NCBI GenBank assembly: GCA_964016885.1
Contig: OZ024743.1
Span: forward strand, 165,788,001 to 165,852,000
Length of the DNA stretch: 64,000 nt
Direction of reading: 5' to 3'
Source: Eledone cirrhosa
Lineage: Eukaryota
The position numbers and the translations under genes are program-made. A model generated the notes under the pieces. It was not told the DNA's origin, ran no database searches, and saw nothing but the letters and a program-made list of their open reading frames with translations. Shown here one piece after another: positions 1-64,000 of the stretch. Positions within the stretch are counted from its first letter, which is position 1, and the number at the start of each line of letters is the position of its first letter.

Positions 1-76
1 AACAATCGCTCTGTATAATCAGCTCCTGATTATTTACTAGAATTCTATAAGAATATAACATCGGTGATCTCAGTAG

Positions 77-149
77 ACAGGAGGGGTAGTTAGCCTTGAT
101 AAGCTTCAACAAAAGCGAAACAAGGCCCTTGTCGGCTTATCTCCCCTGT
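77..149 (+). ncRNA. Type I hammerhead ribozyme, U3:A8 core variant
   Basis: Stem I GGGGTAGTTAGCC/GGCTTATCTCCCC; core TTGATAA (96-102); stem II GCTT-caacaa-AAGC; GAAA (117-120); stem III ACAAG-gcc-CTTGT; GUC site at 131-133. Confidence 0.85.
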
Positions 150-534
150 TTGCTGAGATTAAAGTAAGTGAATTTGTCACTACTCTAAAACAATAGCATA
201 CGGTCTTCAAAATGCTTTTAATTAAGCATAATGTGTATTGCAAAATACATTATATATACATCCATATATATATTGCTATTTCAGAGCTCCAATTCTAATA
301 TATATATATATATACAGTATTTACGTATCGAAAAAGAGAAAAAAAGAAAAAAGGGGAGGATAGGTGATACATATAGTTATTTGCCAAGTAGCGTATGCCA
401 AAGGTGCTCGATACTAGTGCCGGCAGTATTAAATATTCGAAGTGTTAATATTTAGTGGGCTAGAGAGTTAGCAGAGCGTAAGCACGTGGGAAAGTAAAAC
501 ATCGGAGAATAGACCGTTAAAACATGTTTATTTA

Positions 535-582
535 AAACAGCACCTACCTACGTTTCGCCCAGTTGGGCTTCTCAAGGGCATA
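535..582 (-). ncRNA. Minimal hammerhead-like motif (U3:A8) in a TA-flanked PLE-type 3' end
   Basis: Minus strand reads TGCCC-TTGAGAA-GCCCA-ac-TGGGC-GAAACGTA-GGTA; stem I is weak. Confidence 0.55.
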
Positions 583-1515
583 AATAATGAAAAGTGTTCC
601 TTATATTGCTCGGAAAGAGTTTTGGGGGTTAAATCCACATCAAGGTTCATTGCTCGCAAAAATAGCTTGTGTTGATTTTGCAGCAGGTCAAGGGAGGTAA
701 CTCCGGCCGGTGTTAGGGCAGTCTTTCCCGGACAATTTTTTTTTTTTTTTTTTTTTTTAAATATATATATATATATTTATATATATATATATATATATAT
801 TATGAAATACTGTTGGCTTCACGCTCACAATAATTTCTATACTTCCATTTATATATATATATACGTGTCTCGTGTGTATGTATGTACGCATGCATGCGCG
901 TTTGTCTGTACGTATTTGTGTGTATAAATATTTTTATATATGTGTGTGTACGTGCGTACCTATGTTTGTTTTCTTTTTTCTAGTGTTAATTGATAACCCC
1001 TCCCTCTTACCTTCTCTTTGATTTAAAACATTTTTTCATTCTCATATATTGTTTCATTTTTATACATATATCGAGAATGACACTTCTTTTTACTATTACA
1101 CTCCCTTCCCTCTTTATCTTCCGCATATAAGTGACCGCGCGTGTGTGTGTGTGTTTATACGCGTGCTTTCATACTCGTATGTGTATATATTTAATACCTG
1201 TATCTGGATGCGTGTTAACTATATTATCTTACAATTTCTTTTTCAACTCATATTATATACGTATTTGTGGTCACATATACACAAATATACTTTCCCTCAT
1301 ATATGTACTTACGCACACATTTTCGCCATACACATGCATTTGTACATACACACATATGTACATTTGTGAGTGTATATACATACATATACACATACCCTAA
1401 CTATATTTCCTTATTTTTTTATATATCTCTTGCATTACTTTTATTTATATATTTTTTGCCCGTTAAACTCTTGCTTTTCTTGAGGAGATTTTCCAAATAT
1501 TTCACTATGTTTTAA

Positions 1516-1591
1516 ATTGCCTTGTCCGATGAACGAATGAGGACGTTTTTCGTATTCGTCTTATTCGGGAAACCTCTGGTAATGAGGTAAT
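1516..1591 (+). ncRNA. Type I hammerhead with U4C core change and long stem II
   Basis: Stem I ATTGCCTTGT/ATGAGGTAAT; core CCGATGA; stem II CGAATGAGGACG/CGTCTTATTCG; GAAA; stem III ACC-tct-GGT; GUA site; about 110 nt upstream of a (TA)n run. Confidence 0.75.
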
Positions 1592-1687
1592 TATATTGTA
1601 TTATTATACATTAAATTTAGCTCTGGTACTTACATAGAGCACTCTTCACTCCTATGACTTTTTCAATTTTCAACGGAAACTTCAATA

Positions 1688-1740
<53 letters not shown>

Positions 1741-2124
1741 GTGTTAAACCATATTCAATGAGTATGTCAAAGAATGAGTTTTACAGTAGATTGGATATTT
1801 TATATAGTTTTAAATATTTTAAAATATACCTACCACATTTCTATATACATGATTCAAATATAGAGAAAATATCCAAACTAAAAATTATTATAGACATTAT
1901 TTTGAACTCTGAATTATCCATGCACTTATTATTGTTTTTCTTATATATATATATGTATTTAATGGTAACACGTTGAACTCTATTTTATAAAATTATAACC
2001 GTTGTCATTTACCTAAAATATACTGCACCACTAATACCTAATATATATCTATATATATACCTCCCTATATCTTTCTAAATTTCTTGATTACGTACACTCT
2101 GAACTAAGAATAATTAATGCATGT

Positions 2125-2513
2125 ATATTTAGCCGTAACATGCCTCAATCTATTTTTTATTTTCGTTATCATTTACCTAAAATATACTGGCTCATTAATA
2201 TATATCTATATACATAATCGTTATTTAAATATTTCTAACAATAAATACTTCAGAAGCTTTACATACCTAATATGTTGGTATCTTCGTCAAAGAATAATTA
2301 ATACATTTACACCCAGTTATATATAGGAGTATATTTAACCTTAACATGCCTCAATCTATTATTTTATTTTATTTTTATCTTCGTCGTTATTATTTACCTA
2401 AATTATACTGGCTCATCAATATATATCTATATACATAATCGTTATTTAAATATTTATAACAATAAGTACTTCAAAAGCTTTACATACCTAATATATTAGT
2501 ATCTTTGTTAAAG
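2125..2513 (+). repeat. Imperfect direct duplication (spacing about 205 bp) in an AT-rich PLE-type 3' UTR
   Basis: TAACATGCCTCAATCTA...AGCTTTACATACCTAATAT occurs at about 2125-2292 and again at about 2330-2513. Confidence 0.8.
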
Positions 2514-3040
2514 TTTAAATTTAGGAAAATAATCAACAGTATAATATTTCATTCATGATGTGCCAGCTAAATCCTTTAAATGTTACCCTCATAAAACACA
2601 GAAGCTTAGAAATGATAACACACTTATTGAATTTATAAAACTAATATATAAATAACCAGTAAAAAATCCCGAAATCTTGAGTCTTCACCCTAATATTATG
2701 AATTAAATATTTTCAAATTTAACCGTTTAACTTTCGGAAAAAAATCTCCTTCTGCATATATCACCCCCCTCCTTTATCTTTCCCTCTTTATAAATCCTTT
2801 TCCAGTGGCTATCACTGGCTGTTATGATTCATGAGATGTTTTCCTAGATATATTGTGGTATCATACATTTTAAAATCTTTATAACAGTTACATTAAGCAA
2901 CGGTTTTCTTACTCACACATTCTCTAATGAATTTATTACGTTTTTCGCATTTTCTCATAATTAGGGTATATATATTAAATCTTCTCTTAGGTTAATCACT
3001 ACCTTGATTAAATCTTAACCATATAACATCTCAGGGTATG

Positions 3041-3108
3041 TCATTATATTTTGTCTGATGAGGACGTACAGTTGTACATCCGAAATATGTATAATAAAAT
3101 GTAATTGA
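3041..3108 (+). ncRNA. Type I hammerhead ribozyme
   Basis: Stem I ATTATATTTTGT/ATAAAATGTAAT; CTGATGA (3055-3061); stem II GGACGTACA/TGTACATCC; GAAA (3082-3085); short stem III ATATGTAT. Confidence 0.8.
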
Positions 3109-3140
3109 TCAAAAGAACATCTATTTTATTAATATTTATA

Positions 3141-3239
<99 letters not shown>

Positions 3240-3479
3240 ATAATAATAAATTTGAAGACTAAAATCCAAAGAGAGCTCGATAAGGATAAATATATATCAA
3301 ATATATAAGAACCGTAGAGCAAATAGAATGAAATTTCGTTTTCATTCTATTACAACTTATCGTTTTCGGTGCGCCTGGCCGACTGAACTCACTCTATATG
3401 CAAATTAGGCTGCTCAGCCGTTAATGTTCATAAGGAAAGTATATACTTTCGAACGTTCAACCATCTGGCAGAAGGGTAT

Positions 3480-3522
3480 ACGGTGCTGATGATAGCTTAG
3501 AAGCTTGAAACTAGTACATCGT
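3480..3522 (+). ncRNA. Minimal type I hammerhead, array unit 1
   Basis: Stem I ACGGTG/CATCGT; CTGATGA 3486; GAAA 3507; palindromic stem III ACTAGT; predicted cut after 3516. Confidence 0.85.
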
Positions 3523-3672
3523 TCCTGTGTCAGTGTTGAACAAAAAGGTGACGTGGTTGCCTTAACACCGTACGGCATAAATTCAGGCTGTTCGTTTGTT
3601 TACAAATGGACAAAGCGGGCGTTATAATAAACGTCCGCTAAACTGATACGTACATATATGTATGTGTACCTG

Positions 3673-3712
<40 letters not shown>

Positions 3713-3948
3713 TGCTACTGTACGTCTGTATACATATATGTATGTACGTATACATACATACTTACATTTAAGTAAGTGCCGTACTAAGAGTGAGAAATGA
3801 AATTTCGTTTTCATTCTATTACAACTTATCGTTTTCGGTGCGCCTGGCCGACTGAACTCACTCTATATGCAAATTAGGCTGCTCAGCCGTTAATGTTCAT
3901 AAGGAAAGTATATACTTTCGAACGTTCAACCATCTGGCAGAAGGGTAT

Positions 3949-3991
3949 ACGGTGCTGATGATAGCTTAGAAGCTTGAAACTAGTACATCGT
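3949..3991 (+). ncRNA. Minimal type I hammerhead, array unit 2
   Basis: Same motif; CTGATGA at 3955; predicted cut after 3985. Confidence 0.85.
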
Positions 3992-4162
3992 TCCTGTGTC
4001 AGTGTTGAACAAAAAGGTGACGTGGTTGCCTTAACACCGTACGGCATAAATTCAGGCTGTTCGTTTGTTTACAAATGGACAAAGCGGGCGTTATAATAAA
4101 CGTCCGCTAAACTGATACGTACATATATGTATGTGTACCTGTATGTATATATATATATATAT

Positions 4163-4969
4163 ATACATTATGAAGAGAGAAGAAACATTTAGATATAATT
4201 AGTAATAAAATGTATCATACCTAAACTGTTCCTAAATTCCTCGACTACGTAGTTTCGTGGCATAAACAAAAACAATATATCAAAGATATAGAGTCCTTGC
4301 GAGGTCTGCCGACTTATCAAGAGGATACCTCATTTTACTAGTCTCAAGAACGCGTCTACACGACGTGAGAAAGAATCCCAAAAGGCGGAGGGGGAGATAG
4401 TCACGCGATATAACGGTCGAGAAACAGAGCTAAGCCTCTTATAACCACGAAGAAAATACCACGGAGGCGGAGGGGGTATTCATATCGAGGCCGTAGAAGA
4501 GGTAGTGAAGAAGGCGAGAAGTATGAGTAATGGAAGCTTTCCAGTTGTCCCCACACTTCAAAGATTGCTCGACCAGAGGGAGTTATTAATATATTTAGAA
4601 ACACACAGATACATGCGGACACACACATATATACATGAATGCATCCGCACCCAACTGTGAGTTAAGGGTGCCCTCGCAAGGACTCTATATCTTTGATATA
4701 TTGTTTTTGTTTATGCCACGAAACTACGTAGTCGAGGAATTTAGGAACAGTTTAGGTATGATACATTTTATTACTAATTATATCTAAATGTTTCTTCTCT
4801 CTTCATAATGTATTTTTAACTCTGATACTGGTTCAGTCTAGTTCAAACTGAATTGGTCTGTCCCAGTCATTCATTGAGCAACATCGGTGAAGTTGGCACC
4901 CTTAACTCACAGTTGGGTGCGGATGCATTCATGTATATATGTGTGTGTCCGCATGTATCTGTGTGTTTC

Positions 4970-4977
<8 letters not shown>
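4163..4977. mobile_element. Non-coding hammerhead element with internal inversion, nested in the (TA)n of array unit 2
   Basis: 4163-4304 is the reverse complement of 4672-4813; 4589-4672 is the reverse complement of 4895-4977; TA runs on both sides. Confidence 0.75.
4238..4325 (-). ncRNA. Type I hammerhead, U3:A8 core, about 60 nt stem II domain
   Basis: Minus strand reads TCCTC-TTGATAA-GTcGGCA...TGCCAC-GAAACTACGTAGTC-GAGGA; palindromic stem III ACTACGTAGT; GUC site. Confidence 0.8.
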
Positions 4978-5057
<80 letters not shown>

Positions 5058-5292
5058 TGCTACTGTACGTCTGTATACATATATGTATGTACGTATACAT
5101 ACATACTTACATTTAAGTAAGTGCCGTACTAAGAGTGAGAAATGAAATTTCGTTTTCATTCTATTACAACTTATCGTTTCGGTGCGCCTGGCCGACTGAA
5201 CTCACTCTATATGCAAACTAGGCTGCTCAGCCGTTAATTTTCAAAACGAAAGTATATACTTTCGAACGTTCAACCATCTGGCAGAAGGGTAT

Positions 5293-5335
5293 ACGGTGCT
5301 GATGATAGCTAAGAAGCTTGAAACTAGTACATCGT
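5293..5335 (+). ncRNA. Minimal type I hammerhead, array unit 3
   Basis: Same motif; CTGATGA at 5299; predicted cut after 5329. Confidence 0.85.
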
Positions 5336-5485
5336 TCCTGTGTCAGTGTTGAACAAAAAGGTGACGTGGTTGCCTTAACACCGTACGGCATAAATTCAGG
5401 CTGTCCGTTTGTTTACAAATGGACAAAGCGGGCGTTATAATAAACGTCCGCTAAACTGATACGTACATATATGTATGTGTACCTT

Positions 5486-5567
<82 letters not shown>

Positions 5568-5807
5568 TGCATGCTACTGTACGTCTGTATACATATATGT
5601 ATGTACGTATACATACATACTTACATTTAAGTAAGTGCCGTACTAAGAGTGAGAAATGAAATTTCGTTTTCATTCTATTATAACTTATCGTTTTCGGTGC
5701 GCCTGGCCGACTGAACTCACTCGATATGCAAATTAGGCTGCTCAGCCGTTAATTTTCAAAAGGAAAGTATATACTTTCGAACGTTCAACCATCTGGCAGA
5801 AGGGTAT

Positions 5808-5850
5808 ACGGTGCTGATGATAGCTAAGAAGCTTGAAACTAGTACATCGT
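5808..5850 (+). ncRNA. Minimal type I hammerhead, array unit 4
   Basis: Same motif; CTGATGA at 5814; predicted cut after 5844. Confidence 0.85.
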
Positions 5851-5999
5851 TCCTGTGTCAGGGTTGAACAAAAAGGTGACGTGGTTGCCTTAACACCGTA
5901 CGGCATAAATCAGGCTGTCCGTTTGTTTACAAATGGACAAAGCGGGCGTTATAATAAACGTCCGCTAAACTGTTACGTACATATATGTATGTGTACCTG

Positions 6000-6061
<62 letters not shown>

Positions 6062-6608
6062 TGCTACTGTACGTCTGTATACATATATGTATGTACGTAT
6101 ACATACATACTTACATTTAAGTAAGTGCCGTACTAAGAGTGAGAAATGAAATTTCGTTTTCATTCTATTACAACTTATATATATACATATATATATATAA
6201 ATATATATATACATACATATACATACACGCACACATACACACATACACACACACGTACGAATAAATAATTAAAATACTATAAATGTATGTACACATGAGC
6301 CTGTCTGCAAATACGCCCGCACACAGCCCTATGTGGGAACATAAAAACCTAGTGGGTAAGTAAGGACAAAAGGGGAGTAAAATTGAAATAATAAACACAA
6401 ATATTAAGAATAGATATGGGAAAAGTGTTGTAAAAGGTTTGCGATCAGAGTATCTCGTTAAAGAGTGAACTGAGTAAATGATAAAGGTGGTGGGTGTGTA
6501 TGTGTAAAGGGTAAGGTAGAAAGTAGGGGGGATTATAAGTATGAGTTCATACATAGATAGGCTAAGCGAAAGATACATATATTGACCAGATAGTCAAACA
6601 CACCATCA

Positions 6609-6801
<193 letters not shown>

Positions 6802-7686
6802 ATTTCTTTATTTGCCACAAGGGCGCACAAAAAAGGGGATAATACAGGACATATGCCGGGGATTTTACATACAATCGTGTAAAAAAATATTTTCAGCAAA
6901 CAAATTTAACAATCGAAATCCCCAATACGGGGGAGACGTTCCAAATGGGTTTTTTTACACCCTGTAGATAGAACAACCCCTCAACTCCAGGAGCATGTTG
7001 TGCAAGTGCTCTTTTCTTCCTTTTGCCCTCTTCTTCAACCTACAGGTTTATATACAGAAAGGCCCAATCACTCGGGTCATTTTTGCCACATTCACCCACC
7101 TTTCAGTAAATTTACTGGGGTGCAGTACCTCTCTCTCCACTCTGATTCTCCTTCTAAAGTGGTACCTAAAGAAGGGAATGAGTTGTTGTCCGGAGAGAAA
7201 GGCATCTGTCCTCAGTCCTCTCAATCTCGTCCACCATATAACCTCTTTTACCATAGCCACTATACAGAGGAAAACCGCCTCTCTTTTGTTTTTTGAAGGA
7301 AGTTGGCGGTTTGATCCTTACTATGGACTCGGCAGTCAACTGTATTTGTCCACAGGTCGGTTACGCCCGAGCAGTGTACAATTGCGTGCAGGACTGTTTC
7401 AATGTCCTGCTCGCATCTTGGACACGTCTTCTTGGAAGGATCCCTGCCGGGGCGTTCGCGCCTGTAGATCTTGTCTTGAACTGGTAGAGCTCCTCGGTAG
7501 CACTACCAGGCCAGGGATCTTTGGAAGTTGTCCATAGCTCCCGGGCGGAAAGTCCTGCCGAAACAGACTGGTGAGCTCGTTGTCTTCGACACCCAGAGTT
7601 TCTTCGAGCACGTCGTCGCCCTTGTAACGTATTATCCATCTATAGAATGTCGAAGTGGATTCGCCACTGATTGCTCTGCCCACTTC
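6802..7686 (-). mobile_element. Tx1-clade LINE, 5'-truncated copy A
   Basis: Homologous to the 3' end of the adjacent long copy (EVIWWTRLRGLRTDAF; 3' UTR with AATAAA); about 32 bp internal deletion near 7350. Confidence 0.85.
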
Positions 7687-7934
7687 ATAGATAGATAGAT
7701 ATATTTCTTTATTAGCCACAAGGGCGCACAAGAAAAGGGGACAATACAAAGACATGCCGGGGATTTTACATACAGTCGTGTAAAAAATATAAAAAACAAT
7801 TACAACAATCGAAATCCCCAATAGGGGGGAGGCGCCACAAATGGGTTGTTTAATACCCCGTCGATAGAACAACCCTCAACTTCAGGAGCGTGTTGTGCAA
7901 GTGCTCCTTTCTTCCTTTTGCTCTCTTCCTCAAC

Positions 7935-10900
7935 CTACAGGCTTATAAACAGAGAAGGCCCAATTACTCGGGCCATTTTCGCTTCATTCACCCAGCTTTC
8001 AGTAAATTTACTGGGGTGCAGTGCCTCTCTCTCCACCCTGATTCTCCTTCTAAAGTGATACTTAAAGAAGGGAATCAATTGTTGTCCGGAGAGAAAGGCA
8101 TCTGTCCTCAGTCCTCTCAACCTCGTCCACCATATAACTTCTTTCACTATAGCCACCGTGCAGAGGAAAACCGCCTCTCTTTCGTTTTTGAAAGAGGCTG
8201 GTGGTTTGATCCTTACTATGGACTCGGCAGTCAACTGTATTTGTCCCATACGCGACAGCAGTTGTTCTGCATAGTTCCACAGGTCGGTTACGCCCGGGCA
8301 GTGTACAATTGCGTGCAAGACTGTTTCAATGTCCTGCGCGCATCTTGGACACGTCCTCTTGGAAGGATCCCTGCCGGGGCGTCCGTGCCTGTAGATCTTG
8401 TCACGAACCGGTAGAGCTCCTCGGTAGCACTGCCAGGCCAGGGACCTCTGGAAGTTGTCCATAGGTCCCGGGCGGAAAGTCCTACCAAACAGACTGGAGA
8501 GCTCATCGTCTTCGACGCTCAGAGTCTCTCCGAGCACGTCGGCGCCCTTGTAACGTACAATCCCTCCATAGAATGTCGAAGTGGAGTCTCCACTGATTGC
8601 TGCGCCCGCTTGCCAGAGGACTGTGAGCGCCTGAGCGCATTCAATGTGCCAGGCGCCCATTGTTTTCGGTCTTTTCTTCACCCAGGACTGCAGCTCCGTC
8701 AGCGAGACGAGCTGTCGGAAAGCCTGTCTCACAAACAGTGCCCACACCGGTTGGGGGTCGGTGAGGAATACCTGGAGATGCCGCAGCCTCAACGCATGTT
8801 TGCGCATCATCAGCCACGGCATTCCCAGCCCTCCGTTGGAAGGGTGCTGACAGCAGACGATCCTCCTCACCAGCGGAGCCTGCTTCTTCCACAGAAACTG
8901 GAAGAGCATGCGTTCCATCTTGGCGAGGTGTTCACGGGGACAAGGCACGACAGTCAAGCGGTAGTAGATGACGGACGCTATGAAAGTGTTCGCCACCTCC
9001 ACTCGACCTTTCAAGGACAGTTTGCACTCTGCCCACTTCTGGGTGAGTGCAAACACCTTGGCCAGTTTTTCTCCACCTGGAGGTTTGGAACGAACCAAAC
9101 CCCGAGCAATTTCCCCGGTCCGTCCGTCCAGCGTCCAACGACGCTGTCGGACGTCATCGGTTTGCCTCTCCACGTACCGAGTTGCAAACCGACAGACTTG
9201 TCCGGGTTTAGTTTTGCTCCCGTTAGCGTTTCGTATTCTTTCAGTAAGTTTCCGATCACACCATTACCGTCACGTGGTCAGCATAAGCCGACGCCGCTTT
9301 ACGCAGTCCCGGTTCTAGAGGGATGCCCTGCAACAGCTCCAATTTCCGCAGTAGTGGCTCTAGAGTCAATACATACAGAATGGAGGAGAGGGGTCACCCC
9401 TGTCGAATGGAACGCGTGATTGCGAACGGCTCCGATAGGTAGCTGTTCACCTTGACCCTCGCTGGTGTGCATCGCCTCGATCCATCCTCTGAACACGGGA
9501 CCCAAACCGGCCGCCTTGAGAACCGCTTCCAAGTATCGATGGTCGACCCTATCGAATGCCTTAGACTGATTCAAGGTGATTAGAGCCCCACCGAAGCCGG
9601 GTTTACTACCCACCCTCTCTATGATGTATCGCATGAGGTGGAGGTTGTCGTGTATGGACCTGGGCGGGATTGCACACGTTTGCGCTTTCCCTACCAGGTT
9701 CTCGACGACAAGCGCCAACCTCGTCGCTAGCACCTTGGCCAAAATCTTTAACTCTGTGTTGAGCAGAGTTACGGGCCTGAAGTTGTTAATTTCGTCCCCC
9801 TTGTTCTCGTCTTTCCTGATCAGCGTTACTACGCCCTTTCCTGCAGAACTGGGAATTCTCCCGTTCTGCTGCCAATTGCAGTAGACGGCTTCGAGGACGC
9901 CAGAGAACGAGTCCGGCATGCCTATGTAATACTCGTAGGGTAGACCATCTAGACCGGGTGACTTGCATTTCTCGCAGCGGCTCAGAGCGTCCCGTATCTC
10001 AGTGTCCGTGATCGGTCTTTCGCAGAAATCGCCGTCCCTGTTCGAGAGACGCGGCAGGCCGTCGAGGTATGAACTAAAGTCCATTGCCCCGTTCGGCTCA
10101 CCGTCGTTCTGCTCAAACAGTCGCGCAAAGTGCCGCTGAAAGGCCGCGCACATTTGCTTGGGGTCAAGTAACACGCGTCCGTTTGGTCTTTCAAAGACCG
10201 AATCGTGAACTTGTTGCCACTTTTTGCCTCCGCCATTCGGGCCCAGTTGACAGCTTTCGCTCCTTCGTTTCCTAGAGCACGTGTTTTGCTTCTGACCACG
10301 CAGTCTTCGTGTTTCGCATCGAAGAACTGGTCCAGTGCCGTTCTCGACGCTAACACTCTAGCCGCGTTGCCACTTCTAAGTGCCTCCTCTACCTTGTCTA
10401 CTAGTTCTATTTCTATTCTGTTTTTCTCTAAGGCTAACTCTCTGCTATACCCTATCGATTCTATTCTAATTGCTTTCTTGAGATAGTACCACCATCTATT
10501 GTTGACGATGGCTCCCGTTAACTGTTGCTTGACTAGTCTACTTATCCGTTCACTGTAAGCTTTACGTGCCGGCAACGATACGTTCAGCTTCCAGTATCCG
10601 GGTCCCTGTCTATGTATTCGATCACGGTTGACTAAGCAGACGACTAACTTGTGATCTGAATAGGCAACCATGTGCATTCGTGGACAGCTTAACATCTCCT
10701 TTCCCTTTCTCTAATGAAGAACCTATCTAAATACGATCTAGATGTCCCGCTGCGGTTTGCCCACGTCCACTGTGGTGCAGTCGGGAAATCCAGTCGATAC
10801 CTATCGGCCAGTTGGAATTGGCCGATTAAAGTTTTGAGGCTGTTGCACCCCCCTCTACTGGGACATGCTCCCACATAGTCCCATCGTGCATCTAGGATAC

Positions 10901-11336
10901 CATTCCAGTCCCCCACTAAAAGTAAGGAGCGAGACGTTCCCAGAAAAGACTCTAGACGCTTAAAGAAGTCTGGCCGTGATTGCGATTGCCCGGTCGGGGC
11001 ATACATGACCACCAGTCTGAAGGCTCCACCTCCAATACTGTTCACGTCTAGGACTACCAGTCTACCCTCCGGGCCCAAGTGTACTTGCTGTACTTCGACG
11101 TCCAGGTTCTTCCGAAACATGACAGCCACTCCACCTCCACCTCCTGGCTGACAGAGAGATGCGTAGATCTCAATGTCGTCAAAGATGGGGGTTAGTTGCT
11201 GCCTGTTGTGGATCCTGGACTCGGTGATGGCTATCACATCCATACTGTGTGACCTAAGGTCGTTTAAAAGTTGGCCCTGTTTCCAGGGCATCCCTAGGCC
11301 ACGTACATTCACGGTTCCAACTCGTAAACTAGCCAT
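7935..11336 (-). pseudogene. LINE ORF2 (AP endonuclease + reverse transcriptase), frameshifted
   Basis: APE motifs TVNVRGL, ITES, VGDWN, SYLDRF, SDHK; RT motifs KSPGLDGL, NFRPVTLLN, SKAFDRVDH; catalytic motif reads YADH; split over five ORFs. Confidence 0.9.
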
Positions 11337-11399
11337 GTTGGTGAAGAAAAGTTGGAGAAAAAGGACGAAAAGGTGCACTTACCTTTTCGTTTCGCCATT

Positions 11400-13262
11400 T
11401 TAGGTGCTGGATGGGGTGTTGGATGGGGTGAGGAAATATTTTAACAGGACGCGGTTGATGGGTTTCTGGCAGAGGTTGCCCACGTCCTGTGAAAATTTAT
11501 GTTTTAGGTCACTATAGGTCTCCATAGAAACCCTTATAAGTTTAAGGTGTGGAGACGATTCTGCCTTGACGAAAGTTTTGCCCTCCGTCTCCACCTTGGG
11601 GTTTTGGGAGATGACCTCCATCAAACTCTTGTTGTTTGTGTTGATGTATGCGTATTATTGTTTGTGTTTTTGTTGTGTTGTTTTAGTTTGTTGTTCGTCC
11701 GGGAGTTTTCTTTCTATGGTAGGTGCTTGTGTTTGGGTGGTGTTGGTGTTGGTTTTGCTGATAGGGGGATGTTTGACTGTGGTGTTGTTTGTGTCTGTGG
11801 TTGTGTGTTGGTGTTGATGATTGGAGTTTAGGGGGTTTTGTGGTGTCTCCTTTTTTGTTTTTTAGATTTCCGCGGCTCTCCCTCTTCTTCACTTAAAGAA
11901 GGGGAAGCAGCTTCATCCGTCGATGAATAATCATCGTCAGGTGTGTGGGGTAGGGGTATGTTGTGTGGTGGTGGTGTTTCGGTGTGTGTGTTTGTGGTAG
12001 TGTTTGATGGAGTGGGATGGAGTGGGGCTGTGTTCTTCAGGGGTGTTGTCTCTGTTTTTTCTGTTGGTTGTTGTTGGTTGAGTGTCTGTTTGTTTTGGTG
12101 TGGTTGCTCGTTTCGTCTGTCGTTGTACTTGTGGTGGTGGTGGTTGTTTTGGTGTTGGTGTTGGTAATAGTGTTTTTTTAATGATGTTGTTGCTGTGTGT
12201 TTGTGGACAAGAGGCTTTTAGGTGTGCTGTGCTACCACAGCGAAAGCAATGAAATTTTCGTCCTTCTACCGAAATGTTTATTTTGTTGTTATCATCGATG
12301 ACGACTTTTTCGGGTATTTTGGAGATTCTCTCCGGTTTCATTTGCAACAGAATCTCTAAATCCGTACCCGCCCACCTTTGTCGAATAGATTTTCGTATCG
12401 AAAAGATCATATCAGTTTCTGGATCTACGAAGCCATCCAAGATCCACCAGATGTTAATGTTTGGGGGTATGTTTTTTATTTTCATTTTTTTGTGTCCTTT
12501 TTCCCATGTATGTAGGGAAAAAGGTGTATGTTTTTGACACCATTGGCATCACAGAATGTTTTTGGGCGAGTGCCTCGCTTTTAAACAGTACGGAAACACT
12601 TCCGTACTGTTTTCCTCGCTGGAGAAAATCGATATTTGCTAGAATTTCCTTTAAAGTAGCTTCTATATCTGCTTGGCTAACAAATGTCGGCTTTCTTGTG
12701 GAATTTGACACAGTCCTAAAGGTGACTGATCTGCGAATTGTCTCTTCCTTTATTTCAAGGGGTGAGTTAATTCTAAACCCACCTTTTTCTTCGAAAGTTA
12801 CACATTTTCTCCCTTGCTGGAGCATATCTCTTGCGTTGGAGATATCAAGATTTATAAAATCTTGATTTTTGTTCACTGTTTCAGCGAAAGACATTTTCTT
12901 TTTTGTGTGGTGTTGCAGTTGTTGTTGTTGTTGTTATCGATGTTAGCCTCAGTGTTGGAAATCTCAGTTCCTTGACGAGGTGAAACATTATGTGTAGATG
13001 TATCTGTGGAGTTGTTGATGTCTTTTTCATGTGTATGTATGTTAATAGGTTTAATTCCTGTGTTTTTCTGTGTGTTATTGTCATTTTTCTCCGCTTCGAC
13101 GGTAGAAATTTTAAAATCTTCAAGTGGTAATATTTTTTCCTCTTTGTTGACAGTCGTATCTATGGCGACGTCCATAGTAGCAGAAGCAGATCTAATATTA
13201 ATATCTGCCTCTTTCTCTCTCTCTTCTCTATTGACGTTCTCCAGCGTTCTTGTGTTGTGCAA
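11400..13262 (-). pseudogene. LINE ORF1 (gag-like, zinc knuckle), frameshifted
   Basis: Overlapping ORFs 12873-13262, 12454-12894, 11937-12485 (CFRCGSTAHLKASC = CX2CX4HX4C), 11683-11892 and 11400-11624; several breaks fall at A runs. Confidence 0.75.
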
Positions 13263-13496
13263 GTTATTTAGTTTGTAAAATTCGGTATTTTAAAACAATT
13301 TTTTAAATAAAATTTTCGCCCCTACAAAAAATGGGACGAAAAATGGGATTACCACCCAGCTGACAATTCAGCTTGGGGGTTAATCTACAAAATAATATAT
13401 TTTTTCAAATAATTTGTTCTGTTTTTCGTATATAAATTAACAAAAAATCTTACCGGCGATGTTTCACGCGTCAGACAGAAAGAGAGATAGATAGAT

Positions 13497-14800
13497 ATAT
13501 TTCTTTATTAGCCACAAGGGCGCAACAAGAAAGGGGACAATACAAAGACATGCCGGGGTTTTACATACAGTTGTGTAAAAAATATAAAAACAAACAATTT
13601 CAACAATCGAAATCCCCAATAGGGGGGAGGCGCCACAAATGGGTTGTTTAATACCCAGTCGAAAGAACAACCCTCAACTCGAGGAGCGTGTTGTGCAAGT
13701 GCTCCTTTCTTCCTTTTGCTCTCTTCCTCAACCTACAGGCTTATAAACAGAGAAGGCCCAATCACTCGGGCCATTTTCGCTTCATTCACCCACCTTTCAG
13801 TAAATTTACTGGGGTGCAGTGCCTCTCTCTCCACCCTGATTCTCCTTCTAAAGTGATACTTAAAGAAGGGAATCAAATGTTGTCCGGAGAGAAAGGCATC
13901 TGTCCTCAGTCCTCTCAACCTCGTCCACCATATAACTTCTTTCACCATAGCCACCGTACAGAGGAAAACCGCCTCTCTTTCGTTTTTGAAAGAGTCTGGC
14001 GGTTTGATCCTTACTATGGACTCGGCAGTCAACTGTATTTGTCCCATACGCGACAGCAGTTGTTCTGCATAGTTCCACAGGTCGCTTACGCCCGGGCAGT
14101 GTACAATTGCGTGCAGAACTGTTTCAATGTCCTGCGCACATCTTGGACACGTCCTCTTGGAAGGATCCCTGCCAGGGCGTCCGTGCCTGTAGATCTTGTC
14201 ACGAACCGGTAGAGCTCCTCGGTAGCACTGCCAGGCCAGGGACCTCTGGAAGTTGTCCATAGGTCCCGGGCGGAAAGTCCTACCAAACAGACTGGTGAGC
14301 TCATCGTCTTCGACGCCCAGAGTCTCTCCGAGCACGTCGTCGCCCTTGTAACGTACAATCCCTCTATAGAATGTCGAAGTGGAGTCTCCACTGATTGCTG
14401 CGCCCGCTTCCCAGAGGACTGTGAGTGCCTGTGCGCATTCAATGTGCCAGGCGCCCATCGTTTTCGGTCTTTTCTTTACCCAGGACTGCAGCTCCGTTAG
14501 CGAGACGAGCTGTGGGAAAGCCTGTCTCACAAACGGTGCCCACACCGGTTGGGGGTCGGTGAGGAATACCTGGAGATGCCGCAGCCTCAGCGCATGTTTG
14601 CGCATCATCAGCCACAGCATTCCCAGCCCTCCGTTGGAAGGGGGCTGACAGCAGACGATCCTCCTCACCAGCGGAGCCTGCTTCTTCCACAGAAACTGGA
14701 AGAGCATGCGTTCCATCTTGGCGAGGTGTTCACGGGGACAAGGCACGACAGTCAAGCGGTAGTAGATGACGGACGCTATAAAAGTGTTCGCCACCTCCGC
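13497..14800 (-). mobile_element. Tx1-clade LINE, 5'-truncated copy C
   Basis: ORF 13733-14851 is nearly identical to the C-terminus of copy B; GATA repeats on both sides. Confidence 0.9.
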
Positions 14801-14820
14801 AGATAGATAGATAGATAGAT

Positions 14821-17800
14821 ATGTTTCTTTTATTTGCCACCAGGGCATCAAAAGTGGGACAAGTACAATGGGGGGAGTTTACAAAACAAGGCGTCCTCAA
14901 TAAGGAGGAGGCAATAACAATATATAAAAATAAAATAAAATATAACAAAAAATAAAATTTATAACAAAGTCCTCAATAGAGAGGAGGCGCCTTGGGGGTC
15001 GCACACACCCCCGAAACAAGTGTGCAACCCTTCTCCTCAGGAGCACAGAGAAGGGGTGCTCCCTTGGTCTTTCATCTTCCTCACCTATAGTCTGATGTAG
15101 AGTGAAGGCCCATTCACACGGGCCATTCTCGCCACTTTCACCCATCTTTCATAGAAACGGCTGGGGTGCAGCACCTCTCTCTCCATCCTGATCCTTCTTC
15201 CGAAATGATATCGGAATAAACGGACCAGTTGTTGGCCAGAGAGAAAGGTGTCTGACCTCAGTCCTTTCAGACGCGTCCACCATACGCCATGGCTATTACG
15301 CACAGAAACACCGCCTCTCCTTCGTTTTTGAAGAGGGGGGGTGGGGGGGGTGGGGGGGGGGGGGGGGGGGGGCTTGATCATTACAAAAGACTCGGTGGTC
15401 AACCGGATCGGTCCCACCCTTGACAGCAGTTGTTCGACATAGCTCCACAGATCGGCAATGCCCGAGCAGTGTACCAATGCGTGTGCAACGGTTTCCTCGT
15501 CGCACACGCATCTGGGACAGACCTTTTTCGATGGGTCCCTACACGGGCGCCCGTGTCTGTAGAGCCTTTCTCGAACGGGCAGAGCCCTTCTGTAGCATTG
15601 CCAGGCCAGGGACCTCTGGAAGTTATCCATGGGTCCCGGGCTGAATGTCCTACCGAACAGGTTGGCCAGTTCGTCTTCCTCCATGCCTAGGGCTTCTCCG
15701 AGGGCGTCGTCGCACCTGCTAACCACCAGCCCTCTATAGAATGACGAGGTGGATTCTCCACTGACAGCCGGGTCCGCCTGCCAGAGAGCCGTGAGCGCCT
15801 GGGCACACTCGGTGTGCCAGGCGCCCAGTTTTCTCGGTCTTTGCTTGACCCAGGATTGCAGCTCGGTGAGTGAGACGAGTCTCGGAAAGGCTCGCCTCAC
15901 AAACGGGGCCCACACCGGTTGACCGGAGAGGAATACCTGAAGGTGCCGTAGCCTTAATGCGTGTTTACGTATCATCAGCCACGGCACCCCCAGCCCTCCT
16001 TTCGAAGGGTGTTGACAGCAGATGGATCTCCTCACCATAGGAGCCCGCTTCTTCCAAAGGAATTAGAAGAGTGCGCGCTCCATTTTGGCGAGCGTTTCCC
16101 TTGGGCAAGGCACCACGGTCAGGCGGTAGTAGATGACGGACGCTATATAAGTGTTCGCCACCTCCGCCCGACCTTTCAGGGACAGTTTGCACTCGGCCCA
16201 CTTCTGGGTCAGTGCAAACACCCTGTTCGTCACCTCACCCCAGTTCTTCTCCACCTGGAGGTCTGGTCCGAACCAGACCCCGAGCAATTTCACCGGGCCA
16301 TCTGTCCAGCGCCCGACGACGCCATCGGAGGGCATCGATCTGCCCCTCCACGTGCCGAGTTGCAGACCGATCGACTTGTCCCGGTTCAGCTTAACCCCTG
16401 TAAACCTTTCGTACTCCTCCAGTAAGGTGCCGATCGCCCCGATTTCCGAGGCCGCCGACACCATTACTGTTACGTCATCGGCTTAGGCTGACACCGCTTT
16501 CCGCAATCCCGGTTCCAACGGGATGCCCTGCAACAACTCCAACTTCCGCAGCAGGGAAGAGAGAGGGCATCCCTATCGGATGGACCGCGCGATTTCGAAC
16601 GGCTCCGAGAGGTAGCCGTTCACCTTGACCCTAGAGCAGATGCGGCTGCTGTGCATGGCATTGATCCAGCCCCTGAAAACGGGTCCGAAGCCTGCCGCCG
16701 CTAGCACCGCATCCAGGTAACCATGGTCGACCCTATCGAATGCTTTAGATTGATCCAAGTTGATCAGGGCCCCACCAAAGCCGGGTTCGTTCCCAACCCT
16801 CTCTATGATGTATCGCATGAGGTGGAGGTTATCGTGGATGGACCTGGACGGGATAGCACATGTCTGCGCATCTCCCACCAGGTTGCCCACGACAAGCGCC
16901 AACCTCTTTGCTAGCACCTTGGCCAAAATCTGTAACTCTGTATTTAGAAGAGTTATGGGCCTGGAATTATTTATATCGTCCCCCTTGTTCTCGTCCTTCC
17001 TCACTAGCGTGACTACGCCCTTGGTCACAGCACAGGGAATTCTCCCGTTCTGTCGCCAGTTGCAGTAGACCGCCTCGAGGAGTTCGGGGAACAAGTCCGG
17101 CATAGCTAGATATAGTTCGTATGGAAGACCATCGAGACCCGGGGATTTGCGTTTGCCGCATTGGCTCAGCACGTCCTCTATCTCAGCGGCTGAAATCGGC
17201 TCCTCGCAGGACTTCGCCTCCCTGTCCGAGAGACGCGGCAGGCCGTCGAGGTATGGACCGAAGTCCACGTCCCCAACCGGCCCCCCGCCCCTTCCGAACA
17301 ATTCGGCAAAGTGCTTTTGAAAAGCCTCGCACATCTGCTTAGGTTCAAGGATCACCCGTCCATCCTCGTCTCGCAAAGACCGGATAGTAGATCTGCTCCC
17401 TCTTTTGGCTTCTGTCACGCGGGCCCAGCTAACAGCTTTGGTCCCCTCGTTTCCCAGAGCACGTATTTTGCTTCGGACGATGTAGTCTTCGTGTTTCGCG
17501 TCGAAGAACTGGCCCAGGGCCGTTCTCGACGCTAGCACTCTGGCCACGTCGCCGCTTCTAATTGCCTCTTCTACACTATCTACCAACTCCCTTTCCTTCC
17601 TATTTCTATTTGAGGCTAACTCCTTACTAAATTCTATAGAGACTACTCTAATCTCTTTTTTGAGAGATCCCCACCACCTGCTGTTGACGATGGCGCCCGT
17701 CAACCGCTCCTTAACTAAAGTGCTAATCCGGTTCCTGTAAGCCTTACTTGCCGGTAAGGACAAGTTGAGCTTCCAGTAACCGGGTCCCTGTCTATGAGTT

Positions 17801-17851
17801 CTGTCAAGGTTGACCATGCAGGTCACTAATTTGTGGTCTGAATAGCCAACC

Positions 17852-17852
<1 letters not shown>
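14821..17852 (-). mobile_element. Tx1-clade LINE, diverged subfamily, 5'-truncated copy D
   Basis: Runs from SDHK through the RT (DQSKAFDRVDH; YADD broken by a stop) to CPRC; different 3' UTR but the same AATAAA + (TATC)n end. Confidence 0.9.
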
Positions 17853-17882
<30 letters not shown>

Positions 17883-17885
<3 letters not shown>

Positions 17886-17942
17886 TTCTCTATTAGCCAC
17901 AAGGGCGCAACAAGAAAGGGGACAATACAAAGACATGCCGGG
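17883..17942 (-). mobile_element. Tx1 LINE 3'-terminal 60 bp (copy E) inside (GATA)n
   Basis: TATTAGCCACAAGGGCGCAACAAGAAAGGGGACAATACAAAGACATGCCGGGG matches 13506-13558. Confidence 0.85.

Positions 17943-18022
<80 letters not shown>
17943..18022. repeat. (GATA)n microsatellite
   Basis: Read directly from the sequence. Confidence 0.95.
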
Positions 18023-18023
<1 letters not shown>

Positions 18024-18708
18024 ACGCAATACACTAACATAGATAATTCCACTCGATATAAAGGTACATATAAAAATATAATGCGGACATATACACATAT
18101 TCATATCGCGTAGACAGACATAGATATACATGCATATACGCAAGCACAAAAAATCTCACATTCAGATGCATACATATAGACAAGAAGCAATATCATTATA
18201 CATGAACATATACAGCGATTATTTGTTTGGTCGAGGTGGTGAGATGATTGTATTGTGGTTGATTGTAGCTTGCTGTGTCGTGTGGTCACGGCAGAGAAAA
18301 TTTAGGGGAAAAAATCGTGTAAATGTATATGCATGTGTGTGTGTGCAACATTTAAAAGCTGTAAATATACATGAGTTGTGATCAACTCATGTATTTTAAA
18401 CTGTTGTGTATGGATGGCTTGACGTGCGAGGTTGCGGTAGCCGAATTGTGTATACAGAGGACTGATTCTCTCGATGTACAATTGGTATCGAGCTTTCCCA
18501 GTGAGTCGGGGAAGTCGTGAACCGGATTGAGGTTTACGCTATGACATGAGTGTGTGCAATTTCGAGTTGCATGCCTGAGTGAGTCCAGGCAAGTTGAGTC
18601 CCAGTGTGTGAGAGTGTTTCATGTGTCGATAGCTGTACCCGTACCTCAACCAGGTGAAAAGTGATCTCACAGAATCACCACACGAATCAAGCACGAACAT
18701 TATGGATA

Positions 18709-19246
18709 CTAGCAGAAAAACCACCCTTCGAGTGGTTTTCTGCTAGCATGTGTAGTGTGTATATTGATATTATATGCAAGTATATATACATGTAGATATG
18801 ATACATCAAATAAAATCGTAATTGACAATATAAACAGAAATTGAACGAAGACGTTGTTACACTGTCTTATGTAATCAGTAACGTAATGATACATTAAAAA
18901 AAAGAAATATTATATATAAACTGCATTAGGAGAAAATTAGTGACAGAAAATTAGTGTTTATTTAAGTGATCGCCACCGGAAGTGTTGACATCACACACTC
19001 TCTCTTTCTATATATATGGTTGTTAAAGTGGTGGTGGCAACGATATACCGGAAGTGCAACTTTGAAAAGAAGTCAATTTAAAATTATTTATTTTTACGAA
19101 ATTATTTTTGTTTTCGAAATTTAGTAGATAAATTATGTAATATTCATTCATTATTTATTCAAAGTAATCCAACTTATTTTACTAACGGGATAAAAAAAAA
19201 TAAACCGTGCGCAGTCCCGCAGACCTTCCTTTATATAAAGATTAGA
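18709..19246 (-). mobile_element. Non-autonomous Helitron-like element
   Basis: Minus strand starts A|TCTAATCTTTATATAAA and ends hairpin (AAAACCAC..GTGGTTTT)-CTAG|T; AT target, no TSD; the flanks both resemble the repeat at about 20650-21500. Confidence 0.65.
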
Positions 19247-19990
19247 TATAAAGAAGAAACAAAATGATTGTGTAAAAAGGAATGATGTGTAAGTGTTTGG
19301 TGTAAAACGTGTATTTTGGTGCATATAATACAGTAAAAATCAACGTTCACATGCAACCTTAAAAGAAAGAGATAATTGATCTAAACAAAAAGTTCAGTTT
19401 TTCTTTTCTTTGTGTGTCTGTATTCTTTTTTTAAATATCTTTGTTATAAGAATGTTATCGGTTTCTTTCTAGGAAGCTAGTAGTATTGTCTGTTGTTGGA
19501 GAAGATGACAACGCAATTTCTTGAGCGTATAGCATGTTCGTTGTAAAATGTTTGGTCATGAATTGAAGAATCGACGCGAAGTTACCGTAAATATTCTGTA
19601 GAATCAAAGTTTGGTAAATAATTTGAAGAAGTGAAGTTTTATTATATAAATGAGAAGCTTGGTAATTATAGATTGCTCAGAAAGCTGATTGTTCGAATCA
19701 CGTCAGGATGTCACCAATTATAGAGATTATTTGTTTGGTCGAGGTGGTGAGTTGATTGTATTGTGGTGTTGATTCGTTTGTTGGGTGCGTGCTCACTTGT
19801 AGCTTGCTGTGCCATGTGGTCACTGTTGTGTGCAAGGAAGTGAGTAAGATGATGATGATATGAGAGTTCGTTGATTACGCAGAAAATGAATATATATAAA
19901 TGAACCACGATAACACCAAACCACTATATTATTAATTTATTGAAAATAACTCACGCCGGAGCTATACTAAAAATACACAGGAATTATGGA

Positions 19991-20336
19991 TGTTATTTGT
20001 TTGTTTGTAAAAGTAGAATTTAATTGTGTTTACCAGGTAAACTTCACGAACTTCACTGTCTTGGTTAAGAAAGAGACCAACAGATAGAGCCTGGGTGAAA
20101 GTGAGGGAGTAAGAGTCTGTAAGACCCCAAAGGGGCCTGTAGAAAGCAAATGTTTACTCTATCCAGAACTGCTTCGAACTGCCTACCGCTTGATCTAAGA
20201 CAGGCTATTTATATCTGTCGCTTCCTCTGTCCCCTGGTCGTCCACTCTCAGACTTGCTTACACCCGAAAGGATATAAACCTGGAAATGACCGTTAAATAT
20301 CACCCAGGGGTCAAGGTGTGGACAGATTCCGCTACA
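19991..20336 (-). mobile_element. Possible solo LTR
   Basis: Minus strand TGTAG...TAACA termini, TATAAATA box near 20210, ATTAAA near 20022; no clear TSD. Confidence 0.4.
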
Positions 20337-20649
20337 CATATATGTATATATACTCACATATATATGTGTATATATGTATATACAAGTATTTACATATATA
20401 CATACACACTCGGGCACATAATATACACCTGTATATATATATTTATGATCGTGATGGATGCCCCCTCGTTATCGAGTATGGCCATTGCACAATATAACAT
20501 TATTAATAGTTATCAATTAATGCTATCGTGCAATGCCTGTGCGTGAAGATTTTTTAAAGTGAGGAATAACTGTGCACTGAGCCAATTCCACTCTCTGGGT
20601 GACAGTAGCTATAACTCAAAAAGAAAAAAAAAATCAACATCATCGGTAA

Positions 20650-21216
20650 CTACTGAGCCGCAGGTTTTACATCGGAGTCATCCCAGTTTCCAGCGAAGCT
20701 GTGTGAATCCAGCTGAATGAAGCAATTCTCGTGTTGCGGTCCTGTGTGAGTCCAGGTGAATTGAGCTGCATGTAACGATAGCATTTTTCCGTACCTCAAC
20801 CAAGTGAAAAGTTATCTCGCAGAATACCAACACGAACCAAGAACATATGAAAAACGATCTCGCAGAATCCCCACAGGATTCAAGAACATACACTATGGAC
20901 AACAGCATGTTGGTGTGTGACAGAGAAATGTGTGTGTGCATACAGGCATATAATACAGCAAAAGAAAATGTGTGCATGCAATCATATAATACAGTTAAAA
21001 AAATGTGTGCATGCAGGCATATAATACAGTAAAAAGAAATGAATGTTCATATTTTGCCTGTAAAAAAAAGAAGAAATAATTGTTTTTAACAAAAAATTCA
21101 GTTTTCTTTTCTTTGTGTGTCTGAGTTCTTTTTTTGAAATTTCTTTGGTATAACAATGTCATCGTTCTTACTAGTCGTCGTTGTCGTCGTCGTCGTCGTC
21201 GTCGACGTTGTTGTTG

Positions 21217-21271
<55 letters not shown>

Positions 21272-21850
21272 CGAAGAAAATGACATAGCGATTTCTCGGT
21301 GTGTAACATTTTCGCAGTGAAGTGTTTGGCACTGAATAGAAGAGCATCGAAGTGAAAGCACAGTAAATCTTCTGTAGAATCGAAGTTTGCTAAATAATTG
21401 ACGAAGTGATTCGTGAGTGTCGAGCGTTGAAGTGAAATTTATGCTTAGCTTGGAGTCACCATTATTATGCACGTCACGTCTGACGCACCATAATGCGGCG
21501 AGAAGGCTGTGAGCTCGAATCATGTCGGACGTTAGAGACATCGATGAATCGTTAAGTTTTGTAAAGCAATGGAAAATGTGATTTACAAGCGTCGAATTCA
21601 CCATTATGTGGTGAGAAGGCTGTTGTTGTTTTAACTCGGATCATCGTTTGTAGTGAGAAGGCTGTTGTTTCGAATTTCGAGTCACCGTTGTTGTAGATAG
21701 TGTCGGTCACCAATTGTAGTGGATAGTGAGAAGTGAGAAGTGAGAAGATTGTGTGCTCGAATTCGGGGTCACCGGTTGTTGCGGATATATGGTATTCTTT
21801 GTATGGTAGTTTTGATGAAAAGAATAATGCCATGATTGAGTTGTTAACAA
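20650..21850. repeat. Unclassified dispersed repeat, related to 18480-18708 and 19250-19900, with a compound (GTC)(GTT)(GCT)n tract
   Basis: Shared blocks such as CCGTACCTCAACC.GTGAAAAGT.ATCTC and TTCAGTTTT..CTTT..GTGTGTCTG; triplet tract at 21174-21270. Confidence 0.6.
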
Positions 21851-22924
21851 TGTTTATTTTGCAATAACTATATTCGTTTTGAACATCGAGTAATAAAATT
21901 TATGACATGAAATATCCCTACATTAAATTGCTAGCTGCTATGAACTAGCGTGAATGCATGTATCAGAGAAAATGATATAGTAAAAGTTGTGTTGCATCTT
22001 ACAGATAAAATATGATAGGAAGAATAGGGTGAGCGTAAAATGTAAACAATATACACTTACAATGTGTGTGTGTGTGCATATTCTGAGAAGATATTCTGCT
22101 TCTCAAGGATGCTGCTTCATGTCTGGCTGCCTGGCTGTGTCTGTGGCGGTACGGTGGAAGCCAGTAAGAGCCAGGACAGAGAAAGGGTAAAAGGTCTACT
22201 CATGCCTACATCGTTATCACTTGCTGACTGCTGATTCGGGTCTGTCCTCGGTTTCCTAAGTCGTTGTATTTATAATAACCTTATAGTTAGAAGGATGTGT
22301 ATATGAGGTAATTTATGGGCAGCCATGTGGATATCGTCTCCCAGGAAGCTGGGATCAGAGGTCAAGTGGAATGTACGTTTATCATCGCTGTCTTTTGACA
22401 AGACAATGGTGGGAACTTCCAACAATAGATAGTCCCAGAGGCGAGAAACCTCAGATTCGGTTTCGAATCTTCGCCGGGAAAATATAGGAGTATTCCGTTA
22501 TAGATACATGCATACATGGTGGCTGCCAACTCGTTTTCGAGTATGGCCACTACTTTATATGCATGTAGGAGAACGCCTACCGATGAGTGTGACTTTTTAG
22601 TCCAGCCAGCGACTTGAAAACTCTGGTACAAACACTACACCAGTGACAATTATTGACACATAGTGCTGGGCCCATGATACCATGTGACGACAAGTGCAGA
22701 GAGATCTCCAGTTATAAAGCAATGCCAGTGCCGTGAGGCTTTTATAGGGAGCAAAGGCACTGCACAAAGCCAGTCCCACTCTCTTAACCAAGATGATATT
22801 TACCAAAAAGAAGAACAAGTCAACATCATTGGATACCATCAGGGTTGCAGGTGTTATATCAGAGTTTTCCTTTTCCTAGAATTCTGCCTTGACAAAGGCT
22901 AAGGGGTCATCTCTCCCGGTGATT

Positions 22925-23120
22925 TTGGATGGCCATTGACTCTTAAGAGCTCCTTTGCCCTTTGACAGGTTTTGTTTTTAGTCCTGCAGGATGTCCAAAG
23001 TCACCCTCCTCACCAAGAAACCTTGGTGGGGTTGCCAGTTTAGTCGCCAACGACCCGACCATGAGACAGGTTGTACTGGGATACATGTTACCAGTAACAC
23101 CAACTGGTGACCTGACCATA
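22925..23120. repeat. About 200 bp dispersed repeat, with further copies at about 28750-28885 and 35641-35833
   Basis: Shared TGGATGG..TTGACTC..TCACCCTCCTCACCAA..GTTTAGTCGCC.ACGAC. Confidence 0.8.
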
Positions 23121-23180
23121 ACATACATACATACATACATACATACATACATACATACATACATACATACATACATACAT

Positions 23181-26100
23181 AGTCAACGCGATCAGTCGCA
23201 TATTTTGGCGTAGGAGACTATTTATTAAATTTAAGATGAATACTATCTCCGACAGTAATGCCACAACTACAGCCAGGTTGAATAACTGGTTATTCTTCTA
23301 ACTATCCCTTCTGAAGACACCTTTTATTCGAATTCGTAGAGATATCCGACTAAATACATAATTAATTTTACAAGGATTTGCTACAAACAGCATGGCTGAA
23401 CACAACATCAACATCAAAATTAAGGAAGTATCGAAGACAAACAACAAAGAAGGTAATCAAACTTTATTCAGTTGTAGTTACAGAAGAAACCGAAATTATA
23501 AATCGCATTTCTCTTGGAGTTGCGAACTTAATAATGATTTATTTAATTGTTATAAAATGGCAAAAAACAATCCCTCCATTGGCTATATGAATAGAATGAA
23601 GCTACACTGGGACGAAATGCACCCAGAGCTAAATTATTTCACAGCGAAACAATTACACCAACAAGCGACGTTTGTTGAACGTAAAAATAAGATAAATATT
23701 ATTAATTGTAAGTCCCCAACAACAAACATGGAATCAACAACACGTGCTACAGATCGCCATGCTACTAGACTTCCTAGCAGCCAGATCGAACAGCGCCTTG
23801 AAACAACTATGCCTGTAAGAAATTTGACACCACCTGTACCATCTAAGTCTACCTCGAATGCTGGCGAAAACACTATCGATAATAATAATAATCGAAGAAA
23901 TAATAATAATAATCGAATAAATGTGACACCACGTATACCATCCGAGTCTACCTCGATTATCGATAATTATAACCAAAAGTATAAACAATTGAAAATTTCC
24001 CTCAACGAAATCTTCCAGAGAGAAATTAACTCATGTATAAATATCTCTCTGGCTGAACGTGTTAAAATGACAATGGTGAATAAAAAACCAAATAATGAAA
24101 TACTACGTGTTATTGACGAAATAGGGGATGAATATTTACGACGGATAAAAACCCCAACATTTTGGCAAATCAACGCCTGTTTATATGCCTTAGTAATGAC
24201 AGTGAAGCATTATCTTGGTGATAGCAGAGATATTAACAAGAACAAAACACCACCAAAAATACCATCATATATAACTAAAATAGAAAAAAAGAGTGCTGAC
24301 CTACGAAAAAACATAGGACATGTGACAATGCTTCTTACATGCAAACAAACACAAAAAAACCTCACTCCTCACCAACAAAGAGTGAAAAATAAAATAGAGA
24401 CGATGTTTGGTAACAGTAGAACCAGAACTCTCCAATATAAGCTGATCACCCTCAAACAAGAATTGAGAGCTGTTAGCGAAAAACGCCGATACCTGAAGAA
24501 GGTAGATGAGAGAAAAATGCTTAATAAAAGATTCAGACGAAACCAAACATCAGTCTATAGAGATATGAAGGGCAAAATAATAAGTGTCACTGAGGCCCCA
24601 TCCCAGAAAGACATAGATTCCTTTTGGAGAAAAATATGGGGTGAAAAGAAGAATTTCAACCAAGATGCAGTGTGGCCAAGAGAAATCCGAAAGAACTATT
24701 GCTCCTACACTACAACAAAAACATACGAAATAAGTGAGGGTACCCTTGAGACTGTGATAGGAAAACTCCAAGATAAGAAAACACCAGGAAGAGACATGAT
24801 TGTCGGCTACTGGTACAAAAAAATAATATTCTATCGGAGGTATCTTACTGACCTCTACCAACAAGTTCTTAAGGGAGATACACTTATACCAGAATGGTTG
24901 ACATTAGCACAAACGTTACTGGTCCCCAAGAACAAAGACACCCACTTGGCAAAAAACTACCGATCCATTGCATGCCAGAACCTGATGTATAAGATGTATA
25001 CAGCCTGCCTGAACCTATTCCTCCAAGATCACTGTGAAAATAATAACATCATCACAGATGAACAAGCAGCTGGAAAGAAAAGGGTTTGGGGATGTGCTGA
25101 ACAACTCCTAATCAACAAAACTGCGATGTCGGAGGTGCGACAACTTAGGAGGAATATGACTACAGTCTGGCTGGACTACAAGAAAGCTTTCGATTCTGTT
25201 CCCCACTCTTGGATGATAGAGGCCCTCCAACTTGCTAAAGTCCCAGACATTATTGTCAGAGCCATAGAGAAGCTGTCTTCTTCTTGGGCTACTATCCTAA
25301 GGTTAAAGACAGAGAGGGAGGACTCTATTTTCACTGATAAAATAAAATAGTGCAGGGGTATATTTCAGGGGGACAGTCTCTCTGTGATATTGTTCATCTT
25401 GTCATTAAACCCCTTGTCATTTCTGCTCAAGAGATGTGAGGGATACATCATTGGCTCACAGGAGGACAGAAATACGAACCTAACCCATAACTTCTTTGTG
25501 GACGATCTGAAACTCTATGCCAAGAACATGGATGGGATGAAGAAAAATCTTGACCTGGTTACAACGTTCTGAAAGGATATAGGAATGGAGTTTGGCCAAG
25601 ATAAATGCTAATACATGACTGTAAAGCGGGGAAAAACAACAACCCAATCTAGCAACATTGTCATCAATTGTCTAACTGTTTCACCGATATCTGATGAGGA
25701 CTGCTACAGATACCTGGGGATAGATGAGAACATATCCTATAATGGTATCAGTAATAAAGAACGCGTAACCAGGGAATATTACACCCGATTAAGAAAGATC
25801 TGGTCATCGGAACTCTCTGCGCAAAACAAAACAGTGGCTCACAATGTGTTTGCTGTGCGTGTCCTAACACCAACGTTTGGAATACTCAATTGGACGATAG
25901 ACGAAATCCGAGCAATTGATTTTGGAACTCGAAAAATAATGAACAACACCGGAAACTTCCACATCAACAGTGACATAGACCGCCTTTACTTGAAACGTAG
26001 GCAGGGAGGCAGAGGCCTAACATCAGTCCAGACAACATTTGAATGTCGCATCATATCTCTCCGACAACATCTAAGAACCTCGAAGCGTAGGAGCCCGCTT

Positions 26101-27287
26101 CTCGAGAAAGTCTATCTGCATGAAACAGATAAGACCATGAGAGTTGGGAAGGAACTCCTTGAGAGATATTCCGTGTGTGATAATCAAAAACTCACACCCA
26201 GGGATGTCGCTCAGCAGTATCACAGTGAATCCATGGATGAAAAACTGCATGCCTATCAGCAAAAAATCATGCATGGATATGTTGCCAGGAAGCTCCAGAG
26301 TGAGAGTAATATAGATAAGGAAAGTAGTCTATCTTGGTCCAACAACCGCTATATTGGCTCCCACTTTGAAGGATACGCTTTTGCAATCCAAGAACAGGAG
26401 ATTAGCACGAAATACCTGATTCACAAAAGAGATAGGGATGCAGAAAAAACACCTAGATGTGATAACAAGTGCAGACTCTGCAGAACTAACATCGAGGATA
26501 TCAGCCATGTCATCAGCAGCGGTCCAAAGATGTCATCGCGGTACTATCTATCCATGAGGCATGATGTAGTGGCCAAAACACTGTACAATGCAGTTCGTAA
26601 AAAAGATAGCCCCGATAATAAACACATTAAAAGCTACAACAATGTGGAAGACATCCATGTACATAATATGAAAGAGTATTGGTGGAATGTTCCAGTAAAA
26701 ACCCCAATAAAACGCAGGCATAACAGACCAGATATTATGATATGGGACAGAGAGAAGAAAACATGCACAGTAGTTGAAATTAGCTGCCCAGCAGATGCCA
26801 ATATAATATCAAAGATTAGTGAAAAGGAGAATATTTATGCAGAACTGATGAGAAATCTCCAGATACTCCACCCTGATTGCACCTTCAGATTTATGCCTGT
26901 GATTATTGGGGCACTGGGACATGTTAGTAACTGCCCCAATACAAATCTTGAGAAGCTAGGCTTCCCAGGAACAGAAAGAACACAACTAGTTAGGAAACTT
27001 CAAGTACAATCCATTAATGGAACAGTAAAAATATGTAAAACATTCCAAAAATTTTGCATCTAATAACTGCATATACACATGTACAGATACAAAGCATATA
27101 CACATTCACATATACAACTCAAAACATCCACATCCACACATACAATAACATCCATATCTACACATGCATGCATACATATCTACCTAGTTGATGTTGTGTA
27201 AATTCCAATGAGAGAGTCTTGTGTCTATGTTAGAAACCGACTCTCTCTCTATTGGTAAAACTTTGTGAAATTATAAAACCAGAAGAA
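23181..27287 (+). mobile_element. R4/Dong-clade non-LTR retrotransposon (RT + restriction-like endonuclease), near full length, in (CATA)n
   Basis: (ACAT)n at 23121-23180 and 27287-27310; single long ORF region carrying RT and RLE motifs. Confidence 0.85.
23392..27063 (+). pseudogene. RT-RLE polyprotein with in-frame stops
   Basis: KTPGRD, NYRSIAC, WLDYKKAFDSVPH, GIFQGDSLS, FVDDLKLYA, GGRGL, CRLC..H, RHD, RPDIMIWD..VEISCP; stops near 25348, 25570 and 25609. Confidence 0.9.
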
Positions 27288-27310
27288 CATACATACATAC
27301 ATACATACAT

Positions 27311-27978
27311 AAACACATTAAAAGCTACAGAAAAGTGGAAGACATACATATACATAATATGAAAGAGTACTGGTGGAATGTTCCAGTAAAAACCCCAATA
27401 AAATGCAGACATAACAGATCAGATATTATGATATGGGACAGGGAAAAGAAGGTATGCATCGTAGTGGAAGTTAGCTGCCCAGCAGATGCCAATATAATAT
27501 CAAAGATTAGCGAAAAGGAGAATATTTATGCAGAACTAATGAGAAATCTCCAGATACTCCACCCTGATTAGACCTTCAGATTTATGCCTGTGATTATTGG
27601 GGCACTGGGGCATGTTAGTAACTGCCCCAATACAAATCTTGAGAAGCTACGCTTCCCAGGAACAGAAAGAACACAACTAGTTAGGAAACTACAAGTACAA
27701 TCCATTAATGGAACAGTAAAAATATGTAAAACATTCCAAAAATGTTGCATCTAATAACTGCATATACACATGTACAGATACAAAGTATATACACATTCAC
27801 ATATACAACTCAAAACATCCACATCCACACATACAATAACATCCATATCTACACATGCATGTATACATACATATCTACCTAGTTGATGTGTAAATTCCAA
27901 TGAGAGAGTCTTGTGTCTATGTTAGAAACCGACTCTCTCTCTATTGGTAAAACTTTGTGAAATTATAAAACCAGAAGA
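27311..27978 (+). mobile_element. Dong-type 3' fragment, copy 2 (chimeric)
   Basis: RLE domain plus 3' UTR between (ACAT)n runs. Confidence 0.9.
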
Positions 27979-28050
27979 ACATACATACATACATACATAC
28001 ATACATACATACATACATACATACATACATACATACATACATACATACAT

Positions 28051-28726
28051 AAACACATTAAAAGCTACAGAAAAGTGGAAGACATACATATACATAATAT
28101 GAAAGAGTACTGGTGGAATGTTCCAGTAAAAACCCCAATAAAATGCAGACATAACAGATCAGATATTATGATATGGGACAGGGAAAAGAAGGTATGCATC
28201 GTAGTGGAAGTTAGCTGTCCAGCAGATGCCAATATAATATCAAAGATTAGCGAAAAGGAGAATATTTATGCAGAACTAATGAGAAATCTCCAGATACTCC
28301 ACTCTGATTATACCTTCAGATTTATGCCTGTGATTATTCGGGCACTAGGATATGTTAGTAACTGCCTCAATACAAATCTTGAGAAACTGGGCTTCACAGG
28401 AACAGAAAGAACACGACTAGTTAGGAAATTACAAGTACAATCCATTAATGGAACAGTAAAAATATGTAAAACATTCAAAACTTTTTGCATCTAATAACTG
28501 CATATACACATGTACATATACAAAGCGTGTGCGCATGCACACATACAACTCAAAACATCCACATCCACACATACAATAACATCCATATCTACACATGAAT
28601 GCATGCAGACATCCATACATATCTACCGAGTTGATGATGTGTAAATTCCAATGAGAGAGTCTTGTAACTATGTTAGAAACCGACTCTCTATTGGCCAACA
28701 TTTGTGAAATTATAAAACCAGAAGAA
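28051..28726 (+). mobile_element. Dong-type 3' fragment, copy 3
   Basis: ORF 28075-28494 encodes the RLE domain; same 5' breakpoint as copy 2; (ACAT)n flanks. Confidence 0.9.
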
Positions 28727-28962
28727 CATACATACATACATACACATTTCTGGATGGTCGTTGACTCTTATGAGTTCTTCTGCCCTTTGTCAGGTCTTGT
28801 TTTTTGTCCTGCAGCGTGTCCAAAATCACCCTCCTCACCAATTAAACTTGGTGGAGATGCCGGTTTAGTCGCCGACGACACGATGTATGTACATACATAC
28901 ACACACACATATATATATACGTTTATATATATATATATATGTGTTTATATATATATATATGT

Positions 28963-29017
<55 letters not shown>

Positions 29018-29068
29018 CATACATATACATACATATATATATGCATGTATATTTATATATATATATAT

Positions 29069-30081
<1,013 letters not shown>

Positions 30082-30093
30082 TTGTTATATACG

Positions 30094-30150
<57 letters not shown>

Positions 30151-30232
30151 AATATATATATATAGAGAGAGAGAGAGATAGTCTAATAGATACCAAACCA
30201 AACAGTGTGTGTGTTTTATTATTTCTGAACAT

Positions 30233-30429
30233 TAAGGCGGTGGATTGAACATTTGCAGCATAGAGTTACATCCTTTTATGATCTGAGTTTAAATCCCGTC
30301 GAGGTTAACTTTGCCTTTCAACCTTACGGGGTCGATAAAATAAAGTACCAGTCACGCACTGGGGTCGATTTAATCGACTTTCCCCTTCCCTCAAAATTGC
30401 TGCTGGCCTTATGCCTACATAAGAAACCA
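30233..30429 (+). mobile_element. tRNA-derived SINE (octopus-type) with a 17 bp target-site duplication
   Basis: B-box-like GAGTTTAAATCC; core CTTTGCCTTTCA.CCTT.CGGGGTCGATAAAAT; TSD TTATTATTTCTGAACAT at 30216-30232 and 30430-30446. Confidence 0.85.
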
Positions 30430-30446
30430 TTATTATTTCTGAACAT

Positions 30447-32682
30447 GTCGTTTCCGGCACGTAAGGCTTAGGGACCGGGTCAACAATTTAGTGAAGCAAA
30501 AGTTGACATGGGGAGTCGTCAACAAAGGTGGTGTGTGTGGGGGGGGGGGGGGGGGGGGGCTCTCAAAAGCGAGATTAGAGTAATTTCGATAGGGTTTAGC
30601 AAAGAAGTAGTGTTAGAGAAAAATGGAAAGGAGGGGAGCTGGTAGATAAGTTAGACGAGGCTATTTGTAGTGGCATTGCAACTGACGTGCTAGCGGTGAG
30701 AATGGCATTTGACCATTTCTTCAATGTAAAACACGTAGGTTTCATTGTCAGAGCTAAGGCGTGTGCTCTGAGAAACAAGGGAACCACAGCTGTTCGATGG
30801 ACCCGCGTGGCAGAGGCGCAACGTGGTAATAAAACCACAATTCGGTCTTTGACGGACCGAGACGGACACGAGCTGAGCCATTGCAGGCGGATGTGTGAGG
30901 CCTTTCGCCAGCATTTTCCTCGGTTATTCGCGGGAAGTGGTGGGTCAGAGATAGTTGCGGACTTCAGTCCCTACCTTGATGGCTTGCCGCGCCTCTCGAC
31001 GGCCGACGCTGAGCGCTGCGAAAGGCCGATTACTTCTGCCGAAATTCAGGATGCCCTCGTCGTCTGCACGAGACGCAAGTCACCCAGTTTTGATGGTATG
31101 CCCTACGAGCTTTACGTAAATATGCCAAGCTTATTCTCCGATCTCTTCGAAGCGCTCTACTGCAACTGGCAGCAGAATGGGACTATTGCCAGTACTGTGA
31201 GCCGGGGCATAGTGACGCAGATAAAAAACGACACGAACAAGAGGGATACATTAGATAATTTCAGGCCCATAACTCTGCTCAACACAGAGTTTTAAATTTT
31301 GGCCAAGGTGTTAGCGAAGAGGTTGTCGCTTGTCGAGGATTTGGTTGGGGATGCGCAAACTTGCGCAATTCCGACCAGGTCCATACACGACAAACTCCAC
31401 CTCATGTGATACATCATTGAGAGGGTAGGGTGTAAACCTGGCTTCGGTGGGGCTCTGATCAATTTAGATCAACCGAAATATCATTCGATAGCGTCGACCA
31501 TCGGTACTTGGAGGCTATCCTTAAGGTAGCTGGCTTCGGCCCAGTCTTCAGAAGCTGGATCGCTGCAATGCACAGCGACATCTGCTCGGTGGTCAAAGGT
31601 AATGGCCACCTCTCGGAAACGTTTCAGGTCTCCAGATCGGTCCGTCAAAGGTGCCCTCTCTCTTCCCTTTTGTACGTATTGACTCTCGAGCCTTTACTGC
31701 GAAAGCTGGAGCTGTTGCAGGGCATCCCGCTCGAACCGGGACGCGGAAAGGTGGTATCGGCTTATGCGGACAACATCATCGCGATGGTGTCGGACACATC
31801 GGAAATCGAGGTGGTCGGCACCTTATTGGAGGAATATGAAAGGTTGACGGGAGCAAAACTTAACCCAGAAAAATCGGTGGACTTGCAGCTTGGCACCTGG
31901 AAAGTCAAGTCCATGCCGTCTAACAGTGTCGATGAACGGACAGAGCGGTAAAATGCTCGGGGTTTGGTTCGGACCAGACTTCCAGGTGGATAAGAATTGG
32001 GACGAGGTACAAGCAGGGTAGCCAGTCTCACCCAGAAATGGGCTACGAGGAAGCTATCACTGAAAGATCGGGTGGAGGTGGTGAATGCGTATATCGCGTC
32101 CCTCATCTACTAGCGCCTGTACGTCGTGGTTTACCCCTGTCCGCGCCACGCCAAGTTGGAACGATTCCTCTTCAAATTCTTATGGAGTGCACAGGTCCCG
32201 TTGGTGAGGCGGTCCATCTTCTACCTGCACCCTCTACGAGGAGGGCTGGGCATGCCGTGGCTAATGATGCGCAGACATGCGCTGAGGCTGCGGCAACTCC
32301 AGATATTCTGCCTAAACGGTGAACAACTGTGGTCGCCTTTTATCAGACGGGCCTTTCCGCAGCTTGTCTCTTTGACTGAGCCGCAGTCCTGGGTCAAGAA
32401 GAGACCGAGACTGGGTCACTGGCATCTGGAATGTTGCCAGGCACTCACTGCCCTCTACCAGGCGGGAAAGGTGGTCAGTGGAACTTCCACTCTCGAGTTC
32501 TGTAGAGGATTATTGGTGGACAAGTGCGACGACTCACTCGGAGAGGATCTGGGTGTCAACGAAGTCGAACTGTACAGTCTGATCCGGAGGACTTTCGAGC
32601 CGGGGCGATGGATAACTTCAAGAAATCCCTCGCTTGGCAATGCTACCGGGGGTCACTGCCGGTTTGAGATAAACTCTACAGG
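30447..32682 (+). mobile_element. Degenerate Tx1-clade LINE ORF2 fragment
   Basis: NFRPITLLN, RQRCPLS, SAYADN and GGLGMPWLMMR are homologous to copies B and D; many stops; both ends missing. Confidence 0.85.
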
Positions 32683-32728
32683 CACACACACACACACACT
32701 TATATATCTAAAAAGCCTAAAGCCTGTC

Positions 32729-32887
<159 letters not shown>

Positions 32888-32985
32888 TGAGGCGATACGT
32901 TGGGCAAGGCTCTTTATTTCACGTTGGCAATTGAGACCAATGGAAACATTGTTTCCTCGGTCCGATTTGACAGAAGTCGATCGAC

Positions 32986-33110
<125 letters not shown>

Positions 33111-33113
33111 CGC

Positions 33114-33170
<57 letters not shown>

Positions 33171-33173
<3 letters not shown>

Positions 33174-33690
33174 GAGGAGGTTATAGTTCACTTGAAGCAT
33201 TGTGTAATGAGGTATAAACGTTTGTATATGTATAATAAAGCCAAAACAATGCAGGTATGGACATAGAATAAAGAATCCAAATGCAAAAGATATTGTTGAC
33301 AATTAGTCTTTTACCTTAGATTTATTTAAATGTCCTTAATTTTCGTGATATCTCTTCTTCGGAGGGAAGTAAAGCGGTTAAACCAGTGTTCTAAATAGCT
33401 TGCCAAGTCGTGCTGACAGGAAATGGTATAGAGTATCTGTTCTATCTCTAATGTCAAAGAGTTAAGATTTGGTGGATAAAGAGTAGTCTCCCTTTAAAAG
33501 GTTGTTTTTTTTGTTACCATGTAGACTCGCGAGTCTATATGGTAACACATATCTGAGGAGTTTCCGATTCCAGATTCAGGTTCGATCATTAATCCATCGT
33601 TCCTAGAGCTGATCGACAATGAAACATAGGTAATTAAATATGTATATGATACACCACTGATTCTTTGTTCCCTCATACATTAATATTATA
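33171..33690 (-). mobile_element. PLE 3' terminus, same family as 51777-52105, with a hammerhead-like motif at 33331-33368
   Basis: Colinear similarity to 51777-52105; minus strand reads CCGAAGAA-gagatatcac-GAAAATTA; TA flanks. Confidence 0.7.
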
Positions 33691-33758
33691 TATATATATA
33701 TATATATTGTTATATTTGGGGAGGGTCATATTGTTATAATATTGCCAGAAATAATAAT

Positions 33759-33937
33759 TGTTTCTTCTTTTGACACAAGACCAGTGCATTACTGGTACTT
33801 TATTTTATCGACCCCGTAAGGATGAAAGGCAAAGTTAACCTCGGCGGGATTTGAACTCAGATCATAAAGGGAGGTAACTCTATGCTTCAAAGCATGGCGT
33901 CCGACCCTCTACCGATACTGCCAATCCACCGCCCTCC
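33759..33937 (-). mobile_element. tRNA-derived SINE, same family as 30233
   Basis: Reverse complement of the same core; TSD ATTGCCAGAAATAATAAT at 33741-33758 and 33938-33955. Confidence 0.85.
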
Positions 33938-34056
33938 ATTGCCAGAAATAATAATAAAACACACTCTCGAGGCTTGAAGTTTTGTTCACTATTTACATAG
34001 AAATCATAACATTAAGTTCATATGTAGATATGTCACTATCTGTAAACCAATTTTTG

Positions 34057-34117
34057 TATTTTATCTGATGAGAGCGTACCAAAATACTGGTACCCTTGAA
34101 ATATATATAATAAAATA
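34057..34117 (+). ncRNA. Type I hammerhead (AT-rich PLE terminal family)
   Basis: TATTTTAT-CTGATGA-GAGcGTACCA..TGGTACcCTT-GAAATATATATA-ATAAAATA. Confidence 0.8.
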
Positions 34118-34329
34118 AATATGGTTTTATAAAGATAGTTTACATTTATTAATATTATTGATAGTATACTCCAGAAGAAAAACTGTTGAGTGCTTCTAAT
34201 CTGTTATAAATTAACTTTGTTGAACAATCAACAAATTAAATAACTCATTATATATATACATACATATACAAACTTATACGCTCGCTCATATATGCATATA
34301 TATGATATATATACACCCACATATGAATA

Positions 34330-35510
34330 CATGAAGATTGCAGCGTCTTCACAGATGACTACTGTCTCTTATTGATTCTTCGTTATCATTACATCTGCGT
34401 CCATCACTTCGTAGATGACTTTGTAGGTCAGCTGGAGATCTGCAGGTGACAGAAGAGAGTTGTGCTTTCCACAGGACCTGTGCGGTTACTCTGTGGAACA
34501 CAATCTTTATGTACCACCATGTGTTTTTTTTTTAGCCCGGAACTAGTTCTACACACTTTGTTGCATATCACGCACGATGTTTCGCCAGGTCTTTGTTGAG
34601 TAGTGTTGCAGGTGGTTATCTTTTCATGTGACTTCAGGTGATTAACATAACCTGCCTTTAAGAGGAGTACACTCTGACAGAAATTGCATGTCCAACTACT
34701 GATGACTTCATCAAGACTGTGACCACAGCCCTTCCGGAGCTGACGCTTCAGTTGTTTATGTTCTAAACGACATGACTCAAAAGTTTTGCAACTGCTCTTT
34801 ATGCGCTTCCTCCATTCAACCCTATTTAGAGCTATCTCCTCCCAGTTTTCTATATCAATGGCCAGCTCTTTGAGGCTGTTCTTGATGCTGTCCTTGAAAC
34901 TCATTTTCGGTTTGTGTTGATGCCTTCTTCCAAGATGGAGCTCACCGTAAAACAGTTGCTTCCAGATCCTGTTTTCTTTCATGCAGACGATATACCCTGT
35001 CCAGCGCATTTGAGGTGTTACTTGGGACTCAATGCTTAGACTTTTTGCTTTGATAAGGACATGGATGTCAGGAGTTCTGTCTTGCCACTTGATGTTGAAT
35101 GTGTGCCTTAAACATTTCTGCTGAAACGCTCAAATAATTTGGTGTGTTTACGGAATAGTGTCCAGGTTTCGGCGGAGTATAAAAGGAGCAAACAGAACAC
35201 ATGATCTATACACACACACCTTGGTATTGTTGGTAATGTTGTGATGTTCCCAACTCTCTTTTCCAATTTTCCAAAGGCAGCAGAGGCCTTCTTGATGCGC
35301 AGATGTATTTCAGCATCCATGGAGCCTTCGTTTGAGAAGACAAATTTATCTACTACTCCCAACCTGGTTCTATCAACCATGATGTGGGGTTCAGTATATG
35401 GTTTTCCAGGAGCGGGGGTAAACATTACTTTGGTCTTTTTAATGCTAATTGTAAGCCCAGATGCTGTACACGAGGATGAAAAACGGTCCAAGTGTTGCAT
35501 GCCAGCTTCT
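34330..35510 (-). mobile_element. RTE-clade (BovB-like) LINE 3' fragment with C-terminal C2H2 fingers
   Basis: GLTISIKKTKVM, RIKKASAAFGKL, LLYSAETW, RWTGYIVCM..KQLFYGEL; CNFC..H..H and CVIC..H..H. Confidence 0.85.
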
Positions 35511-35844
35511 GTGTGTGCTCAGAAGACATACATACGTACAAACATAGTGGCTGCAAACTCTGCTAAGAGTATTGCAATCGCTTGTCAGATTACAGAAAAT
35601 GGTGCACCTTTCACTCCCAGGTGGGCAAAAAAAGTACTATTTGGATGGCTGTTGACTCTGTTGAGTTCCTCCGCCCTTTGTCGTGTCTTGTATTTCATCC
35701 CGCAGGGTGTCGAAATATCACCCTCCTCACCAAGCAATATTGGTGGGGTTGCCGGTTTAGTCGCCGACGACCCGACCATGGGACAGATTGTAATGGGTTA
35801 CATGTTAGCAATAGCACTCGAGAGCGACCTAACATACATACATA

Positions 35845-36770
35845 TTTAAGAAAAACATTGTCATTGGGACTCTCTGTGCACAATAAAATAGTGGCTCACA
35901 ATGTGTTTGCTGTGCCTGTCCTAGCACCAACGTTTGGAAAACTCGATTGGACGAGAGACGAAATCCGAGCAATTGATGTTAAAACTCGAAAAATCCTAAA
36001 CAACACTGGAAACTTCCACATCAACCGTGACATATACCGCCTCAACTTGAAACATAATCAGAGAGGCAGAAGCCTATCATCAGTCCAGACAGCATTTGAG
36101 TGCCGCATCATATCCCTCCAGCAACATTTATGAACCTCCAAACGTAGGAGCCCATCTATTGAGCACGTCTGTCTACACGAGACAAATAAAATCATGAGAG
36201 TTGAGAAGGAGCTCCTTGAGAGGTCATGCACAGATATGTTGCCAGGACGCTCCAGAGTGAGAGTAATAAAGATAAGCAAAGTAGTCTACCTTGGACCAAC
36301 AACCGCTATATTGGCTGCCACTTTGAAGGATACGCTTTTGCAATCCAAGAACAGGAAATCAACATAAAATACCTATTTCACAAAAGAGACAGGAATGCAG
36401 GCAAAAGACCTAGATGTGACAAGTGCAGACTCTGCAGAATTAATATAGAAGATGTCACCCATGTCATAAGCAGCTATCCAAAGATGTCATCGCGGTACTA
36501 TCTACCTATGAGGCATGATGTAGTGGCCAAAGCACTGTGCAATGCAATCCGTAGAAAAGATAGCCCCCCGACAATAAACACATTAAAAGCTTCAGAAATG
36601 TGGAAGACATACACATACATAATATGAAATAGTACTGGTGGAATACTCCAGTCAAAACATCAATAAAATGTAAACATAACAGACCAGATATAATGATATG
36701 GGACAGGGAAAAGAAAAAAAAGCACAGTAGTGGAAGTTAGCTGCCCAGCAGATACCAATATAATATTAAA
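35845..36770 (+). mobile_element. Degenerate Dong-type internal fragment
   Basis: Homologous to about 25790-26810 (HNVFAV, EGYAFAIQEQEI, CRLC, RHD); preceded by a short CATA run. Confidence 0.85.
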
Positions 36771-36959
36771 GTACCTGTTTATGTGATTGTTGTAATTATT
36801 TATACTAAACTCGTCCTATGGACTGAGTGCTCTTACCCTTGGATGTTTCTACCAAACTTTTACTACAGTATATATATATGTATAAATATATATATATTAG
36901 AAAGTGAGGTTTAATTTACAAAATGAAAAATAACCGAGGTGTCCTACACGAGTGAAAGT

Positions 36960-37310
36960 ATAAGGAAAAAAGATGAAATCGAAAATGCAACTGGAGTCTT
37001 ATTTTTAAAAAAATATATATATTTATTTGGTTCCTTTACCGGTTTCGCAGTTCTTCTGCTTTTCAAAAGTAGAGTTGAGATTGAGGGCTGTGGTTTTTCT
37101 CACATCTGGTTGGTCTTTGAAGACCAGCCAGATGTAAGAAAATGTCCTTGAAGACCAACCAGATTTGAGAAAAACCACAGATCCTCCCTCTCAACTCTAC
37201 TTTTGAAAAGCAGAAGAACTGCGAAACCGCGATAGAGGAACCAAATAAATATATATATATTTTTTAAAATAAGACTCCAGTTGCATTTTCGAATTCTTCT
37301 TTTTTCCTTA
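36960..37310. repeat. About 350 bp imperfect palindrome with mirror-image hammerheads (37032-37070 minus, 37199-37240 plus)
   Basis: Arms about 36960-37116 and 37153-37310; TTGAAAA-GCAG-aagaa-CTGC-GAAACCGGTA on the minus arm. Confidence 0.75.
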
Positions 37311-37337
37311 TATATATATATATACATATATATATAC

Positions 37338-37399
<62 letters not shown>

Positions 37400-37400
<1 letters not shown>

Positions 37401-40400
37401 ATGGAAAAATTTGAACAGGGACAAAACAGAGAGGCAGTACAATAAATGTTTATTAATTTCACGCTCAGGAGAGTGGGGTGTAGGTGGGGGACGACGTTTC
37501 GGGCATAAGCCCTTCCTCAGGTGAGAAGTGTGTGGGAACAGAGTTCAAAAGGTGTGTAGGGGAGTGGTGGAGAGACATATAGCGAAAGGAAACGGTGCGA
37601 ATGAAAAAATAACAAATAAAGATAAAAATAAAAATAAAGCATGATCAAAATACAAGGAATGAGATAAATTTAAAAATAAAGGCATGATCAAAATAAACTG
37701 AAATTAAAAGGGGGGTAAACAGGTGGTGGAAGGGTGTGGGGTGAGTAGGGGTGGTGGCGGGTGGAGTGGGGAGAGGGAGACGGGGTGTCCGAGCGGTGAG
37801 GGCTGAAGGTGGTGTGTGCGTGTAGGTGTGCGTGTGTGTGTGTGTGTGTATGTGAAAGTAAGGGTTGGGGGAAGAACGGGGTTGCATGTTCAGGAAGAGG
37901 TGTGTGTGGGGGGTGTTTTTGTGGGTCGGAGTGTCTGTGCGTGTGTGGATAGGGGGTGGGGGGAGAGGAATCAGGAGGCTGAGGGTGTAAATATGTGGTG
38001 GAAAGCACCTGTTGTGGGTGTGGGTGGCGTGTGGAGAAAAGAATTTTTTGGGGGTGTGTGTGGGTGAGTTATATAGGTGATTACGTAAGAGGATGGTTGA
38101 AAAGTTGGTAAATTCCAAGGATGTTTAGTGGATTGGTTGTAAGTCAATTTCTGCGTATGGGTAATCCATGAAGCGGTGGTCGGAAGAGGAAAGATGTGGG
38201 GTGCGCGCGCAACAGGAAGTGGTCAGCAGTGGGAGTGCTGTGGTCTGTTAGTGCTGGGAGGTGGTCAGAGGGCATAGCAGCAGTCGGTGGAATGGTAAGG
38301 GGGCGAGGATGGGTAGGTGTAAAAGTTGGAGTGAGGAGTGTGTGTGTGTGTGTGTATTAGTAGGGGTGTGTGGGATGAGTGAGTGTGGAGCGAGGGTGTG
38401 GGTGGAGCGGGGAGAGAAGGGTGTGTGTGGTTCTATGGAGGGAGTGTGGTGTACTGGTGTGTGTGTAGTTTGATGAAGAGGTGTTAGTGGGTGTTAGTAT
38501 ACGGGAGGTAGGGAGGGGTTGAATGCAGGTGTGAGTGGGGGTTAGTGGTGGTAGGGTGTGTAGAGTTGGTGGTGTACGAGGGGTGTGAGTACGTGTGCGT
38601 GGGGTTGGGGGTGTTAGTGATGTTAGTTGCGTGTGGGGTGGGTGGTGTAAGTGGGTGCGTGTGTTCGTGTGCTTGGGGTTAGGGGGTGTTAGTGAGGTTA
38701 GTTGCGGGGTGGTGGGATGGAGGTGTGGGGGTGAGAGGGGGTGGGGGTGAGGGTTAGTGGTGGTAGTAGGGTGTGTGTTTAGTGTGAGCGCGTGTATATA
38801 TGTGCTGGTGGGTGTGTGCGTGTGATAAGGAGGGGGAGGAGGAGAAGAGTGTAGGGAAGGGATGTTAGTATGTTAGTTGGGGAAGGGTGGTCAGATGAGG
38901 GGTGGAGTGGAGGTGTTAGTATTGTTAGTGTGGGGTGGGCGGTGAAAAGGAGGGGTGTGTTAGTGGTGTTAGTGGGGGATAAGTGTGGGGGAGGGGGGCG
39001 GTCGAACGCTAAAGGAATAAGGGTGGGGAGTTCAGGCCGGGGGGAGTGTGGGTCTGTAAGATGAAGATAGTTCGTTGTTCGACCGTAAGGCGATGGGCGG
39101 GTGTTCCGTGGCACTGGAGTAGGCCACAGACTGTGAGATGGCGTGCGGAGTGTCCAGGGCCACCAAAGTGGCGGGCGATGGGGGAACTGCCCCCGAGACG
39201 AATATCCCGGAGGTGCTCCGTGACTCGGTCCGCCAGGCGACGTCCCGTCTGTCCGACATAAGTCGCGCTGCACACCGTGCAGCGAAGTTCGTAGACTAGG
39301 TTGGGGGAGGTGCAGCGGAAGGCATGCCGGACCGAGAGAGAGTGGCCGTTGGGACCCTGGAAGGTGGTGGTGTTGGTGATGTGGGGACAGGTGTTGCAGC
39401 GGGGCCTAGAACAGGGAAAGGAACCGGGGGGGAACAGAGCGTGGGTTGGGGGGTAGGGAGCTGTGGACGAGGAGGGTGCGGAGATTGCGTGCGCGTTTGA
39501 AGGAGGGGAGTGGTGGGGTTGGGAAGATGTGGGAGGTGGAGGGGTCGGACTGGAGGCGTCGGAAGAGGCGGCGGATGGTGCGGTGGAGGGGTAAGGTGGA
39601 GGGGTGGTAGGTGATGGGGAAGGGGAGACGGTGGGTGGGTGTGCGGTGGCGTGGGGTGAGGGTGGTGGAGCGGGGGACAGCACGGGCGCGGGTGAGAGCG
39701 GTGTAGACGAGAGAGGGGGGTAACCTCTGCGGATGAAATGGCTGACTAGGGAAAGGGCCTGGGACTCGAAGTCAGCATCACGGCTACAGAGGCGGCGGAT
39801 CCTGAGAAGTTGGGAGTAGGGAATGGAGTGTTTAGTGTGGGTGGGGTGGGAAGAGGTGAAGTCGAGGTAAGAGTGGGAGTCGGTGGGTTTGAAGAAGGCG
39901 GAGGTGACGAGGGAGTGGTGGGAGGGGTCGAAGGCGACGGAGATGTCTAAGAAGTGGACGTGGGTGGTGGAGATAGAGGTGGTGAAGTGGAGGGAGGGGT
40001 GGAAGGAGCAGAAGAAGGAGAGAAAGGAGTCGAGCTGTTCTCGGGTGAGGGTCGTGGCTCCGATACAGTCGTCAATGTAACGACCGTACAGTTCGGGCGT
40101 GGGGCCGGTGTACTGGGCAAAGATTTGGGCCTCAACATGGCCAACAAAAAGGTTGGCATAGTTCGGGCCCATTCTTGTGCCCATGGCTACCCCCGTGACC
40201 TGTTGGTTAAACTCACCCTAGAAGGAGAAACAATTTAGGGTGAGGACCAGCTCGGCGAGGCGAAGGAGGGTGGGGTGGAGGGAATGGGGGAGGGGCGAAG
40301 GTCTAGGTAGTGTTTGAGGGCGCGAAGGCCGTCGGCGTGGGGGATGACTGTATAGAGGGACTTGATGTCTAGGGTGAAGAGGAAGGGCTGTAGGCCGGGT

Positions 40401-40952
40401 GGGTAGGTGAAGGAGTCGAAAAGGCGCAGGGCGTGGTTGGTGTCGGAGATGTGAGAGGGGAGGGTGGTGACAAGGGGGGGGGGGGGGGGGAGTCTAGAAA
40501 GGCGGAGATGAGTTCGGTGGGGCAGTTGCAAGCGGAGACGATGGGGCGGTCGGGGTTGTCGGGTTTGTGGAGTTTGGGGAGGAAGTAGATGGTGGGGGTG
40601 CGGGGGGTGTGGACGATGAGGTGGGAAGCGGTGGGGGGAGGAGGGAGGAGGCGATAAGGTCTTTGATGGTGGAGGAGACTTGCTGTTGGTAGAGGGGGTG
40701 GGGTCGGAGGGTAGAGGGCGGTAAAAGAGGGGGTTACAGAGCTGCCTGAGGGCTTCGGCCGTGTAGAGGTCCGCGCGCCATACCACTACGGCGCCTCCCT
40801 TGTCCGCCGGTTTGATGACGATGTCATCTCGGCTACGGAGGGAGCGGTGAGCGAGGAGTTCACCCCGTAAGATATTGTGCCGTTTGGAACGGTGGCAGAA
40901 GTCGAAACGATTTACTGCGCTACGGCTGGCATCGACGAAGGCGTCCAGGGTG
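37400..40952 (-). mobile_element. Penelope-like element (Neptune-type RT + GIY-YIG), 5'-truncated and frameshifted
   Basis: IKPADKGG, LDIKSLYTVIPH, MGTRMGPNYANLF, YGRYIDD, CSRPRCNTC, LVYELRC..YVGQTGR..GLN; long C/A-rich 3' UTR; ends at (TA)n. Confidence 0.9.
37488..37527 (-). ncRNA. Minimal hammerhead in a PLE 3' end
   Basis: Minus strand reads CTGAGGAA-GGGC-ttat-GCCC-GAAACGTC; stem I is short. Confidence 0.7.
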
Positions 40953-41035
40953 CTATATATTAAAATAACAGATTAAAGTTTAAGTAAGGAATCGCTGCTT
41001 TCACCCTTATCGAGCCCTCTTTGGATTTTAGTCTT

Positions 41036-41125
<90 letters not shown>

Positions 41126-41264
41126 AAATATCCAGAAGTTATATTTAATTTGTTGGGATTCAACAAGCTTAAACATTTTTATAACTGATATAAAGCAATC
41201 AACAAGTTAGTGGAGTAAATACACAATATATTAATAAATGCAAACTATATTTATAAAACCATAT

Positions 41265-41332
41265 TTATTTTATTATACATATTTCAAGGGCAACCAAGGC
41301 AAATTATGGTGCGCTTTCATCAGATAAAATAC
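41265..41332 (-). ncRNA. Type I hammerhead (AT-rich PLE terminal family)
   Basis: Minus strand reads TATTTTAT-CTGATGA-AAGcGCACCA..TGGTtGCcCTT-GAAATATGTATA-ATAAAATA. Confidence 0.8.
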
Positions 41333-41844
41333 AGATTTTTTTTATAAATAAATATTGACAAAAATTTGCGAGAGTTTACAAAAGAATAACCACTTAATTA
41401 TATTATAAAAACAATAAGGAAGTGTAAAGGAAGTTAGAAGTGATTTTTTAAGATCTCATATGACTCCAGGGATTAAATGTTATAAAGTTAAAAAGTTAAA
41501 TATTTTTCATCTTAAGAATATAATTAAAATATGAACCATATGTTATTTTATACGAAGTCATAAATTTACTAGCTATAAAGTTAAAAATTTAAAAAAAAAT
41601 TTATCTTAAGAATATATTTAAAGCATAAACCATAGGTTATTCCACATATATATATAAAAACCTATATATAAAAATCATATGTTTTTCCACATATATTAAA
41701 AACGTTTGAAGATATAAAAATATAAAAATATTGGAAGGTATGAAAATAATGGTTTTTCTATATCTTTCAAAGGAATTTTCAAAAGATTTTTCCTAAAACC
41801 TTCCGTAAGTTTTTCAAGAAAAATGTTTCAAGCAGTCATATAGA

Positions 41845-42732
41845 TTAATTTGCAAGACCATAAAAGAAATTTTGAAATTTAATTACCAGTTAGATTGATT
41901 GCCCCATCTAAATCGGACCTTGGCATACTTAGCAAGAATATTTTAGATAGAATCATACCACAACTTAAGGAAATATCTTATTTAAAATTATGGAATGGAC
42001 TAATGAAGTTATTGACTAGTTTAAGGACATTAAATATAAACATAACAATAAATTCATTCAATTGGATATTGCTAATTATTACTCATCTATCACTCCTAAT
42101 CTACTTAATAAAGCCCTTACATATACATTTAAATATACAAATTTAACTAGCAATGAAATGCACATTATCTTAACTGCACGTAAAACATTAATTAAATTTA
42201 GCAACCACCTTTGGACTAGAGCAGATAGGGATAACAATTTCGATATCACTATGGGGTCATCGGACTCGGCGCAATTAACGGATCTTGTGGGATTTTTATT
42301 AACAATACTTTACATAGGAAAATACTGGAGATGACCGGTGGTTTATATCGTGATGATATGCTATTACTTATTGAAAATAATAATAATTGTGAAATAAATA
42401 GGAAAAGAAAAGAAATTATACAATTTTTTAATAGCGTTAATCTTAAAGTAGAGAATAATTATAAAATAATTAATTTTTTAGATGTAACTTTAAACCTTAA
42501 TACTGGTCTTTATTATCCATTTCATAAAATAAATGAGAATTTAAACTATGTTAACTTTAATTCCAATCACCCCAGATCCGTTAAAAACACTATTGTAAAT
42601 TCTGTGCAGCAACGTATTTTTAGAATTTCAGCGAATAAAAGTATATTTGAAGATAAAGCACAATATTATAACGAAGCGTTAGGTAGAGCAGGCTATAGTA
42701 ATGAAATTAAATACATTGACAATAAGGTTTTA
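41845..42732 (+). mobile_element. Naiad-like PLE RT fragment
   Basis: RLIAPSKSDLG, DIANYYSSI, FDITMGSSDSAQLTDLVG, GLYRDDML, NFLDVTLNL, SNHP. Confidence 0.85.
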
Positions 42733-42794
42733 GGAAAAATCTTTTGAAAATTCCTTTTATATTTTTATATCTTCAAACGTTTTTAATATATATA

Positions 42795-43278
42795 TCCAAA
42801 TGTTTATACAATATTAAATAAATGGAAAACTATATTTATAAAACCATATTTATTTCATTATATATATTTCGGGGATATCATATTAACAATATGCTATGCC
42901 TTCATCAGACAAAATACAATATAAACAGTTTTATAGATAAATATATTCGACATACCGTGATAAACATCGACTTCATTTGAAGAGGTTTACGCTAGCAGTG
43001 AAAATACAGAGAGAAAGAAAGAGAAAGAAAAGAGGGAAAAAAAGAAAGAAAGACAAAACGAAGAAAAGGAAGAAAAAGAAGAAAAAGAAAAAAGAAGAAA
43101 TGCATGGAACAAAATAGAGAGATGGAAAAATAGATAAAGCGAAGAGCTTCATGTAAAGAGACAGAAAGAGATATATATATATATATAGAGAGAGAGGAAA
43201 TAGAGATAGATACATATATATATATATAGAAAATTAGGTAGTGGGAGGTCATTTTGAGTAAGTGTATCAATGATACAT

Positions 43279-43309
<31 letters not shown>

Positions 43310-46300
43310 GCTCAAGTATTAATGTAAGGGAGATATATAGAGAGATATAGAGAGATATAGAGAGAGAAAAAAAATTTAAAAATAGCCAGACATATTCGAG
43401 GCGTAGAAAACCCTATGTTTTAATGTATTAGTATTTATAAAACTTACACTACATTGTAAATATCAGTATTCCTGAATGGAACAAGTATTCACAATGTGTG
43501 AAAATTCATTATCTTATGTTTAGTTTTAAAAAATTCATATGTTTATGTGACAGCTACAAACATCAATGTGAGTCCAACTGATTCACTCCGCAAACTCTAA
43601 GTTACCGGAAAACATTCTCAATGTGGTATAAAAATTTGAGCGCATTATTATTCTTGCGATTACTCTACAAGATTATCTATCAAGCAGAAATAGAGAGCAG
43701 ATTTCAATATACTAATCAAAAATATATATTATATTATAAACAAAACTAAAAATAAAAAGATACCAATAATAATAATAATAAGTAAAAATATATAAAAATA
43801 TAGAATAGAAAACTAAAAAAATAATATTACGAAAGAATATTACATAATAAAAATATTGCATATTAAAAATACTACGTATTAAAAAATATTACGTATTAAA
43901 AATTTACATATAAAAATATTAAAAATAAAATAAAAATAAAAATATTATAGAATACTACAATACTAAAAGAATAAAAATAAAAATAAAAATAAAAATAAAA
44001 AAATAAAAATAAAAATAAAAATAAAAATAAACCACAAAGAACAACCCTTCAAAGTTAATTGACAATATATTGCCAAGTTCATTACAAGACAAAGCCAAAA
44101 ATTATCTATCAAATCACATCTAGCAAAGAACATCTCAAAACGATTATGATGTCCAATTATGTCTACATATGTTCCTATATTTAATATAGAAGTTTATCTA
44201 GTGTAAGGTTAATTCAAAAAATTTGGAGCATCGGCTTTTAGGGTAGCTTAATTTTTCATGAGGAATGTTTAGATAAAAATAAAAATAAATAAAATAAAAT
44301 AAAATAAAATAAACAATAAAAAGAGTAAAAAGAGGGAATCAAAGATTTAGGAATCAAAAATTTATCGGCTAGCTCTCACATAAACACAAATCAAACTAAA
44401 TATACTACATTTTAAATTTAAATTTATATTTAAACGTTGAGTTTAATCTATGTTTGCAACAACTGAATAAATTTGTCCGTAGGTTAAGGGAATTTTTAGA
44501 TTTTAGTATAAAGAATATCTCCTCTGCGCAGAGGTCACATGTCTCAGAGGATGAATTAAAAGGAATCCCTCTTGAGACTATATTCCAAGCCGTCGAATAT
44601 CTAACGTTATCTAGCTTAAGTTGCCAGAGTACGCCTGATAGTGCCGTTGAAGATTTTTTCATTTGGATCTGTGAAAGAATTCTTGTGGTTATTATAGCGA
44701 AGTTTAAATTCCGTTGATGTGGAACCGACGTAGTTAAAAGAATTAGAGTCAGTATTAACATTACAATTGTATACTATATTTTTAACTAAGCAGTTGTTAT
44801 TTAACGGACATTTAGATCTATCTCTACAGTTACATTTGTTAACTTGTATATTATTTATGCTATTATCAGTAGGTTTTAAGTTCCTATTATTTATTCTATT
44901 AATATTTTGTGCTAAATTTTTGGTGGATGAGTAGGTTAATTTAATTGTATGCCTATTGAAGATTGAGTGATACCTATGTGTTCTAGGGAAGCGATTATCA
45001 AGAGCTTTGAAAAATAATTTAGCGATGTGGGTTTTAATGTTTAGTGAGAAAGGGGGGGCAAACCAAATTATGTTCCTAGTTCTATTTCTTTTTTGTCCTT
45101 TGGAATTATTGTAATGCTTTCTATTATAGTTGTTAATGTTGTTGCCGTAATTAAAAAAGTTGTTACTTTGTTTAGTTTGTCTATCATTATCTATGTACAC
45201 AATCTTATCAGCATACCCTGCCCTAGCTAGTGCATCATTATAGTACTGGGCCTTTTCGTCAAAAATCTTTCTATTCGACGAGATCCTAGAGATACGTTTT
45301 TGGACTGAGTTTACTATAGTGTTTTTGACAGATCTGGGTGGTTAGAGTTAAAGTTGACATAGTTTAAGTTTTCATTCAACTTGTGAAAAGGATAGTGGAG
45401 ACATGTGTTGAGATTTAATGTTATATCTAGGAAATTGACTATTCTATGGTTGTTCTCAATTTCTATTTTAAGGTTAAAGTAATTAAAAAATTTTGTAATT
45501 TGTTTACATTTTCTATTTAGTTCAGGGTTATTATTATTAATAAGTAAAAGCATGTCATCCCTATATAAACCTCCGGTAGTACCAGGTATTTTCCTATGTA
45601 GCGAATTGATTAAAAATAAGCCCACAAGGTCAGTTACCTGAGCTGAGTCGGAAGATCCCATAGTTATGTCAAAATTGCTATCTCTATCTGCTCTGGTCCA
45701 TAATTTGTCATTAAATTCTATCAAAGTTTTCCTAGCCGATAATATAATATGCATTTCTTTGCTAGTTAGGTCCGTATGTTTGAATGCGTAATTTAGTGCC
45801 TTATTTAGTAGACTAGGGGTAATAGAAGAATAATAGTTAGCTATATCAAGTTGAATAAACCTATTATTATTGTTATATTTAATTTGCCTAAACCACTCAA
45901 CAACCTCTCCAGTTCCCCTCCACAAGCTCAGGTTAGATACACAATCCAAGTTCTTAATTTGCTGTATCACCCTGTCAGGAATGTTTTTGCTTAATTTGCC
46001 CAGGTCCGACTTTGAAGGTGCGATCAATCTAACTGGCAGGTCATTTTCAAAATTCCTCTTGTGGTCCTTCATATTGATCTTCGGTTTCCTGGGCACGAAA
46101 GGTTGTGTTCTGTTCTCAATTTCCAACTCATGCATTATACAAGATGCTTCAACATTCATTTTCTCAAGTTCGGCCTTATCTGCTACCTTGTATTTTTTCC
46201 TCAGCTCTTTCAGTATGAGGCCATTATACATGTCTTTCCGCACTCCATAGAGGTTGTTGGTCTTGTCAGATTTCACCAAGATCTTCTCAGTTTTCTCTAA

Positions 46301-46365
46301 GCGCTCAATGTTATCCTTAATGCCTTTCAGATATTCCTGGCCTTTAAAATTTCTCTTGAATTTGA
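42795..46365 (-). mobile_element. Naiad-like Penelope element (RT + GIY-YIG + AT-rich 3' UTR), 5'-truncated
   Basis: KSDKTNNLY, ITMGSSDSAQ, LYRDD, IIWFAPPFS, CNC..CPLNNNCL..IVY..YVGST..FKLRYNNH, CDLC, CKH. Confidence 0.85.
42851..42916 (-). ncRNA. Type I hammerhead at the 3' end of the Naiad-like element
   Basis: Minus strand reads TATTTTGT-CTGATGA-aGGcATAgCATATT..AATATGaTATcCCc-GAAATATATATA-ATGAAATA. Confidence 0.75.
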
Positions 46366-46371
46366 TATATA

Positions 46372-47640
46372 TATATTTGGAAAAACATATGATTTTTATA
46401 TATAGGTTTTTATATATATATGTGGAATAACCTATGGTTTAGGCTTTAAATATATTCTTAAGATAAATTTTTTTTTTTAATTTTTAACTTTATAGCTAGT
46501 AAATTTATGACTTCGTATAAAATAACATAATATGGTTCATGTTTTAATTATATTCTTAAGATAAAAAATGTTTAACTTTTTAACTTTATAACATTTAATC
46601 CTTGGAGTCATCTGAGATCTTAAAAAATCACTTATAACTTCCTTTACACTTCCTTACTGTTTTTATAATATAATTAAGTGGTTATTCGTTTGTAAACTCT
46701 CGCAAATTTTTCATAAATTTAGAATTATTTGGATGTTTAAATTTTGACTTACAACTTTTAATAAAATAAACTATATTAGATTTTCTCTAATGTAAAATAC
46801 TATATATTTATAATCCTTAACATACACATTTAAACTAATTATTAATATTAAATTATTAATTTAAATCTTTAATATTAAGGCAAATTTTAATCTTTAATTT
46901 TGATTTCTAATTTTTAATTTTAATCTAATTTTTCAACCTATCATTATAAGTATTATAATCAAAACGTAATGAACCCTGCATTATAAATATTCTTCTTCCA
47001 CGTTAATCTTATTTCTTCTTTCACTTAGATATACTTACGCTGTATATATTTATCTTTTGAAACTTATTTATTCATGCACTCTATCTTCACTATCAATATG
47101 TATAATCGTTCTTTCTTTCCTCTTCTCCTTTTTTTTTCGTTTTTCTTTTTTTCTCTCTCCCTTACATATCATCTTCTTCCAACAGTTTAATTTAAATAAA
47201 CCGTTATCTTTTCAACCTTTCGGACACTCATTTGCATACTCACTCATAACTTTGTATTACCCTCAATAAATGTACTTTCTCCACTATCCAGGAAGCTCCA
47301 ACCGTTCAGGTTGTCTTTTTTCCGGGTATGTCAATATTTATTTATAAAACAAATCTGTATTTTATCTGATGAAAGCGCACCAGAATGGTTGCATTTTTTA
47401 AGGGTATGTCAATATTTATTTATAAAACTAACCTATATTATATTTTATCTGATGAAAGCGCACCATAGTTTGCTCTGGTGGCCCTTGAAATGTGTATAAT
47501 GATATAAATATGGTTTTATAAATATAGTTTCCATTTGTTAATATATTGTATATTTACTCCAATAATTTGTTGAGTGCTTTATATCAGTTATAAAAATATT
47601 TTGCTTGTTGTATCCCAACAAATTAAATATAACCTCTACA
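46372..47640 (+). mobile_element. PLE 3' UTR/terminal segment, inverted relative to 41113-41695
   Basis: 46375-46712 is the reverse complement of about 41362-41695; 47441-47636 is related to the reverse complement of 41131-41332. Confidence 0.75.
47441..47506 (+). ncRNA. Type I hammerhead, preceded by a half copy at about 47359-47392
   Basis: TATTTTAT-CTGATGA(47449)-AAGcGCACCA..TGGTGgCcCTT-GAAA(47487)-TGTGTATA-ATGATATA. Confidence 0.75.
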
Positions 47641-47656
47641 TATATATATATATATA

Positions 47657-48402
47657 TATATAAATTAATATGTATGTGATGAAACACAGATACCAACACA
47701 TCTGTATATATATTGCAAAAGAAAAATTAGTATACTTCAATCTGGCTAAATTTTTCTTTTGCAATATATATACAGATGTGTTGGTATCTGTGTTTCATCA
47801 CATACATATTAATTTATACACTGCTCAGGGGGTATTTTCCTCCTTCGAGCTGATTCCATTGTAAAAGAATTCATTTCCTTATTAATTTTAACTGCTCCTA
47901 GTTTGAGCTGCAAGCCGCCTCATATATACGACTGTTATTTCTAGCAGTACGGTTATGAGACTAGTTAGATACTGTAAAACCATGTGCGTCACGCAGTCTT
48001 TTAAATTATTTAGAAGTGAAGCATATCAATTTGTCTCTGGATGTTTACTGAGGAGAGCAGGACATGATATTCCTACACTTATTTAACTCGAAACATATTT
48101 GGATCTTAAAGTTTAAACTTATCTACGGAACAGGTTTGATTTTGAAATTTAAATGTGTCTAAACATCACGGCCTCTTGGCAATACAGTTCGTCTTCGTTG
48201 ATTTATTATTTTAAATCGATATGGACAAACTGTAGTATAATAATTAGTATACTTCAATCTGGCTAAATTTTTCTTTTGCAATATATATACAGATGTGTTG
48301 GTATCTGTGTTTCATCACATACATATTAATTTATACACTGCTCAGGGGGTATTTTCCTCCTTCGAGCTGATTCCATTGTAAAAGAATTCATTACCTTATT
48401 AA
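47657..48402 (+). mobile_element. Non-coding hammerhead element: inverted 5' end plus about 1.3 copies of a 518 bp unit, in (TA)n
   Basis: 47657-47725 is the inverse of about 47749-47818; 47724-47887 is repeated at 48243-48402. Confidence 0.75.
48040..48167 (+). ncRNA. Type I hammerhead with extended stem III and branched stem II
   Basis: Stem I GATGTTTA/TAAACATC (perfect 8 bp); CTGAGGA 48048; GAG..CTC; GAAA 48090; stem III ACATATTT/AAATGTGT enclosing about 50 nt; GUC at 48157-48159. Confidence 0.85.
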
Positions 48403-48446
<44 letters not shown>

Positions 48447-48483
48447 TGTGTGTGTGTGAAAGAGTCGGGACCCAACGGCTGAG

Positions 48484-48560
48484 CTCTTGCCGCTTCAATA
48501 GCTAGTTCCAGATTAAATCGCAGATGTTTTGGCGGTGGAAAAAACTATTTCATCAGGAGA
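48484..48560 (-). ncRNA. Degenerate hammerhead-like motif
   Basis: Minus strand reads CTGATGA-AATAGT..GCTATT-GAAG; GAAA is altered and there is no valid NUH site. Confidence 0.4.
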
Positions 48561-50169
48561 TTCCGATGACCAAATAAGGGCATGCGTTATTTACCAGTTG
48601 TAAAATACCTTTAGGAAAGTATCTGGTTTGTTGGGTGAGTGGCTGTGTCTATATAAATATTTAGCCTAGTGATTGTTCATGTGTGTATGCATGAGGTCAA
48701 ATATATCTCTTCTAACCTAACTAGATAAATATAATATTGTAAAAGGGTCGAATTATCTTTATCAATGAGGTCTGTGGGGTTTTGTGGGTGTGTGTATCTC
48801 AACAAAATGCATGCTTTCATGATCTGTAGGCGCCCTAAGTGTTGAATTGGTGTCGATATCAAAGAATTGTATGAGACCAAAAACGAGTCATACCCATTAT
48901 AATGGGATTTATTTACTGTGACCTGGTCGTCTATCCAGCAGTGCACACACATATTTAAGATTTATCCACATATCAACATTAAGTTTCTATAGTAAGTCAA
49001 TCGTATAGTTGTGGTTCTTCTTCAGTTGACAGAATTTCTAAAAAAATTTAGGGGAATCACCAGGTTTTACACAAAACTATTTTAAAAGAAAAGTTGTAGA
49101 TAGTAATTGCTGTGATGGAAACGATAATATAAATCCTATTTAAGTCGGACAAATAAAATAAAATATAAAAAATAAAAAACTAGAATAAAAATATTAAATA
49201 AATACAGATAAAGGGGTGCGGTATTGCAGTGTGGTCAATTAGCCAGTACTAATTGGGGTAATTTCTAGTGGAATAAAATTTGTTATAATTACTCTGGTTC
49301 TCATATTTATATAGAAAAATTATGTTATTCATATGCGATGGACCCGCTGCATTATACAACTAGGTTAGTGATGATGATTATATATCATAGGTATTTAATG
49401 GAATGGGTAAAATGGGTAATTGCTAATTATTTATGCAAAATAAGGGCCTATATCATTTTCTTAGGTGTGTATTTATATTGCAAGGGCGGGGTTCTCCACA
49501 TGCAAGTAGGTAAAGGCCTTTCTGAAGTGGAGTGCTACAGTAGGTGTACACTCTAACACCGCTGTAGTAGGAAAGGTTGAGGTAGATATCTCTTTGGATG
49601 TATATCTATGTGGCTGAAAGGTTGGATGTGCAGCTCAAGTAGGTAGAATATGAGCAGCCTATGTATTTATTTCCTGAGCTAGAGATTTAGTTATGATGAT
49701 GGAGTGTGTTTTGTTATATTACTGATCGGTCAAACGCCCCAATAAGAGTTAATTCTATGTGAAGGTGCCTCTTTGGATGAATGGTTGGATGAATGGTTGG
49801 ATGTGCAGGTAGGTACATGATGGGCATCTTGTATACTTGTTTCGTGCACCAATACTTTAGTTTTAATGATGGTGTGTGTGTTTTGGTATGTAACTTTCCG
49901 TTCAAATACTTCAATAAGAGCTAATTGTGTGTGTATATATATATATGGGTGCATATGAACTTGCAAAAGTACTAGGGTGCCTATTGCAGAGTGTGTATGC
50001 ACAATAAATGTCGGGAAACATATTTCATAACAAGATCTGAAATTGACATGTGTTTGCACAATGTAACAAGTTCATCCTTTTTATTTAATAATTGTACCTT
50101 GGCGAACAGCATTTGGATTATTTGCACGGGAGATGTCCTCTTGTGTAAGATTTGGCCTTGGACAAGGGG

Positions 50170-50708
50170 CTCCATTTTAGTTCAAACATGGCAGGGCAAG
50201 TTGGCGCGAAGGAGACAGCTGTTAGCGACTGGAGCAATCGGGCCCCTGCCTCTGCAGCGTGAGGCGAGATGAGGTCTCTGAGGTGACCAGGCGCAGGCTG
50301 TCTACTCCGCCTCTGCTGCTACCTGGGAAGGATCTCAGGGTAGCTACTACGTGCTCACTAGACGCAGCCGGGGAGAGGTTGCTGGCCGGGGCTGGAATGT
50401 CCCTGATGTCAGCTGATAAGACATGGGCTGAAGTACAATATCGCTCGAGATCAGCACACCTACCGCCGCCGAAACGTCGCCTCCAATTAATTTGAGATTG
50501 ATTCTGTCCCGGAGACGTTTCGTGCTGTCGGAAGTGGACTAAGCAAACACCTGGGTTTACGACTTGTTTCCCTTTCATCACAACTGACACTCCCATTTCC
50601 TAAATTGGTCTTCTTTAAACTGTAGAATAATTTCCTCTCGGCCAATGACATTTCTTCCTCCAGCCGTACCATAAATAGGCGAAGCCCATCGGCTAATATC
50701 CATTTCAC
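50170..50708 (-). mobile_element. CRE-like non-LTR retrotransposon fragment (region upstream of the RT core)
   Basis: Across frames: KLIGGDVSAAVGVLISSD, VVATLRSFPGSSRGGVDSLR, AEAGARLLQSLT; recognised from memory of CRE-type ORFs. Confidence 0.55.
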
Positions 50709-51018
50709 TTCCTCCTCCTTCCCTTCTAAAAATATTCTTATTTTATTTCATTGTTATTATTCTCTGAAGATTCATCGATAATAAATATATTACGAGAAAT
50801 TGAATAGAAAAATGCATACCTAACCAGTTCCCGTAGACGATTATATAACTGGATATGAAACACATGTTAGATTAAATAATCAAATAAATTTCTCTTCATT
50901 CCTTGCCTGCTTTTCCTAATATGATAATTTATACTAATTTACTCAGCGAATTCTTGGAACCTGTACCATTCGTGTGAATATTTAGCATCTGAAATATTAA
51001 ATCACAGGACTCCATCAA

Positions 51019-51605
51019 TTACGTTGAGAAAAAATATTTGGTTCTTAAATTGAGTTTGGTAATACGTGGCCATAAAGATTTTAGGCAAGTTCGAACTTGA
51101 TCGGCGCGAGTCCCCTTTGATATCACAGGTAAAGATTGTCGGAAGTCCCCTAATAAAACGACAATGATTCCTCCCATGATTGTTGTGCTGTTCCGAATAT
51201 CTCTAAGGTCCAAGGCCTCCAAAGTGTGCCTATATACTATTGTGCATTCATCCCGCCAAAATTGCAACACATCTTTACAATACTTGGACAGCTCCTGAGT
51301 TATTCTTTATATGGCTCATGGACATTTCATTCAAACTGAGGTCCAAGTCCAAATTGAAAGCAGAATGAGCTGTCCGACCACCAGGTAAAAGTGTAGTGGT
51401 AATTCTAGATGAAGCAACCGCTAAAACTATTTTTTGGTCTTTTCTTAGACAACAATAGGTTTATAAAGGTTTTATCACGAGATAGAGACACCTCTGCAAA
51501 TGATGCATCCCATTTATTGTTGTCTTCCAACAGACCTCTCCTCATGCAGGCCTCTTGATAAGTGTTACAAACAGTGCTATTCACTTTAAGAAGTTCATCA
51601 AAGTC
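51019..51605 (-). mobile_element. Helitron Rep-helicase (Pif1-like) fragment
   Basis: TYQEACMRRGLLED, AVASS..TLLPGGRTAHSAF, DEC (motif II), GGIIVVLLGDFRQSLPV (motif III). Confidence 0.85.
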
Positions 51606-51613
51606 GCCTTGAT

Positions 51614-51701
<88 letters not shown>

Positions 51702-51735
51702 TATCTGTCCTTCTTTCATTGCCACTATTAATATT

Positions 51736-53704
<1,969 letters not shown>

Positions 53705-53781
53705 ATATATATATGCACACACACACACACACATATATACAATATATTAATAAATGGAAACTATATTTATAAAACCATATT

Positions 53782-53847
53782 TATTTTATTATATATATTT
53801 CAAGGGCAACCAAGGCAAATTATGGTGCACTTTCATCAGATAAAATA
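53782..53847 (-). ncRNA. Type I hammerhead in a TA-flanked PLE terminal fragment of about 185 bp
   Basis: Nearly identical to 41265-41332. Confidence 0.8.
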
Positions 53848-53925
53848 CAGATTTTTTTATAAATAAATATTGTCATACCCGGAAAAAAGACAACCTTAAC
53901 GGTTGGAGCTTCCTGGATAGCCATA

Positions 53926-53996
<71 letters not shown>

Positions 53997-54035
53997 ATAT
54001 TAAATAAGTGGAAACTATATTTATAAAACCATATT

Positions 54036-54097
54036 TATTCTATTATATATATTTCAAGGGTACCAAAACTTTGGTACGCTCTCATCAGATAAAATAT
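54036..54097 (-). ncRNA. Type I hammerhead in a TA-flanked PLE terminal fragment of about 225 bp
   Basis: Minus strand reads TATTTTAT-CTGATGA-GAGcGTACCAAA..TTTGGTACcCTT-GAAATATATATA-ATAGAATA; another copy begins at about 63930. Confidence 0.8.
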
Positions 54098-54214
54098 AAA
54101 GTTTGTTTTATAAATATTGACATATCCAGGAAGAAGATCTTAACAGTTCAAGTTTTTCCTGGATAGAAAACATTTATATTTGTTCAATTACCAACAAATT
54201 AAATATCCCTTTTG

Positions 54215-54281
<67 letters not shown>

Positions 54282-54286
<5 letters not shown>

Positions 54287-54620
54287 GTAAACAGAAATAA
54301 CAACACAATCGGTACAGTATATGGAAGGGATATATATAGCAGGAAGAGCTCTTAACGTTTCGGACGCTAGTCCTTCATCAGAAGAAAGAATGAGAAATAA
54401 AATAGATTGAGGGGACGGGCGGGATGGAATTGGAAAAAACGTCTTTAGATAAAAATAACAGATCCATTCATGTTGACATCTGTTGCAAAACTGTTGGTGC
54501 TGGCGTTTTGTGTATGATTTGTTTTTGTAGAAAAGTGGATGATGACGCGCGTCTACCTGAAATGGAAAAAAATTGTTTCGTAAAAAGAGCTATACTTGAG
54601 CACGTGCGTAAGCATGAATT

Positions 54621-54653
<33 letters not shown>

Positions 54654-56358
54654 TATTATAGGTCCGTATGAAGCTAAGAAGAAATGCGTGTGTATATGTG
54701 AGTAAAAGAGTATGTATGCATGTAAGTACGAAGCTATGAGCAAAAGTATGTTAATATAAGGGTGTGTATCGGCATGTATTAGTAGTAAGAGAAGCTGCTA
54801 ATGATCAAGAGAAAGCGATAGGAATCTAGGGGTGTGATAATGGACGGGGTATTAGAAAAATTTGGGAGGTGAGTTGAGTCCAAGAGGGGAATAGGACCCA
54901 AGACGGTGAATCAGACTTTGTTCAGTACTGGTGCGCGAGGCCTGTGATCCATGATGTAAAAGGACACCCAGGACTGAAACATGTAGGGAAGAATGACCAG
55001 GAGAACAGAAATGACAGGCGACAGGAGTATCCAAACCGAGTCGTATGTCCCTCAAATGTTCGGCAAAACGGTCCGCCATACGGCGTCCCGTTTGTCCAAT
55101 ATATAAAGACCCGCAAAGGGAACACCGGAGGGCATAGACAACGTGGGTGAAGGAATGGCGGATACGGAAAGAGCCGTTAGGGCCTGTAAGAGTGGTGAGG
55201 GTGGAAATAAAGGGACAAGTGTTGCAGCGGGAACGGGAACAGGGATGAGAGCCGGGTGGAGTCGTGGTAGAGGACGAAAAAGAACTTCGAACCAGGAGGT
55301 CGCGGAGTTTGCGGGCGCGCTTAAAAGAAGTAATGGGTGGGATCTGAAAAAAGCGAGAAGTGACGGGGTCAGAAGAGAGGATACAGAAGGAACGGAGGAT
55401 ATGTCACCGGAGTGGTAGGGTGATGGTGTGGTAGGTGAGAGGGAAAGGAACACGGGTGTTGGGAGGGCGGGGAGTGAGGTGAGAGGGCTGTGGTGCGGTC
55501 TGTTTCATGGGCGCGGGTGAGAGCAGCTCGGATAAAGGTAGGCGGATATCCATGCTGGATGAAGCAGGAAGCCGTGCGAAGGGAATGGGTTTCGAAATCG
55601 TCATCCTGGCTACAGAATCGACGAAGACGGAGGAATTGGGAATAGGCTATGGAGTGTTTGGTGTGGGTTGGATGGGAGGAGGTGAAGTCGAGGTAAGATT
55701 GGAAGTCTGTTGGTTTAATGTAGATGGAAGTCGAGAGGGTGTGGTTAGAGTGATTAATAGATAGAGAGATATCTAAAAAAGCGACAGAAGAATCGGAGAC
55801 GGAGGCGGTGAAATTGAGAGCAGGATAGAAAGATTGGACAAAAGAAAGAAAACAGTCGAGCTGTTCTCGTGATAGAGAGGTGGCGCCGATACAGTCGTCG
55901 ATATAGCGACCGTATAGCTCAGGAGTCGGTCCAGCGTACTGGGAGTAGATCTGGGCTTCGACGTAGCCAACAAACAAGTTGGCATAGTTTGGACCCATTC
56001 TGGTTCCCATCCCTACCCCAGAGATCTGCTGGTAAAATTACCCGAAAAAGAAAGTCCATTAAGGGTGAGAACAAGCTCAGCCAGACGGAGAAGAGTGGTA
56101 GTGGTGGGGTAAGGGGTAGGGCATATATCTAAAAAATGCTGGAGAGCGCGGAGGCCATCATCATGAGGGATGACGGTATAGAGAGAAGTGATGTCCAGGG
56201 TAAAGAGAAGGCGGGAGGGACCAGGAAGGAAGGAGAAAGAGTTGAAAAGTCTAAGGGCATGATTTGTATCGTGGATGTGGGAGGGAAGATTGCCGACCAA
56301 CGGGGCGAGGATGGTGTCTAAATATTCAGAAATGATCTCGGTGGGACAGTTGCACATC
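54282..56358 (-). mobile_element. Penelope-like element (Neptune-type), 5'-truncated, paralogous to 37400-40952
   Basis: LDITSLYTVIPH, MGTRMGPNYANLF, YGRYIDD, ADRFAEHLRDIR..GLNSP. Confidence 0.9.
54349..54386 (-). ncRNA. Minimal hammerhead in a PLE 3' end
   Basis: Minus strand reads TTCTT-CTGATGAA-GGAC-tagc-GTCC-GAAACGTT-AAGAG. Confidence 0.85.
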
Positions 56359-56679
56359 ACTAAACTTTACTTCAGAAAACTTTAACAATGGAAACTTAAA
56401 AGCCTGTTTAAAAATGGAAACGGTATCAATGCTTATTTGCGCATTCGTGTATTAGTTGTCATTAGTAATAAATATATATGTATACACACATGTAGAAATA
56501 TATTTGTGTGTATATACACGTGTATAAATATATATGTATATACACACATGTATAAATATATATATATGTATATACATTTGTATTAATATATATGTATACA
56601 CACATGTATGAATATATATATGTATACACACATGTAAAAATATATATACACACATGTATAAACATGTATACACACGGAT

Positions 56680-57392
56680 GGAGATTGCCGGAGATGAGAT
56701 TGTATTAGTATGGACTTGTGTTGCATGTGAAGGATAACAGCTGTACAAAAAGGTGCAGAGCGCTCAAAATCGATGGAAGCTATGTAGTGGACAGGCCTAG
56801 GAAATCTTGGGATGAGGCGATAAAAGCTGACCGTGCACAATTTCACCTCTCAAAGGCAATGACAGGTCTGTAATCTCTGGCGCTATGAAATAATACAGAA
56901 GACTCGCCTTCCATACGCAGGAGCTGAGGCATACGTTTAGTATGCACCACCTTCCCTCCCATCACCCCTTCCACGTTCTAATCACACCATCCCTATATCT
57001 ACCTCTCCAAGCATCCCTCCACCGAAGTCCCCAATAAATCCACACTATAAAGAGGTCACCCTAGAGACTCGTCAATAAGCGTCCAGTCCACACTGTGAAG
57101 TGGTCATGTAGGTGCCACACCAAAAAGCACCCGGCACACAGTGTAAAGTGGTCGAGTTGGTGACACAGTAAAAAGTGCCCAGCCGACACTGGAAAGTGGT
57201 CGTGAAGGAGAGTCACGACAAAAAGCATCCAGTAGACACTGGCTGGCGTTAGGAAGGGCATCTAGCCGTAGAAACAAAGCCAAAATCAGTTCTGTGTGAG
57301 CAAATCACGGTCCTCCGACCTGGATCTCTCACAATGGGACAGCATGTCTAATGCACGCCAGCGTGGAAAATAGATCTTAGACGATGATGATG
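56680..57392 (+). mobile_element. Degenerate RTE-type LINE 3' end with a SINE-shared tail
   Basis: Decayed KRCRALKIDG..RPRKSWDEAIKAD; about 44-48 bp subrepeats at 57075-57245; GGCGTTAGGAAGGGCATC.AGC.GTAGAAAC; (GAT)n tail. Confidence 0.7.
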
Positions 57393-57418
57393 GCACACAT
57401 GTATAAATGTATATCTAT

Positions 57419-57482
<64 letters not shown>

Positions 57483-57488
<6 letters not shown>

Positions 57489-57893
57489 AGATCAAAAGAT
57501 GGTTAAAGGAGTTCCATGTATTTTATTATGCGCATTTCAAAAACAAACATCATCGTGCAATAATATTTGTGTTTTCATCAGATAAAACAGGAGAACATGA
57601 TATGAAGGCTAAAAAATACTTGTGGATAGTGCAGTTTTAAATCAACATAAAAACTGCACTATCCACAAGTGTTTTTTAGCCTTCATATCATGTTCTCCTG
57701 TTTTATCTGATGAAAACACAAATATTATTGCACGATGATGTTTGTTTTTGAAATGCGCATAATAAAATACATGGAACTCCTTTAACCATCTTTTGATCTT
57801 ATATTATGTATACTCCAGTCCTACAAACTGTAGAGTGCTTCTTATCCGATATCTGCATTGCTTTATTGTACTACAATAAAACTCACCTCCTAC

Positions 57894-57895
<2 letters not shown>
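57483..57895 (+). mobile_element. TA-flanked PLE-type terminus with a 325 bp palindrome
   Basis: 57483-57638 is the reverse complement of about 57650-57807; a unique 3' extension runs to (TA)n. Confidence 0.8.
57699..57769 (+). ncRNA. Type I hammerhead, with a mirror copy at about 57519-57589 on the minus strand
   Basis: TGTTTTAT-CTGATGA(57707)-long stem II-GAAA(57750)-palindromic ATGCGCAT-A-ATAAAATA. Confidence 0.85.
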
Positions 57896-57947
<52 letters not shown>

Positions 57948-58136
57948 CTCGGCCCACATACCACAACAAAAATATATCTTTTGTCTTATCACCAGTCTCA
58001 GGAGCAGATCGATACTGGAGTCGGGTCTATAACTCCTATGGGTCACCTTGAGCCAATCCTCTGAGAAACGCGCGTAGCAGGTCGATAAGCATTAAATATT
58101 TTTCATATGTAAACGAAACTTCCTCACATTTTTTAG

Positions 58137-58257
<121 letters not shown>

Positions 58258-58557
58258 AGGTGTGCGTAGGTGTGTATGTGTGTGTGTAGGTGTCATAGAA
58301 ACCCTGCATTTGGATTTTACCATCAATTCCAATGGGTCCAGGTCTGTTTTTAGCATTTATTTTGTTTGACTTGTTTAGCTTCATTTGTTTTTTTGGGGCT
58401 TAGGTGGTTAATGCCTTCTTGACCACTTTTTCAGTTTGTATGGCGTTTTAACATGTTGTTTAGCTCTGGTTTTGTAACTATTGGGCGCTTGCCAGCATAA
58501 CTCTGATTTTGCGTTTCGTTTCGCTTTTTCTACCCGCGGAAATGCGATTCTCGCTGA

Positions 58558-58674
<117 letters not shown>

Positions 58675-58679
58675 TTATT

Positions 58680-61228
58680 AAGAAGAAAAATATTTTTTTT
58701 CCCATTATTTTTTGTCCGGGGTTAGAAAATGTTTAAAACAAATTATTTTACTTTCTGTGAAGTGTCAAAGCATTTATTTATTTATTAACAATTATCGGTT
58801 TCAGCATTTTATGCGTTTTCAAATTTTGTGAGTGGGAGAGAAAAAAAAAGGATTTGTTTGTACAAAATGTAGAACAGAAATTAAGGTGATGTTAAACATG
58901 TTAGAGGAAGTAATGGGGGTAATGGGAAAGAGGAAATAATATTATTTACAAGCATGGTTTTTTTAAGACAAGCAGTGCAAGCATTATTTTTAGGCGAGAT
59001 AGCTGGAAAACGTTCCTTCTTTGAGGAGGCAAGTGGCCGTCTGGGACTGGATGTGTTTTCCCTTTTTAGAGAATTAATATGCAGGGGGAGGTAATTCAGG
59101 GTGGGAGGATAGGGTAAGAGAAAGAGAGGGGATAATTCCTTTATTTAAGAAAAAGGAATAGGCAGTAACTCCTAAGAGAACACATAAATTTGAGATATGG
59201 GTAACGTAGAAATAGAAGTAAAATAGTCCCTTATGGGTGACTCTAGGGTTCACTGTTCATTCTACTTTTAGTTTAGTCCATTTAGAAGGGGTTGGAATTT
59301 GTTAATGAAGTACGTTTCCTTATTAGTGCGTTGGATGAAAGAAGCGTTGTCTATGAATTTGTAGATGGGGAAAATTCTAAAGTTTGGTAGTTGGTCAGGT
59401 GCACAGTTGGCGATATGTTCACTAAGAGCAATCTTTCTGTATTCCTGTATTTTGATTTGTGATCTATAGACGGTCATACGTTGTCGGAGGCTGTTTTTTG
59501 TCTGTCCTATGTAGTGCTCTCGACAACCTGAGCAGGTCAAAACATAGATTAGGATGCACATGTAAAGTTGTATTTAACTGTGAAATGTTGTCCTTGTTTA
59601 AAGTAGAATGTTGAACCTTCTATTAGACTTATGCATATACCACAGTTGGGCCTTCCACATTTTCTTTTTACTGTATGGTTCATTGTGAGGGTTGGCTGGA
59701 TTTTGGCTTGTGTGAGGATATTTTTTATGGATTTAGGTTGTCTTTTGCTCTTTATTATGTGTGTTTGGAGGATTTTATTCATTCTTGGGTATCTTTTAAG
59801 TAAAGGTATGTGCTGGAGGATGGTGTCGAATGCCTCGTTGTTGAGGGGGTTGTGTGTGGAGATGTATGGTAAAGTTTTCTGTTGCGGTTCATTCGTTGGT
59901 TTGGTGTGTCTAAGTTCCTGGATGTTGAGTTTTAGGGCACCTTGGAATCCATTGTTGATTAGGGAAGGTGGGTAATTTCTGCTGATAAGAGTGTTCTTTA
60001 ATTCTTCTAGTCGTGTGTAGCATGTGTATTTATCAGAAACTATTGTGCAGGTTATAAAGAATTGCCATTTTGTTATGGCGAGAGTGGCACGAGTTAAAGG
60101 GAAGATATTGTTTGGAGTCTGTGGGTTTATAGTATGTCTGTTTCTATTTTGTTGTTTGTTTTCTTGATGAGGATGTCAAGGAAAGGGAGTTGTTCATGGC
60201 TGTAATCCATTGTAAATTGAATGTTTGTGTTGAGTCCATTTAGAAGTGTTTTAAACTTAATAAGTCTTTCTATACTTTCATGCCAGAGGATGAAGCAATC
60301 GTCCAGATATCTCTTCCAGTTTTTTTTCTATGTGGAGGTAGAAGGGGTTACCGTATTTGTCTAGAACTTTTCGGTAGAGAATGGTTTCCAAATATCCCAT
60401 GACAAGGTTGGCGTATGAGGAGGCTACTTTCGTGTCCATGGCAGTCCAAAATTTCTGTCTGTAGTATTTGGCATCGAATTTGTAGTAGTTATTTTCCAAG
60501 ATGAATTTGAGGCCCTCCATCACAAATTCTTTAGAGATGCGGTGTGGAAGTTCATTAGGGTAATTTTCAAACCAGAATTGGATTACCTCTATACCTAAGT
60601 CGTGTGGGATATTGGAATAAAGATTGATTACATCAAAGGATACTAGTAGCGTATGTTCATTATTAAGTGTTATTTGGAGATTGTTGGGCATATCCAGGTC
60701 GTCCCTTATGTAGCTTTTAATGTGTTTCAGGAATGGTTTAGGCAGTATATCTAGGAAGCTGCTTAGGCGGTGGTACCTGTTATTATGGGTCTTAATTTGA
60801 GGTCATTAGGAGGGGGGAGGGGGCATTGATGAAAATGTCTGTGGCCTCGTTGCAGGCCCTGCCTATCTCTTCGCTTTTGTGTATCTTTGGGATACCGTAG
60901 AAAAGGCTGGGTCTGCTTTTGAAGTTAGTGATATAGTTGTACTCCTTGTCGGTAAGACCTTCTCTGTAAAGGGTTGTTAGAGATTTTTGGTTTCTCATTG
61001 TTTTCTGTTGGCTGTAGTGTTGAGCCTTTTCGTAGTATGTTTCGTTTTCTAGAGTTGGGAGTACTAGGGTTGTGTAGTATTCTGTCTTCATAAGGACTAC
61101 TGCACTCCCTTTATCCGCCTCTTTGATTGTTAGAGTTTTATCGTTCTTTAAACTGTTAAGACCATTCCATTATTTTTTGTTGAGGTTTGGTTTGTGTTTA
61201 TGCCTGTGTAGGTGATGGTATGGGTAAT
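58680..61228 (-). mobile_element. Penelope-like element (RT + GIY-YIG), degenerate
   Basis: IKEADKG, FYGIPKIHK, SFDVINLYSNIPH, AMDTKVASSYANL, RYLDD, CGRPNCGIC, LIYVLTCSGCREHYIGQT. Confidence 0.9.
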
Positions 61229-61282
61229 TAGTACACACATACACGTGTATAAATATATGTATGTATACACATATGTAAAAAT

Positions 61283-61319
61283 ATTCTGTTGTTAGACACG
61301 CAGTGTCTAACAACAGAAT
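61283..61319. repeat. Short hairpin palindrome
   Basis: ATTCTGTTGTTAGACAC-gca-GTGTCTAACAACAGAAT. Confidence 0.8.
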
Positions 61320-62029
61320 GTTTTAAGTCTGCGTGTCTGACATATATGCGTAGCTTGTGAATAAAAAATTCAAGTGGTGTCGCTGGCCGTGGTGATCGCC
61401 AAACATGTTTTGTAATGTATCGTCTTATTGGCTAATCAACCAACGAGAGTAATTGTTGCTCAAAAGCATCCGCCATTTTGTTTGCACGTCTATTTATCGT
61501 TTCGCTTTCGAATCTTCCTCCTGTATTTCGTCGTTTGTCATCAAAATATTTTTCTCGCTTTGGTAAGTTATATTGTTAATTTATATATGATTATTTAAAT
61601 TTATAGTAACTATTTTATTTTCAGTTCGTTATAACATGCTTATAATATTGGTTGTATCATATTTACTTGTATATTTGTCCATTTTATTGTTCGTTTCATG
61701 TTAGATTATTTTTTTTATTATTATGTTAGACTATTTGTATGTAATATTTGATGTTTATTAATTCAACTATAACAATTATTATGTAAAATATATTTATTTA
61801 ATATTGATTGTTTTTTGAAGTTGTTTATATATTTATTTAATATTGATTGTTTTTTGTAGTTGTTTATATTAAAAGTCTGAAAATATTTTTATACATCTTA
61901 CAATAATATTTATAAGATCATTTATAAAATAACAATCATATAATCTAATTACATTACAACGATAATTTATTATTAATATATATCGTGTTTAACTAGAGTT
62001 ATTACAAGCGTTGCCTTAAAAAAATATTA

Positions 62030-62307
62030 AACTAGACCTGAAAATGCGCAAGCTCAAAAGAGCCACAGAATGTTATAATAAACCTTCAAAAGTGTGGGAC
62101 TAGAGTTGTTGCTCAAAAATATTGTAATCATTATCTATCGTACATTCTGTGGCATCCTTTTATAAAAAATATCACAATAAATACATCTAGAGTGTACGAT
62201 AGATAATGATTACAATATGTTTTAGCAACAACTCTAGTCCCACACTTTTGAAGGTTTATTATAACATTCTGTGGCTCTTTTGAGCTTGCGCATTTTTCAG
62301 GTCTAGT
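62030..62307. repeat. MITE/foldback-like inverted repeat with ACTAG..CTAGT termini
   Basis: 62030-62144 is the reverse complement of about 62193-62307. Confidence 0.75.
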
Positions 62308-62602
62308 GTAAATATGTGTATACACACATGTATAAATACATATGTGTATTTACGCAGTTATTGGAAAAATCGTGTAAATTCATTTTTTAAATGTATAAGT
62401 GAGTAAGGTCCCTAAGACTATTAGTAATTTATTTTTTTTAAAAAAATGATAAACATCGAAAAAATCGATTAGTATATCGGAAAAAAATCGATTTAAATTC
62501 CACGAAATTAAGAGTGGGGTTTCAGACAATACTTTAATTATTACCAATGCATTCACGATTTCGTGTAATTGCCGGTCAACAAAAAACTTCCATTTTAAAT
62601 AG

Positions 62603-62664
<62 letters not shown>

Positions 62665-62674
<10 letters not shown>

Positions 62675-63835
62675 TAAAACATGTCTATAGAATCACAAGA
62701 TAAAATATATACTATTTCCTCTCCCAATTAGCATAATTAACTATATAAAAAATCGAATAGACCAGGCTATAAGAATGAGGCTTCTATGAAGAAATCTCCG
62801 ACAAATAACCAAAACTAGCCCTTCGCGTCGGCCGTAGCGGAATATGTATCGAATATTTCGACTCCTGTTTAGTTGACTATATCTGGGCGATTACGCTGTC
62901 GAAATATTCGATAAATATTCCGCTACGGCCGACGCGAAGGGCTAGTTTTGGTTATTTGTCGGAGATTTCTTCATAGAAGCCTCCTTCTTATAGCCTGGTC
63001 TATTCGATTTTTTATATAGTTAATTATGCTAATTGGGAGAGGAAATAGTATATATTTTATCTTGTGATTCTATAGACATGTTTTATGATATATAGCTCTG
63101 ATTGTTTAATTTATTAATTTTTCATTGAGCCACAAAGTGACAAGTTGCAAAACACGTATATGTATATATATGTATATATATATGTAAAATTTTATATGTA
63201 ATAATCTCCCATTAGGTTGAGATACAAATTTGGCTGTATTGTGCTGTGCTTTCTAGCAAAAATGCCACCAGTCGTAAGCAACTACCACACCCCCTTCGAA
63301 CCTGACCGCGACTACGTCACGATTTTTAGCCATTTTGAATTAATTCTTGGCGCGATCACTTTGGAAAATTTAGTGTCTAGATAAGAGCGAACTTCCTGAT
63401 GAATCCGACGCTCGAGTTTATATAATTATTACATAATTATTGGAAGACTCAAAATACGGATGAAACCATGGTAGAGGTATTTAAATGTATTCTATTTTCT
63501 CCTAGTTTATTTTACACCTAATTCTGTTTAGTTGACTGTAGCTGGGCGATTACGCTGTCGAAATATTCGATAAATATTCCGCTACGGCCGACGCGAAGGG
63601 CTAGTTTTGGTTATTTGTCGGAGATTTCTTCATAGAAGCCTCATTCTTATAGCCTGGTCTATTCGATTTTTTATATAGTTAATTATGCTAATTGGGAGAG
63701 GAAATAGTATATATTTTATCTTATGATTCTATAGACATGTTTTATGATATATAGCTCTGATTGTTTAATTTATTAATTTTTCATTGAGCCACAAAGTGAC
63801 CAGTTGCAAAACACGTATATGTATATATATGTAAA

Positions 63836-63840
<5 letters not shown>
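62665..63840 (+). mobile_element. Non-coding hammerhead element: inverted 5' end plus about 1.5 copies of a 659 bp unit, in (TA)n
   Basis: 62665-62862 is the inverse of about 62898-63094; 62865-63190 is repeated at 63524-63840. Confidence 0.8.
63391..63478 (+). ncRNA. Type I hammerhead with about 59 nt stem II domain
   Basis: ACTTC-CTGATGA(63396)-ATCCG..GAGT..ACTC..CGGAT-GAAA(63462)-palindromic ACCATGGT-A-GAGGT; predicted cut after 63473. Confidence 0.85.
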
Positions 63841-63933
<93 letters not shown>

Positions 63934-64000
63934 ATATTAAATAAATGGAAACTATATTTATAAAACCATATTTATTCTATTATATATATTTCAAGGGTAC

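Follow-up and report, generated by a model that had tools for sequence, protein, structure and literature searches.

Head-to-head insertions of a 591-nt hammerhead repeat in Eledone cirrhosa pair two fixed 3' ends

One fixed 3' end per arm

We found that most head-to-head insertions of a 591-nt hammerhead repeat in Eledone cirrhosa carry two fixed 3' ends, one per arm. That each two-armed insertion takes one of each site is the main feature of this family, and it was absent from the preliminary description of the DNA. Among 198 outer 3' ends, 109 lie at site S1 (unit position 80) and 84 at site S2 (unit positions 245-250), with 5 elsewhere; unit positions are counted from the predicted hammerhead cut. 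The ends are not permuted, as had been proposed: 193 of the 198 fall at two fixed sites, and only the 5' ends scatter. After deduplication, 63 of 69 head-to-head insertions pair S1 with S2 and none pairs S1 with S1 or S2 with S2, while an aberrant end at neither site was seen in six (L037, L039, L055, L057, L151, and L157). The pairing was found in a discovery set chosen by the hammerhead motif (23 of 27) and again in a later held-out set chosen by one end (40 of 42). Two-armed insertions account for 27 of the 52 insertions of the discovery set. Single-armed copies of the same set end at S1 in 12 cases and at S2 in 11, so if the arms chose their sites independently, same-site pairs should make up about half of the total (0.5^63, about 1e-19).

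The natural unit was mapped onto the window, that is, the whole 64,000-nt stretch of DNA that was analysed (contig OZ024743.1, positions 165,788,001 to 165,852,000), and onto 130 stretches of contig C1; all sampled copies lie within the first 103 Mb of C1. Stretches L001-L030 and L161-L167 were left out because they overlap with larger stretches. Also dropped before counting were BLAST matches shorter than 45 nt confined to a TG-rich stretch, three 'complex' rows (L076, L089, and L125), and arms shorter than 30 nt, including tiny S2 arms at L130 and L152 that fit the pairing rule and stayed uncounted. The same two-armed insertion is present twice in each of L043 and L160, about 2.6 kb apart, and the second copies of these duplicated loci were likewise removed. 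Arms under 85-90% identity were left out of the counts of 5' ends, outer 3' ends, and variants.

The insertion in the window illustrates the layout. Its left arm (4163..4672, minus strand, 510 nt) reads blocks C (4672-4589), B (4588-4305, 284 nt), and A (4304-4163), corresponding to unit positions 162-591 followed by 1-80, and its 3' end is S1 (4163..4175, minus strand, unit 80, ...CUUCAUAAUGUAU). The right arm (4672..4978, plus strand, 307 nt) reads blocks A (4672-4813), D (4814-4894, 81 nt), and C (4895-4978), or unit positions 530-591 followed by 1-245, and ends at S2 (4964..4978, plus strand, unit 245-250, ...GUUUCUAAAUAUAU). Both sites are fixed 3' ends on (TA)n. The arms meet 5'-to-5' at 4672..4672, where the assembly sequence has one base, C4672, common to both, and remnants of the (TA)n target lie to the left (4146..4162) and right (4979..5054). 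An exact-match map bears out the block order first described (minus arm C-B-A, plus arm A-D-C), with the duplicated blocks identical: 4163-4304 is the reverse complement of 4672-4813 over 142/142 nt (block A), and 4589-4672 that of 4895-4978 over 84/84 nt (block C). Blocks B, A, D, and C add up to 591 nt, the tandem period found elsewhere in the genome, in agreement with the single loop of about 590 nt suggested earlier. The interval between S1 and S2 (4814..4978, plus strand, 165 nt, blocks D and C) is the counterpart of the PLE 'tail', a concept taken from PMC11167929. Two common alleles are all that separates this copy from the family majority, so it is young; without a full unit on either arm, it is a dead copy that has value only as an example.

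Each of the two arms runs across the predicted hammerhead cut, and one linear RNA would need at least 675 nt of the 591-nt unit to cover them; the template was therefore either circular or longer than a single cleaved monomer. In this sense, the circular or multimeric template of the preliminary description stands, but its reading of the C-B boundary as the junction of a circle does not. Blocks C and B are indeed adjacent (4580..4600, minus strand, unit 245/246), whereas the labels '3' block' and '5' block' fail, as the two are contiguous inside the unit and the sequence reads through S2. The boundary is not an RNA end because it is internal to the tandem unit and read through in 2,996 places. 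These are the genomic matches that a pattern search for the C-B junction returned, and in tandem copies C precedes B, which does not continue upstream into a PLE ORF. The predicted RNA joint of the monomer would be the hammerhead cut, inside block A.

A run of (TA)4 or more directly follows 192 of 197 S1 and S2 ends. An A stands in place of the G of AUGUAU at 21 of 102 S1 ends and in 0 of 165 internal copies (p = 4e-10), and this restriction to the ends fits a (TA)n primer overlying these bases. Base pairing alone does not select the sites, because the longest TA-matching run of the unit (ending at 207) never serves as an end (0 of 198). Target duplications of 13 and 15 nt were read at two insertions in imperfect targets (L031 and L044); in pure (TA)n, which includes the window locus and most of the 61 listed insertions, they are unreadable.

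The 5' ends of the arms are scattered around the unit. Median arm lengths are 508 nt for S1 and 489 nt for S2, with no difference between the sites, and the lengths of paired arms are not correlated (p = 0.06). The total exceeds 591 nt in 48 of 58 simple two-armed insertions, and 24 of the 58 must copy a shared segment twice if both sites are neighbours. S2 arms are not blocked at S1. At the inversion junction of one insertion (L074:5706-5764) we observed a stuttered short repeat.

L1 twin priming uses one poly(A) end and a chance internal start site. In contrast, both start sites of the 591-nt family are fixed and its arms overlap on the template. Nor do the 5' end of one arm and the start of the other fit together as in L1: this collision test was negative (1 of 58 each way, 4.0 expected). 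The two systems are alike in their head-to-head inversion, which in L1 arises when the RNA is primed from each 3' end of the broken target, and in the short shared bases at the joint (PMC2246262).

The 591-nt unit and its hammerhead motif

A 23-mer of the hammerhead motif has 7,458 matches in the 3.0-Gb assembly, often 591 nt apart. Pattern searches gave 2,661 genome-wide matches to the S1 end and 978 forward-strand matches to the S2 end, the reverse-strand count for S2 being inflated by repeated starts and left out. Tandem arrays with the 591-nt period reach about 5 units. The longest stop-free stretch in the six frames of a natural two-unit copy is 86 codons (GC 0.42), and the unit holds no ORF with an RT and a GIY-YIG endonuclease. 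No coding sequence is common to the upstream flanks of 31 single arms. Within the window and the 130 stretches, comparisons by shared flanks, tblastn, and blastn revealed no partner PLE that shares sequence with the unit, nor any similarity of the unit to the pLTR of such a partner.

Judged by its sequence, the element appears to have the tested features of metazoan non-LTR retrozymes. As in published descriptions of these (PMC7229834; Li et al. 2026), it is a protein-free tandem repeat of a few hundred bases with a GC content under 50%; the resemblance extends to the type I hammerhead, which is present once in each unit and has a stem III that is short and palindromic, and to thousands of dispersed monomers to multimers. 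The unit is longer than the 150-450 bp given in PMC7229834 and falls within the 51-972 bp range of Li et al. (bioRxiv 10.64898/2026.07.22.740005), and its U3-A8 core with a long stem II sets it apart from the metazoan retrozymes described there. Word searches of PMC7229834 and Li et al. 2026 returned no inverted arms, fixed 3' ends, or priming. Likewise, we found no description of fixed two-site priming or inverted arms in retrozymes in the open literature searched.

In insertion layout, the element appears to be PLE-like and not an autonomous PLE. Endonuclease-bearing PLE insertions are described as having a partial tandem structure, an inverted 5'-truncated copy, a one-sided tail, and (TA)n targeting (PMC8557442, PMC3846280), and the origin of their tandem and inverted structures and tails has been called undefined (PMC8557442). 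As in these accounts, the 591-nt family has a head-to-head inverted 5'-truncated arm, a fit that the preliminary description had recognized as a PLE-style inversion, and two 3' ends with a tail at one of them; its (TA)n targeting is as reported for Naiad and Neptune PLEs. Part of the pairing rule is thus already in print, namely the one-sided tail of PLEs beside an inverted copy. The first end lies 80 nt past the hammerhead cut in the 591-nt unit and about 85-92 nt past it in the PAc PLE (numbers from PMC11167929). Unlike the PLE insertions described so far, the family has no ORF, its tail measures 165 nt against 30-40 bp, and its arms often exceed one unit.

The predicted type I hammerhead lies on the minus arm (4238..4325, minus strand), where the preliminary description had placed it, and was recognised by sequence; an Rfam scan of the insert did not report it and gave only low-complexity miRNA matches. 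Read from 4325 to 4238, its parts are stem I UCCUC/GAGGA, core UUGAUAA, a long stem II, GAAA, and the palindromic stem III ACUACGUAGU, and the predicted cut falls after GUC, between 4243 and 4242. The plus arm starts with a partial hammerhead without core (4672..4738, plus strand), whose predicted cut position (4733/4734) is read through. The core is a U3-A8 variant, the same in 228 of 232 copies. An identical core covariation is known from PLE-related hammerhead motifs of Schistosoma mansoni (PMC4209133). As described in that source, the schistosome motifs are mostly single, heterogeneous, and minimal, whereas those of the 591-nt unit are uniform and tandem, with a 3-bp palindromic stem III; the same source reports that hammerheads whose stem III is short and palindromic function as dimers.

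Of 246 crossings of the predicted cut, 245 are intact, with no base gained or lost. Three of 210 arm 5' ends lie exactly at this position (0.36 expected; p = 0.006), which is only a hint that the motif may cleave itself. The hammerhead fold is less stable than the minimum free energy structure by 3 kcal/mol, and the hammerhead region alone has a fold z-score of -0.5. Folded as a circle, the whole natural unit reaches a z-score of -6.9 (40 shuffles), which, in this modelling, would be a sign of structure and not of circularity. Older relatives, with 76-84% identity, occur at L055:2824-3300, L076:2530-3014, L037:2516-2850, and L089:142-436; they keep the U3-A8 core and stem III, and their stem II extension is variable. 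The relatives at L037 and L089 are likewise head-to-head, one arm having the S1 end.

Template, priming, and rival explanations

Both arms of an insertion share one haplotype. They differ from each other at 81 of 15,639 shared positions (0.52%), compared with a median of 1.6% to other insertions; this comparison covers the 52 of 63 insertions with enough overlap, 11 with fewer than 60 shared positions having been left out. Units within one arm are 0.44% different, against about 1.6% between insertions. Twenty of the differences seen within insertions involve common family alleles, several of them not at CpG, which allows for some mixing of templates.

Insertion L074 has 4.9 and 2.7 units on its arms, and all 7-8 copies, on both arms, carry seven A>G changes plus C318G and C472A. 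Three of these nine changes were checked genome-wide: the patterns at 113/114 and at 318 have 7 matches each, all within L074. Across 127 insertions, changes common to all copies of one insertion comprise 11 A>G and 4 T>C (RNA sense), compared with 5 A>G and 16 T>C among single-copy changes (p = 0.006 for the skew). These variant counts were made without unit positions 76-85 and 240-255 and, except in the L074 allele listing, without 196-215. A neighbour bias of the ADAR kind is not clear at the A>G sites, where a 5' G precedes 4 of 21 recurrent sites compared with 28 of 119 A overall, and a homoplasy test of these sites was not significant (p = 0.07). Since C318G and C472A are not of the ADAR type, a parent array missing from the assembly could have carried all nine changes; such an array would in turn have had to expand from one unit to many.

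The reading that we favour, with moderate confidence, is that a Penelope-type RT/endonuclease acting in trans nicks both strands and primes one cDNA per site on one probably circular RNA monomer. Its parts differ in strength. Two-site twin priming is very probable, and we hold the involvement of an enzyme of the Penelope type with the same high confidence; repeated copying of a single monomer is likely; and we lean towards a covalent circle as opposed to a nicked one. Under this scheme, hammerhead dimers would cut multimer transcripts into monomers, which would then be ligated. Both nicked (TA)n 3' ends would anneal to UAU motifs at S1 and S2, and the trans-acting enzyme would give one site to each target strand. 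Each cDNA would extend 5'-ward to a random stop, often beyond one unit, strand displacement by the enzyme would let one circle be copied several times, and the two cDNA ends would be joined with a few shared or added bases. In agreement with several of these steps, a PLE protein predicted to form a dimer has been reported to nick and extend both strands of AT-rich DNA in vitro and to start at two sites inside the RNA, which set the tail seen in the genome (PMC11167929). In that report, uncleaved RNA is the main substrate and no strand difference in start site was found, whereas the 591-nt family takes one site per arm.

A more specific version is tentative and somewhat doubtful. In it, a Penelope enzyme dimer would sit on S1 and S2, 165 nt apart on one covalently closed, sometimes A-to-I-edited circle, both strands of the (TA)n would be nicked and receive one site each, and both polymerases would roll round the circle. 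If true, this would give direct genomic evidence for retrozyme circles as a transposition intermediate in animals, and PLE tails, inversions, and tandem arrays would all follow from a single step.

The main rival, which the in vitro study favours (PMC11167929), is two-site twin priming on a long linear multimer that stays uncleaved and is transcribed from a homogeneous source array, with no circle. PLE-type hammerheads are described as weak in cleavage (PMC4209133), virtually all predicted cut sites are read through (245 of 246), and source arrays of 4-5 units are present. We nevertheless consider this explanation unlikely. A linear multimer alone cannot make or renew long arrays, because every copy is 5'-truncated, and the low divergence of units within an arm indicates that lineages pass repeatedly through one unit. 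Moreover, the L074 changes occur in all units of both arms, and the three markers checked are found nowhere else in the assembly.

Considerably less probable is a linear monomer that has cleaved itself and is held together at its ends by hammerhead stem I, forming a nicked circle in which the enzyme jumps the nick. Such a template would explain the monomer bottleneck equally well, and the 3 of 210 arms that end exactly at the predicted cut are on its side. However, template jumps often leave scars, and the 245 intact crossings have no added or lost base. In addition, animal retrozyme monomers are reported to be circularised in vivo (PMC7229834). An inversion made at the DNA level after insertion, by fold-back or replication template switch, or an assembly artefact, has a negligible probability and at the family level is already refuted by the pairing rule: palindromes and (TA)n are fragile, and at 5 of 58 junctions the two 5' ends lie no more than 15 nt apart, but this number is at chance level (3.0 expected, p = 0.19), and fold-back predicts outer ends at one site or at random, whereas 63 of 69 insertions have S1 with S2, each with its own junction.

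Retrozyme papers infer that circles are copied back into DNA. To this, the 591-nt family would add two constraints: the two target strands use different fixed starts, and one monomer is likely the ancestor of all units in an insertion. The value of the family, which is young and uniform and counts thousands of insertions, lies in its family-wide pairing rule and in the single-monomer evidence. For work with the existing in vitro PLE system, it offers a target, a defined RNA of 591 nt, and two start sites.

Public runs, neighbouring elements, and host array

Part of the element is present in 20 public runs under 17 coded organism labels, with run types mostly off record and no RNA run listed among them; these matches may stem from contamination, diet, RNA, or horizontal transfer. 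Runs X1 and X6 hold one contig each, of 621 or 620 nt, closing the unit into a loop. Loop-closing 591-nt contigs were discounted as evidence of a circle, being equally expected from tandem DNA. Run X5 has one 577-nt contig at depth 105, and run X2 has 1,298 variant contigs. No match came from the Hi-C data of organism F (X22, of which about 1% was covered), although X9 bears the same label.

An ORF-bearing, TA-inserting PLE-like family occupies some of the sampled stretches too and, in line with the favoured reading, repeats the layout of one site per arm: all 8 of 8 head-to-head pairs have, by eye, one short and one tailed arm, with tails of 41-56 nt. The family has no sequence in common with the 591-nt unit. 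It is young, and at window:28869-29975 it has a GIY-YIG-like frame by eye, to which Pfam gave no match; its two ends, both on (TA)n, are separated by 56 nt. It occurs also at L032, L038, L039, L063, L114, L118, L131, and L156, and a relative of it has ends 41-55 nt apart. Broken PLE-like RT/GIY-YIG frames were noted by eye at window:39009-40972, 44616-46438, 52371-53319, 54852-56037, and 59549-61169; a Pfam GIY-YIG match was obtained in only 1 of 7 PLE-like frames, at window:52371-53018. Repeated broken frames of non-LTR retrotransposons occupy window:6898-17889 and 23362-27063, with RVT_1 matches at 16573-17889 and 23362-25350.

The window insertion itself landed in the (TA)n of another hammerhead array, as the preliminary description had stated. 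This host is a tandem hammerhead repeat (3327..6178, plus strand) whose unit carries (TA)n and which has four canonical CUGAUGA cores, at 3486, 3955, 5299, and 5814 (spacing 469, 1344, and 515). It is unrelated to the 591-nt insert, with no real similarity on comparison. The insert is located between host units 2 and 3, and both its outer ends adjoin (TA)n. Host units 1 and 2 are identical, and units 3 and 4 are about 2% different from them. More canonical type I hammerhead motifs, with a TATA-type stem III, were observed at window:3055, 34065, 41323, 47449, 53839, 54088, 57581, and 57707, the last two forming an inverted pair. At L094:6345-9472, the 591-nt family is found once again within the (TA)n of the host-array family.

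What the first reader, a model, noticed from the sequence alone, without database searches (positions are those of the whole stretch)
47657..48402. 518 bp redundant unit carrying a hammerhead with a long stem III
Seen: the same layout again (inverted 5' arm, 160 bp direct redundancy, TA flanks). The ribozyme has a perfect 8 bp stem I, a branched stem II and an 8 bp stem III enclosing about 50 further nucleotides. Known: PLE hammerheads usually have a tiny or palindromic stem III and need to dimerise. Inference: this one could cleave as a monomer, and standard descriptors with short loop limits would miss it.
Basis: partly seen in the sequence, partly recalled or inferred. Interest (0 to 1): 0.7.

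Follow-up and report, generated by a model that had tools for sequence, protein, structure and literature searches.

The report
Pseudoknotted long-armed hammerhead in mobile repeat
This is one copy of an abundant 517-base non-coding repeat in an animal genome, likely spread by a Penelope-type jumping gene, and it carries a predicted self-cutting RNA that the standard RNA-family library does not detect, with a very long third arm and a long extra helix that is predicted to clamp it into shape so that it would cut as a single molecule.

Summary
Mostly confirmed, with corrections. The period is 517 bp, not 518. The element is a non-coding, (TA)n-inserted repeat; a stem III motif matches 1,444 places in the genome. 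[quoted passage not shown] The type I hammerhead has an intact core, and stem I covaries (5 of 8 pairs) across subfamilies 66-95% alike. Stem III is a predicted 28-bp hairpin, not 8 bp around a loop; it is conserved but shows almost no double changes. 'Branched stem II' is not supported: loop II instead pairs with the strand just upstream of stem I (48014-48039), a three-part helix of about 19 bp with compensatory changes, best read as a pseudoknot. Monomer cleavage, long helix III and short pseudoknots are each known; this combination was not found in the papers read. Cleavage, expression and the helper element are not shown. The scan noted two-armed ends and another pseudoknotted family in this genome before.

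The parts
47640..47658 (.). (TA)n tract, left flank (target microsatellite; no target-site duplication can be read)
47659..47728 (-). Inverted short arm, 70 bp, copy of 47749-47818; its outer end is fixed end A
47725..47728 (.). AATT microhomology joining the inverted arm to the main arm
   Evidence: junction overlaps of a few nt are the commonest among 66 inverted pairs
47725..48241 (+). One full 517-nt non-coding repeat unit (longest open frame in the body 59 codons; circle folds at z -4.2)
47754..47869 (+). Predicted structured domain that holds end A (47818) and the tail hairpin 47823-47850; candidate reverse-transcriptase start region
   Evidence: z -4.3; tail hairpin G-C to A-U changes seen by eye, not counted
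48014..48039 (+). Upstream strand of the three-part helix: Pc 48014-21, Pb 48023-28, Pa 48032-39
   Evidence: 48013-28 is 99% conserved against 12 sister copies
48040..48047 (+). Hammerhead stem I, 5' strand
48048..48054 (+). Catalytic core CUGAGGA (position 7 is G, A or U by subfamily)
48055..48089 (+). Domain II: 3-bp stem II (48055-57/48087-89); loop II 48058-80 pairs with the upstream strand; 6-nt linker 48081-86
48090..48159 (+). GAA, then stem III 48093-48158 (28 predicted pairs, C-UACG-G apex 48123-28), then C17 at 48159; predicted cut between 48159 and 48160
48160..48167 (+). Hammerhead stem I, 3' strand
48242..48335 (+). Redundant part of the next unit up to end A (48335)
48336..48403 (+). 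68-nt 'tail' between end A and end B (48403), present on this arm only
48404..48447 (.). (TA)n tract, right flank

Best explanation
This is a young insertion of a non-coding 517-nt repeat with Penelope-type tandem and inverted ends, likely copied in trans by a Penelope-like reverse transcriptase, and each unit carries a type I hammerhead that is predicted to fold and cut as a monomer, held by a 28-bp stem III and a long pseudoknot between loop II and the strand upstream of stem I. Shown: layout, copy number, two fixed ends used one per arm, intact core, compensatory changes in stem I and in the upstream/loop II helix. Inferred: a helper RT/GIY-YIG protein nicks both strands of a (TA)n target and primes two cDNAs at two internal RNA sites (A and B, 68 nt apart) on a more-than-unit template (circle or uncut multimer); the cDNAs join 5'-to-5' by microhomology. 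Inferred for the ribozyme: the upstream helix folds first as a hairpin whose 18-nt loop displays stem I 5' strand, core and stem II 5' strand; the downstream strands then dock, so the helix ties the tip of stem I to the 2-3-bp stem II in place of the usual loop-loop contact.
For: Ends: 52 of 54 classifiable two-armed insertions have one A and one B end (2 A/A, 0 B/B; 66 pairs examined, 11 unclassifiable, one duplicate dropped), and 16 of 16 clean cases in a further, noisier set. This matches the PLE tail and inversion layout (PMC8557442) and two internal RT start sites (PMC11167929). Tandem arrays of 7, at least 19, and (from match spacing) about 50 units. Stem I: 5 of 8 pairs with double changes, 98-99% paired. 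Upstream/loop II helix: 2 of 15 and 4 of 14 pairs with double changes, 89-95% paired; own partners -17.5 vs swapped -12.8 kcal/mol over 17 representatives, no effect for a control segment; median duplex -16.1 in 127 clade ribozymes vs -4.7 in 44 short-stem-III hammerheads; kept with different letters in distant families. In all 17 representatives it starts at or within two bases of the end of stem I and stem II and takes no core base. Pseudoknots of 4-6 bp between stems I and II raise activity and go with 1-2-bp stem II (PMC3088659). Stem III is 97% conserved against 80-88% for non-ribozyme parts. cDNA 5' ends are enriched just 3' of the cut site: ratio 3.3 (15 stops, p 2.5e-4, window chosen after seeing the data), repeated at 2.6 (11 stops, p 0.008) in independent loci.
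Against: No cleavage or expression shown. No helper found: no RT frame joined to a unit in the loci examined. Geometry: only 5-9 nt return from the far end of a ~19-bp helix to stem II, too short for a straight helix, so it must kink or partly open. Nested folding cannot score a pseudoknot: with 45 nt upstream it prefers the hairpin to stem I (P stem I 0.09 in the window copy); in the whole unit it gives stem I 0.82-0.84 but G10.1-C11.1 0.0007 and Pc 0.07. Stem III has almost only one-sided changes, and its 3rd and 4th pairs are open in 11 and 17 of 20 rows. Covariation counts come from a few related lineages; shuffles ignore kinship (7/500 and 12/500 for double-change pairs). 38 of 53 arms read through the cut site and none of the 15 stops lies exactly at it (+4 to +32). 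Units within one arm differ in mosaic patterns (L031, L035), which a single monomer circle does not explain. Whole families carry core changes (CAGAAGA, CUGAUGU).
Confidence: 0.7

Rival explanations
1. Same element, but the upstream helix is a brake rather than a clamp: the full hairpin (or its outer part Pc) keeps stem II from closing, and cleavage happens only when it opens, for example on binding of the helper protein.
For: 5-9-nt linker against a ~19-bp helix; nested folding favours the hairpin; most cDNAs read through the cut site; the anole PLE hammerhead cut only with protein and uncut RNA was the main template (PMC11167929).
Against: The helix takes no core or stem base and its register next to stems I and II is kept through G-C to U-A exchange; known inhibitory folds would be expected to cover ribozyme strands (own knowledge); stem I-II pseudoknots activate in PMC3088659.
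Confidence: 0.2
2. The ribozyme fold is kept as a protein-binding or RNA-stability scaffold and rarely cuts; the excess of cDNA stops marks a folded roadblock, not an RNA end.
For: Stops lie 4-32 nt downstream of the cut, not at it; families with U4A or A9U cores spread; 8 of 9 Xenopus retrozymes did not cut in vitro (bioRxiv 10.64898/2026.07.22.740005).
Against: Core bases stay near-invariant while position 7 varies freely; A9U is reported in functional natural ribozymes (PMC10085705).
Confidence: 0.08
3. A DNA-level satellite or MITE-like repeat with a chance hammerhead-like motif.
For: Long tandem arrays exist; inverted ends.
Against: Variable 5' truncation, fixed asymmetric outer ends, strand-specific folding (circle -122.6 vs -103.2 kcal/mol) and stem I covariation.
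Confidence: 0.02

Closest known systems
Metazoan non-LTR retrozymes (Cervera and de la Pena 2020, PMC7229834, passages; review PMC7761336, passages; Li, Clavereau and Pollet 2026, bioRxiv 10.64898/2026.07.22.740005, parts 1-3 of 5)
   Same: Non-coding, low-GC tandem units with one type I hammerhead each; proposed non-autonomous PLE derivatives; monomer cleavage common in invertebrates.
   Different: Helix III of 28 bp rather than 1-2 bp plus tetraloop; no canonical loop 1/loop 2 motif seen, a long base-paired helix instead; unit 511-550 nt; circular RNA not shown.
EN+ Penelope-like elements and their pLTR/tail (Craig et al. 2021, PMC8557442, passages; Frangieh et al. 2024, PMC11167929, parts 1-2 of 4)
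   Same: Partial tandems, inverted 5'-truncated arm, tail on one end, microsatellite/AT-rich targets, two internal start sites.
   Different: No ORF; tail 68 nt here and 82 nt in a sister subfamily against 30-40 bp; near-strict one-site-per-arm rule (Frangieh saw no strand difference in vitro); animal PLE hammerheads are described as minimal or with small palindromic helix III.
Fungal and protist PLE hammerheads (Cervera and de la Pena 2014, PMC4209133, parts 1-2 of 4; figures not seen)
   Same: Type I, large helix III, no recognisable loop-loop contact, monomer-active (one tested).
   Different: Those sit in EN-deficient telomeric PLEs of fungi and protists; no pseudoknot is mentioned in the parts read.
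Pseudoknotted hammerheads incl. human C10orf118 ribozyme (Perreault et al. 2011, PMC3088659, passages and parts 2-3 of 8; figures and supplement not seen)
   Same: Base-paired stem I-stem II contact, very short stem II.
   Different: Pseudoknots of 4-6 bp in the text read, against three segments of about 19 bp in all; here in a high-copy animal mobile repeat.

Membership tests
Type I hammerhead ribozyme | Core CUGANGA / GAAA / NUH around a three-way junction, stem I open | tested here: met
Type I hammerhead ribozyme | Stems supported by compensatory change | tested here: met
   Stem I 5 of 8 pairs; third pair of stem II in 2 of 30 rows; stem III one-sided only
Type I hammerhead ribozyme | Self-cleavage at the NUH site | not testable with these tools
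   Only indirect: excess cDNA stops 3' of the site
Rfam hammerhead families | Match to a covariance model | tested here: not met
   No hammerhead hit at E<=10 on 47990-48200 or in the window scan
Pseudoknot-stabilised hammerheads (Perreault 2011) | Watson-Crick pairing between loop II and the extension of stem I | tested here: met
Pseudoknot-stabilised hammerheads (Perreault 2011) | The pairing coexists with the core fold and raises activity | not testable with these tools
   Register argues for it, linker length against a straight form
Dimerising minimal PLE hammerheads | Absent or 1-2-bp helix III with palindromic loop | tested here: not met
   28-bp hairpin, P about 1.0
Non-LTR retrozyme | Non-coding tandem repeats with a type I hammerhead in each unit | tested here: met
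Non-LTR retrozyme | Expressed as linear and circular monomer RNA | tested here: inconclusive
   No usable RNA data; variant mosaics do not single out a circle
Penelope-like elements (non-autonomous) | Partial tandem/inverted insertion with one-sided tail | tested here: met
Penelope-like elements (non-autonomous) | Sequence shared with the pLTR of an autonomous PLE | tested here: inconclusive
   No partner in the loci examined, a small part of more than 1,400 copies
Penelope-like elements (autonomous) | RT plus GIY-YIG ORF | tested here: not met
   Longest frame 59 codons

The most novel reading that the evidence does not exclude
A gated monomer hammerhead: having lost control by dimerisation through a long stem III, this retrozyme clade uses a three-part, ~19-bp pseudoknot whose inner part clamps the active fold and whose outer part, with too short a linker, locks stem II open until the helper reverse transcriptase or another factor releases it, timing cutting and circle formation to the transposition cycle.
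Probability: 0.22. Interest if true: 0.75.

Novelty: new variant of a known kind. Interest (0 to 1): 0.52.

Why it matters
It shows a large set of animal hammerheads that Rfam and short-spacer searches do not see, so counts of ribozymes in retroelements are likely too low. The scaffold comes in natural versions with stem III from 5-8 bp to 28 bp and many compensatory variants, a ready series for testing what the long pseudoknot does. The role of PLE hammerheads is an open question in the papers read; a young, near-identical family with fixed start sites A and B and a monomer-competent ribozyme makes cutting, circle formation and two-ended priming directly testable. The element class and the layout themselves are known.

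Tried and rejected
Rfam: no hammerhead hit. A systematic difference between inner and terminal repeat copies: rejected, the window's 47876 T is private. Inner stem II hairpin: rejected. An apparent covarying helix between the core and loop II from RNAalifold: one lineage event and absent from the divergent subfamilies, dropped. A-to-G excess in stem III as a mark of RNA editing: 17 of 22 A sites vs 14 of 28 T sites, p 0.08, inconclusive. Sequencing runs: no RNA holder listed; four contig sets of unknown kind laid, which cannot show ends or expression, and the unit-to-unit joint also exists in DNA; no evidence either way. Helper search: ORF scan of L001-L133, arm maps of L134-L223, profile search of the window and L001-L223, tail-pattern loci L226-L253 (output partly cut), generic hammerhead scan of 1.28 Mb; the PLE frame in L067 is separated from the old unit by other insertions; none found. 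Pattern excluding G at 10.1 gave 7 hits, 5 decayed family copies and 2 chance-like. In one search one probed pair (48025-48069) was off register and is ignored. In one search six stops at +1 were reference-boundary artefacts (for the loci concerned one search shows the arms running through) and were dropped. Literature searches found no description of this ribozyme form; Lunse et al. 2017 and Arkhipova et al. 2017 are not held, and figures and supplements of PMC3088659 and PMC4209133 were not seen and may show similar type I examples. Sequence look-up in earlier scan notes: nothing.

Full report
Observation. The window lies in a 3.0-Gb genome (G000). At 47659-48403 there is a 70-bp perfect inverted arm (47659-47728 = reverse complement of 47749-47818), a 517-nt unit from 47725, and a 162-bp direct redundancy with one mismatch, between (TA)n tracts. 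The arms overlap by AATT. A type I hammerhead sits on the + strand: stem I 48040-47/48160-67, CUGAGGA, 3-bp stem II, GAAA, stem III 48093-48158, C17 at 48159. Stem III is a predicted 28-pair hairpin with a C-UACG-G apex (that UNCG loops are unusually stable is recalled), z -4.8. Rfam does not see the ribozyme at E<=10. The body has no frame over 59 codons.

Family. A DNA search gave 1,666 candidates; the 40 scored were 99-100% identical over 361 nt. Patterns gave 147, 141, 268 and 1,444 matches, reversed controls 0. Complete units are 511-550 nt (56 units) and subfamilies are 66-95% alike. Arrays reach 7 units, at least 19 and, from match spacing, about 50. More distant families share the tail motif (622 matches).

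Ends. Outer ends fall at two fixed places, A (47818/48335) and B (47886/48403). Of 66 inverted pairs in L001-L126, 55 had both ends classifiable; dropping one local duplicate, 52 of 54 were A plus B, 2 A/A, none B/B (p 1.6e-13 against even odds). A motif-based call on L134-L223 was noisy, but all 16 clean cases were A plus B. The 68 nt between A and B is the PLE tail; PMC8557442 (passages) describes partial tandems, an inverted truncated copy and a 30-40-bp tail at one end, and PMC11167929 (parts 1-2) shows that the tail lies between two internal RT start sites. A and the tail lie in a domain that folds at z -4.3. Inference: both target strands prime, one at A and one at B, and the cDNAs join by microhomology. 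Arms of one insertion differ by 1.1-1.4% against 3.5% between loci, so they come from related templates; mosaic variants within arrays (L031, L035) fit a multimer or template switching as well as a circle.

5' stops. Counting only stretches not forced by the selecting motif, 15 of 123 arms stop within 37 nt 3' of the cut site, a rate 3.3 times the baseline (p 2.5e-4), with none in the 38 nt 5' of it; 38 of 53 arms read through. The window was chosen after seeing the histogram, so I repeated it on 110 arms of 71 other loci: 17 raw stops, six of them boundary artefacts, leaving 11, ratio 2.6, p 0.008. Stops lie at +4 to +39, not at the cut. This shows a template feature at the ribozyme, either a cut end or a folded roadblock; it does not prove cleavage.

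Ribozyme structure. Young copies gave one compensatory pair in stem I (8 of 167). Divergent subfamilies gave 5 of 8 stem I pairs with double changes in both alignments (30 and 20 chosen rows). Stem III is 97% conserved against 80-88% for non-ribozyme parts (12 sister copies), but its changes are one-sided (7 and 9 pairs; double changes 1 of 29 and 0 of 30), and pairs 3-4 are often open. The inner 'stem II' hairpin fails (68% paired, below a slid control). Instead the 26 nt upstream of stem I pair with loop II in three segments, Pa, Pb and Pc, with double changes in 2 of 15 and 4 of 14 pairs. Over 17 representatives own partners average -17.5 kcal/mol and swapped ones -12.8; a control segment shows no such effect (kinship is not removed by the permutation). 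The duplex is -16.1 (median, 127 clade ribozymes) against -4.7 in 44 short-stem-III hammerheads from the same loci. Distant families keep it with other letters and with stems III of only 5-8 bp, so the helix is the general scaffold and the very long stem III a feature of this clade. The helix closes a loop made of stem I 5' strand, core and stem II 5' strand and covers none of them, which argues for a pseudoknot. PMC3088659 (passages and parts 2-3) reports such contacts of 4-6 bp in about 40% of hammerheads of all three types, needed for speed and tolerant of a 1-2-bp stem II. Against a simple picture: 5-9 nt must return from the far end of about 19 bp; nested folding, which cannot score the crossing, gives the active fold without the helix 4.7 kcal/mol above the ensemble and, with upstream sequence, swaps stem I for the hairpin; in the whole unit it keeps stems I and III but not stem II.

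Mechanism. Most likely (0.7): a non-autonomous PLE-mobilised retrozyme whose monomer ribozyme is clamped by the pseudoknot. Rival (0.2): the helix, or its outer part, is a brake. Shown: layout, end rule, conservation, covariation. Inferred: transcription, cleavage, circle or multimer template, helper identity. No helper was found, and sequencing runs gave no usable evidence.

Comparison and novelty. It meets the DNA-level definition of a non-LTR retrozyme (PMC7229834, passages; bioRxiv 10.64898/2026.07.22.740005, parts 1-3) and works like a PLE; the RNA-level test is open. Monomer cleavage is known for invertebrate retrozymes (PMC7761336, passages) and a large helix III for fungal and protist PLEs (PMC4209133, parts 1-2). 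A ~19-bp three-part pseudoknot with a 28-bp helix III in an animal mobile repeat was not found in seven literature searches, but two relevant papers are not held and figures and supplements were not seen. Earlier scan notes on this genome describe two-armed ends and one other pseudoknotted family; they are unchecked AI notes and not counted as support. Verdict: real, new variant of a known kind, interest 0.52.

Noticed in passing
window 3055; 34065; 41323(-); 53839(-); 54088(-); 57581(-)/57707(+); 63396; decayed copies near 47366 and 47449: Type I hammerheads with short, mostly palindromic stem III; 57476-57812 is an inverted pair. Typical minimal PLE-type motifs, without the long upstream helix.
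   Followed up: partly
window 3150-6180 (motif at 3482, 3951, 5295, 5810): Another tandem repeat of about 470-520 nt with a hammerhead core and palindromic CUAG stem III, and a (TA)n tract inside the unit.
   Followed up: no
window 62666-63865: Second element with the same inverted-arm plus direct-redundancy layout and a hammerhead with long stem II at 63396.
   Followed up: no
L227, L233, L235, L247: A family with core CAGAAGA (U4 to A), 6-7-bp stem III and the same pseudoknot; L235 also reads GGAA for GAAA.
   Followed up: partly
L139, L143, L158, L167, L175: A subfamily with core CUGAUGU (A9 to U); this change is reported in functional ribozymes (PMC10085705).
   Followed up: partly
L092:5045, L138:1814(-), L238:2964(-); L077:6745; L249; L253: Distant non-coding families with a similar three-part upstream helix and 5-8-bp stem III.
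   Followed up: partly
L181, L217, L223: The pyrimidine run after Pc is duplicated (UUUUUCAC/UUUUUCAU), giving alternative registers; a triple helix along Pc is conceivable in the divergent subfamilies but the window's linker does not fit it.
   Followed up: no
G000:C2:383780571-383806441; L190: Long arrays of about 526-nt and 522-nt units with unit-to-unit mosaic variants.
   Followed up: partly
window 47823-47850 and sister subfamilies: The tail hairpin changes from G-C-rich to A-U-rich pairs between subfamilies, seen by eye; tail length is 68 nt here and 82 nt in the L215 subfamily.
   Followed up: partly
window 9302-10357(-), 23362-25347(+), 39012-40217(-), 52374-53018(-): Broken retroelement frames: two RVT_1 hits, one GIY-YIG hit above cutoff and one below; none is joined to the element.
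   Followed up: no

Follow-up and report, generated by a model that had tools for sequence, protein, structure and literature searches.

The insertion near the end of the window, which here means the whole 64,000-nucleotide stretch of Eledone cirrhosa DNA that was analysed and in whose coordinates all positions are given, belongs to a family built on one fixed monomer of about 660 bases, non-coding and present in thousands of copies scattered through the genome. The family is probably a non-autonomous Penelope-like non-LTR retrozyme that carries a predicted hammerhead ribozyme and is likely to be copied by a Hydra-type Penelope reverse transcriptase with its GIY-YIG nuclease. It is best called a non-autonomous Penelope-like element, as is now argued for animal retrozymes.

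The insertion and its family

A sequence-only reading of the window had described an inverted arm of about 200 bp followed by 1.5 copies of a 659-bp unit, all flanked by (TA)n, and this layout was upheld, with the inverted arm measuring 197 nt (Table 1). In the repeat search this arm is 99% complementary to 62898-63094 and to 63557-63753, and the direct repeat (62865-63164 and 63524-63823) is 98% alike at a spacing of 659. The arm had been called a 5' foldback; the inversion is real, but it is actually another arm, in the opposite orientation, with a fixed 3' end of its own as its starting point. The unit has a GC content of 35% and, as had been claimed, no ORF, its longest stop-free frame being 59 codons, and the reverse transcriptase and GIY-YIG ORF by which an autonomous Penelope-like element would be recognised is absent from the unit.

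Table 1. Parts of the insertion and predicted signals within it, in window coordinates
Feature	Position	Strand	Basis or remark
Left flank, (TA)n target microsatellite	62608..62665	.	sequence reading
Inverted arm, monomer 368-564, 5'-truncated, ends at fixed site A	62666..62862	-	repeat search
5'-truncated upstream part-copy (monomer 335-659), the pseudo-LTR redundancy	62865..63189	+	repeat search
Full non-coding monomer, position 1 = 63190, ends at fixed site B	63190..63844	+	
Hairpin behind end B in the template, ATCTC-CC-ATTA-GG-TT-GAGAT	63204..63223	+	104/122 matched contexts exact
Cluster of 5' ends of copies (monomer 128-145), candidate transcription start	63317..63334	+	inferred
Type I hammerhead fold	63385..63478	+	motif anatomy and covariation; predicted
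Fixed 3' end A, TTTTATGA then TATATA	63740..63753; also 63081-63094 and in the inverted arm	+	
Hairpin behind end A, GCTC-inner stem-TT-GAGC	63754..63789; second copy 63095-63130	+	138/190 matched contexts exact; predicted enzyme-positioning signal
Right flank, (TA)n target microsatellite	63845..63928	.	sequence reading

A DNA search of the 3.0 Gb genome gave 3479 candidates, and the 40 that were scored are 94-100% identical. Exact-pattern searches, the totals of which are counts of motifs and not of insertions, matched an 18-mer from the ribozyme of the young subfamily 160 times, a 22-mer close to end A 2479 times and the hairpin-B pattern 1513 times, each reversed control giving 0. Loci were sampled from the first 100 listed of the 2479 and of the 1513, and among the matches listed they follow the window monomer colinearly, with identities of 66-100%. 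When copies were compared, the monomer proved to be fixed, with 65 full-length matches of 630-679 nt alongside the dispersed colinear copies and a cut-to-cut distance of 657 nt in one locus (L011). The proposal of a separate retrozyme-like family was thereby borne out, but its independence from other elements holds for sequence only; blastn gives no match of the unit to other elements of the window below E 0.12, in line with the first observation, yet a structural signal, the hairpin described below, is common to other elements.

Two fixed ends and their pairing

The arms of the insertions end almost always at one of two sites, A and B. With one local array collapsed, the count falls from 116 to 112 insertions (L081 and L082 being duplicates of each other), and of their 166 arms 90 finish at A, 63 finish at B and 13 have other ends. 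(TA)3 follows within 30 nt beyond the end in 86/89 A-ended and 60/63 B-ended arms, and target-site duplications are unreadable in (TA)n. Amongst 49 inverted insertions 40 combine A with B, 2 have A twice, 1 has B twice and 6 include another end. This full set was partly selected by a query spanning A and a pattern-defined subset of 31 was tallied separately, in which 24 are A+B and 2 are A+A (p 5e-6). The window copy fits the pairing, with its inverted arm ending at A and its direct arm at B.

In the available text of the Penelope literature the 'tail' is a piece found at one end only (PMC8557442; PMC3846280) that has been traced in vitro to two internal start sites (PMC11167929), and two direct and one inverted pseudo-LTR, with the tail on one, are the typical Penelope structure (PMC3846280). 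The A+B pairing in the inverted insertions of this family is the known footprint of that tail. The integration signature ascribed to the insertion at the outset was therefore recovered as a Penelope-type one, consisting of fixed 3' ends, variable 5' ends, a (TA)n target and a partial tandem with a 5'-truncated inverted arm.

Divergence is 2.3-2.5% between arms or units of one insertion and 4.9% between separate insertions, and subfamily-diagnostic comparisons agree in 1519 of 1581 cases within insertions, as against 61% between them. This agreement within insertions shows that both arms come from one template lineage.

The predicted ribozyme

The claim of one hammerhead per unit held up, as the motif scan finds a single type I fold, with its core CTGATGA at 63396 (63396-63402). 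Stem I (ACTTC/GAGGT) joins 63391-95 to 63474-78, stem II (ATCCG/CGGAT) joins 63403-07 to 63457-61 across a long insertion and is followed by GAAA at 63462-65, stem III is 2 bp with a palindromic CATG loop, and GAGCG at 63385-89 pairs with CGCTC at 63409-13 in a pseudoknot. The predicted cut falls between 63473 and 63474. An Rfam scan of the window at the gathering score gave 0 matches, and energy folding of a 131-nt piece gave a minimum-energy form other than the hammerhead (z 0.35). The fold was called from its motif anatomy and from covariation across 44 copies. These rows, the window copy and 43 of 57 non-redundant references, were picked for diversity; 88.8% of their 783 cells are paired and 9 of 18 pairs have two-sided changes, with 29-51% pairing in slid controls on the same alignment, and as the 44 copies are kin a shuffle count is not a probability here. 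Covariation is seen in stem I, in stem II and in the pseudoknot, in which the strand preceding stem I pairs with loop II.

A short stem III with a palindromic loop is a form described as requiring a dimer (PMC4209133), and in a 2026 preprint 8 of 9 retrozyme dimers tested did not cleave in vitro (10.64898/2026.07.22.740005). The base at the cut site is mostly A, C or T and occasionally G in the ribozymes of three loci (L199, L162 and L216). An exact 23-mer from the window matches the window copy alone because of a private change at 63408.

The template

It is apparent that the copies cross the cut site freely, with 139 of 238 segments spanning it with an intact junction, and they do not stop there, as the 3 of 166 arms that stop at monomer 283-290 are no enrichment; cut linear monomers are thus not the main template. 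The 5' ends instead gather at monomer 128-145, where 13 of 37 lie against 3.5 expected, in a cluster that was spotted post hoc. By hazard there are 9/102 ends at this cluster vs 4/121 at the cut site, and a sibling set places 4/20 in the cluster after a shared locus is dropped, which is weak. The cluster sits at the motif GCCATTTT, upstream of which lie what we take to be CCAAT- and CRE-like words. The cluster would mark run-off where transcription begins, and the positions of these 5' ends suggest that some templates at least were linear and uncut. Arms longer than 670 nt (65 of 166, the longest 2030 nt) need a multimer, a circle or template jumps, between which the data do not separate.

One of these routes has been taken further in the idea of a pure rolling-circle retrozyme, with every insertion copied from a 659-nt circle that was cut by the ribozyme and re-ligated. 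We regard this as possible at best for the family as a whole. The long arms and the intact junctions at the cut site would suit it, as would the diagnostic sites shared by tandem units inside one insertion, and circles have been shown for other animal retrozymes (PMC7229834). A circle, however, has no 5' end, yet the 5' ends cluster, and two exact ribozyme matches within a single arm are found in just 6 of the 71 pattern-defined insertions (one locus, L054, holds about three units, and the window copy carries one ribozyme). The circular fold of the monomer is also unremarkable, at -146 vs -137 +/- 7 kcal/mol, and the anole element was inserted in vitro without needing ribozyme cleavage (PMC11167929). 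There are no A-to-G editing scars in the copies, with A>G at 4.0 vs T>C at 4.5 per 1000, and C>T and G>A are balanced, each at about 16.5 per 1000.

A candidate hairpin signal and a candidate helper

A CTC-hairpin-YY-GAG motif stands behind both ends in the unit, and it does so too in an autonomous Hydra-type family. In the unit both hairpins are conserved across subfamilies, and two motif matches occur in 0.15% of 2000 shuffles of the monomer. Outside the family the motif matches 227 times in 2.79 million nt (both strands), 39 of these with a ribozyme core upstream. The autonomous family is young, with 63655 candidates genome-wide, and one locus (L317, G000:C7:78452000-78461999) is a tandem of a very young element with a 4011-bp unit and identical 737-aa ORFs. 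The family has RWR (RWK-like), DKT, CxCX5C, CxxC and CxH, a hammerhead and a (TA)n target, motifs by which it would belong to the Hydra clade, the diagnostic set being taken from PMC8557442, where almost every Hydra family is described as inserting in (TA)n. Copies of the young family end at either of two sites separated by about 90 nt, with NCTC-hairpin-YY-GAGN within about 10 nt of each, exactly like A and B, and end B with its hairpin resembles the Hydra-type B site in sequence. The helper of the unit is therefore probably a Hydra-type Penelope element.

The unit has no blastn sequence match to the young Hydra-type family in 31 loci, none to a family that we take to be Neptune-like in 30 loci, and none to a second Hydra-type family in 24 of 25 loci, the exception being a chimera (L049). 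Sequence similarity to the end of an autonomous partner was thus absent in all four sets tried, the window elements above included, and the hairpin motif alone is shared, which lowers the case that the unit derives from a named partner but not the case that it works like one.

In the chimera a B-ended arm is fused at monomer 333 to an element of the second Hydra-type family (that of L319). The junction, near L049:1779, is no more than 2 nt away from the predicted ribozyme cut of that element, and the element's own continuation was not seen directly behind the arm. The simplest reading is an enzyme jump onto a ribozyme-cut RNA end; the alternative is a deletion across the 4-nt microhomology at the junction, and the case is a single one. 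Copies of the second Hydra-type family likewise end at two sites, separated by 66 nt, and behind the first stands a hairpin with one bulge that was found by eye and that a two-bulge scan does not score.

It is conceivable, though we hold it only tentatively, that a retrozyme unrelated in sequence to its helper is recruited by structure alone, so that CTC-hairpin-Y(Y)-GAG would fix two starts of a Hydra-type reverse transcriptase, one per DNA strand, an uncut RNA from an internal promoter would be copied, and length would be regained through jumps onto ribozyme-cut ends, as in the L049 chimera. If this is true, the role of the ribozyme would be to provide acceptor ends, and copying could do without a circle.

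Movement by a Penelope clade other than Hydra, or by several clades, is an unlikely alternative to a Hydra-type helper, with observations that pull both ways. The hairpin motif is not exclusive to Hydra-type elements and in a few loci precedes non-Hydra ORFs, like those at window 28869 and 60278. A second chimera joins the unit to a non-Hydra family (52371-type; L058/L318) without a junction at a ribozyme cut, with unit positions 319-659 and 1-94 joined gapless at L318:5230-6929 to a 5'-truncated young Penelope-like element like that at window 51818-53081. Given this second case, chimera formation may be a general property of (TA)n runs that are crowded. The 52371-type family, however, has ends 43 nt apart with no such hairpin between them, and both the resemblance of end B to the Hydra-type B site and the (TA)n preference of Hydra families count against a non-Hydra helper.

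With a Hydra-type helper the sequence of events would probably be as follows. Transcription of the unit would start at a promoter of its own that lies about 150 nt 5' of the ribozyme, and the helper protein would bind the CTC-hairpin-YY-GAG motifs and nick both strands of a (TA)n run. Copying would begin internally, just 5' of each hairpin, from one DNA strand at A and from the other at B, and the two copies would then be joined head to head. In the window insertion the A copy would have stopped after 197 nt and the B copy would have run for about 980 nt through the ribozyme site, on a template RNA that was continuous across the cut site, which for some copies may be an uncut read-through RNA. 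For copies longer than one unit the template may have been an uncut multimer or a re-ligated circle.

Relation to autonomous elements

That an autonomous Penelope might be the source, with the unit as no more than its pseudo-LTR or 3' UTR and the copies as truncated remnants in partial tandem, had been raised as the alternative from the start and now appears very improbable. The insertion architecture is that of autonomous Penelope elements, and Xenopus retrozyme families match 22 transposons of which 21 are Penelope-like (2026 preprint). However, copies running upstream into reverse transcriptase or GIY-YIG coding sequence were looked for and the copies enter the same monomer instead; among the matches listed all 39 loci fetched by hairpin B do so, and none of them runs into an ORF. 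A same-strand ORF match within 600 nt upstream occurs in 3 of 257 family locus records (not de-duplicated), with no recurrent class and at differing positions in the arm, these being a nested insertion (L233), the L049 chimera and a match to a short C-terminal piece (L004). The first of them was considered as an autonomous partner and rejected, as the unit is nested inside an old ORF. Local tandem or palindromic duplication, or a microsatellite assembly artefact, can be ruled out, for whilst one array (L092-L093, G000:C1:303.20-303.21 Mb) does duplicate a whole inverted insertion and its flanks locally in five copies with periods of 1.8-2.6 kb, the same two ends recur in the 112 separate insertions on many contigs and the units of one insertion differ by the 2.3-2.5% given above.

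Comparison with known elements

The class to which the family belongs (non-LTR retrozyme, non-autonomous Penelope) is already known, and its insertion pattern is textbook Penelope. As they are described in two papers (Cervera and de la Pena 2020, PMC7229834; 10.64898/2026.07.22.740005), animal non-LTR retrozymes likewise have a non-coding unit with one type I hammerhead and low GC, occur as monomers to short tandems and have a proposed Penelope helper, and the 659 nt of the unit fall within the 51-972 bp retrozyme range of the 2026 preprint (Li, Clavereau and Pollet). Unlike them, the unit is mostly found as dispersed insertions of 1-1.5 units with inverted arms, and it has no sequence match to a helper pseudo-LTR. 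Fixed A and B ends, a shared hairpin and a cluster of start sites are not described in the parts of the animal retrozyme papers that were covered.

With the Hydra clade (Craig et al. 2021, PMC8557442), the rotifer Pen2a (PMC3846280) and the anole PAc (Frangieh et al. 2024, PMC11167929) the unit shares the partial tandem, the adjacent inverted 5'-truncated copy and the one-end tail. The (TA)n target, a predicted hammerhead in the repeat and probably also two internal start sites and an uncut RNA template are common to the unit and these endonuclease-bearing Penelope-like elements. It differs from them in having no ORF, in a tail of about 90-105 nt vs their 30-40, and in a ribozyme that lies about 280 nt upstream of end A and has a pseudoknot and a long stem II insertion. 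The non-autonomous Chlamys elements such as MRC1 (PMC8557442) are similarly non-coding and Penelope-like, with pseudo-LTRs and head-to-tail copies, but they generally match their helper at the 3' end, whereas the unit shares only a structural motif and has a hammerhead.

A literature search, of incomplete coverage and with supplements outside it, found neither the family nor the hairpin signal described in any paper. The value of the family is mechanistic, as the papers covered offer proposals rather than answers on the identity of the Penelope enzymes that mobilise animal retrozymes, on the RNA signal recognised by them and on the function of the ribozyme. The family brings together a minimal candidate signal, candidate helpers of intact appearance from the same genome and two exactly placed start sites, a combination that suits the in vitro assay published for the anole element (PMC11167929).

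Other elements in the window

Window 63929-64000 (-), in the same (TA)n run as the insertion, is the end of a Hydra-type relative that matches window 47482-47556 and terminates at the first end site of its family. A palindromic insertion of another repeat, with 108-nt arms, lies at window 62027-62311, and the same end is found beside two copies of the unit (L005 and L017) in (TA)n. In addition, the window contains nine or more other hammerhead-like motifs, at window 3055, 34065, 47449, 57707 and 48048 (+) and at 57581, 54088, 53839 and 41323 (-), most with an 8-bp AT-rich stem I. The window also holds what we take to be LINE-like ORFs and several Penelope-like ones. Ahead of one broken Penelope-like ORF (59549-61200), window 61200-61280 (-) has by eye an intron-like end, with look-alikes of a branch point and an acceptor.
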